A stretch of 64,000 nucleotides of DNA from Nitrospira sp. (GTDB lineage: Bacteria; Nitrospirota; Nitrospiria; Nitrospirales; Nitrospiraceae), in the NCBI GenBank assembly GCA_029194725.1, contig JARFXQ010000013.1, positions 2,611-66,610 of the forward strand. The letters are read 5' to 3'. Numbering within the stretch: position 1 is the first letter of the stretch; every line of letters starts with the position of its first letter. The notes under the pieces were generated by a model. It ran no database searches. It saw nothing but the letters and a program-made list of their open reading frames with translations, and was not told the origin of the DNA. This document shows, in pieces, positions 1 through 64,000 of the stretch. The translations under genes and the position numbers were made by a program.

Positions 1-726
1 AAGGTATCGATCCGGAGATCCTTGTCTTCGACCACGACATCGATGTCTTCACTCAACTCCGGATAGACGAATACCGACGCGAACGAGGTGTGCCGGCGCT
101 TGTTGGAATCGAACGGGGAAATGCGCACTAAACGATGGACTCCGGCTTCCGCCTTCAGGTATCCATATGCATGCGATCCTGTGATGGAGAGGGTTACGCT
201 CTTGATACCCGCTTCGTCGCCGGGCAACAGATCCAGTGTTTCTACCTTGAATTTCTTGTGTTCCGCCCACCGTACATACATCCGAAGGAGCATTTGTGCC
301 CAATCCTGCGACTCCGTTCCGCCCGCACCGGGATGAATCGCCACGATGGCATTATTGGGGTCCAGTTCTCCCGAGAGGAGCAGCTCGACACGCAGCGTGG
401 CGAGGCGCGGCTCCAGCTGATTCAGTTCACCAGTCAGCTCGGTCTCAAGGGTCGAGTCGCCGCTCTCATGGGCAAGGTCCAGTAGTGCGCCCAAATCACC
501 CATTTTGGTCTCGATATCGTGCCACTGCTTGAGCTCTCGCTCGATGGCCGATTTCTTCCGACTCACCACTGCGGCGGCGCGGGCATCGTTCCAGAAGTGA
601 GGCTGGCCCATCTGCGCTTCAAGTTCTTGTAAGGCGGCCGTCATATGAGCGAAGTCAAAGATGCCCCCGTAGCTCAGCGACTTGTTCCGCCAATGCACGA
701 ACACGAACTTCCACGTCATCTAGCAT
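1..726 (-). CDS. prfB: Peptide chain release factor 2 (5' part, runs off the window edge), decoded through a programmed +1 frameshift
   Basis: ATG at 726 with SD AGGAGG upstream. 23 codons MLDDVEVRVRALAEQVAELRGHL, then CTT TGA C. The +1 frame reads DFAHMTAALQELEAQMGQPHFWND...RHTSFASVFVYPE, an RF2 signature. Confidence 0.96.
654..669 (-). promoter_or_regulatory. RF2 autoregulatory frameshift site (internal SD GGGGG + CTT-TGA-C)
   Basis: Minus strand reads CGGGGGCATCTTTGAC, matching the canonical prfB shift cassette. Confidence 0.95.
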
Positions 727-747
727 GCCACGAACCTCCTTCTTCGG

Positions 748-2364
748 TTATGCCGGTGTGACTGCCGTCAGGGCTGGTTCCTTCGTGCGGAAATGCCCGA
801 CCAAAACCAAAAACGCGCAGATTATAACACAGGCGTGGGCAAACACATCGCCGTAATAGCTGTAAAACGTGCGGGTTTGTCTGGTCGGGATCGTGGCGTA
901 CGATGCCTGCTCGACGAAAAGAGGCGTCGCTTCGATGATCTGTCCGTACGGATCAACGAAGCCGGAAATTCCCGTGTTGGCGGCGCGCGCGAAGGCCAAA
1001 TGATTTTCCACTGAGCGAAAGACGACCATGGCGAAGTGCTGGGCGGGAGCCGAGGACGGTCCGAACCATCCGTCGTTCGTGATCGTCACCAGAAACTCCG
1101 CGCCGTTCATGGCGAACTGACGGACGAAATCAGGGAAGATCACTTCATAGCAGATCGCCACCCCGAATTTGACTGACCTGGTGCCGCTCGACCGTTCTGT
1201 GTTCCAAGATTTCGGACTGAACGAGAGCGTCGTCGGCCCCGGGCCTGCTTCGAAATCGCCGATCCCTTCGACGAGTTTATCGAGGAAGGACAAGAGCGAG
1301 GATTTGAGGGGGATGTATTCCCCAAACGGCACGAGATGGTGCTTATCATAGCGACCGAGGACTGTGCCGTCCCTTCCCAGCAGATAGGCGCTGTTCAAGA
1401 GGTAGGGGCGGCGATCAGGGTAGAATCTCAAGGCCGGGCTGCCGAAGAGGATCGGCGCCTGCGCGCGCTCCGCCCAAGCGATCAGCTGCAACTGATACTC
1501 TTTCTCCCGCTCGAAAATAAACGGGGTGGCTGCCTCGGGCCACACGACCAAGTCGGTACTGGTTCTCAGCTGGGCCGTCAGCCGATCGAACCGTTGCATC
1601 GTCTCATCGCGGAAAGCCGCATCCCATTTCACGGCTTGATCGATATTCGGCTGAACGACACCGACGGTAATGGAAGGTTTATGATGACCCAGATCTTTAG
1701 CACTCAGGACTACTGAACTGTAGAACCATGAGAGCACCATGCAGGCGGCCGCAGTGGTGAGCAATTCCCACGGCAGTTGGACCGGGTGAAATCCTCGGAA
1801 AAACGGCATGCTCCACAAGAACAGCTCGGCGAAGGCCACATTGACCAGGACAATGAGGAAGGAAATACCGTACACACCCGTGTGGTCTGCCACCTGTATC
1901 AGGTCCAGCTCGTGATATTGCGAATAGCCGAGGAGACACCATGGAAGGCCGGAAAGCAGATTGGTGCGGAACAACTCGAGTGCGACCCAGAAGCATGGCG
2001 CAAAGAAAATCCCGTAACGCGGAATGAGGTCACGTAGCCAAACGACGGCAACAGAGTAGAGCCCGACATAGAGCCCGAGGTAGGTGGTCAGCAGCATTAG
2101 AATGGCGTAGCTGACGATCTCCGGAACCTTGCCATAGGTCGTCATGGCGGTGACGACCCATGACATGATGCCGGTGAATCCAACGATTCCGCTCAACCAC
2201 CCGATCCAAAAGGCCCGCTGTCTGGAGCATTGGTCAAGCGCGAGATGGAGGGGAACCAGGGCGATCCAGGCCAGCAATCCCATGTCAAACTTCGGGAAGC
2301 AGAGAGGCAAGAGCAGTCCGCTCGCGCAGGCAAGTAGTATCTGGCGCGGGCGAGATCCATCCAT
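748..2364 (-). CDS. lnt: Apolipoprotein N-acyltransferase
   Basis: N-terminal TM helices plus a nitrilase-fold domain with WPEA, YDKHHLVPFGEY, ICYE and ITNDGWFG motifs. Confidence 0.95.
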   Translation of the reverse strand: MDGSRPRQILLACASGLLLPLCFPKFDMGLLAWIALVPLHLALDQCSRQRAFWIGWLSGIVGFTGIMSWVVTAMTTYGKVPEIVSYAILMLLTTYLGLYVGLYSVAVVWLRDLIPRYGIFFAPCFWVALELFRTNLLSGLPWCLLGYSQYHELDLIQVADHTGVYGISFLIVLVNVAFAELFLWSMPFFRGFHPVQLPWELLTTAAACMVLSWFYSSVVLSAKDLGHHKPSITVGVVQPNIDQAVKWDAAFRDETMQRFDRLTAQLRTSTDLVVWPEAATPFIFEREKEYQLQLIAWAERAQAPILFGSPALRFYPDRRPYLLNSAYLLGRDGTVLGRYDKHHLVPFGEYIPLKSSLLSFLDKLVEGIGDFEAGPGPTTLSFSPKSWNTERSSGTRSVKFGVAICYEVIFPDFVRQFAMNGAEFLVTITNDGWFGPSSAPAQHFAMVVFRSVENHLAFARAANTGISGFVDPYGQIIEATPLFVEQASYATIPTRQTRTFYSYYGDVFAHACVIICAFLVLVGHFRTKEPALTAVTPA

Positions 2365-2405
2365 CGAGCCGTACCTTACGAAAAGATTGGGCGACTTGCA
2401 AGAGA

Positions 2406-2807
2406 ATGCTTGAACAATCAGCGACTTGGGATGATCGCCAGGTGCTTTTCCTCGGTGAAAGAGGTATTCTACCCTTTGTGGAGAGACGTCGGCACCATCG
2501 AGTTCCTGCTCAAGTCAAGAGCTTGCTTCGGGCCAATTGCCATGAAGTGGAGGGGGAGACCATTGATCTGTCGTTCGGCGGCGCCAGGATTGAAAGCTCT
2601 CTTGATGTCCAACCGGGAAAGCAGATCGCCGTCAAGCTGATTGTCCCAGGAGATGACACGCCGATCCTGATTGAGCAAGCTCGGGTACAATGGATGATCG
2701 ATCGAACATTCGGAGTCCGGTTTGTCCACGTGCCGCAGCGGGAACTGGATGAATTGGAACAGCTGATGGAGGAATGTATCGCCTTTGATGAAGGGAGAAA
2801 GGCATGA
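2406..2807 (+). CDS. PilZ-domain protein (c-di-GMP receptor)
   Basis: RRHHR (RxxxR) and DLSFGG (DxSxxG) motifs. Confidence 0.85.
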   Translation: MLEQSATWDDRQVLFLGERGILPFVERRRHHRVPAQVKSLLRANCHEVEGETIDLSFGGARIESSLDVQPGKQIAVKLIVPGDDTPILIEQARVQWMIDRTFGVRFVHVPQRELDELEQLMEECIAFDEGRKA

Positions 2808-3019
2808 AATCCGTCGAAATTCTGACTGACATACAGACCGACGACCCGCGCCGCTGGATAGGAGGCGAAGCGACCGTCGGTTCCCAAGCCCGGCGCTATA
2901 TCCGTCGCCAATCGGGACCATCCAACTCGCTTCTCGGTGTGATCCTCGGCTTGACCTTCCTCGGTGGCTTCGCACTGGGCAGCTCCTTCGCCCTGCTCTG
3001 TCGATCCAAGAGCCGCTAG
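2804..3019 (+). CDS. Small membrane protein, hypothetical
   Basis: ATGA overlap with the upstream PilZ gene; one C-terminal hydrophobic helix. Confidence 0.55.
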   Translation: MKSVEILTDIQTDDPRRWIGGEATVGSQARRYIRRQSGPSNSLLGVILGLTFLGGFALGSSFALLCRSKSR

Positions 3020-3400
3020 CAATCTTGGTCTCATCTGTTTATGCACTGTTCTGAATGAGCCAGAGCCTGTCCCTGTCACCTCTGCATGGGGACCAGCTGG
3101 TATTGGCTGTGATACAAGCGGCCTCTAATTCTGTGATAGTGTGAAACAGACGAGGATACGCCTCCCGACCCTGCGTCGATCTCTACCGCTCAGGAATCCC
3201 CGCTCACCTGGCAGACCAGATGATCCAGATCCAGCTGACGCGTGAGGGTGAGTTAGTCATCCGCGACCGCGAGCGGTTCGTGCGCAGCGGCCGTAGTGTG
3301 GACCACCAGCCGCAGAGAAGCGAGACCTCGGCATTCCTGATACTCCTTCTCGCCAAATGAGATCAAGAAACAGCTGCTTTTTGCTATACTCCTGTCCACC

Positions 3401-3799
3401 ATGCCACCGGATACCCCCTCTCCGCAGCCCTCGCCGGAAGATCGCCGTCAGTTTTATCGTATCACCGTCCCCTTGCCCATCTGTCTTCAGACTGAGAACG
3501 ACGAGACGGAGGGGACGCTCATCGAAAGGTCCGTCAACATCAGCGGGGGCGGCATCGGTGTCACGCTCAACGAGGCATTCGAGGTGAATGAAATTCTTTC
3601 CTGCACCCTGCTTCTTCCTGATCAAGTACTCTTTAAGGCTTACCTCGAAGTGTTGCGAGTTGATGTCATCGCTTATCCAGTCAACACCTATCGCCTCCAT
3701 GGCCGCTTCGTCAGGATGGCCAATCAGGATCGAGAACTGCTGATCAGACATATCTTAAAATTCCAGCGCGAACACCTCAATAAACACTACTCTGCTTGA
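3401..3799 (+). CDS. PilZ-domain protein
   Basis: RQFYR and NISGGG motifs. Confidence 0.85.
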   Translation: MPPDTPSPQPSPEDRRQFYRITVPLPICLQTENDETEGTLIERSVNISGGGIGVTLNEAFEVNEILSCTLLLPDQVLFKAYLEVLRVDVIAYPVNTYRLHGRFVRMANQDRELLIRHILKFQREHLNKHYSA

Positions 3800-3817
3800 A
3801 TAGGCACGGTCCTCACT

Positions 3818-4282
3818 GTGGGTAGGATTCGCACAACTCTGAGAACCCTGCTTGGTCCCTGCGAAAGGGGGATTCATTCTGTCACGCGAGGCCGACTAGA
3901 CTGGGATACCGTGGAACTCACCTATCCCTATTTTCGACAGCACTATCGAGTCCCCCTCGCCGAGCAGTACTCCGTGATGTTTTCTGATACAGCGACGATC
4001 GCGGAGGGGAAGATTATGAATCTCACCGTGTTCGGCTGCGCGATTGAATGTGCCGCCCTCGCGCCATATGGGACCACCCTCCAGGTACGACTGATCCTCC
4101 CGGATCAGGCACAGTCACTCCCGGTCGAAGAGGCCGAGGTGCGGTGGGTCCAAGGGAATCGAATGGGACTTCAGTTTCACAAGGTGGAGCGAGCGGCGGA
4201 TTTTCGGCTCCACGGGTTTGTGTGGGATCGGATGGTCGAGCGGCTCCGAACGATCACTCAAGAAGGATTTTCTGCCTGTTGA
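3818..4282 (+). CDS. PilZ-domain protein (start uncertain)
   Basis: RQHYR, degenerate NLTVFG and the AEVRW..GLQF beta-barrel pattern. Confidence 0.75.
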   Translation: MGRIRTTLRTLLGPCERGIHSVTRGRLDWDTVELTYPYFRQHYRVPLAEQYSVMFSDTATIAEGKIMNLTVFGCAIECAALAPYGTTLQVRLILPDQAQSLPVEEAEVRWVQGNRMGLQFHKVERAADFRLHGFVWDRMVERLRTITQEGFSAC

Positions 4283-5262
4283 TCCTGGGATATCCTGCCT
4301 TTTCCAACCATCGCCAAGCACAACAGCCCAATGCCGATCCACACGAGCTCGCGGAACCGTCGCAGCAGTGCGAAGGTAATCCCCGTCACATCACTGTAGC
4401 CGAACGCTTGGAGCAACAGGAGATTGCCGGCATCTTGGGCGCCCAGGCTGCCGGGGACGAAGAAGGATCCGCCCTTGATAAACACGGCGAGCGCTCCAAT
4501 AGAGAAGGCGGACAACACACTCACAGAGGCGCCGAGTAAATAGATGATCCCAAAGACTTCCATCGATTCGACCATCCAGCCCAAAAAGTACAGCCCCATC
4601 GACGCATAGAAGGCCTTTTGATGGTGGCTGTAGAAATTCTGGATCGTCTGGTCGATCGAGCGCAGGTGCTCTTCCTGCGCTTCCAGAGACCGGATTCGTA
4701 GGCCCAATTTCCTGACCAATGACAGAATCGATGCAAAGAGTCCACGTTGCTGGATGAAGACAAACCCTGCGATTGAACAGACCAGCAGTCCGATCCCCAA
4801 CAGCGCTGCCGTGATCGTCTGCCCCGCTGAGCTTCCTGTGCCCAGAATCCAGAAGGCAAGGGCGATGCCCGTGAGGATATAGAACACTTCGGCGATCGTC
4901 ATGGTTGTCTTGGCGATCACCACAGACGCTGCTCCGTCCTTCATCGGAATATGGTACTTCTTGAGCAAATACGCCTTTAACGGTTCTCCCGCCACGTAGG
5001 CTGGTGTGGTCATGTTCACCACTTCACCGGCCGTGCGAATCGTCAGCAGTCGCCAAAACGGCACCCCTTGCGCCGCTCGCCCCAACACCACTTTCCACCC
5101 GTAGGCTTCAACGGAATACATGATGACTGATGGGATCAGAACGGCGAGCAAGGCTGTCGGACCGAGGCGCGTAGCGGCCTCATAGATATTAGCGGGGCCG
5201 ATATGCCACACAAGAAGGCTCAGAACGACGAGGCCAAGGGTGAGTAGGATATAGCGTAACAC
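4258..5262 (-). CDS. Flippase-like membrane protein (lysylphosphatidylglycerol synthase TM / UPF0104 family)
   Basis: Multi-TM protein with family-typical GEPLKAYLL and PGSLGAQD motifs. Confidence 0.8.
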   Translation of the reverse strand: MLRYILLTLGLVVLSLLVWHIGPANIYEAATRLGPTALLAVLIPSVIMYSVEAYGWKVVLGRAAQGVPFWRLLTIRTAGEVVNMTTPAYVAGEPLKAYLLKKYHIPMKDGAASVVIAKTTMTIAEVFYILTGIALAFWILGTGSSAGQTITAALLGIGLLVCSIAGFVFIQQRGLFASILSLVRKLGLRIRSLEAQEEHLRSIDQTIQNFYSHHQKAFYASMGLYFLGWMVESMEVFGIIYLLGASVSVLSAFSIGALAVFIKGGSFFVPGSLGAQDAGNLLLLQAFGYSDVTGITFALLRRFRELVWIGIGLLCLAMVGKGRISQDQQAENPS

Positions 5263-5286
5263 GTCAGTCGGATGGTGAACGCGGCA

Positions 5287-6723
5287 TTATGGCCGAGGAA
5301 ATGAGACTGCGGATGGACGGATGAGCCATGCTACGATGCCGGCAAATAGCCATGTGCCGGCTACCGCAAAGAGCAAAAACCAATAGAGTTGATCGAACAG
5401 CGCAAAGCCCAGTAAGGCTGCCGAGAAATCGCGGGTGGCGACATTTTTCAAGATGACATCCGCCCAGGCCGCATGGGCAGGGGTTCTCCAACCATTCGCT
5501 GCTTTGATCTTGTGCGCCTTTTCGGCGAGTAAGAGCGAGAGGCCGTTGCCGAACACCGAGGCGACGCCTAGCGCGAGAGGAACCCAGTCGTCCGTTTGTC
5601 CCATGTGGGTCATGTAGAGTCCCACGGCGATGCCCGCAAAAATCGCCATATGCACGATGTTGTCCAAGACAACGTCGAGCCAAGCACCAAAGGGCGACTC
5701 GGTGAAGGTCAATCGCGCGATTTCACCGTCACAGCAATCAATGACGGCTGCCAATTGAAACAGGAGGGCTGCCACGATACCGGCGCTGTACGTACCCATC
5801 CCAAACCCGACTGCAGCAACCAGACCGATTAATCCGGCGAGGACCGTGATGGAATTAGGCGACAACCCCATGGCGAGAAACAGGCGCGTGAACCAGCGAG
5901 AGACCTTGCGATTGAAATAGCGATCGACGAATCCTTCAAATTCCCCCTTGAGCGAACTGAACAACTTCTTTTCGGCTGTTTGGACGTCAGCCAGGGTTCG
6001 GACCGGTTGATACCAATTACCCCGTTTCTCTTCAGCCGAGACGACACGCACTCGACCATCCGCCGCGGCCCGCTCAAGCCACTGCCGGATCGGAGGGCTT
6101 CCCTTCTCACTCACCGCTTGATCGGCGGTGCTCATCAGGCTTGCGGGCAAGACCACCAGCTCGGCGACACGCAAGGCGGGATCGTCGAGACGAGGGTGGA
6201 TGAAGCTGGCCAAGCGATTGGCCGGGACTTTCGACCGCACGCTCTGCACCATGAACTGATCGACGTGCCCTGGTGTGGCTTGAGAGACCACGATGGCCTG
6301 ACCGTCCTGCACGTCACGTCGCAACCGTTCGATCAACCCTCGAGAGAACACGCTATTGACGCTTGCAACCAACGCAAAACCGTGCACTTCGGCCGCCAAG
6401 GCTTCCCACGTCCGAGGATCGTCGAGAGGAAATTCACGGATCGGCATCCATCGGACGGGAATCGTGACGCGCGGCCCTTTGCTGAGCGACTGTTTCAGTT
6501 CCTCTTCCTCGGAACCGGACAGGACGATTAGTTGACGAATCCCTGCTCGTTGCAAGGTGAGCACGGTCCGTTGAAAGAGTCCGACCCCCACGACGCTGGT
6601 CAGGGGCCCCACGTCGTCGATCTGCAGCCCGATCGGACCGCCGAAAATCCCGACAGACGGCAGCAGAATCGCCGTCGTCAGTTCATGGATCTCCGCTCTC
6701 TTCTGAAGGATGCTCTTACTCAT
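5287..6723 (-). CDS. CDP-alcohol phosphatidyltransferase with an N-terminal degenerate nucleotidyltransferase-like domain
   Basis: Signature DCCDGEIARLTFTESPFGAWLDVVLD (D-x2-DG-x2-AR-x8-G-x3-D-x3-D); soluble N-terminal half of about 260 aa. Confidence 0.85.
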   Translation of the reverse strand: MSKSILQKRAEIHELTTAILLPSVGIFGGPIGLQIDDVGPLTSVVGVGLFQRTVLTLQRAGIRQLIVLSGSEEEELKQSLSKGPRVTIPVRWMPIREFPLDDPRTWEALAAEVHGFALVASVNSVFSRGLIERLRRDVQDGQAIVVSQATPGHVDQFMVQSVRSKVPANRLASFIHPRLDDPALRVAELVVLPASLMSTADQAVSEKGSPPIRQWLERAAADGRVRVVSAEEKRGNWYQPVRTLADVQTAEKKLFSSLKGEFEGFVDRYFNRKVSRWFTRLFLAMGLSPNSITVLAGLIGLVAAVGFGMGTYSAGIVAALLFQLAAVIDCCDGEIARLTFTESPFGAWLDVVLDNIVHMAIFAGIAVGLYMTHMGQTDDWVPLALGVASVFGNGLSLLLAEKAHKIKAANGWRTPAHAAWADVILKNVATRDFSAALLGFALFDQLYWFLLFAVAGTWLFAGIVAWLIRPSAVSFPRP

Positions 6724-6809
6724 GGTTCCCTAGACAACTGTGTCTGCTCGCTCGGAATTCCTTGCGTACGGCCTTCCATACCAGAAATTCTACCATGCTG
6801 AGGACGTTC

Positions 6810-7529
6810 TCATAATCTTGGCGAAACTTCCAACTCGGCTTTTCTTATGTCCTCGATGAAGTCGATCTCGGTCCAGGGCAATCCTCCGACCCGTTCATAA
6901 CCGACCCGGACATCCTGAAAATACTGCTGCAGCGCGTCCTCGTACTCCATATCCCACGAGCCTCTGTCGATGTGGTTACGGAGCGACGAGATAACGCGAG
7001 GCGTGTCCGTATGCCGTATCCGAAGAAATCCCACCCCTTCACCGGCGTGGTCGTACTGTTCCGGCATGTGCTTTGTCAGTGCGACAACTCGGCCTCCCGC
7101 CACGACCACCATGCATTCTTCCCCGGTCTGCTTCACCGTCTCATCCATCAGCAGGGCATTCTCGAAGGGCGACGACACCAGACGTCGTAGGATTTCCTGA
7201 TGGAACAACACGTCGGCATCCATCACGATAGCGTCGTCGTCGAGCGCGGTTCGTGCGATCCACAGCGAGGAAATACTACCTCTGTGAAACTGGTCGTTGA
7301 CCAGAAACGTAACGTTGACGCCACACGCATCCCGTTCGACCGCCGCACGAATCATCTCTTGCTTGTACCCGACGACGATCTCCGCCCGACGAATGCCGAC
7401 GGAAACCAGCGATTCTAAGTAGCGGCGCAGGAGTGACCGTCCGCCGATCTCGATGAGGCATTTCGGTCGATGTTGGGTCACTTCCCACAGGCGTTTTCCC
7501 ACTCCCGCTGCAAGGATGATTGCCTTCAT
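6810..7529 (-). CDS. Phosphocholine/phosphonate cytidylyltransferase family NTP transferase (LicC/PntC-like)
   Basis: MKAIILAAGVGKRL...PKCL and WTEIDF motifs; ATGA overlap with the transaminase stop. Confidence 0.85.
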   Translation of the reverse strand: MKAIILAAGVGKRLWEVTQHRPKCLIEIGGRSLLRRYLESLVSVGIRRAEIVVGYKQEMIRAAVERDACGVNVTFLVNDQFHRGSISSLWIARTALDDDAIVMDADVLFHQEILRRLVSSPFENALLMDETVKQTGEECMVVVAGGRVVALTKHMPEQYDHAGEGVGFLRIRHTDTPRVISSLRNHIDRGSWDMEYEDALQQYFQDVRVGYERVGGLPWTEIDFIEDIRKAELEVSPRL

Positions 7530-8608
7530 GCCGAATGACACACCTGCTCGAAGGCGTCGAGAAACCCGCCAAATTCCTCCTCGGACAATGCTCCCATATT
7601 GGCCACGCGAAAAATCTTGTTTTCCAAGTTGCCTTGCCCGGCATAAATGACATAACCCTGCTGCTTCAGGCGGTCATGCAACGCCTGGTAAGACACACCA
7701 TCCGGCAAGTGATAGGCCGTGATGGTACTCGATTGCCGGTCCACCGGGAGAAGCGCCCTCACGCCGAGTTTGGCCATTCGTTCACGGATTAGGGTTGCCA
7801 TCTTCTTATACCGTTGGATGCGATTGGACACGCCCTCTTCGAGGAGTTCGTTGAGTGCTTCGTCGAAGGCATAGTAGATCTGCACTGCTGGTGTGAAGGG
7901 AATCGCGCCTCGCCCTTCGTTGTCGATGTAATGGGTCAGATGGAGATACCAGGAGCGCTTCGGGTACGACCGCATTTTCTCCACGAACCCTTTCCGCACC
8001 AACACGAATGAGACGCCTGGAAACCCCTGAATACACTTTCCCGCCGTCCCCACCACCATATAGATGTGTGACCGCGCAATGTCGATCACCTCGCCCGCCA
8101 GAGCGCTGACCGCATCGAGCACAAACACACGATTCTGATTGTCGACGATCTCGGCGATCTCCTGGACCGGATTGAGGAGTCCGGTGGTGGTCTCATGGTG
8201 CACCATGCCCACGGCATGTACTTCCTGATGCTGTCGCAAGGCAAGAAGCAATTTTTCCGGATCGGGTCGAACCGTCCATTCATACTTCAACTCGTTCGCC
8301 CCCAGACGATGGAGGCCCACGATTTGAGACATCCGTTCCCCATACACGCCGTTGTTGAGGATGAGTATCCGGCGGCCGTGAGGGAGCGAAGACATTAAGG
8401 CGGCTTCGACAGCGGCCGTCCCCGACCCGGTCATCACGACGGCGACGTATTCCGATTCAGCTCCTGGGACAAAGGCCTTAAGCAGTTTGGTTTGGATGCG
8501 GTGAAGCAGTTCGACAAATTCCTCTTCTCTATGGCAGATATCAGGTTTCAGCAGTGCCTGCCGTACCCGCTCGGAAACATTCACCGGCCCAGGATTGAGC
8601 AGGATCAT
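7526..8608 (-). CDS. 2-aminoethylphosphonate aminotransferase (class V PLP, AepZ/PhnW-like)
   Basis: LLNPGP, GSGTAAVE, NGVYGER, HHETTTG, DAVSA, GKCIQGFPG and FTP motifs. Confidence 0.85.
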   Translation of the reverse strand: MILLNPGPVNVSERVRQALLKPDICHREEEFVELLHRIQTKLLKAFVPGAESEYVAVVMTGSGTAAVEAALMSSLPHGRRILILNNGVYGERMSQIVGLHRLGANELKYEWTVRPDPEKLLLALRQHQEVHAVGMVHHETTTGLLNPVQEIAEIVDNQNRVFVLDAVSALAGEVIDIARSHIYMVVGTAGKCIQGFPGVSFVLVRKGFVEKMRSYPKRSWYLHLTHYIDNEGRGAIPFTPAVQIYYAFDEALNELLEEGVSNRIQRYKKMATLIRERMAKLGVRALLPVDRQSSTITAYHLPDGVSYQALHDRLKQQGYVIYAGQGNLENKIFRVANMGALSEEEFGGFLDAFEQVCHSA

Positions 8609-8620
8609 GCGTCAGCTCCC

Positions 8621-8710
8621 GGACTGAGGACTGAAGACGGGGGACTGAGGAGCGGCGCTGCCGTGATTTCCATCTTTCCTTCTCGGTCCTCAGTCCTCGT
8701 TGCTCAGTCC
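8621..8710. repeat. Heptamer-periodic inverted repeat (4x GGACTGA-like ... 4x TCAGTCC-like)
   Basis: GGACTGA GGACTGA AGACGGG GGACTGA at 8621-8648; TCGGTCC TCAGTCC TCGTTGC TCAGTCC at 8683-8710. Confidence 0.85.
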
Positions 8711-9288
8711 TACGCGATTGCTTTCATGAACCGGCGAGTGATGTCCGGCGGATCATGCAGGACACGGCCGGCATCTTCCACAAATTCGTTCACCTTGATG
8801 AGCAACATGCTTGGCCCATCCTTCTTCAGCATGTCCTTGAACTCGTAGACGAGATCATCGCGATCAAGTACCCTTTCCACATTCACGTAACCTGCCGCCT
8901 TCGCTACTTTCTCCAGCGGCACCACGTTGGAGATCGTGGGCTGGTTCCCGGTCGTTCCGTACACTTCGTTGTCGAATACGATGTGGATGAAGTTTTTCGG
9001 CTTCAACGCACCGACCGTCGCGACGGTGCCCATTCCCATTAACACATTCCCATCGCCATCAAAGATAATCACTTGTTTATTCGGCTTTGCGAGTGCGACA
9101 CCGAGCGCAATCGCCGAGGCATTCCCCATCGAGCCGATCATGTAGAAATGAGTGGGCCGATCCGCGATCGCGTGAGCCTCGCGCGAGGGAAACCCGTTGC
9201 AGATAACGACGGGCTGGTCGGTCAGCAACTCCAGCAAGGCCGCCATGGCCTGCGCTCGGCTGATCAATGTGCCCTGTTCGGGCCTCAT
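8710..9288 (-). CDS. Phosphonopyruvate decarboxylase beta subunit (TPP-binding; ComE-like)
   Basis: FYMIGSMG and DGDG-x-N (FDNEVY) TPP motif. Start at 9288 overlaps the alpha-subunit stop (ATGA). Confidence 0.82.
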   Translation of the reverse strand: MRPEQGTLISRAQAMAALLELLTDQPVVICNGFPSREAHAIADRPTHFYMIGSMGNASAIALGVALAKPNKQVIIFDGDGNVLMGMGTVATVGALKPKNFIHIVFDNEVYGTTGNQPTISNVVPLEKVAKAAGYVNVERVLDRDDLVYEFKDMLKKDGPSMLLIKVNEFVEDAGRVLHDPPDITRRFMKAIA

Positions 9289-9782
9289 GGATGCAACCCC
9301 TTCACCACGCCCTTGGTGATGAGCAACGCCACGGGAATCTGTTGCTGCATGAAAGTCTGGGCCACCCACCTGAAATCCTCGGCGGCCGTCTTTTCGGTCA
9401 AGGAACGATGCGGAATTTTAACGATATCGAGCAATTGAGGCATCACCTCCCCCATCACCAAATGTTCAGGAGCGTCCTTTCCTCCTTGACCACGCCATGA
9501 AACAATCAGTACACAGGGTTGCTTATAAATCATATTCAGAGAAATGAGCGTATTGAGAGAGGTGCCGAGTCCCGAATTCTGCATGAGCACGGCGGGTGTC
9601 TTTCCCGCCATATATGCGCCGGCAGCCATACCGACCGCTTCATCCTCCCGAACTGCAGGGGTGTAGAGTCGACGGTTCATGAGTTCCGCAATGATCCCGC
9701 CCAGGATCGAATCCGGTACACCGGTGAAAAAATCGATCCCCATGTCCTGCATGGCTTGTACGAATACGTCGCTTTCAATCAT
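9285..9782 (-). CDS. Phosphonopyruvate decarboxylase alpha subunit (ComD-like)
   Basis: FFTGVPDS, REDEAVGMAAG, MQNSGLG and SWRG..DAPEH motifs. Confidence 0.82.
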   Translation of the reverse strand: MIESDVFVQAMQDMGIDFFTGVPDSILGGIIAELMNRRLYTPAVREDEAVGMAAGAYMAGKTPAVLMQNSGLGTSLNTLISLNMIYKQPCVLIVSWRGQGGKDAPEHLVMGEVMPQLLDIVKIPHRSLTEKTAAEDFRWVAQTFMQQQIPVALLITKGVVKGLHP

Positions 9783-9829
9783 TGGGGGGGCCAGCTGGAA
9801 TATTGTTACACACCCGCGAAAACCGGCGC

Positions 9830-9859
9830 ATTATAAGATAGGCCCTGCGAGGTTCTCAA
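9830..9859 (-). promoter_or_regulatory. Sigma70-type promoter of the decarboxylase-to-flippase operon
   Basis: TTGAGA-N18-TATAAT on the minus strand. Confidence 0.55.
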
Positions 9860-9953
9860 GAACGATCCACAAGAATGACCCACTGTTGAGTTGACTTCCC
9901 TTGCATGTTAGCGTTAAGGCCAGTACGGTTGTTGTCTGAATCCGCCTAGAGCG

Positions 9954-10484
9954 ATGAAAGACCCCATCCAACCAGCATCCCTTGCTTGGCCGTTGGGCCT
10001 GATCGTCGCGATCGTGATCGGCGCCGGTTCAGTATGGGCTGTTCCCATGATAAATGACCCGAACGGATTTCACGATATTTCTTGGGGAACCTCCTTATCT
10101 GCGCGCCAGGACCTGGAACCGATCCAGGCAGATCCGCATATCGTCGAATATCTCCGCAAGACAGAGCCGTTGGCATTCGCGGGGGCTGAAATGACCAGGA
10201 TTCTTTATCTTTCGGTGGATGATCAATTCGCGCGGGTCATCATTCGGTATCAAGGGGGCCCCATCCATAGGCAGGTGCTAAGTTTCTTGGAAAACTGCTT
10301 CGGTCGACTGGAGCACATTCCAGGAGAAATGGCGCGAGGACTCACCCAACAATACAACTGGCGCGGGCCCGACACCGAAATCAATCTGACCTATCAAGCC
10401 GGTACAGAACGTGGCTACATTTTTATCGATAGTCGCTCGCTCGCACCACGGTTTAACGACTACATCACCGATTTTCCGCAGTAG
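9954..10484 (+). CDS. Hypothetical exported protein
   Basis: 176 aa ORF with an N-terminal hydrophobic signal; no recognised domain. Confidence 0.7.
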   Translation: MKDPIQPASLAWPLGLIVAIVIGAGSVWAVPMINDPNGFHDISWGTSLSARQDLEPIQADPHIVEYLRKTEPLAFAGAEMTRILYLSVDDQFARVIIRYQGGPIHRQVLSFLENCFGRLEHIPGEMARGLTQQYNWRGPDTEINLTYQAGTERGYIFIDSRSLAPRFNDYITDFPQ

Positions 10485-10832
10485 TTCGATGAATGCCTCA
10501 CTCTGAGAAGGTCACACAAGCGGCGATTGCCATGCCTTGCCTATTCGACTCATTGCAGTCCACATTGACGTTCTCACCGTAAACGACCGAACGGATTCGA
10601 TGACATGCCCTGAGGACAATCAAGGCCTATGCTTGGCATGGTTTTCTTTACGAAAGTGACATTGCGATTTGAAAGTGGGTTCGATTACGGCATCGGCATT
10701 TCTCGAAAATCACACACTGCCGGAAGAAATCGCTGAGGGAACCGCGCCTACAACCTTTTGACCCCGCTGGAACCAGGTCGGACAAAAGTTTCCATTGACA
10801 AGCACCGCACGCTTTCGCATCATGTGCCTCAT

Positions 10833-12524
10833 ATGGCCAACGTCATGTCCAACGCAGCAAAACTCCGAGCTGCCTTAAAACGGCCGGGTGCACTGAAGAT
10901 TGTGGGGGCTCACGATGCACTCAGTGCTCGTCTCATCGAACGCGCTGGGTTCGACGGCGTCTGGGCGAGCGGCTTCGCCATTTCAGCCTCTCTGAAATGT
11001 ATCCCCGACGCCAGTTTTATCACCTCAAGCGAGCAGCTCGATGTCGAACGAAATATCGTTGAGGCCGTGAGTATTCCTGTGATTGCTGATTGCGACACAG
11101 GATACGGCAACGCGTTGAATGTCATGAGGACGGTTACCGATCGGGAGCGGGCTGGCGTGGCTGCTATTTGCATCGAGGACAACGTCTATCCAAAGCGCTG
11201 CAGTTTTTACGCAGGTGTCCGACGGGAATTGATTCCCATTGAAGAACACTGCGGCAAGATACGAGCGGCGAAAGCGGCACAGGTTTTCCCAGAATTCATG
11301 GTCATCGCCAGAACCGAGGCACTCATCGCGGGCTGGGGACAGGAGGAAGCCCTGAAACGGGCTGAAGCCTATGCAGATGCTGGCGCCGACGCAATCCTGA
11401 TCCATTCGAAATCGAAAAAGTTTGACGAGCTGAAGGCCTTGTACAAATTGTGGTCCGGGCGCGCCCCGCTGGTCGTGGTCCCAACGATTTTCGACCAGAC
11501 TACCGCGGCGGAAATGGAAGAAGCTGGAGCGAAGATCATCATTTATGCCAACCAACCGGTGCGGGCGGCCATCCGTGCTATGACAGACACGCTGGATCTC
11601 ATCAAGAAGGACACACGCCCCGGAGCGGCGAACGGCCGGATCGTCACGCTACCCGAAGTGTACGAGATTGTTGGTGTCCCGCAAATGGAGCAAGACGAGA
11701 AACAGTTCCTTCCGGTGGGTAGCGAACGAATCACCGCGATTATCGCCGCCGCTGGATTCGAAAAACAGCTCCTGCCGTTGATTGAGGACAAGCCGAAGTG
11801 CCTGCTCGACATTAAGGGGAAAACCATCCTTGATCGCCAGATCAGCGCACTCAACGAATGCGACATCAAAGAAATTGCATTGGTTCGCGGGTACAAGAAA
11901 GAAGCGATTTCGCTACCCAATATTCGCTACTACGATAATGATCGTTACGAGGAAACTGGTGAGCTGGCTTCTCTCTTCTGTGCCGAAAATGAGTTAAGAG
12001 GACGGACGATCGTTTTGTACGGCGATATCATCTTTGATACCGCAATCCTTGAAAAGTTGCTCAAGAGTCCCGCCGACATTGCTTTGGTTGTCGACCTGGC
12101 CTGGTTTGATCAGGAACAACGAAATGCTCAGCCGACCCATCTTAATCCGGATCTTGTCTCACTAGCAGCTCCACCGGGCAAGAGCTATTTATCCCGATTT
12201 GTGATGCCGGAAGGTGAGCACCAGGTAGTTAAGATCGGTCAGCAACTTCCGTGCGAACTGGCACATGGTGAATTCATCGGTATGGCCATGTTCTCAGAGA
12301 AGGGCACTCAAGCTCTTCGCGAGTGCTACCACAGGGCCAAGAACCAACATCAGTCATCCCTGTTCCACGAGTCAGCAACCCTTGCCAAGGCATCTTTCAC
12401 CGATATGCTGCAAGAACTGATTGACCAGGGCTATCGCATCCAAGCCGTGCCGATTTTTAAGGGATGGATGGAAGTCGATTCCTTCGAAGAGTACCAAAAA
12501 GCCTGGGCAAAGATTCGACAGTAA
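10833..12524 (+). CDS. pepM: Phosphoenolpyruvate mutase-like (ICL/PepM superfamily) protein fused to a C-terminal cytidylyltransferase domain
   Basis: GAHDALSA, WASG, DCDTGYG, EDNVYPKRCS, IARTEA and ADAILIHS motifs. C-terminal IIAAAG..PKCLL..WMEVD domain. The pepM call rests on gene context. Confidence 0.78.
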   Translation: MANVMSNAAKLRAALKRPGALKIVGAHDALSARLIERAGFDGVWASGFAISASLKCIPDASFITSSEQLDVERNIVEAVSIPVIADCDTGYGNALNVMRTVTDRERAGVAAICIEDNVYPKRCSFYAGVRRELIPIEEHCGKIRAAKAAQVFPEFMVIARTEALIAGWGQEEALKRAEAYADAGADAILIHSKSKKFDELKALYKLWSGRAPLVVVPTIFDQTTAAEMEEAGAKIIIYANQPVRAAIRAMTDTLDLIKKDTRPGAANGRIVTLPEVYEIVGVPQMEQDEKQFLPVGSERITAIIAAAGFEKQLLPLIEDKPKCLLDIKGKTILDRQISALNECDIKEIALVRGYKKEAISLPNIRYYDNDRYEETGELASLFCAENELRGRTIVLYGDIIFDTAILEKLLKSPADIALVVDLAWFDQEQRNAQPTHLNPDLVSLAAPPGKSYLSRFVMPEGEHQVVKIGQQLPCELAHGEFIGMAMFSEKGTQALRECYHRAKNQHQSSLFHESATLAKASFTDMLQELIDQGYRIQAVPIFKGWMEVDSFEEYQKAWAKIRQ

Positions 12525-12658
12525 TGCCTCTCATCGTGTGGTAGGCGGCCTCCTCGCCAGCAGGAATATTCCTTACTTAAATGAGGCGCGTCCTGTCGCT
12601 TCTCTTTGCTACGCTCCTTTGCTGAATTGATTAGGAAGATAGTTCAAACGACGCTATC

Positions 12659-13063
12659 ATGATGAAACTTACGATGAGTGGCCGAAAATCCTACGTGCCT
12701 CTAGATAATCGTTACGCCGAACGTGTAGCCGTCACATGTCGAGTGCGCTATGCCGGTGAAGTTTCCACGCAACCCCACCAAGGCGAAGGACTCACAAAAA
12801 ATATATCCGTTTCTGGTTGCCACGTCATCAGCGACCGCCCGGTGACGCGTGGAACATTATTGACCCTTACCATCGCGCTCCCCGATGGACTACCCCAACT
12901 TCTATTAAAGTCGGCGCATGTTGTGTGGGTGTCAGGTTGTCAGTTTTCTGTCCGATTCATGGATCTGAACCGAGACCATCGAAAGCGTCTTCAATCGTTC
13001 ATTTGGAAAAGCATCTCCCATCACACTGTGAGCGACCAACGAACTCGATTCCGACTTATGTAA
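12659..13063 (+). CDS. PilZ-domain protein
   Basis: RYAER and NISVSG motifs. Confidence 0.85.
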   Translation: MMKLTMSGRKSYVPLDNRYAERVAVTCRVRYAGEVSTQPHQGEGLTKNISVSGCHVISDRPVTRGTLLTLTIALPDGLPQLLLKSAHVVWVSGCQFSVRFMDLNRDHRKRLQSFIWKSISHHTVSDQRTRFRLM

Positions 13064-13350
13064 CCCAGCCTCCGTCCTTCCGATACTGCCGCGATTCTTT
13101 TCATGAACGGGCTTAAATGCTCATTAGCTCCTGAGCCCTCGTATACCGCCTTCTGAGCCCCCCTTCTGGATCCAGCGCTACCCCTCATCTAGTGGGAAGC
13201 CACGGTTGACTCTGAGCGCTAGCCTTCATCCATACGAAATCTCCAAACAAAGGAAACGATTTTGCAGACTCGCAACACGGGAGGCAAGAATCATAAGAAC
13301 TGGTGAGGATCCGGCGGTCCGAAACAGGTATACAGACAGGAGGTGTAAGG

Positions 13351-13734
13351 ATGAAACAGATGAAGCACTTGAGACCATCAGGAATATCTTGCTCATCTCA
13401 TTCGATTGAGCGCCGCAGAACGACAAGGACTTGTGCCTCCTTTGGTCTCATGTATTCAGGAATCAAGGAGGACGACGTTCTCATTGGAGACGGTAGCGCT
13501 GTCGATCTATCCGAAGGAGGATTGGGCATTCGTGGAAACCGTCCTGTCAATGTGGGCATGGAGTTGACCCTGTTTTTATATCTCTTAGACGACGAGGAAC
13601 CCCTCTTCGTTTCCGAAGCGACGGTCGTCTGGACGGCGGGAACTCTGTTTGGTGTGGAACTGAAGGAAGTGAGCCTCCGGGATGGGGATCGGATGCTGTC
13701 GTTTCTCCGTGCCCAATCGGTAGGCCAGGTATAA
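13351..13734 (+). CDS. PilZ-domain protein
   Basis: SD AGGAGG before ATG 13351; RRTTR and DLSEGG motifs. Confidence 0.85.
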   Translation: MKQMKHLRPSGISCSSHSIERRRTTRTCASFGLMYSGIKEDDVLIGDGSAVDLSEGGLGIRGNRPVNVGMELTLFLYLLDDEEPLFVSEATVVWTAGTLFGVELKEVSLRDGDRMLSFLRAQSVGQV

Positions 13735-13838
13735 TGGATTCGATGGGTTATGCGTTCTGATGTCAAAATTCTTTCGCACTAGGATCTCCGTATCGGTCTG
13801 CTCGATCCCACCTTGTCATCCTTACCAACATCATGCTA

Positions 13839-13872
13839 ATTCATGGTGAGTGACTACTCACTCACCATGAAT
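13839..13872. promoter_or_regulatory. Perfect 15-bp inverted repeat, probable TetR operator
   Basis: ATTCATGGTGAGTGA-CTAC-TCACTCACCATGAAT, overlapping the tetR start codon. Confidence 0.75.
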
Positions 13873-14510
13873 AGAACAAGGGCGTCGTCTCGTCAACGGC
13901 GTAAACCGTCACGAACCTCAGGTCATGACCGGCAGGCCAGTCTGATCAGTGCTGCAACATCGTTATTTTCCGCCAACGGCTTTACCGGAACGACCGCTAA
14001 GCAAATCGCCAAGGCTGCCGGTGTCACTGAAGCACTACTCTTCAAGTACTTTCCGACCAAGCATGTGCAATACACGGCAATTCTCGCTGAAAAGACTCAA
14101 TACTCCGAATTGCGAGAAGCCGTCGAAGTAGCAACCAACGAACAAGATGATGAACGGCTCTTTACATTGCTCGCCAGCGATCGGCTCAGAAAGGGTGCGG
14201 ATCTAACGATGATTTGCCTACCCATTTTCAGTGCCTTGGAAGGACATGAGCTGCCTAACATGTTTTTTCAGCAGCAGTATCGAGTCTTTCACGATCTTCT
14301 CGCAGGCTACATTTGACGACGCATCGGGGATGGCGCTTTCCGTCCAGTCGATCCGTGCTTGCAGCCAAAGCATTTTTCGGTATCATCCTCCACCATCGGT
14401 TACTGCGCGATATCCTTGGGTTACCCATGCATCTGTGTCATGAAGCATCGGTGGTTAAATATGTTTCTCTTTTCCTCGGCGGACTTGTCCAGCAGTCACC
14501 AGACTCGTAG
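13867..14510 (+). pseudogene. TetR/AcrR-family repressor, interrupted
   Basis: HTH (GFTGTTAKQIAKAAGVTEALLFKYFPTK). In-frame TGA at 14314-14316 is followed by RRIGDGAFRPVDP, then a frame change near 14355 into VLAAKAFFGIILHHRLL... Confidence 0.75.
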
Positions 14511-14525
14511 CTGAACGGCACCACC

Positions 14526-15713
14526 ATGACTCGACTCGTCCAACATCCATTTCTAGCCCTTGGGATCGTCATCTTTATTGCCATCACGGTGCTTGTCGCC
14601 TTTCGCCTGAGCACCGGTGCGAAAACCGATACAAAGAGGGCGCGGCTCATTACCGTAGGCGTCGTGTCCCCGCTACGGCAGGATCTCGATATTCGTTTGG
14701 CCTATACGGCGGACATCTCGCCCAACCAAATCGTCAATATCTTTTCACGGGTAGACGGCCATATCGAAAAGCTGCATGTCGACAAAGGTGATTTTGTCAT
14801 GGCGAATCAGTTACTGGTTGAAATCGACCATACGGATTATCGGCACGCGGTGAATCAGGCGAAGGCTAATCTTTCAGCGGCCAAAGCGAAGGTTGCACAA
14901 CAGGATGCCGTGGTTCGCAATGCTCAGCTCACCTTCGATCGCATGCAGGCACTCATTAAAGAGCAATTCGTCTCGCAGCAAGATCTAGATAATGCACAGG
15001 TGAACCTTGATGCTGCTGAAGCCGCAAAAGTATCTTTGCAAGCACAAGTCAATCAAATGAACGTCGCCCTGGCTCAGGCAGAGAGGAACCTGGCCTACTC
15101 CTATATCCGAGCCCCGTTTTCCGGTTATATCGCGGAACGAAATTTAGACACCGGAGCCTATGTAAGCAGCGCAACTGCAAGCACCTCGACAATGTCGCGA
15201 GGCATCATGAGCCTACATGACATCCATACGGTCCGTGTGTTGATCGAAGTCGTCGAGCGAGACATCCCGCTGGTGAAGATTGGCCAAAAGGCTGAGCTCC
15301 GTGCAGAAGCCTATCCGGACCAGGTATTCGAAGGAGCAGTCACACGTATCGTCCAGGCCTTGAATCGTGCGACGCGTACGATGACTGTAGAAGTCGACTT
15401 GTCCAACAGGGATCGTCGGTTAAAAGGAGGCATGTTTGCCCGAGTTGAGGTCATGGTAGGAACCCATCGCCAAGCGTTGCAAATTCCCATTGATGCCGTT
15501 AGCCGACTCGAAGATACGCAATATCTCTATGTCGTCCGAGAGGGGAAGGCCCAGCGAGTGCATGTCGAGATCGGCGCCCATAGTGGCCACCATGTCGAAA
15601 TCACCAAAGGCTTGACTGGCGATGAACAGATCATTGTCGCCGGTAAAGACTTGGTCCACGACGGCACACCAGTACAAATCGAGCCCCTGCCGGCTGTGAA
15701 CCGTGAAACGTAA
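14526..15713 (+). CDS. RND efflux periplasmic adaptor (membrane fusion protein)
   Basis: N-terminal TM anchor, lipoyl-like halves, coiled-coil hairpin, IRAPFSG and GMFARV motifs. Confidence 0.92.
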   Translation: MTRLVQHPFLALGIVIFIAITVLVAFRLSTGAKTDTKRARLITVGVVSPLRQDLDIRLAYTADISPNQIVNIFSRVDGHIEKLHVDKGDFVMANQLLVEIDHTDYRHAVNQAKANLSAAKAKVAQQDAVVRNAQLTFDRMQALIKEQFVSQQDLDNAQVNLDAAEAAKVSLQAQVNQMNVALAQAERNLAYSYIRAPFSGYIAERNLDTGAYVSSATASTSTMSRGIMSLHDIHTVRVLIEVVERDIPLVKIGQKAELRAEAYPDQVFEGAVTRIVQALNRATRTMTVEVDLSNRDRRLKGGMFARVEVMVGTHRQALQIPIDAVSRLEDTQYLYVVREGKAQRVHVEIGAHSGHHVEITKGLTGDEQIIVAGKDLVHDGTPVQIEPLPAVNRET

Positions 15714-15729
15714 GACGTGAAACGCGAAG
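15695..15729 (+). repeat. Heptamer tandem repeat (CGTGAAA-like x5)
   Basis: TGTGAAC CGTGAAA CGTAAGA CGTGAAA CGCGAAG across the adaptor stop codon. Confidence 0.7.
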
Positions 15730-15799
15730 GAGTGCTACTTCTGGATAGCCCTCGCGACTCCGTGACTGACGCCCGCTCGTTCGCCTATCGCCGATCTAT

Positions 15800-18700
15800 A
15801 TGTGGTTGACTCTGCTTGCATTACGCAATCGCATCGGCATCATGATGTTGTCACTTGCGATGGTGGTATTAGGGCTGACGTCTCTCCAGCGCTTGCCGGT
15901 TGATCTCTTCCCGCAAATCCAGGTTCCGGTCGCCTTTGTTGGTGTTATTTACAAAGGAGCTCCGCCACTCGACATCGAACAGAGCGTCGTATACCCCATT
16001 GAAAAAGCCGTCAGCTCTGCTTCCAATGTCGAACATGTCGAATCGTTCAGTAAACAGGGGCTCGGAGCCGTACAAATCTGGTTCAACTGGGGAGCCGACA
16101 TTAATGTCGGCCAAATGGAGGTGATGCAGCGTATCACCCAGATTTTGAATAGCCTCCCACCGGGCATTCTGCAGCCCTTTATCGTCAAATTCGACGTCTC
16201 CAATATACCCGTCTCGATCGTTTCGGTATCAAGCGATGGGCTGGACGAGCGGGGGCTTTATGATCTTGCCTACAACACAATCGCCCCACAGATTGAGCAG
16301 ATCGCTAATGTTGCAGCAGCAACCGTCGAGGGAGGCAAGATCCGCCAGATCAATATCAACCTAGATCCTGCGCTCCTCAGTGCCCGTGGGCTCTCCATTC
16401 TCGATGTCGTGAAATCCGTCAAAGCCTCGAATTTGATTCTGCCTTCCGGCAACATCAGAGCTGGCAACCTTGACTACAATGTATTTACGAACAACCAGTT
16501 TCGAACAGTGGATCCGATCCAGGACGTCATCGTGAAGGTGAATCAGTTGGGCAATCCGGTTCGCGTGCGTGACATAGGGACCGTGACAGACTCGTCTGAT
16601 ATCCAAACAAACATCGTTCATGCCGATGGTGCCAGATCCGTGTTCCTTCGTGTGAACAAACAGCCGATCGCCAACACGGTTGAGGTTGTGGATGCTCTAC
16701 GCGCAGCCCTCCCCAAAATGTTCGGCATCCCTCAAGGAGTGAAACTTGGCATTTCGTTCGATCAGTCCCTTTATATCCGTCAATCGATCCACAATCTGAT
16801 TGAACAGGCCCTGCACGGCTCGTTATTGGCTGCAGTCGTGATTCTGATCTTCTTGCGCAACTTCACAAGTACCATGATCATTTCGGTGGCCATTCCGCTC
16901 TCCATGCTCGTGACGTTTATCGTCCTCTATTTTGCCGGCCAAACCCTTAACGTCTTCACGCTTGGTGGGCTGGCGCTCGGGATTGGGCGGCTGGTTGATG
17001 ATTCGATCGTGGAGCTGGAGAACATCCAACGCCATCTTAATACTAATTCCAACCGGTGGGATAGTATCCTCGAAGCCGCTCGGGAAGTGGCGATGCCGAT
17101 CTTTGCCTCGACTGTCACGACGGTGGTGGTCTTTCTCCCGATGTTCTTCGTCGTCGGGATCGCGCGATTGTTGTTGATCCCGTTGACCGTGACGATCGCG
17201 ATTGCGCTCTTCACTTCTTTTTTGACCTCCCGTACAGTCACACCGGCGCTCTGCTACAAATTCCTCAAATCTGAGGACGAAGCCTGGAGGTCAATGCCGA
17301 GCTGGTTTATCAAACTGATGAAGCGGAGCCGCAACCTGTATGACTCTCTCGATGGAAGTTACGAAGACTCCTTGCGATGGGTACTGGGACATCGCAGGAT
17401 CTTTATCGCCTCGGTGCTGCTGCTCTTTGTCGGATCACTTACTTTGGTTCCGCTGATTGGAACGGAGTTCTTGCCGGTTTCCGATGAGAGCCAGTTTCGC
17501 ATTGTCCTCCGGGCGCCGGTCGGCCAACGGGTCGAAAAGACCGAACAGCAGGTTTCAGAAGTTGAACGGGTGCTCCGAGCCAATATTCCCACGACTGAAT
17601 TAGAGACGATCGTCTCGAGTACAGGTATTCTGTCGCAAGGTCGCTCATCGCTCTTCAACCCCAACACAGGACCCCATACGTCTTCGATTCAAGTGTACTT
17701 GGCCTCACCGGACAAGCGGAACAGAACTCAAGTCGAGATCATGAACGATGTGCGCCCTAAGATCGTCAAACTGTTTCCCGGGGTCTCGATGTATTTCGAT
17801 CCCGGCGGTCTCGTCAAACGTGTTACGAGCTTCGGCTCTCAAAAGGCAGTTGATGTGGAAATTTATGGCTATGACTTTGAAAAAGCGAGAGATGTCATCG
17901 CCCGTGTCAAGGAGATCATGGAGCAAACTCCCGGCCTGGCGGACATTGAACCGAGTCGGGAAGAAAACTATCCGGAGGTCAACGTCACGGTCGATCGAGA
18001 GAAGGCCGCACTGCTCGGCATCAGCGAAGCCGACGTGGCAAACGCTGTCCTATTTTCTCTGAACGGAAACGGCCAAACCGACCCGATCATTTACACGGAT
18101 CCGCAAAGCGGTAATGAATACTTCATCAGCGCCTGGCTTGCTGAAGAGCATCGAAAGAATCTGACGGACTTAGAGCATATTCTTCTCACCACCAAAGCCG
18201 GCGAGCCTGTCTTACTGAAGAACGTGGCTTCCCTCAAGTTGAACGCAGGACCCGTGAAAGTCGATCGAAAGTATTTCCAGCGCGTGGTTCACGTAACGGC
18301 TAATCCTACTACCCGGGCGCTTGGCGAGATTGCCGAGGATCTCGAGTCGGCGTTCGCCACACTTCAGTTGCCGGCAGGCTTCAGCGTCAAATTAGCCGGA
18401 CAAATTCAGCAGCAGCGGGAAACCTTCCAAGGCTTGCAGTTCGCGATCGTCCTGGCGCTCTTGTTGGTCTACATGGTCATGGCCGCGCAATTTAAGTCGC
18501 TCATCGACCCATTCATCATCATGTTTTCAGTGCCGATGGGATTTCCGGGTGTCATCTTGATGCTCTTCCTGACGGATACGACGCTGTCCACCACATCGAT
18601 GATGGGCATCATCATGATGTTTGGGATTGTGGTCTCAAACGGTGTCCTGTTGGTCGATTACACCAACGTGCTGCGGCGTAGAGGGGAATTACTTCACCGA

Positions 18701-18949
18701 GCAGTCGTGACCGCCGCACGAACCAGACTGCGTCCGATTCTCATGACCTCACTGGCCACGGTCTTCGGCCTTCTTCCCATGGCGATCGGCCTTGGAACCG
18801 GCGGAGAAACCAACGCGCCTTTGGCACGGGCGGTCGTCGGAGGGTTGAGCGTCTCTACACTCCTCACATTATTTCTCGTTCCAATGATGTACGCGATCTT
18901 AGAAGAACGGTTTCCGAGAAGACTTGACTTGGAAATGCGAGATCAATAG
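15800..18949 (+). CDS. RND efflux permease (AcrB/AcrD/AcrF family)
   Basis: 1049 aa with LPVDLFP, GRLVDDSIVELENI and RLRPILMTS motifs. Confidence 0.95.
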   Translation: MWLTLLALRNRIGIMMLSLAMVVLGLTSLQRLPVDLFPQIQVPVAFVGVIYKGAPPLDIEQSVVYPIEKAVSSASNVEHVESFSKQGLGAVQIWFNWGADINVGQMEVMQRITQILNSLPPGILQPFIVKFDVSNIPVSIVSVSSDGLDERGLYDLAYNTIAPQIEQIANVAAATVEGGKIRQININLDPALLSARGLSILDVVKSVKASNLILPSGNIRAGNLDYNVFTNNQFRTVDPIQDVIVKVNQLGNPVRVRDIGTVTDSSDIQTNIVHADGARSVFLRVNKQPIANTVEVVDALRAALPKMFGIPQGVKLGISFDQSLYIRQSIHNLIEQALHGSLLAAVVILIFLRNFTSTMIISVAIPLSMLVTFIVLYFAGQTLNVFTLGGLALGIGRLVDDSIVELENIQRHLNTNSNRWDSILEAAREVAMPIFASTVTTVVVFLPMFFVVGIARLLLIPLTVTIAIALFTSFLTSRTVTPALCYKFLKSEDEAWRSMPSWFIKLMKRSRNLYDSLDGSYEDSLRWVLGHRRIFIASVLLLFVGSLTLVPLIGTEFLPVSDESQFRIVLRAPVGQRVEKTEQQVSEVERVLRANIPTTELETIVSSTGILSQGRSSLFNPNTGPHTSSIQVYLASPDKRNRTQVEIMNDVRPKIVKLFPGVSMYFDPGGLVKRVTSFGSQKAVDVEIYGYDFEKARDVIARVKEIMEQTPGLADIEPSREENYPEVNVTVDREKAALLGISEADVANAVLFSLNGNGQTDPIIYTDPQSGNEYFISAWLAEEHRKNLTDLEHILLTTKAGEPVLLKNVASLKLNAGPVKVDRKYFQRVVHVTANPTTRALGEIAEDLESAFATLQLPAGFSVKLAGQIQQQRETFQGLQFAIVLALLLVYMVMAAQFKSLIDPFIIMFSVPMGFPGVILMLFLTDTTLSTTSMMGIIMMFGIVVSNGVLLVDYTNVLRRRGELLHRAVVTAARTRLRPILMTSLATVFGLLPMAIGLGTGGETNAPLARAVVGGLSVSTLLTLFLVPMMYAILEERFPRRLDLEMRDQ

Positions 18950-18990
18950 CAAGCTCAGGCCAGCGGAGGTCCACTCGGGAGTAGTGCTCG

Positions 18991-19329
18991 TTAACCTTCA
19001 GCAACGTTCGGGAACAAGGATTTCAGCTGCATAGCCAGCCCGATATCCCCAGTGACTTGCAAACGCCCCGACATGGCCATCATCACCCCGCTCAGCCGTC
19101 CATTCAGGACCCCGATGCAATCCTCTCCAGTCATCGACAAGATCACATGCGGATCAGAATGGGTTCCATCCTTCACGACGCAGGTTCCATTGTGCACCAG
19201 CAGATGGTACTGGCCGCTTTGATTTCCTCGAAGGTCGAACTGGTAGATGACATCAAGATCTTCAGCTGCATCTTTATTGAATTTTAATGGAAGTGAGTCG
19301 AGCACCTCTCTGACAGTCGGGGCTTTCAT
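18991..19329 (-). CDS. SCP2 sterol/lipid-binding domain protein
   Basis: YQFDLRG...AMSGRLQVTGDIGLAMQL pattern typical of SCP2. Confidence 0.85.
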   Translation of the reverse strand: MKAPTVREVLDSLPLKFNKDAAEDLDVIYQFDLRGNQSGQYHLLVHNGTCVVKDGTHSDPHVILSMTGEDCIGVLNGRLSGVMMAMSGRLQVTGDIGLAMQLKSLFPNVAEG

Positions 19330-19423
19330 GTCTCGATGATACCTGTGACGTTGGATGGTTAAAGTGTTCGGGGGCGCTATTCTCATCTCACGCCCCCGAA
19401 GCGAACTCGATATGGAAAAAGTT

Positions 19424-19864
19424 TCAGTACCGGAGTGTGGCGGTCGCAACACTACGACGGGCGCCGAAAAACTCCTTCGAAAACGACTCGACGACCGTGG
19501 GATCATACCCCTTGCAGCTGAAAATGTCGAGGTAGGCATGATTGGTTTCATTGGCAAAATGGCCGCTGATCAATGAGGTTGAGATCAGCTGCACCATGGA
19601 GTAACCGGCGACACGGCCTTCGCCGAAATTGACGACCTGGCATTTACCGTAGCGCTTCATGCCGATGAGCTCACAGAGCTCAACTACATAACGCTTAATA
19701 TGGTTCGCATCACGTATGAGATCGGGATTGCAATCGTGGAGATCAACGGCGGTGCAGAGCCCCCATGCCTTGCCGCTTCCCACCATGTCCTTGACAGGAT
19801 GAGGAGCAGCCGCAGGGGCGTTGGATGGTAAGATCGCGGACTCGGAACTGGCTGAGGTACTCAT
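19424..19864 (-). CDS. S-adenosylmethionine decarboxylase-family pyruvoyl proenzyme
   Basis: VDLHDC, GYSMVQLISTSLISGH and YLDIFSCK motifs. Confidence 0.75.
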   Translation of the reverse strand: MSTSASSESAILPSNAPAAAPHPVKDMVGSGKAWGLCTAVDLHDCNPDLIRDANHIKRYVVELCELIGMKRYGKCQVVNFGEGRVAGYSMVQLISTSLISGHFANETNHAYLDIFSCKGYDPTVVESFSKEFFGARRSVATATLRY

Positions 19865-20041
19865 AGAGGGTTAATCCCTTTCTGTAAAATGGTTGTGTTG
19901 ACAGGAACTCTCATGCGTGAACTATACCATAAATTCTCTTGCCGCGAATAAGAGCCGTGAGGAATATTTTGGCTTTGAGGGGGTGAGGCACGCTATTCTC
20001 CATCGGTTGACAAGGTCATGGAGCTCGGAACAATATGCCTC

Positions 20042-20221
20042 ATGCCATCCGCCCCCAACACTTCCAGGACCGAGTTGCCCGATCGTCTCTGCACTTGGTG
20101 CAAGGTTCTCATGAGGAAGCGGCTAGTGGGCGGCAGCCAATTCATCCATTACACCTGCCCAAAATGTATCTTTCAGCACACCACTAGACGTGGATCGGCA
20201 CTTCGGACACCGCATCGATAA
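20042..20221 (+). CDS. Small zinc-ribbon protein, hypothetical
   Basis: CTWC...CPKC pairs; TTGACA upstream at 20007. Confidence 0.55.
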   Translation: MPSAPNTSRTELPDRLCTWCKVLMRKRLVGGSQFIHYTCPKCIFQHTTRRGSALRTPHR

Positions 20222-20261
20222 CGTGTCTCATGAACCTGCTGGTGGTCCGGAAACTCCGATG

Positions 20262-20966
20262 CTAATAGTATTTCTCCCGATGAATGGGACAGAGTCCTTT
20301 GGCTTGAATGGTTGCCGTTACTTCCTTGATCATGTCATTGTTGCCGCACAGATAGACAGCTAAATCTCGAACCGACGTAACCTGTTCCTGAATGAGACCG
20401 TTCACTCGTCCTTTGACTCCGGTCCAGGTAGATCCAGGCTGAGACAAGGTGATCACAAAGGAAAACTGGGAGTGTCGCTCCGCCAAGGCTTGGAGCTCAT
20501 CTTGGTAATACAGATCCTGCTCATACCTCAGGCCCCAAATAAGCGTTACCGATTGAGTGTTATTTCGTTCGAGCTGCGTCAATAGCATGGACCGAAAGGG
20601 GGCAATTCCTGTCCCGGTCGCCACCAAGAGGATCCGTTTGGCAGGATCCTCTCGTAAATAAAAAGATCCAGCCGGCCCCTTAAAACTCACTGTATGGCCT
20701 TCGCGAAGACTGAAGAGGTAGGTCGACCCAGGTCCTCCCGGCACCAGGTTGAAGAGCAGCAGCACCCGATCCGAGATCAAGGGAGGTGAGGCAATGGAAT
20801 AGGGGCGCGTGACCGGGTACGGATAGCCCTCCTTTGGCACGTCAAACGAGATAAATTGCCCTGCCTTAAAGACGATTTCCTTGGGCTCACAGAGCGTGAG
20901 CTCTAATTCGCGGACATCCCCTGTCAAATCCCTGACCCGACTCACCTTAGCCCGAAAGAGTTCCAT
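20262..20966 (-). CDS. FAD/NAD(P)H-binding oxidoreductase (ferredoxin-NADP reductase-like)
   Basis: RPYSIAS, GPGSTYL, ATGTGIAP, YLCG and C-terminal EKYY motifs. Confidence 0.9.
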   Translation of the reverse strand: MELFRAKVSRVRDLTGDVRELELTLCEPKEIVFKAGQFISFDVPKEGYPYPVTRPYSIASPPLISDRVLLLFNLVPGGPGSTYLFSLREGHTVSFKGPAGSFYLREDPAKRILLVATGTGIAPFRSMLLTQLERNNTQSVTLIWGLRYEQDLYYQDELQALAERHSQFSFVITLSQPGSTWTGVKGRVNGLIQEQVTSVRDLAVYLCGNNDMIKEVTATIQAKGLCPIHREKYY

Positions 20967-21262
20967 TGTCGTCCTACTCCACTTCGCTAGCTCATAAGAC
21001 TTTCCCTTACCGTAACACATACGCTCACTCAGATCCGGGGAATGCGAATGCGCCCTTCTGGGCTGGCTCGCGATCCTCCTCTTCGCATGCGAGGGCACCG
21101 ACGACAAGCTGTGTGGAATGGGCGGCACGGACCAGGCGGATTCCTTTCCAGAAGTGAACTGGGCTATCGGATGGTCTGGGTTACCTTCTCAACTATGAAT
21201 TCTTCTGTTGAGGAATTCGAGTTGGTCACGGCTTCATGTGGCGTTATGCTCGGCCACCATAA

Positions 21263-21586
21263 CTAACCGCGAGAAAAATTACTTTGGACAAGATCGTCGA
21301 GAACATGGGTCAATCGTTCTCGATCCGAAGGGCTGATTGAAACAATTCTTGCCCCTAATTTAGGTTTACGCACGTGAATGACTTCCAGCTCGCAGGTCAA
21401 GGACCTTCCACCCTCAAGATCTATCCCCAGTTGGAGCACATCGCCGCTCTTCACGAACAGACGGCTTTCTAGACGGACGCCGGCCTCGCTCACGTCGAGC
21501 ACCTTACACGGCGCCGAGAGCGAGCCGCGCTGCAAGCGGCCGACACAGCCGACATCCACACGCGAGTGCTTACGCTTGAAACCCAT
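21263..21586 (-). CDS. PilZ-domain protein
   Basis: SD AGGAGG; RKHSR and DVSEAG motifs. Confidence 0.85.
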   Translation of the reverse strand: MGFKRKHSRVDVGCVGRLQRGSLSAPCKVLDVSEAGVRLESRLFVKSGDVLQLGIDLEGGRSLTCELEVIHVRKPKLGARIVSISPSDRERLTHVLDDLVQSNFSRG

Positions 21587-21652
21587 AGACACTCCTCCTA
21601 TTTTCACATCATAACAGGAGGCTAGCTCATGCCGAAGCGATTGCAGAAATGC

Positions 21653-22015
21653 CTACAGCTTTCCGCCGACCAAGGCTCGCACCTGTTCCATACGGTTGCG
21701 GTTCACGCCAAAATCGCTGTAGCCGGTGCGGGAAGCAGAACGAAAGTGAATGGTCTTCGTGGTCTCATCGAAGAGAAACTCCACGTCATCGACGAAGCGG
21801 AGCAGCAGGCTGGTGAACTCGTAGTGGAGATAGGACTCGTCGTCATCGACCAGCTTAGTTCGAGGCAATGTTGTGAGCACCGCCTTCAACGCTTCTTTCG
21901 CTTCCGCGCGAGACTTCGTGTACTGGAACGGCGCGATGGCATGGCGGTCATCAGGCGCCTGTGTCGAAACGCAATTAGGACTGGAAGGGCAAGGTGAAAG
22001 CGTACGTCGACTCAT
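21653..22015 (-). CDS. DUF1499-family protein
   Basis: PCPSSPNCVST, FVDDVEF and RSASRTGYSDFGVNRNR motifs. Confidence 0.88.
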   Translation of the reverse strand: MSRRTLSPCPSSPNCVSTQAPDDRHAIAPFQYTKSRAEAKEALKAVLTTLPRTKLVDDDESYLHYEFTSLLLRFVDDVEFLFDETTKTIHFRSASRTGYSDFGVNRNRMEQVRALVGGKL

Positions 22016-22087
22016 TTGCCCCGCACTTTACCCGCTTCCACTTCCGCGCGCAACCAGGTCTCTGCAACGCCTACAGCATAATGCTGG

Positions 22088-23197
22088 TCAATAGGAGATA
22101 CTCGTCAGCGTCGGTATTGTCTCAGCTTGGCCCACCACCTCTACCGAGACCCGTCCGACAATACGTCCGTCCTGGGATTCGACATCGATCCGCCAATCGC
22201 CTGGGTCGAGGCCTTGTTTGAAGCTATAGGCTCGATAGCCACCTTCGCGCCCACCGGAAATCTTGAGGGGAATTCTATCTGCATGCACGAACGGCCGCTC
22301 GCTGTTTGGTCGGAAGTACCAATGGTGGTAAATCGTGGTATTGAGATCGACCGGCGCAAAGACGGCGGTGAAGCAATAGATCGGCTGGTTCGAGGGATAG
22401 GTCGTATCTGAACGTTTCCAGAACTCATACCACTGTTTCTCAAAAGCCAGTTCGAACTGGTCTCCGGCTCGCTTTACGTCATGATAGATTCCGCCGAATT
22501 TGAGCGACAGCGGCACAGGCGGGATCCAATTCAGGAAATAAAACCCGACGAGCATACCGATCAATGCCGCGGCAGGAACGGTCACACCGATTGCTTCGCC
22601 TCGCGATCGCTCCGCATTATTACGATAGATCAACTGAGCCACTCGCAAGATGACCGCTAGGCTCACGATCGCTCCAACCACAAAAACCGCAGCATTCATG
22701 TAGCCGGTCATCACGGGGAAGAAGAATGTGAAGAACGCAAAACAGACCACGGCATAAAGGCTGATCAGCAGCCGGAGATTTGAGAGTCGGTCGCGCAAAA
22801 ACTCGTTGGCTACCAAGAGCATAATCAGTAATGCAAAGAAGACCGCCGTGCCGGTGAATGTGGCGCTTCGCGAGTAGAAAATTGTATAGGCACTGAAGAG
22901 CCCACCCAACAAGAATTGACTCGCCATGGGATAGTAGGGGCGGCTCTCCAATACCCAACGCATGAAGGGAGAACACGACGCGAGCTTGGCACGATCAGGT
23001 GGAGGCTCAATTCCCAATCGTCCTGTCAATACGATCAGGGCACCCAATAACGCCAGGTACAGCAAGAGCACGAGGTTATCCAATAGCCGATCGATGCGTG
23101 TGAGGGTGAGCGTGTCGTAGATCACACCAGAAAGAAAGAACACGGCAGGCATGAACGGTTTCGTGAGCGCAGACTGAATCTTTGTGAGCGGACTCAT
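22088..23197 (-). CDS. Membrane protein with a C-terminal DUF2914-like domain
   Basis: Multiple TM helices, IPPVPL, AVFAP, GGREGGYR and GDWRIDV motifs. Confidence 0.75.
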   Translation of the reverse strand: MSPLTKIQSALTKPFMPAVFFLSGVIYDTLTLTRIDRLLDNLVLLLYLALLGALIVLTGRLGIEPPPDRAKLASCSPFMRWVLESRPYYPMASQFLLGGLFSAYTIFYSRSATFTGTAVFFALLIMLLVANEFLRDRLSNLRLLISLYAVVCFAFFTFFFPVMTGYMNAAVFVVGAIVSLAVILRVAQLIYRNNAERSRGEAIGVTVPAAALIGMLVGFYFLNWIPPVPLSLKFGGIYHDVKRAGDQFELAFEKQWYEFWKRSDTTYPSNQPIYCFTAVFAPVDLNTTIYHHWYFRPNSERPFVHADRIPLKISGGREGGYRAYSFKQGLDPGDWRIDVESQDGRIVGRVSVEVVGQAETIPTLTSISY

Positions 23198-23307
23198 GTC
23201 ATCACAGTGCGAAATTGTCGGGAATTGATCAACGGAAATTTGGATTCACGAGACAGGGTTGATCGGCCGTGCCTGTGAGCAAGACGGGCTGCATGCATGA
23301 TGGTCAT

Positions 23308-24369
23308 TCACACGAACGCCGGTAAGGGGGCATACACGACCGGGTGGCCAATCAGCCGCTCCAACCATGGCGCCATCGCCTCTTCATGGAGCGGAGCGTA
23401 ATTGAGGCGCGCTTCGATCTTAAATTGCCCGCTGACTCCGACGATGCCGATGATCGCCGAAGCATCCTCTGTCTCAGGCAACACCGCGCGCGTTTGAAAT
23501 TCGCAGAGTGTGGTGTACAGGAGACCATACGGTCGAATCGCATTCTGCACCTCCGGCAGATCATCAAGCGGGCAGTGGACGGAACAACGATACACAAGCC
23601 GCGCTCCCGGTTCGATCCCCTGGAAATCCGCCAGGGCTCTTTCTGAAAATCCCGTGAGATAGACACGAACTCCGGCCGGTTCCGGATGGAACGTCTCTGC
23701 AAGCTTACTGGCCGGCACGAGGAATTCAAACGCATCGGACGTGTTGTACTCAAACTGGCAAGGACCAAACGCATCAGGCCATGAGCAGAAGAACGGAATG
23801 GAAGCATCGGAAGGTTGGACGATCACCACGTTCTTCTCCACATGGGTTTCGAGCGGCAGGTCTAGAACCGCGATCGCCTCAAGGAAGGCGGCTCGTCTCT
23901 CATCCAACCAGCTGGTCCGATCGGCATCGCCACGCGTTTCGCCGGGCGTGATGACGACCTGAGTCTGGAGGCGAACCCGGATGAACGAATGGACATGCCG
24001 AAATCCGATCCAGAACATGGCGCGTTGATCGTGAAGCTGCAGGGCTTCTCGAATGCGCCAGGGATGGCTGATGGAGCAATAGGTGCCGATATCCTGGTGA
24101 CGCTGATAGACCGTGTGGTAGGCTCCCGATAGGAGAAAGAAATCCCCGCGCCATCGTTCCCGTACGTGGATGAGCGTGACATCTTCCGTGGCCCAAGGGT
24201 CAAGCTGATCGAAGTCGTCGAGCGACCCGACCGTCCATTCCTCCACATAGCAGATCACATCGCTGGCGGGCGAGACCGGCTTTAACCCGAGTGCGGCGAG
24301 CCGGTCCCCCACGGCAAGGGCCTGACCGAAGCTCAAGGGCGTCGTCGTTTCCCACCGCCGCTCACGCAC
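23308..24369 (-). CDS. Hypothetical protein
   Basis: 353 aa ORF with protein-like composition; no recognised domain. Confidence 0.7.
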   Translation of the reverse strand: MRERRWETTTPLSFGQALAVGDRLAALGLKPVSPASDVICYVEEWTVGSLDDFDQLDPWATEDVTLIHVRERWRGDFFLLSGAYHTVYQRHQDIGTYCSISHPWRIREALQLHDQRAMFWIGFRHVHSFIRVRLQTQVVITPGETRGDADRTSWLDERRAAFLEAIAVLDLPLETHVEKNVVIVQPSDASIPFFCSWPDAFGPCQFEYNTSDAFEFLVPASKLAETFHPEPAGVRVYLTGFSERALADFQGIEPGARLVYRCSVHCPLDDLPEVQNAIRPYGLLYTTLCEFQTRAVLPETEDASAIIGIVGVSGQFKIEARLNYAPLHEEAMAPWLERLIGHPVVYAPLPAFV

Positions 24370-24450
24370 CGCGAGGGATCCTTGAAGACAGATTGAGGTT
24401 ATCGTCGATTTTCAGAAGATCAGGGCCTCTCACCACGGGGCTGCCACGGG

Positions 24451-25131
24451 TTACTGTTGAGGGAGACGCCGTGCCGGGCGTAACGCCTTATTATCAATCG
24501 TTGTGTCGGCGATCAGCCGATCTAATCCGTCTCTGATGGTCACCGCCAATTGTTCTCGCAGATCGTCTTCGCTGAACCAAAACACGGTTCGACTCCGCCC
24601 CCCTTCAATGGTGCGGATCGTCGTGCTTCGGTCGACGAGGTTCCGGGCCTGAATGGTGAACCGGCTGCTGGTGTCGATCACGGTGGAAAAGACGCGGCTC
24701 TTCGCGGTAGCGGAGAAATCTTTCACCTGTCCGCTGATGACAATATCGGCATCCGTAGCGGATCCTGGCGAGGCCACACGCACGTCCCACACCCGATCTC
24801 GCCACCCACGAGTTCTTAAGCGATCGGCGAGTCGATGAGTGATCAAGCTCGCAAGCCCATCACCCGACACATCGAAATAGGTGGTTCCTCCCCAGAGATG
24901 AGTACGCGTCCCCACACGGCTCTTGTCCGCCCGTCGATCGTCAAACAGTTCGACGGCAATCTTGACCGGATCGATGTCGGTCAGCTGCACCATAGGTGGC
25001 TTCTCGCGCAAATCCAGATGATGCACCTGTCCTATTCCTCTACAGCCGGCCAACATGGTCACTATCATGATGGCACAGCCCAGAACTCGCAATGACGATT
25101 GCTTCACGGGCTCCTCCCTGTCAAAGTTCAA
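24451..25131 (-). CDS. Putative lipoprotein
   Basis: Lipobox LAGC after a hydrophobic stretch; start uncertain. Confidence 0.7.
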   Translation of the reverse strand: MNFDREEPVKQSSLRVLGCAIMIVTMLAGCRGIGQVHHLDLREKPPMVQLTDIDPVKIAVELFDDRRADKSRVGTRTHLWGGTTYFDVSGDGLASLITHRLADRLRTRGWRDRVWDVRVASPGSATDADIVISGQVKDFSATAKSRVFSTVIDTSSRFTIQARNLVDRSTTIRTIEGGRSRTVFWFSEDDLREQLAVTIRDGLDRLIADTTIDNKALRPARRLPQQ

Positions 25132-25189
25132 AAAGAGTGGCGGCCCAGTCTACCCAAGTTTGGCGCCGGAGACAATTAGGATAAAAAAG

Positions 25190-25813
25190 TTAGGGGGTGA
25201 TGAGGGGGTGCATTGACCGAAAGGTTTCACATGCCATCTGAGCCAGCCGTCCCTCCCGTACTCGTGGGTCGTCTAGGGGCACATAGCGAGCGACCTTCAG
25301 GAACGATCGTTCTGCAAGCACGGCAGCGATCTGGGCTTTCCGGTCATGGGTGATCGGCAGCGTATAGCCCTCTCCCCGGTTCCACTCCCATAACGACGGT
25401 GCCAGAGAAAGTTCTAGGTCTCGTCCTGCGAGCTGGTGAAATCGGCCAAGTAGCTGACGCTTGTATCGTCCGATCTCCGAACCTTCCAGCAAGAGCGCAT
25501 AGACCACGTGGTGTCCCCACCAGACCAGCGTACGGAACGTGAACTTATCCGCGCCGGAGAAGTGTTTGGGACAATCAAGGTATTGATACGGAAAATGCTC
25601 CAGATGCTCGCCTTTTACCAGCTGATAGATCTGTGGATCGAAATCTGGAGGGACAACGAGCAACAGGCCCGCCAGCTCATTCCGTAATGCACCATGCGTC
25701 GCCTCCAGCAGAGCTCGTATTTTTGCCGCGATCGCAGCCTTTTTTCGAAAGAACCGTGCGTCGGCTAGTAGGGCGGTCTCTTCTTCGGTAAACCCAACGG
25801 ACTGGGCCATCAT
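25190..25813 (-). CDS. Hypothetical protein
   Basis: ORF containing KGEHLEHFPYQYLDCPK..FRTLVWWG; start chosen at the ATG pair 25813/25810. Confidence 0.7.
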   Translation of the reverse strand: MMAQSVGFTEEETALLADARFFRKKAAIAAKIRALLEATHGALRNELAGLLLVVPPDFDPQIYQLVKGEHLEHFPYQYLDCPKHFSGADKFTFRTLVWWGHHVVYALLLEGSEIGRYKRQLLGRFHQLAGRDLELSLAPSLWEWNRGEGYTLPITHDRKAQIAAVLAERSFLKVARYVPLDDPRVREGRLAQMACETFRSMHPLITP

Positions 25814-25859
25814 GGCGTAGGAGACGAGGGAATGATTCGTTCCTGTCGAAATTGTCCGG

Positions 25860-26231
25860 CTATTTGTGGCGTGTTTCAAATGCCGAGATCGTCAGCTTGT
25901 ATTGCCGTCGGCAGTCGGTGCAGCGCAACCGCACGAGATCCTGAAACACATCCATTTCACGGAGCGACAGCGAGGTATGATGTGTCGAGACGCAAGTCTT
26001 GAGGAGCGCCTCAGCGTGTTGTTCATCGCTCGGTGTGTCTTCTTCTGACGGTTGTGACGCCAAGGGCTCCTTTGAACTGACCGTGGCAACCGTTAGATAA
26101 TGGGTCGACTTGCATGAACTACAAGAGAGCACCACTGCACGGTCATCCCTCAGTCGCTTGATGGACACACACAGGGGATGGACCGACCAGCACTGTTGCA
26201 GAAACGCCCCGCTTCGGATGACCTGCGCCAT
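25860..26231 (-). CDS. Hypothetical zinc-binding protein with two CHCC-type repeats
   Basis: C-x3-H-x18/19-C-x2-C occurs twice. Confidence 0.75.
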   Translation of the reverse strand: MAQVIRSGAFLQQCWSVHPLCVSIKRLRDDRAVVLSCSSCKSTHYLTVATVSSKEPLASQPSEEDTPSDEQHAEALLKTCVSTHHTSLSLREMDVFQDLVRLRCTDCRRQYKLTISAFETRHK

Positions 26232-26241
26232 GATCGTCTGA

Positions 26242-26370
26242 GCAGGTTGTTGATAAAGCCCCCCAGCGGCGTTCTCGCAGCGATTAGAAAGCTCTACGTA
26301 CTACTCAGAGTACGTGCTTCGCCTCTTCGCTTCCTGCGCTGTTGCTGGACGACGTTTTTGACCAGCCTGC
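26242..26370. mobile_element. MITE/REP-like non-autonomous element with imperfect terminal inverted repeats
   Basis: GCAGGTTGTTGATAAAG ... GTTTTTGACCAGCCTGC (12/17 match as inverted repeats); internal CCAGC/GCTGG pair; no transposase. Confidence 0.6.
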
Positions 26371-26457
26371 GGGCTCCTGTGATAATGAAGTGAGACTTCT
26401 GAAAAGCGCTAAGTCACTCCCGACTCCCGAGTGTGGGGCGGGACGAAGAACCGGAAT

Positions 26458-26748
26458 TCAAAGCATCGCTCCCACAGGCACCCCATCTTTCTTCGGAGAA
26501 GGAGAGATGGCCCCCTCCTGGATCGAACGACAGGTTTTGCACACCCGCGGTCGTGCTTTCAAGAAGGAGACTTTCCCACTGGCAAGACAACTGTAGTGAA
26601 CAAACTCGTCACAGACCGTGCAACGAGACCAGCCTCCCCGAAGCATCGTTTTGTCCCGATACAGGTCTTCGCGGCACACCCTGCAAAGGCGCGGCTCGAT
26701 CGGAAGCGTCATCGGCTCCCACTCACCGCCAGCTTTTCGAATACTCAT
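26458..26748 (-). CDS. Small C4HC3 (PHD-finger-like) zinc-finger protein
   Basis: CRVC-x17-CTVC-x4-H-x2-C-x15-CKTC; alternative start at 26712. Confidence 0.7.
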   Translation of the reverse strand: MSIRKAGGEWEPMTLPIEPRLCRVCREDLYRDKTMLRGGWSRCTVCDEFVHYSCLASGKVSFLKARPRVCKTCRSIQEGAISPSPKKDGVPVGAML

Positions 26749-26789
26749 AGCGGAGGGAGTATAGCGGGACAACCGGCGGAAAAACAAGC

Positions 26790-27008
26790 GAAGGGTAAGC
26801 TGGTACCAGGTTTTCTTTGCAGAAATTGCCTTCGACGTCTTGCGTATCCATGCCGAACAACATTTTCTGCCTCTGCAACCCACGCCTCATCCACGGCCGT
26901 CAGTCGCTCGTCGTGCATCTGAGCCAGCAAACGCTCTGCCGACCGTTCACGTTCTGTCGAGGGAAGCCTTCCGGCCTGCCTTTCAAGCGCTAATGCATGG
27001 CTAGTCAT
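26790..27008 (-). pseudogene. Frameshifted remnant of an addiction-module antitoxin (TIGR02574-like)
   Basis: SD GAGGAGG; MTSHALALERQAGRLPSTERERSAERLL...VDEAWVAEAE, continuing in another frame after the A-run at 26863-26866 as KCCSAWIRKTSKAISAKK. Confidence 0.55.
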
Positions 27009-27142
27009 CGGCATCCTCCTCGGCCAACCACCTTCAGTTTCCAACTCTCTTTACGTTGGAGATAGGTCAATCGTCATACTTATGACCCAGCTTCTCAAGC
27101 GGAGAGATGGCGGATGCGAACCGTGCGACCTTCCACGCGCGG

Positions 27143-27565
27143 CTATTTGCCGCCGCCTGCAGCCGACTTGGTGGCGTGTGATATTCCAAGCCATCGGAGA
27201 GCGTCCTCAGGCCTGTCGAATGCCCTGACAAGCATGCCACGGTTCACTGCAACCGTTTCTCCGAACCTCCCTGGGTCAAGCACTGGTTCTTTTAGGACGA
27301 ATGCGAATTGTGTGGAAGGGGATACGCCCCGTTGTGCAAAGTCCCTGATCGTGTGAGCGGCGAATTCTCCGTAATAGAAGCGTTCCACTGTGCCCGGTTT
27401 TCCGACGAGCTTCCGCCCATCAAAGAACACTTTCTTGGCCTTGTGCCGTGCAACAGCCTCAAGGACCTCTACGAAGTTTCGTTTCGCGTCTTTTAACGAA
27501 AACTTCCCTATTGCGTCTACGGTGAGGATGCCTGATTCAACGTGTATTGCTAATAGCATGCTCAT
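27143..27565 (-). CDS. Hypothetical protein, possibly STAS/SpoIIAA-like
   Basis: KVFFDGRKL, FGETVAVNRG and AFDRPEDALRWL pattern. Confidence 0.6.
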   Translation of the reverse strand: MSMLLAIHVESGILTVDAIGKFSLKDAKRNFVEVLEAVARHKAKKVFFDGRKLVGKPGTVERFYYGEFAAHTIRDFAQRGVSPSTQFAFVLKEPVLDPGRFGETVAVNRGMLVRAFDRPEDALRWLGISHATKSAAGGGK

Positions 27566-27827
27566 GAGATCACCAGCCTTTCCAGCAAACGATTTGCGAG
27601 GGTCCGACGCACGATTGGAGGCGGAGGTGGCGTCGAAGGCTGCGAGCGTCTGGCAGCAGCAGCAGCAGCGGCTGATTGCGCGGCATCCAATGGGATCATA
27701 GGGAAAGGTCCATACATGATTGCCGATATGGATATTTCTTCGCACCATACCGAGTCATGTCGTCCTTCGCAACCTGCATGTGCGGGATGAGGGTACAGGT
27801 TCGGATGGTTGTGGTACTATGCCGTGC

Positions 27828-29837
27828 ATGAAATTTGCGCGGGTTTTGCCCTGGATAATCCTGTCGATGCTTGGCGCCATCGCCCTCGCGCAGGTCGTAG
27901 GGTTTGTCAGTCCTGAAGAAAAAGTGAACGGTCTCTGGCTCGTGGTGGCGGCTGCCTGCATCTATGTGTTGGCCTATCGGTTCTACGGACGATGGTTGGC
28001 CAGACAGGTCGTTGGACTGAATAATCAGCACGTGACGCCTGCGGTACGACTGAATGACGGTGTGAATTTTCACCCTACCAAGAAGGTCGTGCTCTTCGGT
28101 CACCACTTTGCGGCGATTGCGGGAGCCGGCCCCTTGCTTGGTCCGGTATTGGCCGCCCAGTTCGGATTTATGCCAGGATTTCTCTGGTTGGTGATTGGGG
28201 CGGTGCTGGCCGGGGCGGTACAGGATTTCATCATCCTGGTGGCTTCCATGAGGCGCAACGGGCGTTCACTCCCTGAGATTGCGCACGATGAACTCGGCTC
28301 CGTCACTGGAACGGCAACAGCGGTGGCGGTCCTCTTTATTGTCGTCGTCGCATTGGCGGGCTTGGGATTCGCCGTCGTGAATGCGCTCTATCATAACGCC
28401 TGGGGCACGTTCACGATTGCCATGACCATTCCGATCGGCTTCCTCATGGGCTTCTATCTGCAGAAGTTTCGTCCTGGTGCGGTGGCAGAAGTATCGGTGC
28501 TCGGCATCGTCCTATTGCTGGCCGCGGTGTTCTCCGGTCGCGTGGTGGCACAATCCTCGTATGCGTGGTGCTTCGAATTCGATAAGCCGACGCTCGTCTG
28601 GCTATTGGCTGGCTATGGCTTTCTCGCCTCGGTTTTGCCTGGCTGGATGTTATTGGTGCCGCGCGGCTATCTCTCTACATTCATGAAACTCGGGGTCGTC
28701 TTTCTGCTCGGGTTCGGTGTCATTCTCATGGCACCGACGATTGAGATGCCGCGGGTCACGACGTTTGCCTCCGGAGGCGGGCCGATTATCCCCGGAACCC
28801 TCTTCCCGTTTCTATTCATCACGATTGCCTGCGGAGCGATCTCGGGCTTTCACTCGCTGGTCTCGTCCGGGACGACGCCAAAGATGATCGAGCAGGAATC
28901 GCAAGCGGTAGTGGGGTATGCGGCGATGCTGCTGGAAAGTTTCGTCGGTGTGATGGCGTTGATTGCAGCCTCAGTGCTGATTCCGGGCGATTATTTGGCG
29001 ATTAACACGACGTTGGGTTCGGATGCGCTTGCGGCCATGGGGTTCACACCGTTGCGAATTGGGGAGTTGTCGCAATTGGTCGAAGTAGATGTTGCGGGAC
29101 GTCCCGGCGGGGCGGTCTCTTTGGCGGTCGGGATGGCGGCGATCTTTTCGGCGTTGCCCGGCATGTCGGGCTTGATGGCCTATTGGTATCAGTTCGCGTT
29201 GGTGTTCGAGGCACTGTTCATCCTCACGACGATCGATACGGGAACCCGTGTGGCGCGGTACCTCATTCAAGAAATGGCCGGGCGGATCTATGTGCCCTTT
29301 CGCCGAATGAACTGGGTGCCGGGCGTTATGTTGAGCAGTGGGCTGGTTGTAGGAGCCTGGGCTTATTTGATTGGGACAGGCAGTATTTCGACGATTTGGC
29401 CGATGTTCGGTGCCGCGAATCAGCTGCTGGGTATGCTGGCGCTCTGCATTGGGACGACAGTGTTGATCAAGATGTGGAAGTCGCTCTATCTCTGGGTGAC
29501 GGCGCTGCCGATGCTTTTCGTAGGTGCGATTACATTGACTGGCTCTTATGAAATGTTTTGGATGTTCTTGAAGAAAGCCGGAACGTCGGCGGCGGGACAG
29601 GCCTTTGCCCTGTATCTGGATGCGGTGTTAGTGGCACTCGTGGCGGTGCTGGGCGTCATCGTCTTGAGCGACAGTATCAGGCAATGGTATGGCTACGTCG
29701 TCCTGAAAAAGCCGTTCACGAGCAGCGAGGTAGTGGTGTCGGCGGGTGGAGGGTCGGTAGGGCGGGTGCAGACTGCTGTTACAGCTGATGAGTCGTGTAG
29801 GGGATTCCGATTGCCACCTCGTACTGGGTGTTGTTAA
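27828..29837 (+). CDS. cstA: Carbon starvation protein A family transporter
   Basis: TPAVRLNDG, GHHFAAIAGAGPLLGP, ACGAISGFH, SGTT and IWPMFGAANQLL motifs. Confidence 0.93.
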   Translation: MKFARVLPWIILSMLGAIALAQVVGFVSPEEKVNGLWLVVAAACIYVLAYRFYGRWLARQVVGLNNQHVTPAVRLNDGVNFHPTKKVVLFGHHFAAIAGAGPLLGPVLAAQFGFMPGFLWLVIGAVLAGAVQDFIILVASMRRNGRSLPEIAHDELGSVTGTATAVAVLFIVVVALAGLGFAVVNALYHNAWGTFTIAMTIPIGFLMGFYLQKFRPGAVAEVSVLGIVLLLAAVFSGRVVAQSSYAWCFEFDKPTLVWLLAGYGFLASVLPGWMLLVPRGYLSTFMKLGVVFLLGFGVILMAPTIEMPRVTTFASGGGPIIPGTLFPFLFITIACGAISGFHSLVSSGTTPKMIEQESQAVVGYAAMLLESFVGVMALIAASVLIPGDYLAINTTLGSDALAAMGFTPLRIGELSQLVEVDVAGRPGGAVSLAVGMAAIFSALPGMSGLMAYWYQFALVFEALFILTTIDTGTRVARYLIQEMAGRIYVPFRRMNWVPGVMLSSGLVVGAWAYLIGTGSISTIWPMFGAANQLLGMLALCIGTTVLIKMWKSLYLWVTALPMLFVGAITLTGSYEMFWMFLKKAGTSAAGQAFALYLDAVLVALVAVLGVIVLSDSIRQWYGYVVLKKPFTSSEVVVSAGGGSVGRVQTAVTADESCRGFRLPPRTGCC

Positions 29838-29838
29838 C

Positions 29839-29975
29839 GGATGTTGAAATGGACTCCTGATGCGTATTCGCGGGATATTGCCGGCTCATCATCTCGGCGG
29901 CGTTCACAGGCATGCCGTACCATATTCGTCACGACGTGAACCTTCAACGGCTCAACGTACGTCCATCAGAAAAGT
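29839..29975. repeat. Degenerate second copy of the 26.3-kb MITE-like element
   Basis: Shares a GGATGTTGAAA-like end, GCGGCGTTC and GCTC(A/T)ACGTAC with 26242-26370. Confidence 0.45.
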
Positions 29976-30006
29976 CGAAGAAAAACGGAAGATGAGGGGT
30001 TGAAAT

Positions 30007-30504
30007 ATGGCTGATCAATTTTCATTCGACGTGGTGTCGGAAGTGAATATGCAGGAGCTGAAGAACGCGCTGGATCAGGCGACAAAGGAGATCAAGCAGC
30101 GGTTCGACTTCAAGGACTCGAAGACGGAGATCACGTTAAAGGAGAAGGAAAAAGAGTTGGTCGTCGTCTCCGACGACGAATACAAGTTGAAAGCGGTGCA
30201 GGAGATCATCAAGGCGAAATGTGTGAAACGGGGCGTATCGCTGAAAGCGTTCTCACAGGGCGCGATCGAGCCGGCGTTGAGCGGGACGGTGCGGCAGGTG
30301 GCCAAAATTCAGAGTGGACTTGCCTCGGATAAGGCGAAAGAGATCACCAAGGCGGTCAAAGATTCGAAACTGAAAGTCCAAGCGCAAATTCAGGGCGAAC
30401 AGGTGCGGGTGTTGGGCAAGAGCAAGGATGAATTGCAATCCGCGATCGCGTTCTTAAAGGGCAAAGATTTCGGCATCGATGTGCAGTTTACGAATTATCG
30501 CTGA
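30007..30504 (+). CDS. yajQ: YajQ-family nucleotide / c-di-GMP-binding protein
   Basis: SFDVVS, RFDFK, KVQAQIQGEQVRV..KSKDELQ and QFTNYR motifs. Confidence 0.93.
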   Translation: MADQFSFDVVSEVNMQELKNALDQATKEIKQRFDFKDSKTEITLKEKEKELVVVSDDEYKLKAVQEIIKAKCVKRGVSLKAFSQGAIEPALSGTVRQVAKIQSGLASDKAKEITKAVKDSKLKVQAQIQGEQVRVLGKSKDELQSAIAFLKGKDFGIDVQFTNYR

Positions 30505-30587
30505 GTGCAGAATGGAACGGCACCAGTGTTGGTTTCCGTGCTCAACGAGTACGCACCGGGGAGATTCCTAGGTTAAGGTGCCTGCTC

Positions 30588-31610
30588 ATGTGGCGACTGT
30601 CATCCTGTCTACTGTTCTTATTGGTTGGCGCGCTCTGCGGCTGCGATCGCAGCGATGCAATTGTTGTCATCCAACTTCACCCGAAAAACCCCGACATCAT
30701 GTATGTAGCGACGAACGACTATATCTACAAAACCCGAGATGGGGGTAAGACGTGGACGAATCTCTCCAAAGGAATGAGTCATTCCCGTGTGATCGCCATG
30801 GCGATCGATCCTGTTTACACGGCCACGGTCTACGCAGGCACGAAGGGCGATGCTGTCTACAAAAGCCATGATGGAGGGCAACGCTGGGGCTCGATGCGTT
30901 ATGGGCTTGATGATGCGACGATAACCTCGGTTGTGAACCAGTTCCTCTTCGATCCTGCCGACACACAGCACATCTTTCTTGCAACGACGACAGGCGTGTT
31001 CGAAACAAAAAACGGCGGCGAACAATGGACGAAGAAGATGGAGGGCATGAAAGAGGTGTTGATGGTCGTGACGCTAGGCATGGATCCGACGAGGCCTTCC
31101 ATTCTGTACGCCGGAACCAGCGGCGGCGTCTACAAATCAATCGACCAGGCCGGCCATTGGGAACAAGTGAACAACGGGTTGGTTCCACCGGGCAGGGTGA
31201 AAACGTCGCGAGCGTTGAACGTGACCTCGATCCTGGTCGATCCCTATGAGCCCGATACCGTCTACGCCGCCACGCTCGCGGGGTTGTATAAATCAACGGA
31301 TGCGGCCAAGGCTTGGAAACGAATCGGGGAGTCGCTTGCGGATCAGATGATTGTTGCGATGGTGCTGGATCGAACGCGTCGAGGGGTAATCTATATCACG
31401 GGGCGCGATGGGGTGCATCGCAGTGAAGATGGCGGCGCAATATGGAAGCTGATGAACAGTGGGCTCGCGACCACCAACGTGAGAACAATTGCACAAAGTG
31501 CAACGGATTCGAAGGTCTTCTATGCCGGCACGAACGGCAGCGGTTTGTATCGCAGCAACGATGCGGGAGAAAATTGGGAGTCGATGCCGGCCCTCGTGGG
31601 TAAGTCCTAA
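30588..31610 (+). CDS. BNR/Asp-box beta-propeller lipoprotein (Ycf48/VPS10-like)
   Basis: Seven S/TxDxGxxW-type boxes and a lipobox-like LCGC. Confidence 0.85.
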   Translation: MWRLSSCLLFLLVGALCGCDRSDAIVVIQLHPKNPDIMYVATNDYIYKTRDGGKTWTNLSKGMSHSRVIAMAIDPVYTATVYAGTKGDAVYKSHDGGQRWGSMRYGLDDATITSVVNQFLFDPADTQHIFLATTTGVFETKNGGEQWTKKMEGMKEVLMVVTLGMDPTRPSILYAGTSGGVYKSIDQAGHWEQVNNGLVPPGRVKTSRALNVTSILVDPYEPDTVYAATLAGLYKSTDAAKAWKRIGESLADQMIVAMVLDRTRRGVIYITGRDGVHRSEDGGAIWKLMNSGLATTNVRTIAQSATDSKVFYAGTNGSGLYRSNDAGENWESMPALVGKS

Positions 31611-31618
31611 GGATTGGA

Positions 31619-32689
31619 CTATCGCCTCTGGCTGTTCAGGTCGGAGTCTCCGATAGAAGCACCGACTCCGCGTCGTGGAAGTGCCGAAGTTCCTTCACGA
31701 TTTTGCGCGCTGTCGATTTCGAAGCCGATGCTGCTGGACATGGAGGTGTCCTCTATGTCTGTCCCTGGCCGATGCGGAAGTTGGCTGTCCTGAACATCAT
31801 CCCCTCTCCGTGGGCGAAGTGACTCTCCTACATTGCTATAGGGAGATACCGAGGCTCCGATGTCCGCACCGAAGTGAGAGTTCAGCTTGGTGTCCTCAAT
31901 GTCTCCTCCGATTCGTGAGCGCAAGGTTGTATCTTGAATCTCCATCCCCGTCGGTGCTGATGCTGGCGGCCTCTTGGCTTTGAACTCTTTCTTGATCGTC
32001 TCTTCATCCGCTTGGATCTGCGCTTTGGCCCGGCCGTTGGCTTCATACTCGACTTCGCTGAGACCTTGCCGTGCCTCGTTCAATTTATCCAGGCGTCCCT
32101 TGAGTCGAAACAGGTCTTCACGGGCATGTGCGACCGTGCCGACGATTTCACTGAGCGTATATTGGCGGGCAAATGTGCCTAGCTTTGGAGCTACTCCAGT
32201 GCCGCCGCCTAAACCGCCTGGTCCAGACCCAACACCGAATCCAGCGGAATTAAAAATGCCTTTTTGTTGTACGGCCTGGAGTATGTGGTTGGCTTCGTCG
32301 ATTAGGTTCACGATTTGTTCTGGAGCTTCACTCTCGGTCAGGCAGCATGAGACGAACGTCCGATAGCGATTTGAAAATTTGGAGGCTACAGTCTGTAAGT
32401 CCACGATCTTTATCGGATCCCAGTCGGGGAGATCGAACCCCTGTTGGCGCGCACTTTCTCTGAAAGATTCTGTCGCCTGTTGGTCGTAGAGTGCCTCACA
32501 CCCCGAGCTCTTTTTCGTCGAAATCTGCTGGTCAGGCGTCTTGCTTGAGCACCAATAGATCGGTGCTGGTTGGTTGAGCGGATTATCAGGATCGAAATCC
32601 TTCGAGTCGGCCCGTTCTGTACAGAGAACCAGAATGATGAGGAACAGGAACGGCCTCGCGGATGAGAAAACTGAGTAGCAGGTATACAT
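31619..32689 (-). CDS. Hypothetical exported protein with C-terminal G-x-D/E-I-x-D repeats
   Basis: Hydrophobic N-terminal segment, four Cys, a Gly-rich loop, a coiled coil and 13-residue repeats; start uncertain. Confidence 0.7.
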   Translation of the reverse strand: MYTCYSVFSSARPFLFLIILVLCTERADSKDFDPDNPLNQPAPIYWCSSKTPDQQISTKKSSGCEALYDQQATESFRESARQQGFDLPDWDPIKIVDLQTVASKFSNRYRTFVSCCLTESEAPEQIVNLIDEANHILQAVQQKGIFNSAGFGVGSGPGGLGGGTGVAPKLGTFARQYTLSEIVGTVAHAREDLFRLKGRLDKLNEARQGLSEVEYEANGRAKAQIQADEETIKKEFKAKRPPASAPTGMEIQDTTLRSRIGGDIEDTKLNSHFGADIGASVSPYSNVGESLRPRRGDDVQDSQLPHRPGTDIEDTSMSSSIGFEIDSAQNREGTSALPRRGVGASIGDSDLNSQRR

Positions 32690-32892
32690 GAAAGCATTCT
32701 CTATTCGAAATTCCATTAAGTCAACGAAACTCTACGAGTTGGGTGGGCTGGGAATACGTCGGTGCTGGTCACAGGGTTAGGACATAGCTTGTTGTAATTG
32801 AAAACAAATTGATCGCACCCGATCAGTTCCATGTGGCACTGTATCCTTCCTTCTGCATCTGGATTAAAATCACTAAGTAACTTAAAAGTCAG

Positions 32893-32954
32893 TTGACAAC
32901 CAAAAATGCGCGAGTATACTTCGCTTGGCGTGGGTAAAAGTGGAGGCGAGTGGG
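32893..32954 (+). promoter_or_regulatory. dcw promoter with three MraZ-type boxes
   Basis: TTGACA-N16-TATACT, then GTGGG (32930), GTGGA (32940) and GTGGG (32950) at 10-bp period. Confidence 0.75.
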
Positions 32955-33882
32955 GAACAGTATTTCTCGCGAAAACTTCCATGTTCCGGTGCTCGGACCC
33001 GAAGTGTGTCTTTGGCTTATTTCTGATCGATCAATGACTATTTTGGACTGTACGGTGGGCTATGGTGGGCATGCAGAAATGCTTCTAGCATCAAGCTCGA
33101 CCAAAGCCACGGTCATAGGGTTGGACCAGGATGCTCAGGCCATTGATGACTGCGGGCGGCGTTTGAGTCGCTTCGGAGACCGTATTTTGTTGCGACATGG
33201 AAGTTATCGGGACTTGAAATCGCACCTTGCTGAAGCCGGTATCGCGACGGTCGATGGAGTGCTGTTTGATCTTGGGGTTTCATCTCCACAGTTGGACGAT
33301 CCTTCGCGAGGTTTTAGCTTTCAGCACGAAGGCCCGCTTGATATGCGCATGGACCAAACGATCGGGCAAACTGCTGCCGATCTGGTGAACCACAGTCCTG
33401 AACATGAGCTCGCGGATATCATCTTTCAGTATGGAGAGGAGCGATATGCTAGGCGAATTGCTCGGGCAATCGTGCAGGAAAGGCAGCGTCGTCCAGTCGA
33501 GACCACGGGAGCGCTCGTTTCCACCATCGCTCGGTCTGTGCCTGCGTCTTATCGCCACGGACGGATTCATTGTGCAACGAGAACATTTCAGGCGCTTCGC
33601 ATTGCGGTGAATCATGAACTGGATTTCTTGGAGTCGTCGCTTCGAGATGCGGCCGAAGTGCTGGCCTTGGGGGGGAGGATCTGCGCGATCTCTTTTCATT
33701 CTCTCGAAGATCGAATCGTCAAACATACTTTCCGGTCCCTTTCACAAGGACCGAAAGCTACCCTTTCAATACTCACCAGGAAACCGGTCCTTCCTTCTCA
33801 AGCGGAGTGTGAGGCGAATCCTCGATCGCGTAGCGCTAAATTGCGAGTCGCTGAGCGTCAACCGAAGATGGGGCTTATATGA
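32950..33882 (+). CDS. rsmH: 16S rRNA m4C1402 methyltransferase
   Basis: HVPVL, DCTVGYGGH, DLGVSSPQ, PLDMRM and NPRSRSAKLR motifs. Confidence 0.96.
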   Translation: MGNSISRENFHVPVLGPEVCLWLISDRSMTILDCTVGYGGHAEMLLASSSTKATVIGLDQDAQAIDDCGRRLSRFGDRILLRHGSYRDLKSHLAEAGIATVDGVLFDLGVSSPQLDDPSRGFSFQHEGPLDMRMDQTIGQTAADLVNHSPEHELADIIFQYGEERYARRIARAIVQERQRRPVETTGALVSTIARSVPASYRHGRIHCATRTFQALRIAVNHELDFLESSLRDAAEVLALGGRICAISFHSLEDRIVKHTFRSLSQGPKATLSILTRKPVLPSQAECEANPRSRSAKLRVAERQPKMGLI

Positions 33883-34211
33883 AGACCTTCGCCGTCTTTT
33901 TGGGACTCTGTCTCGTATTTGTGTTTGTGTGGGAGCGAGTAGACGTGGTTCGGATCGGCTATCAAATCGAGCGGTTGAAGCATGACAAGACGGCGCTGGA
34001 ACGTCAACGAGATGAGCTCCGCGTTAAGGTTTCCGAATTGAGTGCCTCCGACCGGATCGCGAAATTGGCAACCGGAAAACTCGGCATGAGCCTTCCTCAG
34101 CAAGGGCAGATCATTGTGGTTCAGTCCAGACCAACTGATGTCCATCCCTCACTTATTGTGCCGGTTGAGCTGAAAGTTGCCAAGAATTACCTTCCCAGCA
34201 GGAGACTCTAA
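33879..34211 (+). CDS. ftsL: Cell division protein FtsL
   Basis: TM helix plus leucine zipper; lies between rsmH and ftsI. Confidence 0.8.
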   Translation: MKTFAVFLGLCLVFVFVWERVDVVRIGYQIERLKHDKTALERQRDELRVKVSELSASDRIAKLATGKLGMSLPQQGQIIVVQSRPTDVHPSLIVPVELKVAKNYLPSRRL

Positions 34212-35935
34212 TGACCAGCTCTCTTTCTCGCGGCCGCCGGTATGCCCTGTTGCTGTTGCTGTTGTCCGGTTTTGGAGTGGTTCTGTTTCGGTTGGCCACG
34301 TTGCAAGTGTTGAAAGCGGCTGAACTCTCGGTCAAAGCGGATCGGCAGCATCAAAAGACTGTATCGCTGGAGGGGGCGCGCGGCACGATTGTCGACCGGC
34401 ACGGCAAGATTCTGGCCATGAATGTAGAAGTGCCGTCCGTATTCGGAGTCCCAAACACATTGGATAGGGATAGCCCTCTCAAGACAGCTCGGCAGTTGTC
34501 GCCGATTCTGAATGTGAAGACCGATGAATTGGAACGAAAACTTCGACAGGATCGGAGTTTCGTGTGGTTGGCTCGAAAGTTGGATCCTGAGCAGGGGCAT
34601 CGACTTGATCGGTTGTCGCTTGATGGGATCGGGGTGGTGATGGAAGGGAGGCGGTTCTACCCCAAAGGACCGCTCCTCGCTCACGTGTTGGGTTTCTCGG
34701 GTATGGACGGTGAGGGTTTGGAAGGTGTCGAGCATCGCTACGAATCATACTTGCGTGGTGAAAAGCGGAATATGGTGCTGCAGCGAGATGCCCTAGGGCG
34801 TACGGTGTTTCCCAAGGGAATGGCGGAACGGAATCCGACGCCGGGCCAGAGCCTCACTCTGACGATCGATGAGGTGATTCAGTATATCGTGGAGCGAGAG
34901 CTCGAGGATGCCGTTGGCCGTGCGCGGGCAAAGTCAGGAACCATGATTGTGCTTGATCCCAAGACAGGAGCGGTGTTGGCTATGGCAGTGAGCCCGCGAT
35001 TTGATCCCAATGTCGTGTCGGCTCTCGGTCCTGATCGTTGGCGAAACAGGACGCTTACGGATGCCTATGAGCCAGGGTCCACCATGAAAGTGATGATGGC
35101 TGCGGCAGCCATTGAGGAACGAGTGGTAAGGCCGAATACGATGGTGTTCGGTGAGCATGGTCATATGACGGTCGCGAACACCGTGATTCATGATCACGAG
35201 CGGCTCGGATGGATGTCCTTTTCTCAGGTGATTCAAAAGTCCAGCAACATCGGGGCCGCGAAAACCGGTATGGCGCTGGGAGGGCCGCGACTCTATCGAT
35301 ATCTCCAGGCATTCGGTTTCGGACAACGAACAGAGATCGACCTTCCAGGGGAGGGGGCCGGATTGTTGAGAAACCCAAGAGACTGGGGGCGTCGTTCGGT
35401 CGCCTCTATTTCTATGGGCCAAGAGATCGGCGTGACGCCGCTTCAAATGGTGGCCGCGGTTTCGGCCATCGCAAATGGAGGCGTATTGATGAAACCTTAC
35501 GTGGTTTCGGAAATACGAGATGCCGACGGCCACATCCTTAGACAAGTACCTCCTCAAGCCAAGCGGCGGGTTATCTCTCCAGAAACGGCCCGCAGTGTAA
35601 CGACAATTCTTGAAGGTGTGATCACGGACGGCACCGGGACCAAGGCGGCTATCCGTGGATTTCGGGTGGCTGGGAAAACCGGTACGGCCCAAAAGATCGA
35701 TCCCCGAACAGGTACCTATTCAGCCTCTCGATTTGTTGCGTCTTTCACGGGCTACGTGCCGGCAGACAATCCTCAGCTTGCCATGATCGTGGTAATCGAT
35801 GACCCTCAAGGTGATGCGTGGGGTGGAGCTGTCGCCGCCCCTGTATTTAGTCGCGTCGGGGAACAGGTGTTGAGCTACCTAGGCGTGCCGTCGAATGAGC
35901 CTGTCACGCTGGCGCTGGCTTCGCGGCAATCTTGA
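34211..35935 (+). CDS. ftsI: Class B penicillin-binding protein (PBP3)
   Basis: RGTIVDR, EPGSTMK, SSN and KTGT motifs. Confidence 0.94.
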   Translation: MTSSLSRGRRYALLLLLLSGFGVVLFRLATLQVLKAAELSVKADRQHQKTVSLEGARGTIVDRHGKILAMNVEVPSVFGVPNTLDRDSPLKTARQLSPILNVKTDELERKLRQDRSFVWLARKLDPEQGHRLDRLSLDGIGVVMEGRRFYPKGPLLAHVLGFSGMDGEGLEGVEHRYESYLRGEKRNMVLQRDALGRTVFPKGMAERNPTPGQSLTLTIDEVIQYIVERELEDAVGRARAKSGTMIVLDPKTGAVLAMAVSPRFDPNVVSALGPDRWRNRTLTDAYEPGSTMKVMMAAAAIEERVVRPNTMVFGEHGHMTVANTVIHDHERLGWMSFSQVIQKSSNIGAAKTGMALGGPRLYRYLQAFGFGQRTEIDLPGEGAGLLRNPRDWGRRSVASISMGQEIGVTPLQMVAAVSAIANGGVLMKPYVVSEIRDADGHILRQVPPQAKRRVISPETARSVTTILEGVITDGTGTKAAIRGFRVAGKTGTAQKIDPRTGTYSASRFVASFTGYVPADNPQLAMIVVIDDPQGDAWGGAVAAPVFSRVGEQVLSYLGVPSNEPVTLALASRQS

Positions 35936-35947
35936 TCATCCTTGGAA

Positions 35948-37456
35948 ATGTCAATGATCTTGGCGACTCTGCTTCGGGCGCTGGAAGGACAGGTGGAGAT
36001 TCTTGATCGTCATGGAAATTTAGACGTGTCCGTGAATGCAATCACCGATGATTCTCGAGCTGTCTCGACCGACAGTCTTTTCGTAGCTGTGAAAGGTGAG
36101 CGTGTCGATGGACATGAATTTATTCCGGCGGCAGTGAGAGGCGGCACTGCTGCCTTGGTGGCGCAACGACCGGTGAGTGGGGTGTCTCTTCCGTTCGTCC
36201 GTGTTGACGACTCTCGAAAGGCGCTCGGTCTGCTGGGAAGCCGCTTTTATGGAGACCCCTCGTCCCATATTCGAATGATCGGTGTGACCGGGACGAACGG
36301 GAAAACCACCACGACGTATGTCTGCAAAGCGCTTCTAGAAGCCCTGGGCCATCCAGTAGGGTTGATTGGGACAGTCGTGTATCAGATAGGTGAATGTACG
36401 ATGCCGGCAACCCACACGACACCCGGTCCTCTTGAACTGCAACAGCTGCTTGCCAGGATGGTTACAGGCGGGTGCGCCAGTGCGGTCATGGAAGTGTCTT
36501 CTCACGCCTTGTCGCAGGATCGCACGAGTGGATGCGAATATGACGTGGCGGTATTTTCGAACCTGACTCAGGATCATCTCGATTTTCACAAGACCATGGA
36601 GGAGTATTTCCAAGCAAAACTCAGACTTTTTACAGGATTGAACAGTGGAGCCAAGGCGAATAAACGGGCGATTATCAACATCGATGACTCCTATGGGAAT
36701 CGCATTGTCGAGCGAAGCCCGGCCCCGGTTTGGACCTATGCACTAAAGACCAAGGCGGACCTGCGCGCTGAAGCGGTGCGGTTGTCTCTTCAGGGAACAA
36801 CCTTTACCGCCGCAACGCCGGGCGGAAGCTTCCCCATCGAGAGTCATCTCGTGGGCGAGCACAATGTCTACAACCTGCTAGCTGCCATCGGGGTTGCGCT
36901 TCACGAAGGGGCCACGCCGGCACAAATTCGTGAGGCCGCGGCGAGGATCGCTAATGTGCCGGGACGGTTCGAACGTGTCATGGCGGGCCAGCCGTTTACG
37001 GTGGCCGTCGATTACGCCCACACTGAAGACGCGCTGGTCCGATTACTGTCGGCGGCACAAGAGCTGAGAACCGGGCGCATCATCACGGTCTTTGGGTGCG
37101 GAGGAGACCGTGATCGAGGAAAGAGGCCCAAGATGGGAGAAGCGGCCGTGCGCTACAGCGACGTCGTGATATTGACCTCGGACAACCCCAGAACCGAGGA
37201 TCCCCTCTCAATTCTGGAACAAGTCGAAGTCGGGGTGATCGCAGCGTTGCGGCAGCGGCCACATGTGCAGTACCGGAAGGTACCCGATCGGCGGGAAGCC
37301 ATTGAGGAGGCGGTGCGGGAAGCTCATAGTGCAGATATGGTTTTGATCGCCGGTAAAGGGCACGAAGACTACCAGATCATCGGTACAAAGAAGGTTCATT
37401 TCGACGATCGTGAGGTGGCGCGGAATGCCATCGAACGACTCGGAACCCGCGTCTAG
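35948..37456 (+). CDS. murE: UDP-MurNAc-L-Ala-D-Glu:meso-DAP ligase
   Basis: GTNGKTT, EVSSH, DNPR (DAP specificity) and GKGHE motifs. Confidence 0.96.
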   Translation: MSMILATLLRALEGQVEILDRHGNLDVSVNAITDDSRAVSTDSLFVAVKGERVDGHEFIPAAVRGGTAALVAQRPVSGVSLPFVRVDDSRKALGLLGSRFYGDPSSHIRMIGVTGTNGKTTTTYVCKALLEALGHPVGLIGTVVYQIGECTMPATHTTPGPLELQQLLARMVTGGCASAVMEVSSHALSQDRTSGCEYDVAVFSNLTQDHLDFHKTMEEYFQAKLRLFTGLNSGAKANKRAIINIDDSYGNRIVERSPAPVWTYALKTKADLRAEAVRLSLQGTTFTAATPGGSFPIESHLVGEHNVYNLLAAIGVALHEGATPAQIREAAARIANVPGRFERVMAGQPFTVAVDYAHTEDALVRLLSAAQELRTGRIITVFGCGGDRDRGKRPKMGEAAVRYSDVVILTSDNPRTEDPLSILEQVEVGVIAALRQRPHVQYRKVPDRREAIEEAVREAHSADMVLIAGKGHEDYQIIGTKKVHFDDREVARNAIERLGTRV

Positions 37457-37496
37457 CCCACGGGTGCAGGCGCCGGTCGATGCGCGGAAACATCAC

Positions 37497-38945
37497 ATGA
37501 CTCTGTTTACCGTCGAAGAACTGCGGGAAGTCGTCGGCGCGAAAGTCTTGGCCGGCGAAGGGACCGGTTGGACAAAGCACCGTATCCGGCGGATCAGCCT
37601 GGATACTCGGTCGCTTCGACCTGGAGATCTCTTTCTCGCACTGCGAGGGGACCGATTCGACGGCCACGACTTTGTGGCCAAAGCGCTGTCGCGCGGGGCG
37701 ATGGGAGCGATTGTGCTCGATTCCTACGATGTGTCGAGGCTTGCCTTGAGGCGTGGCGCGATGCGGACCCAACCGTTTATCCTCGGCGTCAGCGATCCCC
37801 TCTATGCTTACCAGCAACTGGCTGCGTATCACCGAAGCCGATTTCGAATTCCCGTTGTTGCGGTCACGGGAAGCAATGGTAAGACGACGACGAAGGAAAT
37901 GGTCGCCGGCATCATGGCCCAGCGATGGAAGGTCCTCAAGACCGAAGGCAATCTGAACAACCGTGTGGGAGTTCCACAGACATTGCTCCACCTCAACGAT
38001 CGACACAAGGGGGCCGTCATCGAGATGGGAGTCGATAATCTGGGTCAGACCGCCAGGCTGTGTGAAATGGCCCGACCTACGATCGGAATCATTACGAACA
38101 TCGGCCCCGACCATCTGGAGTTTTTCGGGACGATGGAGGCGTCAGCTCAGGCCAAGGCGGAATTACTCGATCTGCTTCCTCCTGATGGAACCGCCATCCT
38201 GAACGCAGATGATTCGTATTTCGACTACCTGGCCGCGCGATCTCGATGTCCTGTGGTGTCGTTCGGCTTTTCATCGAAGGCCGACGTCCGAGCAATGGAT
38301 GTGAAATCCGACGGCCGTAATGGGACGATCTTTCGGCTACTGCTACCAGGAACAGTACGCCACGCTCTTGTTCATATTAGAGTCCAGGGTGATCACAACG
38401 TCACGAATGCCTTGGCAGCTGGAGCGGTCGGTTATATCCTGGGTTTGCCCGCTGGGGTGATCGCTCAGGGGCTGTCCCGTTTCCGGTCCGCTGCCATGCG
38501 ATCGCAAGTAGTAGTCAATCAGGGCGTGAAGTTGATTATCGACTGTTACAATGCCAATCCTGCTTCCATGAAAGCGGCGGTGCAATTACTGGCGCAAACG
38601 GGTGCGAAAGGAAAGAAGATAGCCGTTCTTGGAGACATGCTGGAACTCGGTCCGAATGCCGATCAGATGCATGAGGAGGTCGGCAGATTCTTGGTACGCC
38701 AAGGTGTCGATCTGCTGGTGGCCTGCGGTGGGTTAGGGCGAGATCTCGCCAAAGGGGCGAAACAGGCGGGACTGGATCCATCCCACATCCTCGAAGTGTC
38801 AGATGCACGCGCCGCTGCTGCCGCAGTGAAAACCGTCGTAAAATCGGGAGATGTTGTGTTGATCAAAGCCTCGCGCGGAATGAAATTGGAGCTGGTCGCT
38901 GACGCACTCCGAGGAGCAATACGTACGACGAAAAAGGCTTCGTAA
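37497..38945 (+). CDS. murF: UDP-MurNAc-tripeptide:D-Ala-D-Ala ligase
   Basis: GSNGKTTTKE, YNANP, GDMLELG and KASRG motifs. Confidence 0.96.
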   Translation: MTLFTVEELREVVGAKVLAGEGTGWTKHRIRRISLDTRSLRPGDLFLALRGDRFDGHDFVAKALSRGAMGAIVLDSYDVSRLALRRGAMRTQPFILGVSDPLYAYQQLAAYHRSRFRIPVVAVTGSNGKTTTKEMVAGIMAQRWKVLKTEGNLNNRVGVPQTLLHLNDRHKGAVIEMGVDNLGQTARLCEMARPTIGIITNIGPDHLEFFGTMEASAQAKAELLDLLPPDGTAILNADDSYFDYLAARSRCPVVSFGFSSKADVRAMDVKSDGRNGTIFRLLLPGTVRHALVHIRVQGDHNVTNALAAGAVGYILGLPAGVIAQGLSRFRSAAMRSQVVVNQGVKLIIDCYNANPASMKAAVQLLAQTGAKGKKIAVLGDMLELGPNADQMHEEVGRFLVRQGVDLLVACGGLGRDLAKGAKQAGLDPSHILEVSDARAAAAAVKTVVKSGDVVLIKASRGMKLELVADALRGAIRTTKKAS

Positions 38946-38959
38946 CGGTCGCGCAGGTT

Positions 38960-40036
38960 ATGCTGTATATCTGGCTCTATCCGCTCCACACAAAGTTCTC
39001 GTTTCTTAATGTCTTTCGTTATCAGAGTTTTCGCATTATTTACGCCGCAGTCACGGCATTCCTGATCGCATTCGTGCTCGCGCCGTGGGTGATTCGCAAG
39101 CTTCAAGAAATCAAGCTGGGGCAACAGGTACGTGACGATGGCCCAAAGCGACATCTGGCCAAGAGTGGAACACCTACGATGGGCGGCATCCTCATTATCT
39201 TCGCAGTCACCTTGTCGACGCTGCTCTGGGCCGACATCTCACGCCCCCATATCTGGCTGGTTCTTGCCGCGACACTGGGGTTCTGCGCCATCGGGTTTGT
39301 GGACGACTATCTCAAATTCATTAAAGCTCGTTCGAAAGGACTCTCGGCATCGCAAAAGTTCACGGCTCAAATAGCCATCGCGCTTCTCGTCGCGCTGATT
39401 TTGTACTCGTTGCCGGGCTACAACACGAAGTTGAGCGTGCCGTTTTTTAAGAATTTCATGCCCGACCTAGGCTGGTTTTACGTTGTTTTTGCCGTTCTGG
39501 TGATCGTTGGAAGTTCCAATGCCGTCAACCTCACTGATGGGCTCGATGGGCTGGCGATCGGTCCGGTGATGATTGCGGCGTTGGCGTACACCGTGGTCGC
39601 CTACGTCACCGGTCACCGATTGATGTCGGAATATCTCTTGATCCCGCATATCGACGGCGCCGGAGAGATGGCGGTCTTCACGGCGGCCATCCTCGGTTCA
39701 AGCCTTGGGTTCCTTTGGTTCAATACCTATCCGGCCTCCGTCTTTATGGGAGATGTCGGTTCGCTTCCGCTTGGAGCGGCCCTTGGGACGGTGGCGGTCA
39801 TTAGCAAGCATGAGTTGTTGTTGCTGATGGTCGGTGGTGTCTTCGTGATCGAGGCCGTCTCGGTCATTTTTCAGGTCGCTTCATACAAATCCCGAGGGAA
39901 ACGGATCTTTCTCATGGCTCCGATTCACCACCATTTTGAGATGAAAGGCTGGGAAGAACCGAAAGTCGTCGTGCGCTTGTGGATCATCGCCATTTTGCTG
40001 GCTCTATTGAGTTTGAGCACGCTGAAGTTAAGGTAA
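38960..40036 (+). CDS. mraY: Phospho-MurNAc-pentapeptide transferase
   Basis: TPTMGG, NLTDGLDG, FMGD and APIHHHFE motifs. Confidence 0.97.
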   Translation: MLYIWLYPLHTKFSFLNVFRYQSFRIIYAAVTAFLIAFVLAPWVIRKLQEIKLGQQVRDDGPKRHLAKSGTPTMGGILIIFAVTLSTLLWADISRPHIWLVLAATLGFCAIGFVDDYLKFIKARSKGLSASQKFTAQIAIALLVALILYSLPGYNTKLSVPFFKNFMPDLGWFYVVFAVLVIVGSSNAVNLTDGLDGLAIGPVMIAALAYTVVAYVTGHRLMSEYLLIPHIDGAGEMAVFTAAILGSSLGFLWFNTYPASVFMGDVGSLPLGAALGTVAVISKHELLLLMVGGVFVIEAVSVIFQVASYKSRGKRIFLMAPIHHHFEMKGWEEPKVVVRLWIIAILLALLSLSTLKLR

Positions 40037-41451
40037 TGGGCATGGTGGGGATGAACATCACCCAGTTGACAGGCACTCGCGTCACGGTCGTTGGGCTGGC
40101 ACGGAGCGGCGTAGCGGCTGCTCGCTTGTTGCAGGAGGCCGGAGCGTTGGTGACGGTGGCCGACCAGAAAGATCGAGGAGAGTTGTTCGAAATGCTTGGA
40201 TCTCTGGATCAGGCCGCAACCCGTCTCGTGCTGGGGAGAGAGTATGAATCGGCTCTCGACCAGGCTGAACTCGTGGTTATTAGTCCCGGAGTTCCCTACC
40301 GGTTGGAGGCTCTTGAACGTGTTCGTCGTCGAGGTACGAAGGTCATCAGCGAACTCGATCTCGCATCGCGGTTCCTTTCCGTTCCTATCCTGGCGTTGAC
40401 CGGCACCAATGGGAAGAGCACGACGGTTACGCTGATTGGAAAGATGCTGCAAGAGAGCGGAAAGCGGATATTTGTCGGCGGGAATCTTGGCACGGCGATC
40501 AGTGAAGCCGCCGTGCAATCGCTGCGAGCCATGAGGATGGGCGGTCCATGCCCGTACGACGCATTGGTCGTGGAGGTGTCCAGCTTCCAGCTGGAAACCA
40601 TCGAGCAGTTTCATCCATGGATTGCCGCGATTCTCAACGTGACGGTGGACCATCAGGATCGCTATGAGTCGATCGACGAATATGTCGCGGCCAAAAACAG
40701 AATATTCGAGAACCAAACTCCGTCCGACTACGCCCTCTTCAATCTGGATGACTCGAGGGTGGCTCCTCTGCGGCGAAGCGTGAGGGCCAATGTTCTCGGT
40801 TTCACGAGGACCGGGACGTTGCCTTCTGATCTGAGAGGGGGAACTTATCTCGATCGAGATCGCATCATGATGACGATCGGAGGTCAAACTCAGGAAATCT
40901 GTGCGCGGAACGAAGTCAAGATCATCGGCGATCATAACATCGAAAACGCCATGGTGGCTGCAACCTATGCGCACTTGAGCGGGTGCCCTCTCGGTATCAT
41001 TCGTCAGGTCCTCAATGAGTTTCCTGGGTTGGAACATGCATTGGAGGTCGTTCGTGAGCGGCGGGGCGTACGGTTCATCAACGATTCTAAGGGTACAAAC
41101 GTGGATGCGACGCTCAAAGCATTGGAGAGCGTCGATCAACCGATTTGGCTGATCGCTGGTGGGCGTGACAAGGGAGGGGATTTTTCTCGGTTGGCTCCCA
41201 CAATTCATCGGAAAGTGAAACGACTCATTCTAATCGGTGAAGCGGCGCCGCTGATCGCGAAGGCGATGGAAGGCTATCAGGCGATCGAACGCGCTGGCAC
41301 ATTGAGGGACGCCGTAGATCTGGCTGCATCGGGAGCGAGTCCAGGTGACGGGGTGCTGCTGTCTCCGGCCTGCGCGAGTTTCGACATGTTTGCAGATTAT
41401 CAAGACCGAGGGCGGCAATTTAAAGCTCTCGTACAATCGTTGCCGGTGTAA
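40036..41451 (+). CDS. murD: UDP-MurNAc-L-Ala:D-Glu ligase
   Basis: GLARSG, GTNGKST, EVSSFQL, NDSKGTN and SPACASFD motifs. Confidence 0.96.
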   Translation: MGMVGMNITQLTGTRVTVVGLARSGVAAARLLQEAGALVTVADQKDRGELFEMLGSLDQAATRLVLGREYESALDQAELVVISPGVPYRLEALERVRRRGTKVISELDLASRFLSVPILALTGTNGKSTTVTLIGKMLQESGKRIFVGGNLGTAISEAAVQSLRAMRMGGPCPYDALVVEVSSFQLETIEQFHPWIAAILNVTVDHQDRYESIDEYVAAKNRIFENQTPSDYALFNLDDSRVAPLRRSVRANVLGFTRTGTLPSDLRGGTYLDRDRIMMTIGGQTQEICARNEVKIIGDHNIENAMVAATYAHLSGCPLGIIRQVLNEFPGLEHALEVVRERRGVRFINDSKGTNVDATLKALESVDQPIWLIAGGRDKGGDFSRLAPTIHRKVKRLILIGEAAPLIAKAMEGYQAIERAGTLRDAVDLAASGASPGDGVLLSPACASFDMFADYQDRGRQFKALVQSLPV

Positions 41452-41486
41452 CCGACGGTTAGGCAGAGGAGCATTGACGCTGGAAG

Positions 41487-42692
41487 ATGCCTCAGAGATC
41501 AGCAGTGACCTTGGCCTTGCCCTGGTCCACCCTCAGCCCGCGCGCACCGAAGCAGGTGGGGATGGATCATATCTTGCTGTTCGTGACCATCACCCTGGCG
41601 CTGGTTGGTCTTGTGATGGTCTTCAGTGCGAGCGCTGTAGTGGCGGGCAATCGATTCCACGATTCCTGGTACTACTTGAAGCGGCAACTGGCATGGCTGA
41701 CACTTGGGTTGATGCTTCTGCATGTGGCGTCTCGCGTCGATTACATATGGTGGAAGCGCTTTGCGCTTCCTCTCCTGGCTCTCGTCATCGTGCTGCTGAT
41801 GGCTGTCCTAATTCCTTCGATCGGCGTTGCTGCCAACGGAGCCCGGCGTTGGTTACGGTTGGGGCCTATTTCGATTCAGCCGGCCGAGATGGCGAAGCTG
41901 ATCGCGGTGATCTATCTGGCCGCGTACCTCGCAAAAAACGACGATCGACTGCAGCATTTCTCAACAGGGCTGCTTCCGGCGCTGCTTATTCTCGCGGTCA
42001 TCAGTGGGTTAGTCCTCATGGAACCGGATTTGGGGACCATTGTGGTGATCGGATTGGTGACGTCTGGCATGTTGTTCCTCGGTGGAGCAAGGATACCCCA
42101 TCTCCTCAGTCTCGTATCGGTCGCGTTGGTCGTGGTGGCGGTGTTGATATGGTTATCACCCTATCGATGGCAACGACTCATCGCGTTTTTCTATCCGGAG
42201 CGGGATCCAACCGGAACCGGGTTCCAGATCAACCAATCGTTTCTCGCATTCGGCAGCGGTGGACTCCTCGGAGTTGGGTTGGGGGAAGGCAAGCAGAAAC
42301 TCTTCTTTCTCCCGGAAGCGCATACCGATTTTGTGCTGGCCCTCATCGGCGAAGAGCTTGGGTTCGTTGGAGCGGGGATCATCGTCCTTTTCTTCGCGCT
42401 CTTCTCGATCCGGGGGTTTCAGATCTCCACCAGGGCTCGAATTCCGTTCGGCCGTTACCTGGGAATCGGCATCACGACGCTCATCGGTGTCCAGGCACTG
42501 ATCAATGCCTGTGTTGTGACCGGCTTGTTGCCGACCAAAGGTCTTACATTGCCGTTTGTCAGCTATGGTGGATCTTCCTTGGTGATCAGTCTGACCGGAG
42601 TAGGAATTTTGCTGAACATCTCGCGGGATCGGCAGGCGGGACGAGAAGAGACGAGACGAAAGAGCGGGCGTGGGTGGGCGAGTCGACGATGA
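41487..42692 (+). CDS. ftsW: SEDS peptidoglycan glycosyltransferase FtsW
   Basis: GARRW, QPAE, PEAHTDF and LPFVSYGGS motifs. Confidence 0.96.
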   Translation: MPQRSAVTLALPWSTLSPRAPKQVGMDHILLFVTITLALVGLVMVFSASAVVAGNRFHDSWYYLKRQLAWLTLGLMLLHVASRVDYIWWKRFALPLLALVIVLLMAVLIPSIGVAANGARRWLRLGPISIQPAEMAKLIAVIYLAAYLAKNDDRLQHFSTGLLPALLILAVISGLVLMEPDLGTIVVIGLVTSGMLFLGGARIPHLLSLVSVALVVVAVLIWLSPYRWQRLIAFFYPERDPTGTGFQINQSFLAFGSGGLLGVGLGEGKQKLFFLPEAHTDFVLALIGEELGFVGAGIIVLFFALFSIRGFQISTRARIPFGRYLGIGITTLIGVQALINACVVTGLLPTKGLTLPFVSYGGSSLVISLTGVGILLNISRDRQAGREETRRKSGRGWASRR

Positions 42693-43810
42693 CGATTGTG
42701 ATCGCCGCTGGTGGGACCGGTGGGCATCTCTATCCGGCTGTCGCGCTGGCTCGAGAGTTTCTCCATCGCGATCCTTCCACGAACATCCTCTTTGTCGGGA
42801 CGGTGCGAGGGGTCGAGTCCAGGGTGCTCGCCCATGAAGGATTCGAGTTGGCGCTGATCACCGCGAAGCCGGTCATGGGCAAGGGACTGCTGGATGTCGT
42901 CAAGGGAGTGCTCTCCGTACCTATCGGGATCTGGCAATCACTGGGAATTCTGAACCAGCGACAGGCTGACTTAGTGATCGGAGTAGGTGGCTATACGAGT
43001 CCGGCCATGTTGATAGCTGCCGCACTGAAAGGAATTGCCCGCGTGATTCTGGAACCAAATGCCCATCCAGGATTGGCTAACAAAGTCGTCGCTTCCTTTG
43101 CTCAGAGGATTTTTTTGGCATTTGAGTCAGCCAGGACTTTCTTTGAACGACGAAAGGTGCGTGTCGTCGGGACACCGATCCGACAGGAGTTCTTGATGCA
43201 ACCAACCGACAGCGCGTCAACCAAGCAGGAAGGGCAACATCTGCTGATTTTCGGTGGCAGCCAAGGGGCCAAGGCCATCAACAGTGCGGTGTTGGAAGGG
43301 TTGGCTCAACTGAGCCGACGTCTTCCCGGCCTGACAATCACACATCAGACCGGGGAGGGAGATTGTGAACGAGTAAGAGATGCCTACCGAACGCTGGGCA
43401 TTCAGGCAAGAATCGTCCCCTTTCTCTACGATATGCCGGCTGTCCTCCGGACGGCTGATTTGGTGGTGGCTCGCGCCGGTGCGATGACGATTGCCGAACT
43501 GACGGCCTGTGGGAAGGCCGCGATTCTGATTCCCCTGCCGACGGCCATCTATGATCACCAGATGAAGAACGCGAGAGCGATGGAGGCAGCGGGAGGTGCC
43601 ATTGTTCTTCCACAGGCAGATCTCACAGGAGCGAAACTGAGTGAGATGATAGAAGGTGCGTTCTCGGACCCGCTGCGGCTGGAGAGAATGCAGCGGAAGA
43701 GTTTGGAGATGAGACGCATCGATGCCGGCGAAGTGATCGTCGGCGAATGTTACGCGCTCATGGGAGTGACAGATCACATCAGCCAAACTACTAGAGCGAC
43801 CGGAGGGTAG
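42689..43810 (+). CDS. murG: Lipid II GlcNAc transferase
   Basis: GGTGGHLYP, GGSQGA and RAGAMT motifs; ATGA overlap with ftsW. Confidence 0.96.
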   Translation: MTIVIAAGGTGGHLYPAVALAREFLHRDPSTNILFVGTVRGVESRVLAHEGFELALITAKPVMGKGLLDVVKGVLSVPIGIWQSLGILNQRQADLVIGVGGYTSPAMLIAAALKGIARVILEPNAHPGLANKVVASFAQRIFLAFESARTFFERRKVRVVGTPIRQEFLMQPTDSASTKQEGQHLLIFGGSQGAKAINSAVLEGLAQLSRRLPGLTITHQTGEGDCERVRDAYRTLGIQARIVPFLYDMPAVLRTADLVVARAGAMTIAELTACGKAAILIPLPTAIYDHQMKNARAMEAAGGAIVLPQADLTGAKLSEMIEGAFSDPLRLERMQRKSLEMRRIDAGEVIVGECYALMGVTDHISQTTRATGG

Positions 43811-43871
43811 TGTCGGTGGAGAACGGGGAATTCGGTCACAGGTTTCTGCAGGACGACAAAGGCTAAACCGT

Positions 43872-45263
43872 ATGACGCTCTTTCGCAAGACACAGCAAAT
43901 TCATCTCGTCGGCATCGGCGGGGCCGGTATGAGCGGCATCGCAGAAGTCCTCCTCACGATGGGATACAAGGTGACCGGTTCAGATCTGCACGCTTCGGAG
44001 ACGACGAAGCGACTGGAAGAACTCGGTGGGAAGGTGTTCATCGGTCATCAGGAGTCCAATGTGGGAGAGGCGCAAGTTGTGGTCATCTCTTCAGCCGTGG
44101 CGGTGAGTAACCCCGAAGTTGTAGCTGCGAAGGCGAAGCAGATTCCGGTGATTCCGCGGGCGGAGATGTTGGCGGAACTGATGCGGCTGAAGTTTGGGGT
44201 GGCAATAGCCGGCGCTCATGGAAAAACCACCACAACGTCAATGGTCGCGAACGTGTTGGCGCAGGGTGGCCTTGACCCTACGATGGTCATCGGAGGCAAG
44301 GTCAACGCCTTGGGCAGTCACGCGCGGCTTGGACGAGGCGACTTGCTCGTGGCCGAGGCGGACGAAAGTGATGGATCGTTTCTTCGGCTCTCCCCGACCA
44401 TCGTGGCGGTGACCAATCTGGACCGTGAGCACCTTGACCACTACGGGTCGATGGAACGCATCAACGAAAGCTTCTTGGAGTTCATCAACAAAATCCCCTT
44501 TTATGGCTTGGCGGTACTGTGCGCCGATGACGATCATTTGACCGCACTGTTTCCTCGCTTGGTCAAACGGTATCACACCTACGGACTTCACGATCGGGAC
44601 GGAGCGGCGCCGGATTTCAAGGCAACCGACATCAGTCTGAGGCAGTGGGGTGCTGAGTTTCGGACGTATTTTCGTGGAAGGAATCTTGGCCCCTTCCGAT
44701 TAGCCGTGCCGGGCATCCACAACGTTTCAAATGCGTTGGTTGCCATTGCTATCGGCTTCGAGCTGGAGATTCCTGTAGATCTGATTCGCAAAGGGCTGGC
44801 GGCCTTCACGGGAGTCGAGCGGCGGTTTCATTTGCGAGGCGAGGCCGGCGGGATCATGGTGGTCGATGACTATGGCCACCATCCCACCGAGGTGAAAGCG
44901 ACCCTTGCTGCGGCCAGGCAGGGCTGGGATCGTCGTTTGGTGGTTCTTTTCCAACCGCATCGATACAGCCGGACGAGAGATTGCATCGCAGAGTTCGCGC
45001 ATGCCTTTGATCGCGCCGACTTGCTGTTCACGACGGAAATCTATCCGGCAGGTGAACAACCGATAGTGGGAGTGTCTGGAGCTGCCCTCGCCGAAACGAT
45101 CAAGTCGGCAGGCCATCCAGCGGTGACTTTCATCGAGCGAAAGGAAATGCTGCCGGATCAGGTACTACCCCATCTCAGAACGGGCGATCTTGTCCTCACG
45201 TTGGGTGCGGGCGATATCTGGAAGGCTGGAACCGGAATTCTTGCCCGGCTTGAGTCTGCTTGA
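43872..45263 (+). CDS. murC: UDP-MurNAc:L-Ala ligase
   Basis: GIGGAGMSG, HGKTTT, EADESD, DDYGHHP and FQPHRY motifs. Confidence 0.97.
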   Translation: MTLFRKTQQIHLVGIGGAGMSGIAEVLLTMGYKVTGSDLHASETTKRLEELGGKVFIGHQESNVGEAQVVVISSAVAVSNPEVVAAKAKQIPVIPRAEMLAELMRLKFGVAIAGAHGKTTTTSMVANVLAQGGLDPTMVIGGKVNALGSHARLGRGDLLVAEADESDGSFLRLSPTIVAVTNLDREHLDHYGSMERINESFLEFINKIPFYGLAVLCADDDHLTALFPRLVKRYHTYGLHDRDGAAPDFKATDISLRQWGAEFRTYFRGRNLGPFRLAVPGIHNVSNALVAIAIGFELEIPVDLIRKGLAAFTGVERRFHLRGEAGGIMVVDDYGHHPTEVKATLAAARQGWDRRLVVLFQPHRYSRTRDCIAEFAHAFDRADLLFTTEIYPAGEQPIVGVSGAALAETIKSAGHPAVTFIERKEMLPDQVLPHLRTGDLVLTLGAGDIWKAGTGILARLESA

Positions 45264-45269
45264 TGGCTT

Positions 45270-46214
45270 ATGAAGCCGCGAATTCAAACGGATGGAACGA
45301 AGGTACGACCATTACGGGTACGGCACAGATTGGAATCTGCCGTGGCGGGCGTTCGCGGGCTGGTTCGTTTCAATGCACCGCTTAAAGAGTACACATCATT
45401 CCACATCGGTGGTCCGGCCGATGTGTTCGTGGAGCCAGCCGATGTCGAGGATATTGTTCGTCTTGCGAAGCAGACGCGCGAACAGAAACTTCCGATCTTT
45501 GTATTGGGCGGTACCAACGTCCTCGTTCGCGACAAAGGAATCAGAGGTGTGGTGGTCAATTTAGCAAGATTACGCGCGATCAAAGATGAACCGGGAGCCG
45601 TTTTGTATGCCGAAGGTGGCGTCGGCATGCCGACGCTGATTGGCCAGGCTATCCGTCGGTCTTTGGCCGGATTGGAGTGGGCGGCCGGTATTCCCGGCAC
45701 TGTTGCAGGCTGTGTCGTGATGAATGCAGGGACCAGACTCGGTGAAATGAAGGACGCGGTGAAAGCCGTTCGGATCGTATCCCCAAGAGGTGCAGTGATT
45801 GACTGCCCGGCAGAAGCAATCGAGTTTCGATATCGTCGTGCGACGTTGCCGCCGGGCGTTGTCGTCGGAGTATGGCTGCAGTTGAGGGCGGGGGTGCGGT
45901 CGGACATCGAAAAGGTCGTGAAAGACTATCTTCGCTACCGTCGTGATACGCAGCCGCTTGCGCTACCGAGCGCCGGCTGCGTGTTCAAGAATCCACTGAA
46001 TGATTCGGCTGGACGAGTCGTCGAAGCGGCAGGACTCAAAGGAACATCGGTCGGTGATGCACAGGTTTCAACCAAGCATGCCAATTTTATCGTGAATCAA
46101 GGGCATGCCAGCGCCGCCGACGTGCTTTCGTTGATCAAGAAGATGCGCGCTCGAATCGCTCAAAGGACGGGGATCAAATTGGAGCTGGAATTGAATATCG
46201 TGGGGGAAGCATAG
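45270..46214 (+). CDS. murB: UDP-N-acetylenolpyruvylglucosamine reductase
   Basis: IGGPA, GIPGTVAG..MNAG, SAGCVFKNP and HANF motifs. Confidence 0.95.
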   Translation: MKPRIQTDGTKVRPLRVRHRLESAVAGVRGLVRFNAPLKEYTSFHIGGPADVFVEPADVEDIVRLAKQTREQKLPIFVLGGTNVLVRDKGIRGVVVNLARLRAIKDEPGAVLYAEGGVGMPTLIGQAIRRSLAGLEWAAGIPGTVAGCVVMNAGTRLGEMKDAVKAVRIVSPRGAVIDCPAEAIEFRYRRATLPPGVVVGVWLQLRAGVRSDIEKVVKDYLRYRRDTQPLALPSAGCVFKNPLNDSAGRVVEAAGLKGTSVGDAQVSTKHANFIVNQGHASAADVLSLIKKMRARIAQRTGIKLELELNIVGEA

Positions 46215-46228
46215 CGAAAGGGAAGGTC

Positions 46229-47212
46229 GTGACGATGGGTCGACTGACAGATGCTCGGATCGGCGTGCTCATGGGAGGACGATCTTCGGAGCGGGAGATT
46301 TCACTGAAGACCGGTCAGGCCGTCTATCAGGCGCTGATCCGTCGAGGATACGACGCGGTGGCCATCGACGTCACCGATCGTTTGCATCGGGATTTGGAGG
46401 ACCACAAAGTCGCCATTGCCTTTCTCTCGTTGCACGGACCAGGTGGTGAAGACGGAACGATCCAAGGATTTCTCGAGACATTGGGAATTCCCTATACCGG
46501 CTCCGGCGTGCGCACGAGTGCAGTGGGAATGCATAAGTCGGCCACGAAAACGATATTGGCCGCACATGGTATTCCCCTCCCGGCCGGAACCGTTGTGCCG
46601 GAATGCGACAGACCGTCATTGGCGAAGGTCCTAAGACAGGCAAAACTGACATTGCCGATTGTCGTCAAACCGGTTTCACAGGGATCCACGATCGGCGTCT
46701 CCATCGTGCGTCGAGCCGGTCAATGGAAGGAGGCTCTCGACCTGGCCCATCGTTATGATTCAGAAGCGATGGTGGAGAGTTACATTCCCGGACATGAAGC
46801 GACAGTGTCCATTCTAGGAACAGCGGCGGAAGGTCCGAAAGTACTTCCTGCCATTGAGATCGTGGCGCCCGATGGGTTTTACGATTTCTCGGCTAAATAC
46901 CAGAAGGGCAGGACTCGGTATCTCTGTCCCGCTCCCTTCCCTCCCAAGATGGTTCACCACATCGGTGAGTTAGCGAGACGAGCATACGAGGTGTTGGGGT
47001 GCGAGGGAGCTGTTCGCGTGGATTTCCGCATCACTCCGAGAGGTCGGCCCTATGTCCTAGAAATCAATACGGTTCCCGGGATGACGGAAACGAGTCTGTT
47101 GCCTATGGCCGCAGCTCAAGCGGGAATTCCGTATGACGACCTGGTCGAGCAAATTCTGAAATCGGCGCTCGATCGCGCGAGTCGCTTTGCACGGGTAGTC
47201 CCAAAGGGGTGA
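46229..47212 (+). CDS. ddl: D-alanine--D-alanine ligase
   Basis: GGRSSEREIS, LHGPGGEDG and EINTVPG motifs. Confidence 0.96.
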   Translation: MTMGRLTDARIGVLMGGRSSEREISLKTGQAVYQALIRRGYDAVAIDVTDRLHRDLEDHKVAIAFLSLHGPGGEDGTIQGFLETLGIPYTGSGVRTSAVGMHKSATKTILAAHGIPLPAGTVVPECDRPSLAKVLRQAKLTLPIVVKPVSQGSTIGVSIVRRAGQWKEALDLAHRYDSEAMVESYIPGHEATVSILGTAAEGPKVLPAIEIVAPDGFYDFSAKYQKGRTRYLCPAPFPPKMVHHIGELARRAYEVLGCEGAVRVDFRITPRGRPYVLEINTVPGMTETSLLPMAAAQAGIPYDDLVEQILKSALDRASRFARVVPKG

Positions 47213-48075
47213 GTGTCATGCGATGCTTTGGTAGAAAGACGCAACCTCGTCCAGCGAGACCACGAAGGAATCAGTGGAAGGATCCGCAGGGAGAGAGGGC
47301 AGTGAAGGAAGCCAGTCGGGCAAAAATAGCTAGGCGGAAAGCCCTTGTTCGAAGGGTCGGACTGGTGACCGGTACGGGGCTCGTGGTGTGGCTCGTCGTG
47401 ATGGGTATGCGATATTCCGGTCCTGCTCTCCAATCGTTGTTGGAAATCAAGACGATCACAGTCGAGGGAGAGAACCACCTCGATAAACAGAAAGTGCTGG
47501 AGCTTGCAAAGGTGAAACTCGGTACAGGACTCCACCATCTTGTGACGAGAGTTATTAAGGAGCGGGTGGAATCTCATCCATGGGTCAAAGAGGCCGAAGT
47601 GACCCGGGTTCCGTTTCATGAGCTACGCATATCCCTGGTCGAACGAATACCTGCCGCCGTCATCCGTGCAGATTCCCAAAACTTTCTGACTGATGCGGAG
47701 GGGCACGTGCTTACCGGGCTTGGCCAGACCGATGATGACGTCTTGCCTCTCGTGGCAGGAATCGATTCCCAAGGTCTGTTGGACGGAACTGAGTCGGTGA
47801 GACAGGTCATCGTGTCGAGCATCAAGCTTGCCAAATTGGTCGGGCAGACATTCGAAGGTCGGCTGCGAGTGAACGTGGAAAATCCGTCAAACCTCGTCGC
47901 ACTCGTCCAGGGAATGCGATTTCAGTTCGGCGCAGAATCGGTTGGAGAGCAGTGGGAACGGTTTCAACGCGTCAAACCGACCCTCAAAACGCTGAACCTT
48001 GACGGGCATGGGCGTAGAGCGAACGAAGTGGACCTCCGGTACGAAAATCGAATCGTCGTACGGGAAGGGGGGTGA
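47209..48075 (+). CDS. ftsQ: Cell division protein FtsQ/DivIB
   Basis: Basic N-tail, TM helix, POTRA domain (PWVKEAEV) and C-terminal VDLRY. Confidence 0.88.
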   Translation: MSVMRCFGRKTQPRPARPRRNQWKDPQGERAVKEASRAKIARRKALVRRVGLVTGTGLVVWLVVMGMRYSGPALQSLLEIKTITVEGENHLDKQKVLELAKVKLGTGLHHLVTRVIKERVESHPWVKEAEVTRVPFHELRISLVERIPAAVIRADSQNFLTDAEGHVLTGLGQTDDDVLPLVAGIDSQGLLDGTESVRQVIVSSIKLAKLVGQTFEGRLRVNVENPSNLVALVQGMRFQFGAESVGEQWERFQRVKPTLKTLNLDGHGRRANEVDLRYENRIVVREGG

Positions 48076-49313
48076 TTGCGGTGCCGAAGCGAGATCAAAT
48101 TCTGGTCGGACTCGACATCGGAACCACGAAAATTTGTGCGATCGTGGCAGAGATGACCGAGGCAGGAGGGCTCAGTATTATCGGTGTTGGATCGTGTCCT
48201 TCCCGAGGCTTACGTAAAGGGGTCGTTGTTGATATCGAAAGCACCGTCGAATCCATCAAGAAAGCGATCGAAGAAGCGGAGTTGATGGCGGCGGTTCAGA
48301 TCAACTCGGTCTACACCGGCATTGCGGGCAGTCACATTTCGGCTGAAAACTGCAAGGGCGTCGTGGCGCTGAAACGGGCTGAGGTGACTCGCGAAGATAT
48401 CCAGCGGGCCATCGAAAGTGCTCGTTCGCTCGCCGTGATCCCCCATGAGCGCAGGATTCTTCACGTGTTACCGCGAGAGTTTATGGTGGATGGGCAGGAA
48501 GGTGTGCGCGAGCCGTTGGGTCTGTCGGGCAATCGTTTGGAAGTCAACGTGCATGTCATCACCGGCGCCGTGACCTCCGCTCAGAACATCGTGAAGAGCG
48601 TGAATCGAGCCGGACTCGACGTTGTCGACATCGTTCTCCAACCGCTGGCGTCCAGCGAGGCGGTGTTGAGTCAAGAGGAGCGCGACTTAGGCGTGGCGAT
48701 GGTGGACTTGGGAGGAGGAACGACGGACCTGGCTATTTTTCTGGACGGCAGCATCCGTCACTCAGCGGTCCTTCCCATCGGCGGCCAAAACTTGACGAAG
48801 GATTTAGCCATCGGGCTCCTTACCTCGCAGACTGAGGCAGAGAAAATCAAAACTCAGTATGGTGTTGCGCGGACTGAGTTGGTGACCGGACATCAAATTG
48901 TTGAAGTGCCGTCGGTCGGAGATCGGCCGGCTCGTGCGTTCTCCAGGCGGGATATTGCCGAGATCTTGGAGCCGCGAGTTGATGAGATGTTTGAGCTCGT
49001 CAGAAGAGAAATTGTGCGCGCCGGCTATGAAGGGATGTTGGGTGCCGGCGTCGTAATTACCGGCGGCACGTCCTTATTGGAGGGTATGCTCGATGCCTCT
49101 GAGAAGGTCTTGAACTTGCCGGCAAGGCGAGGCATGCCTTCCGGTGTCGGAGGGTTGCGCGATATTGTCGGCCATCCCAGTCATTCGACCGGGGTCGGTC
49201 TGTTGTTACACGGCCGGCGACATGTCGATGAACTGGAAACGGCCGGGCTTCGCAATGGGGGAACCTGGGCCAAAATGCGTGTGTGGACGAAACGGGTGTT
49301 GGAGGTCTTTTAA
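48072..49313 (+). CDS. ftsA: Cell division protein FtsA
   Basis: [15 protein letters not shown] and VITGG motifs. Confidence 0.97.
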
Positions 49314-49375
49314 CCTTTGAACCCTTGCGGGCGGCGGGTGGGTCGTCGTGCGAGGCGATGTGAGGAGGTGCCCCA

Positions 49376-50563
49376 ATGTTCTCATTCCAAGAAGATTTAC
49401 TGTCGCCGGTTCGAATCAAGGTGATCGGAATCGGCGGAGGCGGGTGTAATGCGATCAATACGATGATCACCTCCGGACTCGCGCGCGTCGATTTTATCGC
49501 GAGTAACACCGACTTGCAGGCGCTTGATCGATCGCTGGCAGCGTATAAGATCCAGCTCGGGCCGGAACGAACCCGTGGGTTGGGTGCGGGGGCAAAGCCC
49601 GAGATCGGCAGAGACGCCGCGCTTGAGAGTAAAGAGCATATCCGAGAATGTCTCGAAGGAGCCGACATGGTCTTCGTGACGGCCGGGATGGGTGGGGGGA
49701 CCGGCACCGGAGCCGCCCCCATTGTGGCCAGTATCGCCCGTGAAATGGGCATCCTTACGGTAGGCGTTGTCACGAAACCGTTTCAGTATGAGGGCCAACG
49801 GCGACAGAAGCATGCGGAAGAAGGGGTCCGCGACCTGCGTCGGCATGTGGATACATTGCTCATAATTCCGAATCAGCGGCTCTTGGGGATCGTCGATAAA
49901 TCGACTCCGCTTCTCGAAGCGTTCAAAGTTGCGGACGACGTGCTGCGGCAAGCGATCCAAGGTATCGCCGACGTCATTACAACCACGGGACATGTGAACG
50001 TCGATTTTGCCGATGTCCGTACCGTGATGTCGCACACCGGGCGAGCGGTCATGGGCATGGGCGTTTCTCATGGGCCGAATCGGGCGATCGAAGCGGCTCA
50101 AAAGGCCATGTGCAGTCCTCTCCTTGAAGAAGGAAGTGTCGAAGGGGCCCGCGGCGTCCTCCTGAATATTACGGGAGGCCCCAGCATGTCGCTGCACGAG
50201 ATCGAAGAAGCCGCCTCGATCATCCAACAGACGGCAGACCCCGAAGCCAATATCATTGTCGGTCAGGTCATCAACCCAGACATGGGAGAGGAACTTATCA
50301 TTACGGTGATCGCGACCGGGTTTGAACGGGAAGAGGACTCAGCAGTGGCTACGATCGGAGCTGATAGGGGAACGAGCCGATCGGCCAAACCAGCCCCATC
50401 AATGTTGGCAGGCATGGGCGCCTCGATGGCGGTAGATCGACCGATAAAAGATCTCGATCGCCCGGCCTTTTTGAGAAGAATGCACGAATCGATGGACCGG
50501 GCGGTGTTGACGGCCGAGGATGAATGGGATGTGCCGACATTTCTTCGCAAACAAACAGACTGA
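49376..50563 (+). CDS. ftsZ: Cell division protein FtsZ
   Basis: GGGTGTG, NVDFADV and C-terminal DVPTFLRK motifs. Confidence 0.98.
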
Positions 50564-50603
50564 TTTCGTGCCTCTCTTCATGTGTTGAGGTCGTGCTCTT
50601 GAT

Positions 50604-51347
50604 ATGACAAGCGCATCGGTTATTACCGTCCCGGCGTTTGCGCATGCCGGGAGCCAGGTTTGCCACTTTTTCGGGACACGTCAGCATGCCATGGGGCTCG
50701 GTCTTGAAGTGGGGATTCCGCGGAGGGGGATAGCGGGCGTGGCATCGTCTTCATGGACCCTCTCAGTGAAACAAGTCCATGGGACGGAGGCGCTGGTGGT
50801 GGATCGGGCCTTGGCTCCGACTGACCGATTTGTGGGAGGCTGGGATGCCTTGGTCACTGATCAACCTGGGATCATGATGGCGGTACGGACAGCAGATTGT
50901 GTTCCGATCTTGATGCACGATCCTAAACGTCGTGTCGTGGCCGCGATCCATGCCGGCTGGCGGGGAGCTGTTGCCGGTATTGTTCCTAAGACGCTGGCGT
51001 TGTTGGAGTCTCGCTTTGGTTCGCATCTGGAGCATGTACGGATCAGTATCGGCCCATCCGCCGGGGCTTGCTGCTATGAGGTGGATGAGCCGGTTCTCGA
51101 CCGTTTGTGTCAGGGATTTCCGCGTTGGAACAAAGTGGTACGAGCGAGAGGAGATGGAAGAGCGCGTCTTGATTTGAAGGCGCTTGTCAAAGAACAGGCG
51201 CAAGACCTTGGGGCTGCTCCGAACTCCATTACGACCGTCAACCTCTGTACGATTTGTCACGAAGACCTCTTCTTTTCCTATCGGCGGGAGGGAAAAGTCA
51301 ACGGTACCATGGTTAGTGCCATCGGGTTGCCGCTGAGGCGAGGATAA
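50604..51347 (+). CDS. pgeF: Peptidoglycan editing factor / purine nucleoside phosphorylase YfiH
   Basis: QVHG, TADCVP, HAGWRG and FFSYRR motifs. Confidence 0.92.
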   Translation: MTSASVITVPAFAHAGSQVCHFFGTRQHAMGLGLEVGIPRRGIAGVASSSWTLSVKQVHGTEALVVDRALAPTDRFVGGWDALVTDQPGIMMAVRTADCVPILMHDPKRRVVAAIHAGWRGAVAGIVPKTLALLESRFGSHLEHVRISIGPSAGACCYEVDEPVLDRLCQGFPRWNKVVRARGDGRARLDLKALVKEQAQDLGAAPNSITTVNLCTICHEDLFFSYRREGKVNGTMVSAIGLPLRRG

Positions 51348-51422
51348 GTCAGACGCTGCCAATTCCGAGGCACTTTCGCTAGAATAGGGACGGTTCGCTG
51401 AAAGAGCGGCCGCGACTCGTGA

Positions 51423-52142
51423 GTGAGGACGATGGAACCGCTCAACCCGGAAGCGATAACGAAAGGTGTTCAATCGGTTCTCACGAAAATTCGGTCGGCG
51501 GAAGAAAAAGCAGGCCGTCCAGCCGGTACGGTGCGATTGGTGGCCGCGACGAAAACCGTGACGGTCGAACACATCGCTGGAGCAGTGCGTGCCGGGTTGT
51601 CCATCCTGGGTGAAAATCGTGTACAGGAAGCGCTTCCCAAAATAGCAGCCTTCACCCAGGCACCGGTTCACTGGCATTTTATCGGGCAGCTGCAACGAAG
51701 GAAGGTACGGTCCGTGATCGGCCTATTCGACCTGATTCAATCGGTGGATAGTCTAGACTTGGCGCGAGAAATCGATCGCCGTGCGGAAGAGGCCGGCCGT
51801 CAGCAGAATGTCTTGCTGGAGGTGAATATCGGGAGGGAGCCGACAAAGGCAGGGTTTCATCCCGATGACGTTGTGCGATCGATACCGATGATGGCGCAAC
51901 TCTCTCATACCTGTATAAAAGGCTTAATGACGATCCCTCCGCTGACCGCTGATCCGGATTCAGCCAGGCCCTATTTCCGCCAGCTCCGTGATCTCGCTCA
52001 ACAGATTGCCGCACTCGACTTACCGGCCGTGAGGATGGATGAACTGTCGATGGGAATGTCGAACGATTATGAAGTCGCGATTGAAGAAGGGGCGACATTG
52101 GTTCGTGTCGGCACCGCGATTTTTGGAGCGCGTCATGTCTAG
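51423..52142 (+). CDS. yggS: PLP homeostasis protein
   Basis: ATK, GENRVQE, WHFIGQLQ, LSMGMS and VRVGTAIFG motifs. Confidence 0.95.
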   Translation: MRTMEPLNPEAITKGVQSVLTKIRSAEEKAGRPAGTVRLVAATKTVTVEHIAGAVRAGLSILGENRVQEALPKIAAFTQAPVHWHFIGQLQRRKVRSVIGLFDLIQSVDSLDLAREIDRRAEEAGRQQNVLLEVNIGREPTKAGFHPDDVVRSIPMMAQLSHTCIKGLMTIPPLTADPDSARPYFRQLRDLAQQIAALDLPAVRMDELSMGMSNDYEVAIEEGATLVRVGTAIFGARHV

Positions 52143-52953
52143 TTCAACGCTCACACAAAGCCTCTCGTTTGTAGGTGGTGGACGGATGGCGGAGGCATTG
52201 ATCAGTGGGGTGCTCTCCTCAAGAAGCTACAAAGCCGACAGGATCCATGTAGCGGATCCAGATACGGCTCGGCTGGATCACCTCAAGAGGCAGTATGGCA
52301 TTCAGATTGGTCTCACGAATCATGAGGCGGCCGTCTCGGGAGATGTCGTCGTGCTCGCCGTGAAACCTCAGGTCACGGCCGAAATCCTCAAGGAGCTCGG
52401 GGATGTGCTGAGGAAACGGCTCGTGATCTCGGTGATCGCGGGAGTGCGACTCGGTCGATTTCTCGAGGCTTGCGGGATGCAGGCGCACGTTATTCGTGCG
52501 ATGCCGAATACGCCGGCGATGGTCGGCGAAGGGATGACTGCCCTGGCAATCGGGCCAGGGGTAGGGGAAAATGAAGTGGCCTGTGCGAGACAGATCTTTG
52601 AATCAGTCGGCAAGGTTGTGCGCATCGACGAGCGTTTTATGGATGCCGTAACTGGGTTGAGCGGAAGCGGACCGGCCTACGTCTTTCTCATGATTGAAGC
52701 GATGGCTGATGGTGGCGTCAAGATGGGTTTACCAAGGGAAACAGCCAGTCTCCTCGCAGCACAGACCGTGTTGGGTGCGGCGCGGATGGTTTTGGAAACG
52801 GGGCGGCATCCGGCTCGACTTAAAGATGAGGTGGCGTCCCCCGGAGGAACGACGATTGCGGGGTTGCATCGGCTTGAGCAGGGAAGTTTCCGAGGCCTGT
52901 TGATCGACGCTGTTGAGGCTGCGGCGAAGCGTTCTCAGGAGCTCGGAGGCTGA
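52135..52953 (+). CDS. proC: Pyrroline-5-carboxylate reductase
   Basis: GGGRMA, RAMPNTP, SGSGPAY and SPGGTT motifs. Confidence 0.96.
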   Translation: MSSSTLTQSLSFVGGGRMAEALISGVLSSRSYKADRIHVADPDTARLDHLKRQYGIQIGLTNHEAAVSGDVVVLAVKPQVTAEILKELGDVLRKRLVISVIAGVRLGRFLEACGMQAHVIRAMPNTPAMVGEGMTALAIGPGVGENEVACARQIFESVGKVVRIDERFMDAVTGLSGSGPAYVFLMIEAMADGGVKMGLPRETASLLAAQTVLGAARMVLETGRHPARLKDEVASPGGTTIAGLHRLEQGSFRGLLIDAVEAAAKRSQELGG

Positions 52954-53249
52954 TGTTTGTGGTAGGAAATACGTTATTAGGGTTCGCCACGGTACTTGAC
53001 TACGCGTTGACGTTCTACACCTGGATCGTCATCGCCCGAGCGCTGATCTCTTGGGTGAATCCGGATCCATGGAATCCGATCGTTCAATTCCTCACTCGTG
53101 CCACTGAACCGGTCTTGGCCCCGATCAGACGGCGATTAGGCTGGAGTATGGGCATCGATTTGTCGCCGTTGGTCGTCATCGTGGTCATCTGGTTTTTACA
53201 GATTGCGGTCGTACAGTCGATTAAGGACCTCGCGGTACGGATGAATTGA
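52953..53249 (+). CDS. yggT: YggT-family membrane protein
   Basis: SWVNPDP.NP, TEP and IDLSP motifs. Confidence 0.92.
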   Translation: MFVVGNTLLGFATVLDYALTFYTWIVIARALISWVNPDPWNPIVQFLTRATEPVLAPIRRRLGWSMGIDLSPLVVIVVIWFLQIAVVQSIKDLAVRMN

Positions 53250-53269
53250 CTCAACCAATGGGGGATGCC

Positions 53270-53782
53270 ATGAAGATCACACCGCTCGACATTCAACAGA
53301 TGGTCTTTCAAGTCAAGCTTCGTGGCTATGACCGTGAAGAGGTCAACCGTTTTTTGGAAGAGATTGCACAAACCGTCGAATTCCTGAACCGCGATAATGC
53401 CATGTTACGCGACCGTATTGTGTCGCTTGAGCAGCAGATCTCGGAGTTGAAACGGACAGAGGCAACCTTGTCTACTACATTAGTCTCGGCGCAGGCCTTA
53501 GCCGAGGATGTCAAACGAAGCGCACAACGCGACGCTGAGTTGATCGTCAAAGAAGCGGAGTTGAAAGCCGGCGAATTGTTCAGACAGGCGCGAGTCGAGC
53601 TGGGGAATACACAGCGAGACCTGTCCGTGCTGCAGAAGCAGCGCCTGCTCATGGTAGAGCGGATGCGGGCGACGCTCCATACCTTCGAACGGATGCTGGA
53701 TGTGGAAGCAAGTGAAGTCTATCAAGATACTGGTGTCATGCAGGACGAAAAGCTGGAAGGGGAATCCAGCCCTGCCCGTTGA
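53270..53782 (+). CDS. divIVA: DivIVA-domain protein
   Basis: ITPLDI..F..KLRGYDREEVNRFL followed by a coiled coil. Confidence 0.92.
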   Translation: MKITPLDIQQMVFQVKLRGYDREEVNRFLEEIAQTVEFLNRDNAMLRDRIVSLEQQISELKRTEATLSTTLVSAQALAEDVKRSAQRDAELIVKEAELKAGELFRQARVELGNTQRDLSVLQKQRLLMVERMRATLHTFERMLDVEASEVYQDTGVMQDEKLEGESSPAR

Positions 53783-53860
53783 GCGTTTCCGGTTGAGGGT
53801 GTCACCGCTGCGTAGTCCCCGATCGTTTGTCCTGAGCGTCTTCCGTCGATCATCGTCCCG

Positions 53861-54997
53861 ATGCCCGATCTCAATGTTATCCAAACAGCACTCAATCGAG
53901 CCGTTACCGATGGGGTGTTTCCGGGAGCGGTATTGGCGGTACGGTGCGGGGACAGACCGGTTTCTCGCTTTCATGCCGGTCATCTTTCAATCGTTCCACC
54001 AGGGCTTCCCGTCAGCAATTCCACGATCTATGACTTGGCTTCGTTGACCAAACCTTTGACGACGGTCACGTCCGTTGCGCTGCTGATTCAACAGGGCCGT
54101 CTCCGACTCGAAGATGCCGTTGATGAGCATCTTCAAGAATGTGCCGAGACTGTGATCGGCTCAGCCACGCTTCGGGATCTACTGACCCATTCTTCTGGAT
54201 TGCCAGGATGGCGGCCCTTCTATGAGCGGATCAATCCGGAGGGGAAGATTCCCTCATCTGGGGAAGCGAGAAATCGGGCGAAGCAGGCGATGCTCAGGTC
54301 AATCGGTGCTGAAACACCGATCTATGACCGGGGTTCGCGCAGCCTGTACAGCGACCTCGGCTTCATGTTGCTTGGCATGATCGTCGAGCGATGCAGTCGG
54401 CAGGATTTGGACCACTTTTTTTATGATTTCATCTCGCTTCCATTGGGTGGACTGCGGATTGAATATGTCTTGAGAGAACGGTTAAACGAGTTCTTGGCAG
54501 TGGCTGGTAGAGACGGCGGGGTTGCACCGACGGAAATCGACCGGTGGCGGCAGGGACGGCTGTTGTGCGGAGAGGTACATGATCAGAATGCAGCCGCGCT
54601 AGGTGGAGCGGCCGGCCATGCTGGGCTATTTGGGAATGTCGATTCGGTGCTGGCGATTACAGGCGAATGGCTGCGCGCGTACCATGGCCGAAAGGCTATC
54701 TTCGACCAAGGAATTGTGCGGGAATTTACCAGACGACAGAAACCGGCAGCATCGTCAAGTTGGGCGCTCGGGTGGGATACTCCGTCGATGCCGTCTTCAG
54801 CAGGACGTTATTTCGATGTCCGATCGTTTGGGCATCTCGGCTATACGGGGACGTCCGTCTGGATCGATCCAGTGCGAGAATTGCAAGTGGTGCTGCTTTC
54901 GAACCGCGTGCATCCCTCGAGCCGGAATGAAGCGATCCGGGAATTTCGGCCTGCGATTCATGATCTGGTGTATCAGGAATTCATCGGCTCGATTTAA
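53861..54997 (+). CDS. Beta-lactamase-family serine hydrolase (AmiE/class C-like)
   Basis: YDLASLTK (SxxK), LLTHSSG, YSDLGF, GEVHD.N, GHAGLF and GHLGYTG motifs. Confidence 0.85.
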   Translation: MPDLNVIQTALNRAVTDGVFPGAVLAVRCGDRPVSRFHAGHLSIVPPGLPVSNSTIYDLASLTKPLTTVTSVALLIQQGRLRLEDAVDEHLQECAETVIGSATLRDLLTHSSGLPGWRPFYERINPEGKIPSSGEARNRAKQAMLRSIGAETPIYDRGSRSLYSDLGFMLLGMIVERCSRQDLDHFFYDFISLPLGGLRIEYVLRERLNEFLAVAGRDGGVAPTEIDRWRQGRLLCGEVHDQNAAALGGAAGHAGLFGNVDSVLAITGEWLRAYHGRKAIFDQGIVREFTRRQKPAASSSWALGWDTPSMPSSAGRYFDVRSFGHLGYTGTSVWIDPVRELQVVLLSNRVHPSSRNEAIREFRPAIHDLVYQEFIGSI

Positions 54998-55311
54998 GCC
55001 CTGTCTGGGTAGTCGAGCCACGTTTCTTTTTCGGCAAGATAGCGTGTCCCCTTGAAATTGGCGCGCGTTCTCATGCGAGTGAAGCCGTATTCTTGAAGCT
55101 TATCCACTAATTCCTTCACCGCTGCTGCAATGGTGGAGTGTGACCGACTTTCAACCACGAAGGCTTCATACATAATCTTACCCGAATATCCCGATGGAAT
55201 CCGATTGACCAGAATGGTGCGGTTAAAATATCGATCGCTCGGATCGACTCCTTCAAGTTGATGTTTCTCGACCAATCCTTCTTTCTTAAACATCAATGGC
55301 AACGTGCTCAT
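54994..55311 (-). CDS. Hypothetical protein
   Basis: 105 aa ORF with SD GGAGG; no recognised domain. Confidence 0.7.
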   Translation of the reverse strand: MSTLPLMFKKEGLVEKHQLEGVDPSDRYFNRTILVNRIPSGYSGKIMYEAFVVESRSHSTIAAAVKELVDKLQEYGFTRMRTRANFKGTRYLAEKETWLDYPDRA

Positions 55312-55395
55312 GTTACCTTATCCCTCCGAAATAACAGTTGACGCCAAGCACATCTGCATTAATTATAGGAGGTGAGACGTGCAACCTGCAACTCA

Positions 55396-55424
55396 TTGAC
55401 AAGCCTGCTTCAGATTACTATGAT
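55396..55424 (+). promoter_or_regulatory. Sigma70-type promoter
   Basis: TTGACA-N17-TATGAT upstream of the pgsA-like gene. Confidence 0.6.
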
Positions 55425-55466
55425 GCCTCTCCTCAGCCAGTCACAGACCTCATCCCGCTCCATCTC

Positions 55467-56009
55467 ATGAACGTCCCCAATAGCCTCACGATTCTTCGAA
55501 TCCTCTTGGTCCCCGTCTACATAGGATTCATGACCTATGGCTCGTATGGGTTCGCGCTCCTTACACTACTCGTGGCAGGACTGACGGATGCCATCGACGG
55601 CCATCTTGCGCGCAAGCTGAATCAGCGGACACGATTGGGAACTTTTCTTGATCCTCTTGCAGACAAGTTACTGCTGACGTCGAGTTTTATCTCGCTGGCG
55701 ATGCTGCATCTAGTACCGTCCTGGCTTGTCATCTTGGTCGTAAGCCGGGATATTATTCTCCTCCTGGGGACTGTGGTGGCTCACGTTACCAGTACGCCGA
55801 TTAATGTGACTCCGACATTCTTGGGAAAAGGAACAACCTTCCTTCAGTTGAGCTACGTCCTTTTGATTGTCCTCTTGACCTGGAGAGGGCTTGACCGTTC
55901 CATCCTCACCCCACTCGTCGTCCTGATGGTCGGGTTCACCCTTGCCTCAGGACTACATTACCTTTATCGGGGGTATCGAGAAACGAATGCGGCTCCTCCG
56001 CTTGCGTAG
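55467..56009 (+). CDS. CDP-alcohol phosphatidyltransferase (PgsA/cardiolipin synthase-like)
   Basis: NVPNSLTILR and DAIDGHLARKLNQRTRLGTFLDPLADK motifs. Confidence 0.88.
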   Translation: MNVPNSLTILRILLVPVYIGFMTYGSYGFALLTLLVAGLTDAIDGHLARKLNQRTRLGTFLDPLADKLLLTSSFISLAMLHLVPSWLVILVVSRDIILLLGTVVAHVTSTPINVTPTFLGKGTTFLQLSYVLLIVLLTWRGLDRSILTPLVVLMVGFTLASGLHYLYRGYRETNAAPPLA

Positions 56010-56064
56010 CGCCCTCCATTGCACAGCGGACCTGTTCTCAGCTCGGCAAATAATTCAATTATTT

Positions 56065-56093
56065 TTGACAGGTTTTCGACCCCCCAGTAGACT
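56065..56093 (+). promoter_or_regulatory. Sigma70-type promoter of pilC
   Basis: TTGACA-N17-TAGACT. Confidence 0.6.
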
Positions 56094-56157
56094 CGCTTCG
56101 TAGTCCTAGCCTTACCCGTACAACCGGCTCACGGAGCCCACAACAGGACGAGAATCT

Positions 56158-57372
56158 ATGGCCACGTTTGCATATGTTGGGCGGACCAAATCTGGAGGGG
56201 TGAAAAAAGGCGAACTGGTCGCGAAGTCTCGAGACGAGGCTGTGGATCAACTTCGCAAGCAAAGTGTGGTAGTGACGAGTCTCGAGGAGAGGGCGGCCAA
56301 AGAGGGATTCAGCCTGAAGCTCGGAAGTGGTGTGAGCGAGAAGGACTTGGTCGTTTTTACCAGGCAATTCGGAACCATGATCAATGCGGGGTTGCCCTTA
56401 ATCCAGTGCCTGGAAATCCTATCGACGCAATCGGAGAATGCGGCTCTGAGAAAATCTGTAGGTGAGATCAAAGTTCAGGTCGAGGGAGGTTCGACGTTTT
56501 CAGATGCCCTCCGCAAGCACCCGAAAATCTTTGATGATCTGTACGTCAATATGGTCCATGCCGGTGAAGTCGGAGGGTTACTCGATACCATTCTGGGCCG
56601 CCTTTCTAAGCATATCGAAAAGGCCATGAAGTTGAAGGGGCAAATCAAGAGCGCAATGGTCTATCCTGCTGCCATCGTCGGCATCGCCGGCATCGTGATC
56701 ACAGTCCTGATGATTTGGGTGATCCCTGTATTTGAAAAAATGTTCAAGGAAATGTCCGGCGGAAAGATGGCGCTTCCAGGACCGACACAACTGGTCATCG
56801 ATATGAGCAATTTTGCCCAAGGATATTGGTACATCATCCTGGGGGTGATCATAGCGACAGTAGTGGCGGTCAAGAAATACTATGCTACTCCACAGGGTAA
56901 GTTGGCGATTGACAAACTCTTGCTGAAACTGCCGGTATTCGGAGACCTCATCAGGAAAGCGTCGGTCGCGAAATTCACACGGACGTTGGGGACCCTGCTG
57001 GCGAGCGGTGTTCCGCTACTCGAAGCATTGACGATCTGCGCGAAAACCTCGGGGAACAAGGTTGTGGAGGGAGCGCTTCTTGATGCCAAAATCAGCATCA
57101 GTGGAGGGAAGACGATCGCCGAACCGCTCGCCAAAAGCGGGACATTCCCCAAGATGGTGACCCACATGATATCGGTCGGAGAATCAACTGGCGCGCTGGA
57201 TAGCATGCTCGGGAAGATCGCCGATTTTTACGAGGACGAAGTGGACCAGGCCGTGACGAATCTCACCGCCCTCTTGGAGCCGATGATGATGGTCTTCTTG
57301 GGTGTCACGGTCGGATTTATCGTGGTCGCGATGTATCTACCGATCTTTACGATGGCGTCTGCGATCGGGTGA
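56158..57372 (+). CDS. pilC: Type IV pilus inner-membrane platform protein
   Basis: T2SSF repeats (FTRQFGTMINAG, GEVGG, AMVYP, GESTG, LLEP, MYLPIF). Confidence 0.93.
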   Translation: MATFAYVGRTKSGGVKKGELVAKSRDEAVDQLRKQSVVVTSLEERAAKEGFSLKLGSGVSEKDLVVFTRQFGTMINAGLPLIQCLEILSTQSENAALRKSVGEIKVQVEGGSTFSDALRKHPKIFDDLYVNMVHAGEVGGLLDTILGRLSKHIEKAMKLKGQIKSAMVYPAAIVGIAGIVITVLMIWVIPVFEKMFKEMSGGKMALPGPTQLVIDMSNFAQGYWYIILGVIIATVVAVKKYYATPQGKLAIDKLLLKLPVFGDLIRKASVAKFTRTLGTLLASGVPLLEALTICAKTSGNKVVEGALLDAKISISGGKTIAEPLAKSGTFPKMVTHMISVGESTGALDSMLGKIADFYEDEVDQAVTNLTALLEPMMMVFLGVTVGFIVVAMYLPIFTMASAIG

Positions 57373-57575
57373 GCAATCGACGAATCGACCCTGCGAGGCG
57401 GCTTCGCCCTTCCAAGCAAAAGGGATGAAGCCGCTGACCTCTCGGCGAGCCCCTTCATCGTTACGATTAAAAACCACGTACTCACCAAGACATATCGCTG
57501 TCGGTCGGCACCTCCACGAAGTCAGGCGGCGTCATGACGATGAGGAAGTCCATCTTGTAGACGGAGTTTCGTTTC

Positions 57576-59270
57576 GTGGGAGATATCAGGACCAGAATCT
57601 ACTGGCTGATGGGGTGGCGAGTCGTTATCGTCACCTTGCTGCTAGGCCTTTCCCTCGCATTTCAGGTCACCAAAGGTGAACGAGTTGAAACGTTCTATGC
57701 CTTGATCATCTTCACGTATGTGGTCACGATGCTCTACGCGTTCCTGTTTCGGCGACTCACCACTCCGCAACTTCTGGCGCAGTTTGCTTGGGCACAGATT
57801 GCCGTTGATTTCTTGCTTGAGACGGTATTGATCGCCAGAACGGGAGGAATCGAGAGCCCATTCGCGGTGCTCTATGTCATCAGCGTGACGGTCGCGAGCC
57901 TGGTTCCGCGTCGCCGGGTGGGCCTCTTGACCGCGAGCCTCTGCATCATTCTGTTTGGAATTCAGACTAACATCCAACTGTACGGCCTCGCTGAAATATG
58001 GGGATGGCTGCCGCATACTCGTCTCAGTGCGGCAGAAACGCTCCATGCGTTCGGTGTCTATAGTCTGGCGTTCTTGGTCGTTGGCTTCTTAAGTGGAGCC
58101 CTTGCGGATCAGCTTCGGCAGGCGGATCAATCGATCCGTGAAAAAGAACAGGGCCTGAGTCGCCTTCAGGCATTCCATGAGAATATCGTGCACAGCATCA
58201 GCAGCGGCGTCTTTGCGACAGACGAGAAGGGGCAGATCACATCTTTCAACCCTGCGGCGCAGGAAGCCACGGGCTACAGTTTTGACCAAGTGCGGGGCCG
58301 GCCATGGCGGGAGGTATTTAGCTGGCATCCCGATCAACAAGATAACGATCGCATGCACGAGGTCTCAGGTAACATGCGTTTTGAAGTGGAATGTAAGCGG
58401 TCCGACGGCAATCGGCTGATCCTCGGCATGACGCTCGCGCCGTTGCACGAGCGAGGAGAGAAAACGGGACTGGTTGGAGTGTTCAAGGATCTCACTCAGA
58501 TCCGTGACCTTGAAGAAGAAATGCGTCGGAAGGAGTGGTTGGCCAGCCTGGGAGAGATGTCGGCGGGGATGGCACACGAAATCAGAAATCCCTTGGGTGC
58601 AATGGCTGGAGCGATGCAAATGCTTCGAAAGGACCTCCAAGTCGATGACACCAGTCGACGCTTGATGGACATCGCGGTTCGAGAAGCGACTCGGTTGGAT
58701 ACGATCATCACAGAATTTCTCCAGTATGCCAGGCCGCCTGCCCTCAATCTAGCCGAGTACGATTTAAACAAAGTCCTTGCTGAGACTCTTGATCTGGTAC
58801 AACATGAAGCACGAAGCAGAACAAACATCTCCATCGTTCCTGCTCCCTGCGCCGGACCTTTGCCAGCCCAAGTGGATCAGGATCAAATGAAACAAGTGTT
58901 CTGGAATCTCGCGGTGAATGCCTTCGATGCCATGCCACGAGGTGGGGAACTGACGATTGCAACCGGATGTAGAAAGGTCGATGTCACTGGGCGAAAGGCC
59001 GAGGTGGTAGAGGTCTCGTTCCAGGATACCGGGGAAGGCATCTCAAGACAGAATCTCGACAAGATTTTCCTCCCATTTTTTACCACCAAGAAGCGAGGTT
59101 CCGGATTGGGCTTGGCCGCAGCCCATCGCATCGTCGACCTTCACGGCGGGTGGATCAAAGTGGAAAGCCAGGAGAGGCAAGGGACACGATTTGGAGTCTG
59201 CCTTCCGCGTACGGCAGATTCAGGAGTGCGACTCTGGCACGAAGGTAGAGAACCGTGGAAAAGATCCTAG
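57576..59270 (+). CDS. pilS: Membrane sensor histidine kinase PilS
   Basis: Multi-TM N-terminus (TGGIESPF), PAS domain, AHEIRNPL and N/G1/F/G2 boxes. Confidence 0.85.
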   Translation: MGDIRTRIYWLMGWRVVIVTLLLGLSLAFQVTKGERVETFYALIIFTYVVTMLYAFLFRRLTTPQLLAQFAWAQIAVDFLLETVLIARTGGIESPFAVLYVISVTVASLVPRRRVGLLTASLCIILFGIQTNIQLYGLAEIWGWLPHTRLSAAETLHAFGVYSLAFLVVGFLSGALADQLRQADQSIREKEQGLSRLQAFHENIVHSISSGVFATDEKGQITSFNPAAQEATGYSFDQVRGRPWREVFSWHPDQQDNDRMHEVSGNMRFEVECKRSDGNRLILGMTLAPLHERGEKTGLVGVFKDLTQIRDLEEEMRRKEWLASLGEMSAGMAHEIRNPLGAMAGAMQMLRKDLQVDDTSRRLMDIAVREATRLDTIITEFLQYARPPALNLAEYDLNKVLAETLDLVQHEARSRTNISIVPAPCAGPLPAQVDQDQMKQVFWNLAVNAFDAMPRGGELTIATGCRKVDVTGRKAEVVEVSFQDTGEGISRQNLDKIFLPFFTTKKRGSGLGLAAAHRIVDLHGGWIKVESQERQGTRFGVCLPRTADSGVRLWHEGREPWKRS

Positions 59271-60640
59271 TCGTTGACGACGAGCAAAGTTTGCGCGACG
59301 TATTGGGCATCATGCTCAAACGGGCTGGATATGCCGTGACGAGTGCCATGGATGGTGAAGAAGCCATCGAGCTTCTGAACAGAGAAATCTTTGATCTGGT
59401 CATCACCGATTTGCGGATGCCGAAGATTGACGGAATGCAGGTCCTGAAGGCCGTAAAATCCGCCTCGCCGGAAACCGTTGTGCTAATCATCACGGCCTTT
59501 GCCACTGCGGATTCCGCCGTCGAAGCCATGAAACAGGGCGCGTACGACTATCTGACGAAGCCGTTCCAAGTCGATGAAGTCCAGTTGATCATCCGGAATG
59601 CGCTGGAAAAGCGACGACTCACGACCGAGAACATACTGCTCAAGCGGGAGATGGCGAGCCAGTCGTCGTTCGCGCAACTGGTCGGCCAAAGCGAGGCGAT
59701 GCAGAAGGTGTTCGACGTGGTACGGAAAGTCGCCGACTCGAAAAGCAATGTCCTCATCTGCGGGGAAAGCGGAACGGGAAAAGAGTTGGTTGCGCGCGCG
59801 ATTCATTACAACAGCGCCAGAAGCGCCCTCCCCTTTGTGGCCGTGAATTGCAGTGCCGTGCCGGAAACTTTGTTGGAGAGTGAGCTATTCGGCCACATGA
59901 AGGGATCGTTCACCGGAGCGATCTCGAACAAAGCGGGATTGTTCGAGATCGCCGATGGAGGGACCATTTTTCTCGACGAGATCGGTGATACGACCCCGAC
60001 GATTCAAGTGAAGCTCCTCCGTGTCATCCAGGAACGGGAGTTTCGCCGAGTGGGTGGCAATCAAGACATCAAAGTCGATGTACGTGTAGTGGCCGCCACC
60101 AACAAGGATCTCGAGAGAGCAGTCGCGGAAGGTTCATTTCGAGAAGACCTTTACTATCGTTTGGATGTGATTCCTATACGGCTCCCGCCTTTGCGCGTGC
60201 GTTCCAGCGATATTCCTCTACTGGTCAATCACTTTCTGGAACGATTTTCGAAGGAGAGTGCTAAGCCCCAACCCGTCATTAGCCCTGAGGCGATGCACGT
60301 CTTGCTGGGGCATGAATGGCGGGGCAATGTCCGCGAGTTGGAGAATCTGATCGAACGGGTCGTCGCATTCTCGACGGATGGGCCTGTGACCGACGCCGAG
60401 GTACGCGGATGGCTTCACCGACCCGCGACGCAGTCGCAACAACCAGCGATGCCCCTGGATTTGACCGACGAGGGGTTAGACCTCGAAGGGCTCATCAACG
60501 GAATCGAGAAGGACCTATTGCTGAAGGCGCTTGAACGATCGCAATGGGTCAAGAAGAAGGCCGCGCGAATGCTCCGCCTGAACACCAGATCGTTCCGGTA
60601 TCGCTTGGAGAAGTATGCTATAAAAGGAGGTCGTGACTAA
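59255..60640 (+). CDS. pilR: Sigma54-dependent response regulator PilR (NtrC family)
   Basis: Receiver domain, [20 protein letters not shown] and Fis-type HTH. Confidence 0.88.
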
Positions 60641-61538
60641 CTCCGCTTCCCGTTCGACCGCCGTACCTCCTCCCATTACCGTTTGTGCACCTGCCAAGAT
60701 CAACCTCGTCCTTCGTATTCTTGACCGTCGGTCTGACGACTATCACAACCTCTGGTCTCTGATGCAGACCGTGCAATTGGAGGATGAAATCGCACTTTCT
60801 CTGAGCGACCATCATTCGACCATCGTCTTGCGATGCGATCAGCCGTCCTTGAAGGTGGACCATTCCAATCTGGTGTATCGCGCTGCAGCGGCGGTATTGG
60901 AAGACAGTGGTCGAACCGCTGGATTGGACATTGTCCTCGCAAAACGAATTCCGATGGGGGCCGGCTTGGGAGGCGGAAGCAGTGATGCAGCTGCGACAAT
61001 CATTGGGCTGAACCGGCTGTTGAATTTGGGATGGTCGACAGAGAAGATGGCTCATGTTGGTCAAACGCTCGGAAGCGATGTCCCGTTCTTCTTTTTCGCC
61101 CCATCTGCGATTGTGGAAGGGCGAGGTGAAAAGGTAGTCCCGGTACGAATCAAGGGGAACCGATGGGTCGTCCTGGTTAATCCTGGATTTCCGGTCGAAA
61201 CAAAGTGGGCGTATCAGCAGCTTTCTGTAAGCCGATCAGGGGTTCAGCCGCTTTCGGATGTCCATGCGGGACTGGGGAAAGCATCTGAGCTCTCATGGGA
61301 AGCCGTGCTCCAAGCGGCCGAAAACGACTTTGAAGCGCCGGCGTTCAAGGCATATCCTGCGCTCTATGGCATTCGGCAGCGGCTCATTGCGGCAGGAGCA
61401 GAAGTAGCATTGTTATCGGGCAGTGGGGCGACTGTCTTCGGTGTGTTTCGTGACGAAGTTCAGGCTCGACACGCACAGGTGTCTTTTCTGAGCGAGCCAC
61501 ATCTCAAGGTATTCACGGTGGCGGCTCATTCTGAATAG
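60633..61538 (+). CDS. ispE: 4-diphosphocytidyl-2-C-methyl-D-erythritol kinase
   Basis: APAKINL, IPMGAGLGGGSSDAA, GSDVPFF, NDFE and LSGSG motifs. Confidence 0.95.
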   Translation: MTNSASRSTAVPPPITVCAPAKINLVLRILDRRSDDYHNLWSLMQTVQLEDEIALSLSDHHSTIVLRCDQPSLKVDHSNLVYRAAAAVLEDSGRTAGLDIVLAKRIPMGAGLGGGSSDAAATIIGLNRLLNLGWSTEKMAHVGQTLGSDVPFFFFAPSAIVEGRGEKVVPVRIKGNRWVVLVNPGFPVETKWAYQQLSVSRSGVQPLSDVHAGLGKASELSWEAVLQAAENDFEAPAFKAYPALYGIRQRLIAAGAEVALLSGSGATVFGVFRDEVQARHAQVSFLSEPHLKVFTVAAHSE

Positions 61539-61916
61539 TAGTCGGTCGATTCCTAAAGGCCTTTGTCGAGGCCCTGGCTCCACGCCCCATGTCAATCATG
61601 GTCACTATCTGGAACCTCAGACCGCGCCCAGCGTCGTCGTGAGCGACGTCACTGGCGGACCAGTCACGCTCACCGCTATTGCTCCCTTCCGATTCGTTGC
61701 TGTCCGAGCATAATCGAGCAGAAGCCTCCCGCTGAGGAGGCGAAGCCAGCGCTATTGTCGGGGAACGGCGCAACGGTCCTTGGTGTGTGTGTCTTGTTGA
61801 GAGGCCAGCTCGGCGAGCCGAGTTTGGCATTCGGATCGAACCCCACGCCAAGATCTATACTGTTTCAACCCGCTCTGCGCCTCGGCGATAACGTACATAC
61901 CCTCCGTCGTCATTTA

Positions 61917-61946
61917 TTGACAGAGACCAGTGATTTTCGATACAGT
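61917..61946 (+). promoter_or_regulatory. Probable prs-rplY-pth promoter
   Basis: TTGACA-N18-TACAGT. Confidence 0.5.
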
Positions 61947-62085
61947 TTCACCCCTTGATCGCCTTCGCTCGTGGTGCGTGCAGCGAAGGAGAGAGTTGGC
62001 TTACAGAAGACTGATGTCGCTCATCGCATAAAAACCGCTAGAGAATCCAACACAGTATAGATAGAGTGCAGTTCAGGAACGACTG

Positions 62086-63027
62086 ATGAACAGAGAACTT
62101 AAGATTTTCTCTGGCAACGCCAATCTTGTGCTTGCCCAAGAGATCTCGGGGTACTTGGGACAAAAGCTAGGTGAGGCGACCGTCTCCTCCTTCAGCGATG
62201 GGGAAATTCGGGTCAAGATCGATGAAAATGTTCGCGGCGCCGACGTGTTCGTTGTACAGTCTTGTTGTCAACCAGTCAACGATTCCTTGATGGAGTTGTT
62301 GATCATCATCGATGCGTTGAAACGTTCGTCCGCCAACCGCATTACCGCCGTCATTCCCTATTTCGGATATGCCCGTCAGGACCGTAAAGATCAGCCGCGC
62401 GTCCCCATCACTGCCAAACTGGTCGCCGATCTCATCACCACTGCCGGCACTGATCGTGTGCTTTCGATGGATCTTCATGCCGGGCAGATTCAGGGATTTT
62501 TCAATGTGCCGGTTGATCACTTGTATGCGCTTCCGGTGTTGCTCGACTATATCGTGAAGAAACAAATCAGTGATTTGGTCGTCGTTTCTCCCGATGCCGG
62601 CGGCGTGGAGCGGGCCAGGGCGTTTGCCAAGCGCCTTCAGGCCAACTTGGCCATTATCGACAAGCGTCGCGAGGGTCCGAACCAAGCGCAAATTATGAAC
62701 ATCATCGGAGACGTCCAAGGAAAAAGCGTTCTGCTCCTTGACGACATGATCGATACAGCCGGAACGATTGTTCAGGGAGCCCAGGCCTGTACCGATCAAG
62801 GTGCCAGAGAGGTGATAACTGCCTGCACCCATGCGGTGCTGTCTGGGCCGGCACTGGAACGGTTACAGACCTCGTGTCTCTCGCAGGTGGTGGTGACCAA
62901 CACGATTCCGCTGCGGGGGAAAGAGCTGGCCTGTCCGAAGTTGCATCAATTGTCGGTGGCGCCTTTGTTGGGCGAAGCCATCAGACGGATCCATGAAGAC
63001 GAGTCTGTGAGTTCACTATTCGCCTAA
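62086..63027 (+). CDS. prs: Ribose-phosphate pyrophosphokinase
   Basis: [29 protein letters not shown] and DDMIDTAGT motifs. Confidence 0.97.
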
Positions 63028-63076
63028 GCCTATCGATTAGGCGCTGCGTAAGAAGCAGAAGAGACGGAGGGAGTTC

Positions 63077-63856
63077 ATGAAATTCGATTTGACAGTGGTA
63101 GTAAGGGAACAGGCTGGGAAAGGAGCTGCGCGGTCTATGCGGCGGGCGGGAAAGATCCCAGCCGTGCTCTACGGCCAAGGGGAATGCCTCTTGCTGACCG
63201 CCAACCCAGAGGAATTGGTCAAGATCCTCAAGTCTCATGCGGGCAGCACCGCGCTGATTTCGCTCACGGTGAACGGAGCGACGTCCAAGCAGAATCGCAC
63301 GGCCCTCTTGCGCGACTATCAAGTCGATCCGGTGACCGGAGCTGTCCTGCATGCGGACCTTTTTGAGATTTCCATGAGCAAGCCGATTCGGGTGAAGGTT
63401 CCGATCAAAGTTGTTGGCGGAATCCCGGCAGGCGTCAAGGAAGGCGGCGTGCTGCACCACAACATGCGCGACATGCACGTCGAATGTCTGCCTGCTGCTC
63501 TACCGGATCACATAGAAGTCGATGCGTCGGCATTGACCATCGGCAGCGGCATTCATGTGAAAGAAATCGGAGCGCGCGAAGGTGTCCGTTTCTTGGATGA
63601 TGCCGATCAGATGGTTGTCAGCGTTGCGGCACCGATGTCGGAGGCCAAACTCGAGGCGTTGCTCACCAGTGGTGCAGGAGCGGCGGGCGAGCCAGAAGTC
63701 ATGGTAAAAGGCAAAGAAGCTGGAGCTGAAGGGGCTGGTGCCGAGCCGACCAAAGCCGGCGCTGCAGCGCCGACCGCTGAAGCCAAGCCAGGCGAGAAGA
63801 AAGAGGCAGCAGCCGCTCCTAAAGCTGAAAAGAAAGAAGCTGAAAAGAAGAAGTAA
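63077..63856 (+). CDS. rplY: 50S ribosomal protein L25 (Ctc type, long form)
   Basis: [20 protein letters not shown] and GVKEGG motifs; Ala/Glu/Lys-rich tail. Confidence 0.95.
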
Positions 63857-63858
63857 CG

Positions 63859-64000
63859 TTGCATCTGCTCGTTGGACTGGGCAATCCTGGGAAAGCCTAT
63901 GCCCAGACCCGCCACAATGTCGGCATGTGGGTTATCGAGCGAGCTGCCGCTCGGTGGTCGATCCAACTCTCATCACGGGGCACCGCTCGACGAGGTTCAG
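63859..64000 (+). CDS. pth: Peptidyl-tRNA hydrolase (5' part, runs off the window edge)
   Basis: TTG start; [22 protein letters not shown]. Confidence 0.93.

Follow-up and report, generated by a model that had tools for sequence, protein, structure and literature searches.

Membrane reading by FYVE fingers and chromatin reading by PHD fingers are regarded as eukaryotic functions. A further kind of finger, C1, also inserts into membranes and is recognized by its N-terminal His ligand and its single last Cys. In prokaryotes, binuclear treble-clef fingers reportedly form an already known class, described by Burroughs in 2011 and also entered in Pfam as PF14446 (Prok-RING_1). In PMC7614390, a cross-brace topology is given as common to FYVE and PHD fingers, and PMC3017826 defines the features by which FYVE domains are known, namely the turret loop and the WxxD, R(R/K)HHCR and R(V/I)C motifs.

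Here, we analyse the gene for a 96-amino-acid (aa) zinc finger encoded in a 64,000-nucleotide stretch of DNA from Nitrospira sp. (the whole stretch is called the window below). The order to which it belongs, Nitrospirales, includes the main nitrite oxidisers and the comammox organisms. The finger joins PHD ligands to a FYVE-type C-terminal motif, and does so in a near-universal, single-copy gene of one bacterial order. What is new is the Nitrospirales finger itself, which lies outside every Pfam and NCBIfam family cut-off; the binuclear treble-clef class as such is not new. An open-access literature search found no account of this family, which subscription papers or supplements could name. 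The protein is small and easily expressed, and can be used to test what such fingers bind in cells without histones or endosomes. Its gene is also a clean marker for Nitrospirales.

The finger gene and its distribution

The finger is encoded on the minus strand (Table 1), and the frame on the plus strand of the same interval was rejected as its shadow. Its ligands are spaced C22-x2-C25-x17-C43-x2-C46-x4-H51-x2-C54-x15-C70-x2-C73 (26685..26530), exactly the C4HC3 arrangement reported in the preliminary description of this DNA. All eight ligands are invariant in alignment A1 (56 sequences), and the full motif is present in 60 of 60 genome loci (59 genomes) and in 139 of 145 database homologues. 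Of the six misses, two have a single ligand substituted, one is a degenerate copy and the other three are truncated or frameshifted; all six are excluded from the column counts given below, which rest on 194 unique motif-bearing sequences. When a broad C4HC3 pattern is run over the 29,731 six-frame ORFs of the genome, the 96-aa finger is its single match, and none of 20 within-ORF shuffles gives any. The genome (assembly 78% complete) carries amoA, and the named homologues of the finger are hypothetical proteins of Nitrospira or Nitrospirae; on these two grounds, the host is most likely a comammox Nitrospira.

Table 1. Coordinates of the finger gene, its residue motifs and its flanking elements in the window
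Feature	Position	Strand	Basis or remark
96-aa C4HC3 zinc-finger gene, single-copy core gene of Nitrospirales	26458..26748	minus	ORF, distribution, dN/dS, RNA-library contigs
Ligand set, predicted two-zinc cross-brace FYVE/PHD fold	26530..26685	minus	alignment A1 and model
M35-L36 hydrophobic pair, Cys2-Cys3 loop	26641..26646	minus	place of FYVE turret loop (inferred equivalence)
K64-x-R66-P67-R68-V69-C70 basic segment ending in R(V/I)C	26539..26559	minus	FYVE-like
5' remnant (15 codons, then stop) of lost three-helix gene	26414..26461	minus	probable; frame of relatives' -4 overlap
-10 hexamer TATACT	26758..26763	minus	9 nt before ATG
-35-like hexamer TTGTTT	26782..26787	minus	18-nt spacer

The gene is under purifying selection, with a dN/dS of about 0.05. 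Mean identity of the finger core is 66.8%, against 70.8, 74.7 and 62.8% in neighbouring enzymes (171 pairs, 19 loci). The taxonomic distribution, which the preliminary description had proposed to check, is sharply bounded and the ORF is conserved. A single-protein search finds the finger in 59 of 61 relatives and in all 85 order genomes searched, and in none of 215 other Nitrospirota genomes. A profile search recovers it from 198 of 201 Nitrospirales genomes, 196 of them with exactly one match; beyond the order, a single partial match (E 0.0045) was found among 181. No relatives were found in viral contigs, plasmids or phages. A search of all representatives gave 37 matches, and the eight inspected were family members, fragments or one apparent chimera. 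One match from this search, P0152, was rejected as a chance repeat and not a relative. A single record, P0148, is a protein that we take to be Rex-like, with the C-terminal half of the Nitrospirales finger at its end, and is probably an assembly chimera.

How widespread are fingers of this type? All species genomes were scanned with a C4HC3 pattern that misses genes with codons not fitting its first four bases; the 120 stretches listed contained 44 in-frame motifs. Ten belong to the Nitrospirales finger family (record titles Nitrospira, Nitrospirales or Nitrospirota/Nitrospirae) and two are archaeal RING/PHD-like fingers: a membrane-fused RING-like C4HC3 finger from a Nitrososphaeria genome (L164:2-445) and a tandem C4HC3 finger protein from a Promethearchaeota genome (L197:286-726). 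The other motifs resemble cysteine-rich repeats, zinc ribbons, a ferredoxin-type motif or shadow frames. Within the scan's sample, such fingers therefore look rare in bacteria.

Predicted fold and residue anatomy

No Pfam or NCBIfam family scores above its cut-off for the finger. The best Pfam match is C1 (PF00130), which covers ligands 1-6 at E 2.6e-4 and 21.2 bits (cut-off 26.5); the best-matching member of the finger family reaches E 1.3e-5. Pfam PHD (PF00628) follows at 15.7 bits (gathering threshold 24), with a best member at E 0.0026, and RINGv at 12.1 bits (21.6) and E 0.23. Among the 56 members, weak matches at E 0.05 are seen to C1_1 in 55, PHD in 38, PHD_4 in 32 and RINGv in 2 (best E 0.027). 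Pfam FYVE (PF01363) is unlisted at E 1 and was found at the finger gene in none of five genomes, and PF14446 has no match in this genome or in 91 other order genomes. There is a faint likeness between A1 and one Prok-RING_1 member (hhalign probability 11.8%, E 0.0025), as well as an Atlas lead of 0.88 to a cluster with 34% PF14446. A sequence search of the PDB gave nothing below E 0.018, its weak matches including nuclear-receptor and VAL fingers (E 0.5-6), and a viral fold library nothing below E 0.03.

The AlphaFold model is of moderate confidence (mean pLDDT 66.7, pTM 0.45). It shows a short hairpin (residues 40-51) and a helix (71-78), and its tail is disordered. Near the top of the Foldseek list stand FYVE, FYVE-related and PHD entries and no others; the first is a PHD at E 0.045, and none reaches E 0.001. 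In the VIA structure search, the best match is the Slac2-a SHD (Z 6.2, rmsd 4.3, 66 aligned), followed by the RUFY FYVE domain (2yw8; Z 5.1, rmsd 2.1, 51 aligned), rabphilin (5.0), the Vps27 FYVE domain (4.9; rmsd 2.5, 54 aligned), Hrs, endofin, EEA1 and Slp4 (all 4.5), the first PHD entry, BPTF (4.3), and RIM (4.2); 49 of the 50 matches listed are FYVE, FYVE-related, Rubicon RH or PHD. A Foldseek-independent search of 48,161 chains agrees, with Slac2-a at 5.5 and the RUFY FYVE domain at 5.1 (rmsd 2.1, 51 aligned). Rabphilin, Hrs, endofin and EEA1 again stand above the first PHD (BPTF, Z 4.2), and the top 18 all come from the same four groups; RING entries rank low (Z 2.4-2.6), and the Hpy99I treble clef reaches 3.2.

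These Z values are modest, and values below 8 can mirror a common arrangement; moreover, the best PHD matches lie within about one Z unit of many FYVE matches. The safe statement is thus that the finger belongs to the FYVE/PHD superfamily, cross-braced and leaning towards FYVE. Two zinc ions in interleaved sites would follow from the fold matches, the model itself holding no metal. The preliminary description had named two sequential zinc ribbons as the outcome that would overturn its proposal, and for the predicted model the top structural matches are cross-brace fingers instead. The fold search that it suggested against PHD, RINGv and FYVE puts FYVE-like folds slightly ahead of PHD, with RING low. 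Its label of a rare prokaryotic PHD/RINGv-like module thus survives in part: we retain a rare, conserved bacterial finger with a predicted FYVE/PHD cross-brace, but not the RINGv half of the name.

The residues around the ligands carry traits of both families. On the PHD side are the His as fifth ligand and the invariant W40, three residues before Cys3. F49, two residues before the His, is present in 183 of 194 sequences and replaced by V in 11, and position 21, before Cys1, is variable; we take the positions of W40 and F49 to be those that line the PHD cage. On the FYVE side, the missing aromatic residue before the last CxxC, noted in the preliminary description, is indeed absent: every one of the 194 sequences has Arg (R68) there, where FYVE domains carry R(V/I)C. 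K64, R66 and P67 are equally universal, and position 69 is V or I in 186. In the loop that would correspond to the turret, position 35 is M, L, F or I and position 36 L or F in all 194. Five basic residues (R31, R42, K64, R66, R68) are invariant, and the net charge of the core ranges from +3 to +11 (mean +6.6, 60 loci). The WxxD motif is absent: its place reads W10-E-P-M, with W in 173 of 194 and no Asp at +3 among the residues listed. R(R/K)HHCR is absent too, G-G-W-x-R-C occupying its place. Since both motifs are lacking, the finger is not a PI3P-binding FYVE domain. No conserved His precedes C22.

The membrane-protein gene and the neighbourhood

The finger gene was first described as stand-alone. 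At the protein level this stands: 7,984 candidates were scored without a longer, fused form turning up, though the tool itself rates such evidence as weak. At the gene level, in contrast, the finger is ancestrally paired with a membrane-protein gene. A gene for a three-helix hydrophobic protein of 90-130 aa directly follows it in 35 of 60 loci, spread over all four families (f1 to f4), and in 26 of the 35 the two genes share a -4 start/stop overlap. The three-helix gene occurs in 167 of 201 order genomes: in 152 of 155 outside the genus of our host and in 15 of 45 within it. It belongs to an unannotated family with 959 homologues and invariant G38, R57, E71, F72, P98 and G102 (L058:5685-6020), for which there is no meaningful Pfam, NCBIfam, Atlas or Foldseek match.

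The overlap is ancestral, and our host's own lineage lost the membrane gene. The 22 partner-less loci of the genus form one clade in the finger-gene tree, which is built on about 200 nt with no support test and in which 20 of the 22 were picked as best query matches. This genome gives no profile match to the three-helix gene; what is left is the probable remnant of Table 1, whose resemblance to the start of the intact L040 gene was judged by eye. Pooled over the 22 close partner-less loci, dN/dS of the finger core is 0.049, compared with 0.063 in eight partner-bearing loci of the genus, so the partner is not essential to the finger's role. A strict tie between partner loss and comammox was considered and rejected, as amoA occurs both among members of the genus that lack the partner (17 of 20) and among those that keep it (6 of 15).

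In families f1-f3, the usual divergent neighbours are genes for a polyprenyl synthetase, an NAD-dependent epimerase and a carotenoid-biosynthesis membrane protein. In this genome, the isoprenoid genes sit on another contig (C6) and not beside the finger. In f4, these neighbours are absent, and genes that we take, from their sequences, to be ferredoxin-oxidoreductase-like lie upstream. Between the latter and the finger, one f4 locus holds a divergent gene for a 118-aa four-CxxC protein (L031:6275-6628); a homologue of this protein is probably encoded on contig C28, outside the window.

Several further features of the surroundings may be recorded. At the former site of the membrane gene lies a palindrome-rich repeat of about 130 nt (26241-26373), with three copies in the assembly, which draws many loose-ended contigs of other organisms in RNA runs and is probably a MITE- or REP-like element of Nitrospira. 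Next to it, 25860-26231 (minus strand) encodes a 123-aa protein with two CxxC-containing halves and weak zinc-ribbon matches only; its gene is conserved at this downstream position in 15 of the 40 large loci, every one of them from f1. Elsewhere in the window, a small CxxC protein (20018-20221, plus strand) is encoded beside an SCP2 lipid-transfer gene (18991-19557); in f3, a longer four-CxxC homologue (L043:5436-5714) and SCP2 come directly after the finger and membrane genes. The place of the relatives' polyprenyl synthetase is taken on the minus strand by an ORF with a weak addiction-module antitoxin match (26745-27044, E 0.003) and a SpoIIAA-like ORF (27143-27748, E 0.02), a local rearrangement.

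Promoter and transcription

The -10 and -35-like hexamers upstream of the finger gene are shared widely. All 55 genomes of families f1-f3 have a TAnnnT box (TATACT in 53) that ends 6-10 nt ahead of the ATG, together with TTG at a spacer of 16-19; none of the four f4 genomes has the arrangement. Such a position of the -10 box implies a leaderless or near-leaderless mRNA, as predicted from sequence. Near-consensus -10 boxes at the same distance (6-10 nt) precede 38 of 3,410 candidate start ATGs in this genome, where Shine-Dalgarno-like words dominate before candidate starts; the finger gene thus falls in a small class of probably leaderless genes. A generic promoter scan did not list its -35/-10 pair, and there is no Rfam match near the gene.

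RNA-library contigs from three studies cover the finger gene, in libraries that may include DNA and that give neither level nor start. In two runs of one sample, contigs end at 26747 with adapter-like loose ends, and high-depth contigs of X3 and X4 end at 26725; those in X1, X2, X4, X7 and X9 reach through or past the promoter.

Proposed role and alternatives

Our main reading, to which we assign a probability of roughly 40%, is that the finger acts as a basic, membrane-docking peripheral adaptor at the cytoplasmic face of the inner membrane. The comparison with FYVE domains suggests that R31, R42, K64, R66 and R68 may contact the anionic head groups of lipids, or some other ligand that carries phosphate, and that residues 35-36, the hydrophobic pair, would insert into the bilayer. 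On the same analogy, a protein partner could bind to W40 or to the conserved N-terminal arm. Across most of the order, the finger would have the three-helix protein among its docking partners; this partner is dispensable, since our host's clade lost its gene and the finger stayed unchanged. Two other prokaryotic fingers of similar type, L076 and L164, carry a hydrophobic segment of their own. Speaking for a membrane role are the FYVE-like fold, R68-V69-C70, the hydrophobic residues at 35-36, the charge, the likeness to C1, the overlapping membrane gene and the isoprenoid neighbours. Speaking against it are the moderate model, the absence of PI3P motifs and of a Pfam FYVE match, and the nature of the top matches Slac2-a, rabphilin, RIM and Slp4, which are FYVE-related fingers of protein-binding Rab effectors. 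In addition, 30 of the 45 genomes from the host's own genus gave no match to the partner, yet the finger keeps its low dN/dS there (0.049), and the isoprenoid link is broken in this genome and absent in f4.

Those same Rab-effector matches are what a soluble protein-protein adaptor would predict, one that serves a conserved Nitrospirales protein or complex and is possibly a regulator or a proteasome substrate adaptor. We consider this conceivable but rather unlikely. Conservation of the core is close to that of the neighbouring enzymes and hints at a partner that is itself conserved; the finger has persisted where the membrane gene was lost; and proteasome-family genes occur in all of five genomes. 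However, no recurrent protease, ubiquitin-like or regulatory gene appears among the neighbour families listed (40 loci of up to 12 kb), and a soluble adaptor leaves the membrane-gene overlap unexplained. The preliminary description had offered a reader of modified peptides or a degradation adaptor; possibly one of these is right, given W40, F49 and the proteasome genes.

A nucleic-acid-binding finger, whose Arg/Lys surface would contact DNA or RNA in, for example, a transcription, ribosome or nucleoid factor, seems doubtful to us. It would fit the net charge and the five invariant basic residues, the faint PDB matches to nuclear-receptor and VAL fingers, and a consensus-like leaderless promoter, as expected of a housekeeping role. 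Nonetheless, treble clefs of that sort come low in the fold search (Hpy99I), and neither the hydrophobic loop pair nor the membrane-gene overlap is explained.

Lower still do we place a PHD-type reader of a methylated or free N-terminal peptide on a non-histone protein, which we judge improbable. Although the His at ligand 5, W40 and F49 at the presumed cage positions, the weak Pfam PHD matches (38 of 56 members) and the top Foldseek match all point that way, every PHD score is below cut-off, F49 gives way to V in 11 of 194 sequences and the residue before Cys1 varies. Histone reading, the established PHD function named in the preliminary description, is not supported: the histone fold was found in none of five genomes, with a control that was positive in three archaea. 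A histone-tail-mimic N-terminus was also considered and dropped, the N-terminus being altered in f3 and absent in f4. Finally, a RINGv-like E3 ligase, the other established function named there, is very improbable: its C4HC3 ligand order, the faint Prok-RING_1 likeness and the pairing with a membrane protein, reminiscent of membrane RINGv ligases, are outweighed by the low RING ranks, the sub-cut-off RINGv profile, the lack of any E1, E2 or ubiquitin-like gene among the neighbour families listed and the lack of the E2 family (PF00179) in five genomes, an absence that is weak since the control was silent everywhere.

Returning to the membrane-docking adaptor, its broadest form is speculative and, in our view, unlikely to hold in full. 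That is, bacteria would have FYVE-like membrane readers of their own, here an order-defining finger that senses lipid or phosphate and shares a leaderless transcript with a small membrane anchor, as one instance of a 'finger plus anchor' theme. If this were true, then the theme, together with the membrane-fused archaeal and Prok-RING_1 fingers, could be the source of FYVE and PHD.

Comparison with known systems

Among described families, FYVE (PF01363; EEA1, Vps27/Hrs, RUFY, endofin) resembles the finger in its predicted cross-brace, the R(V/I)C before the last Cys pair, the hydrophobic residues in the loop before Cys3 and a basic surface. In contrast to FYVE, the finger has His at ligand 5 and a longer first loop (17 residues), is bacterial and stand-alone, and lacks WxxD, R(R/K)HHCR and a Pfam FYVE match. 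The FYVE-related Rab-effector fingers (Slac2-a/melanophilin, rabphilin, Slp4, RIM; Z 6.2, 5.0, 4.5 and 4.2) include the highest Z and share with it the absence of a PI3P motif and a C-terminal helix after the last CxxC, whereas the finger model has no long flanking helices and is that of a C4HC3, stand-alone bacterial protein.

C1 (PF00130) is the best Pfam match over ligands 1-6, but the finger has no N-terminal His ligand and ends in two C-terminal Cys. PHD (PF00628) shares the C4HC3 spacing, the W-x2-C-x2-C-x4-H-x2-C core, the weak profile matches and the BPTF structural match (Z 4.3); it differs in that the finger has Arg for the aromatic residue two positions before Cys7, scores below cut-off and is accompanied by no histone fold found in five genomes. 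Lastly, Prok-RING_1 (PF14446) has no match to the finger, which possesses a full fourth CxxC pair and whose membrane part is a separate gene. It is nevertheless with Prok-RING_1 and other prokaryotic binuclear treble clefs that the finger shares the C-x2-C...GG-[FW]-x2-C-x2-C-x4-H-x2-C core and, through the N-terminal hydrophobic segment of L076, an association with the membrane.
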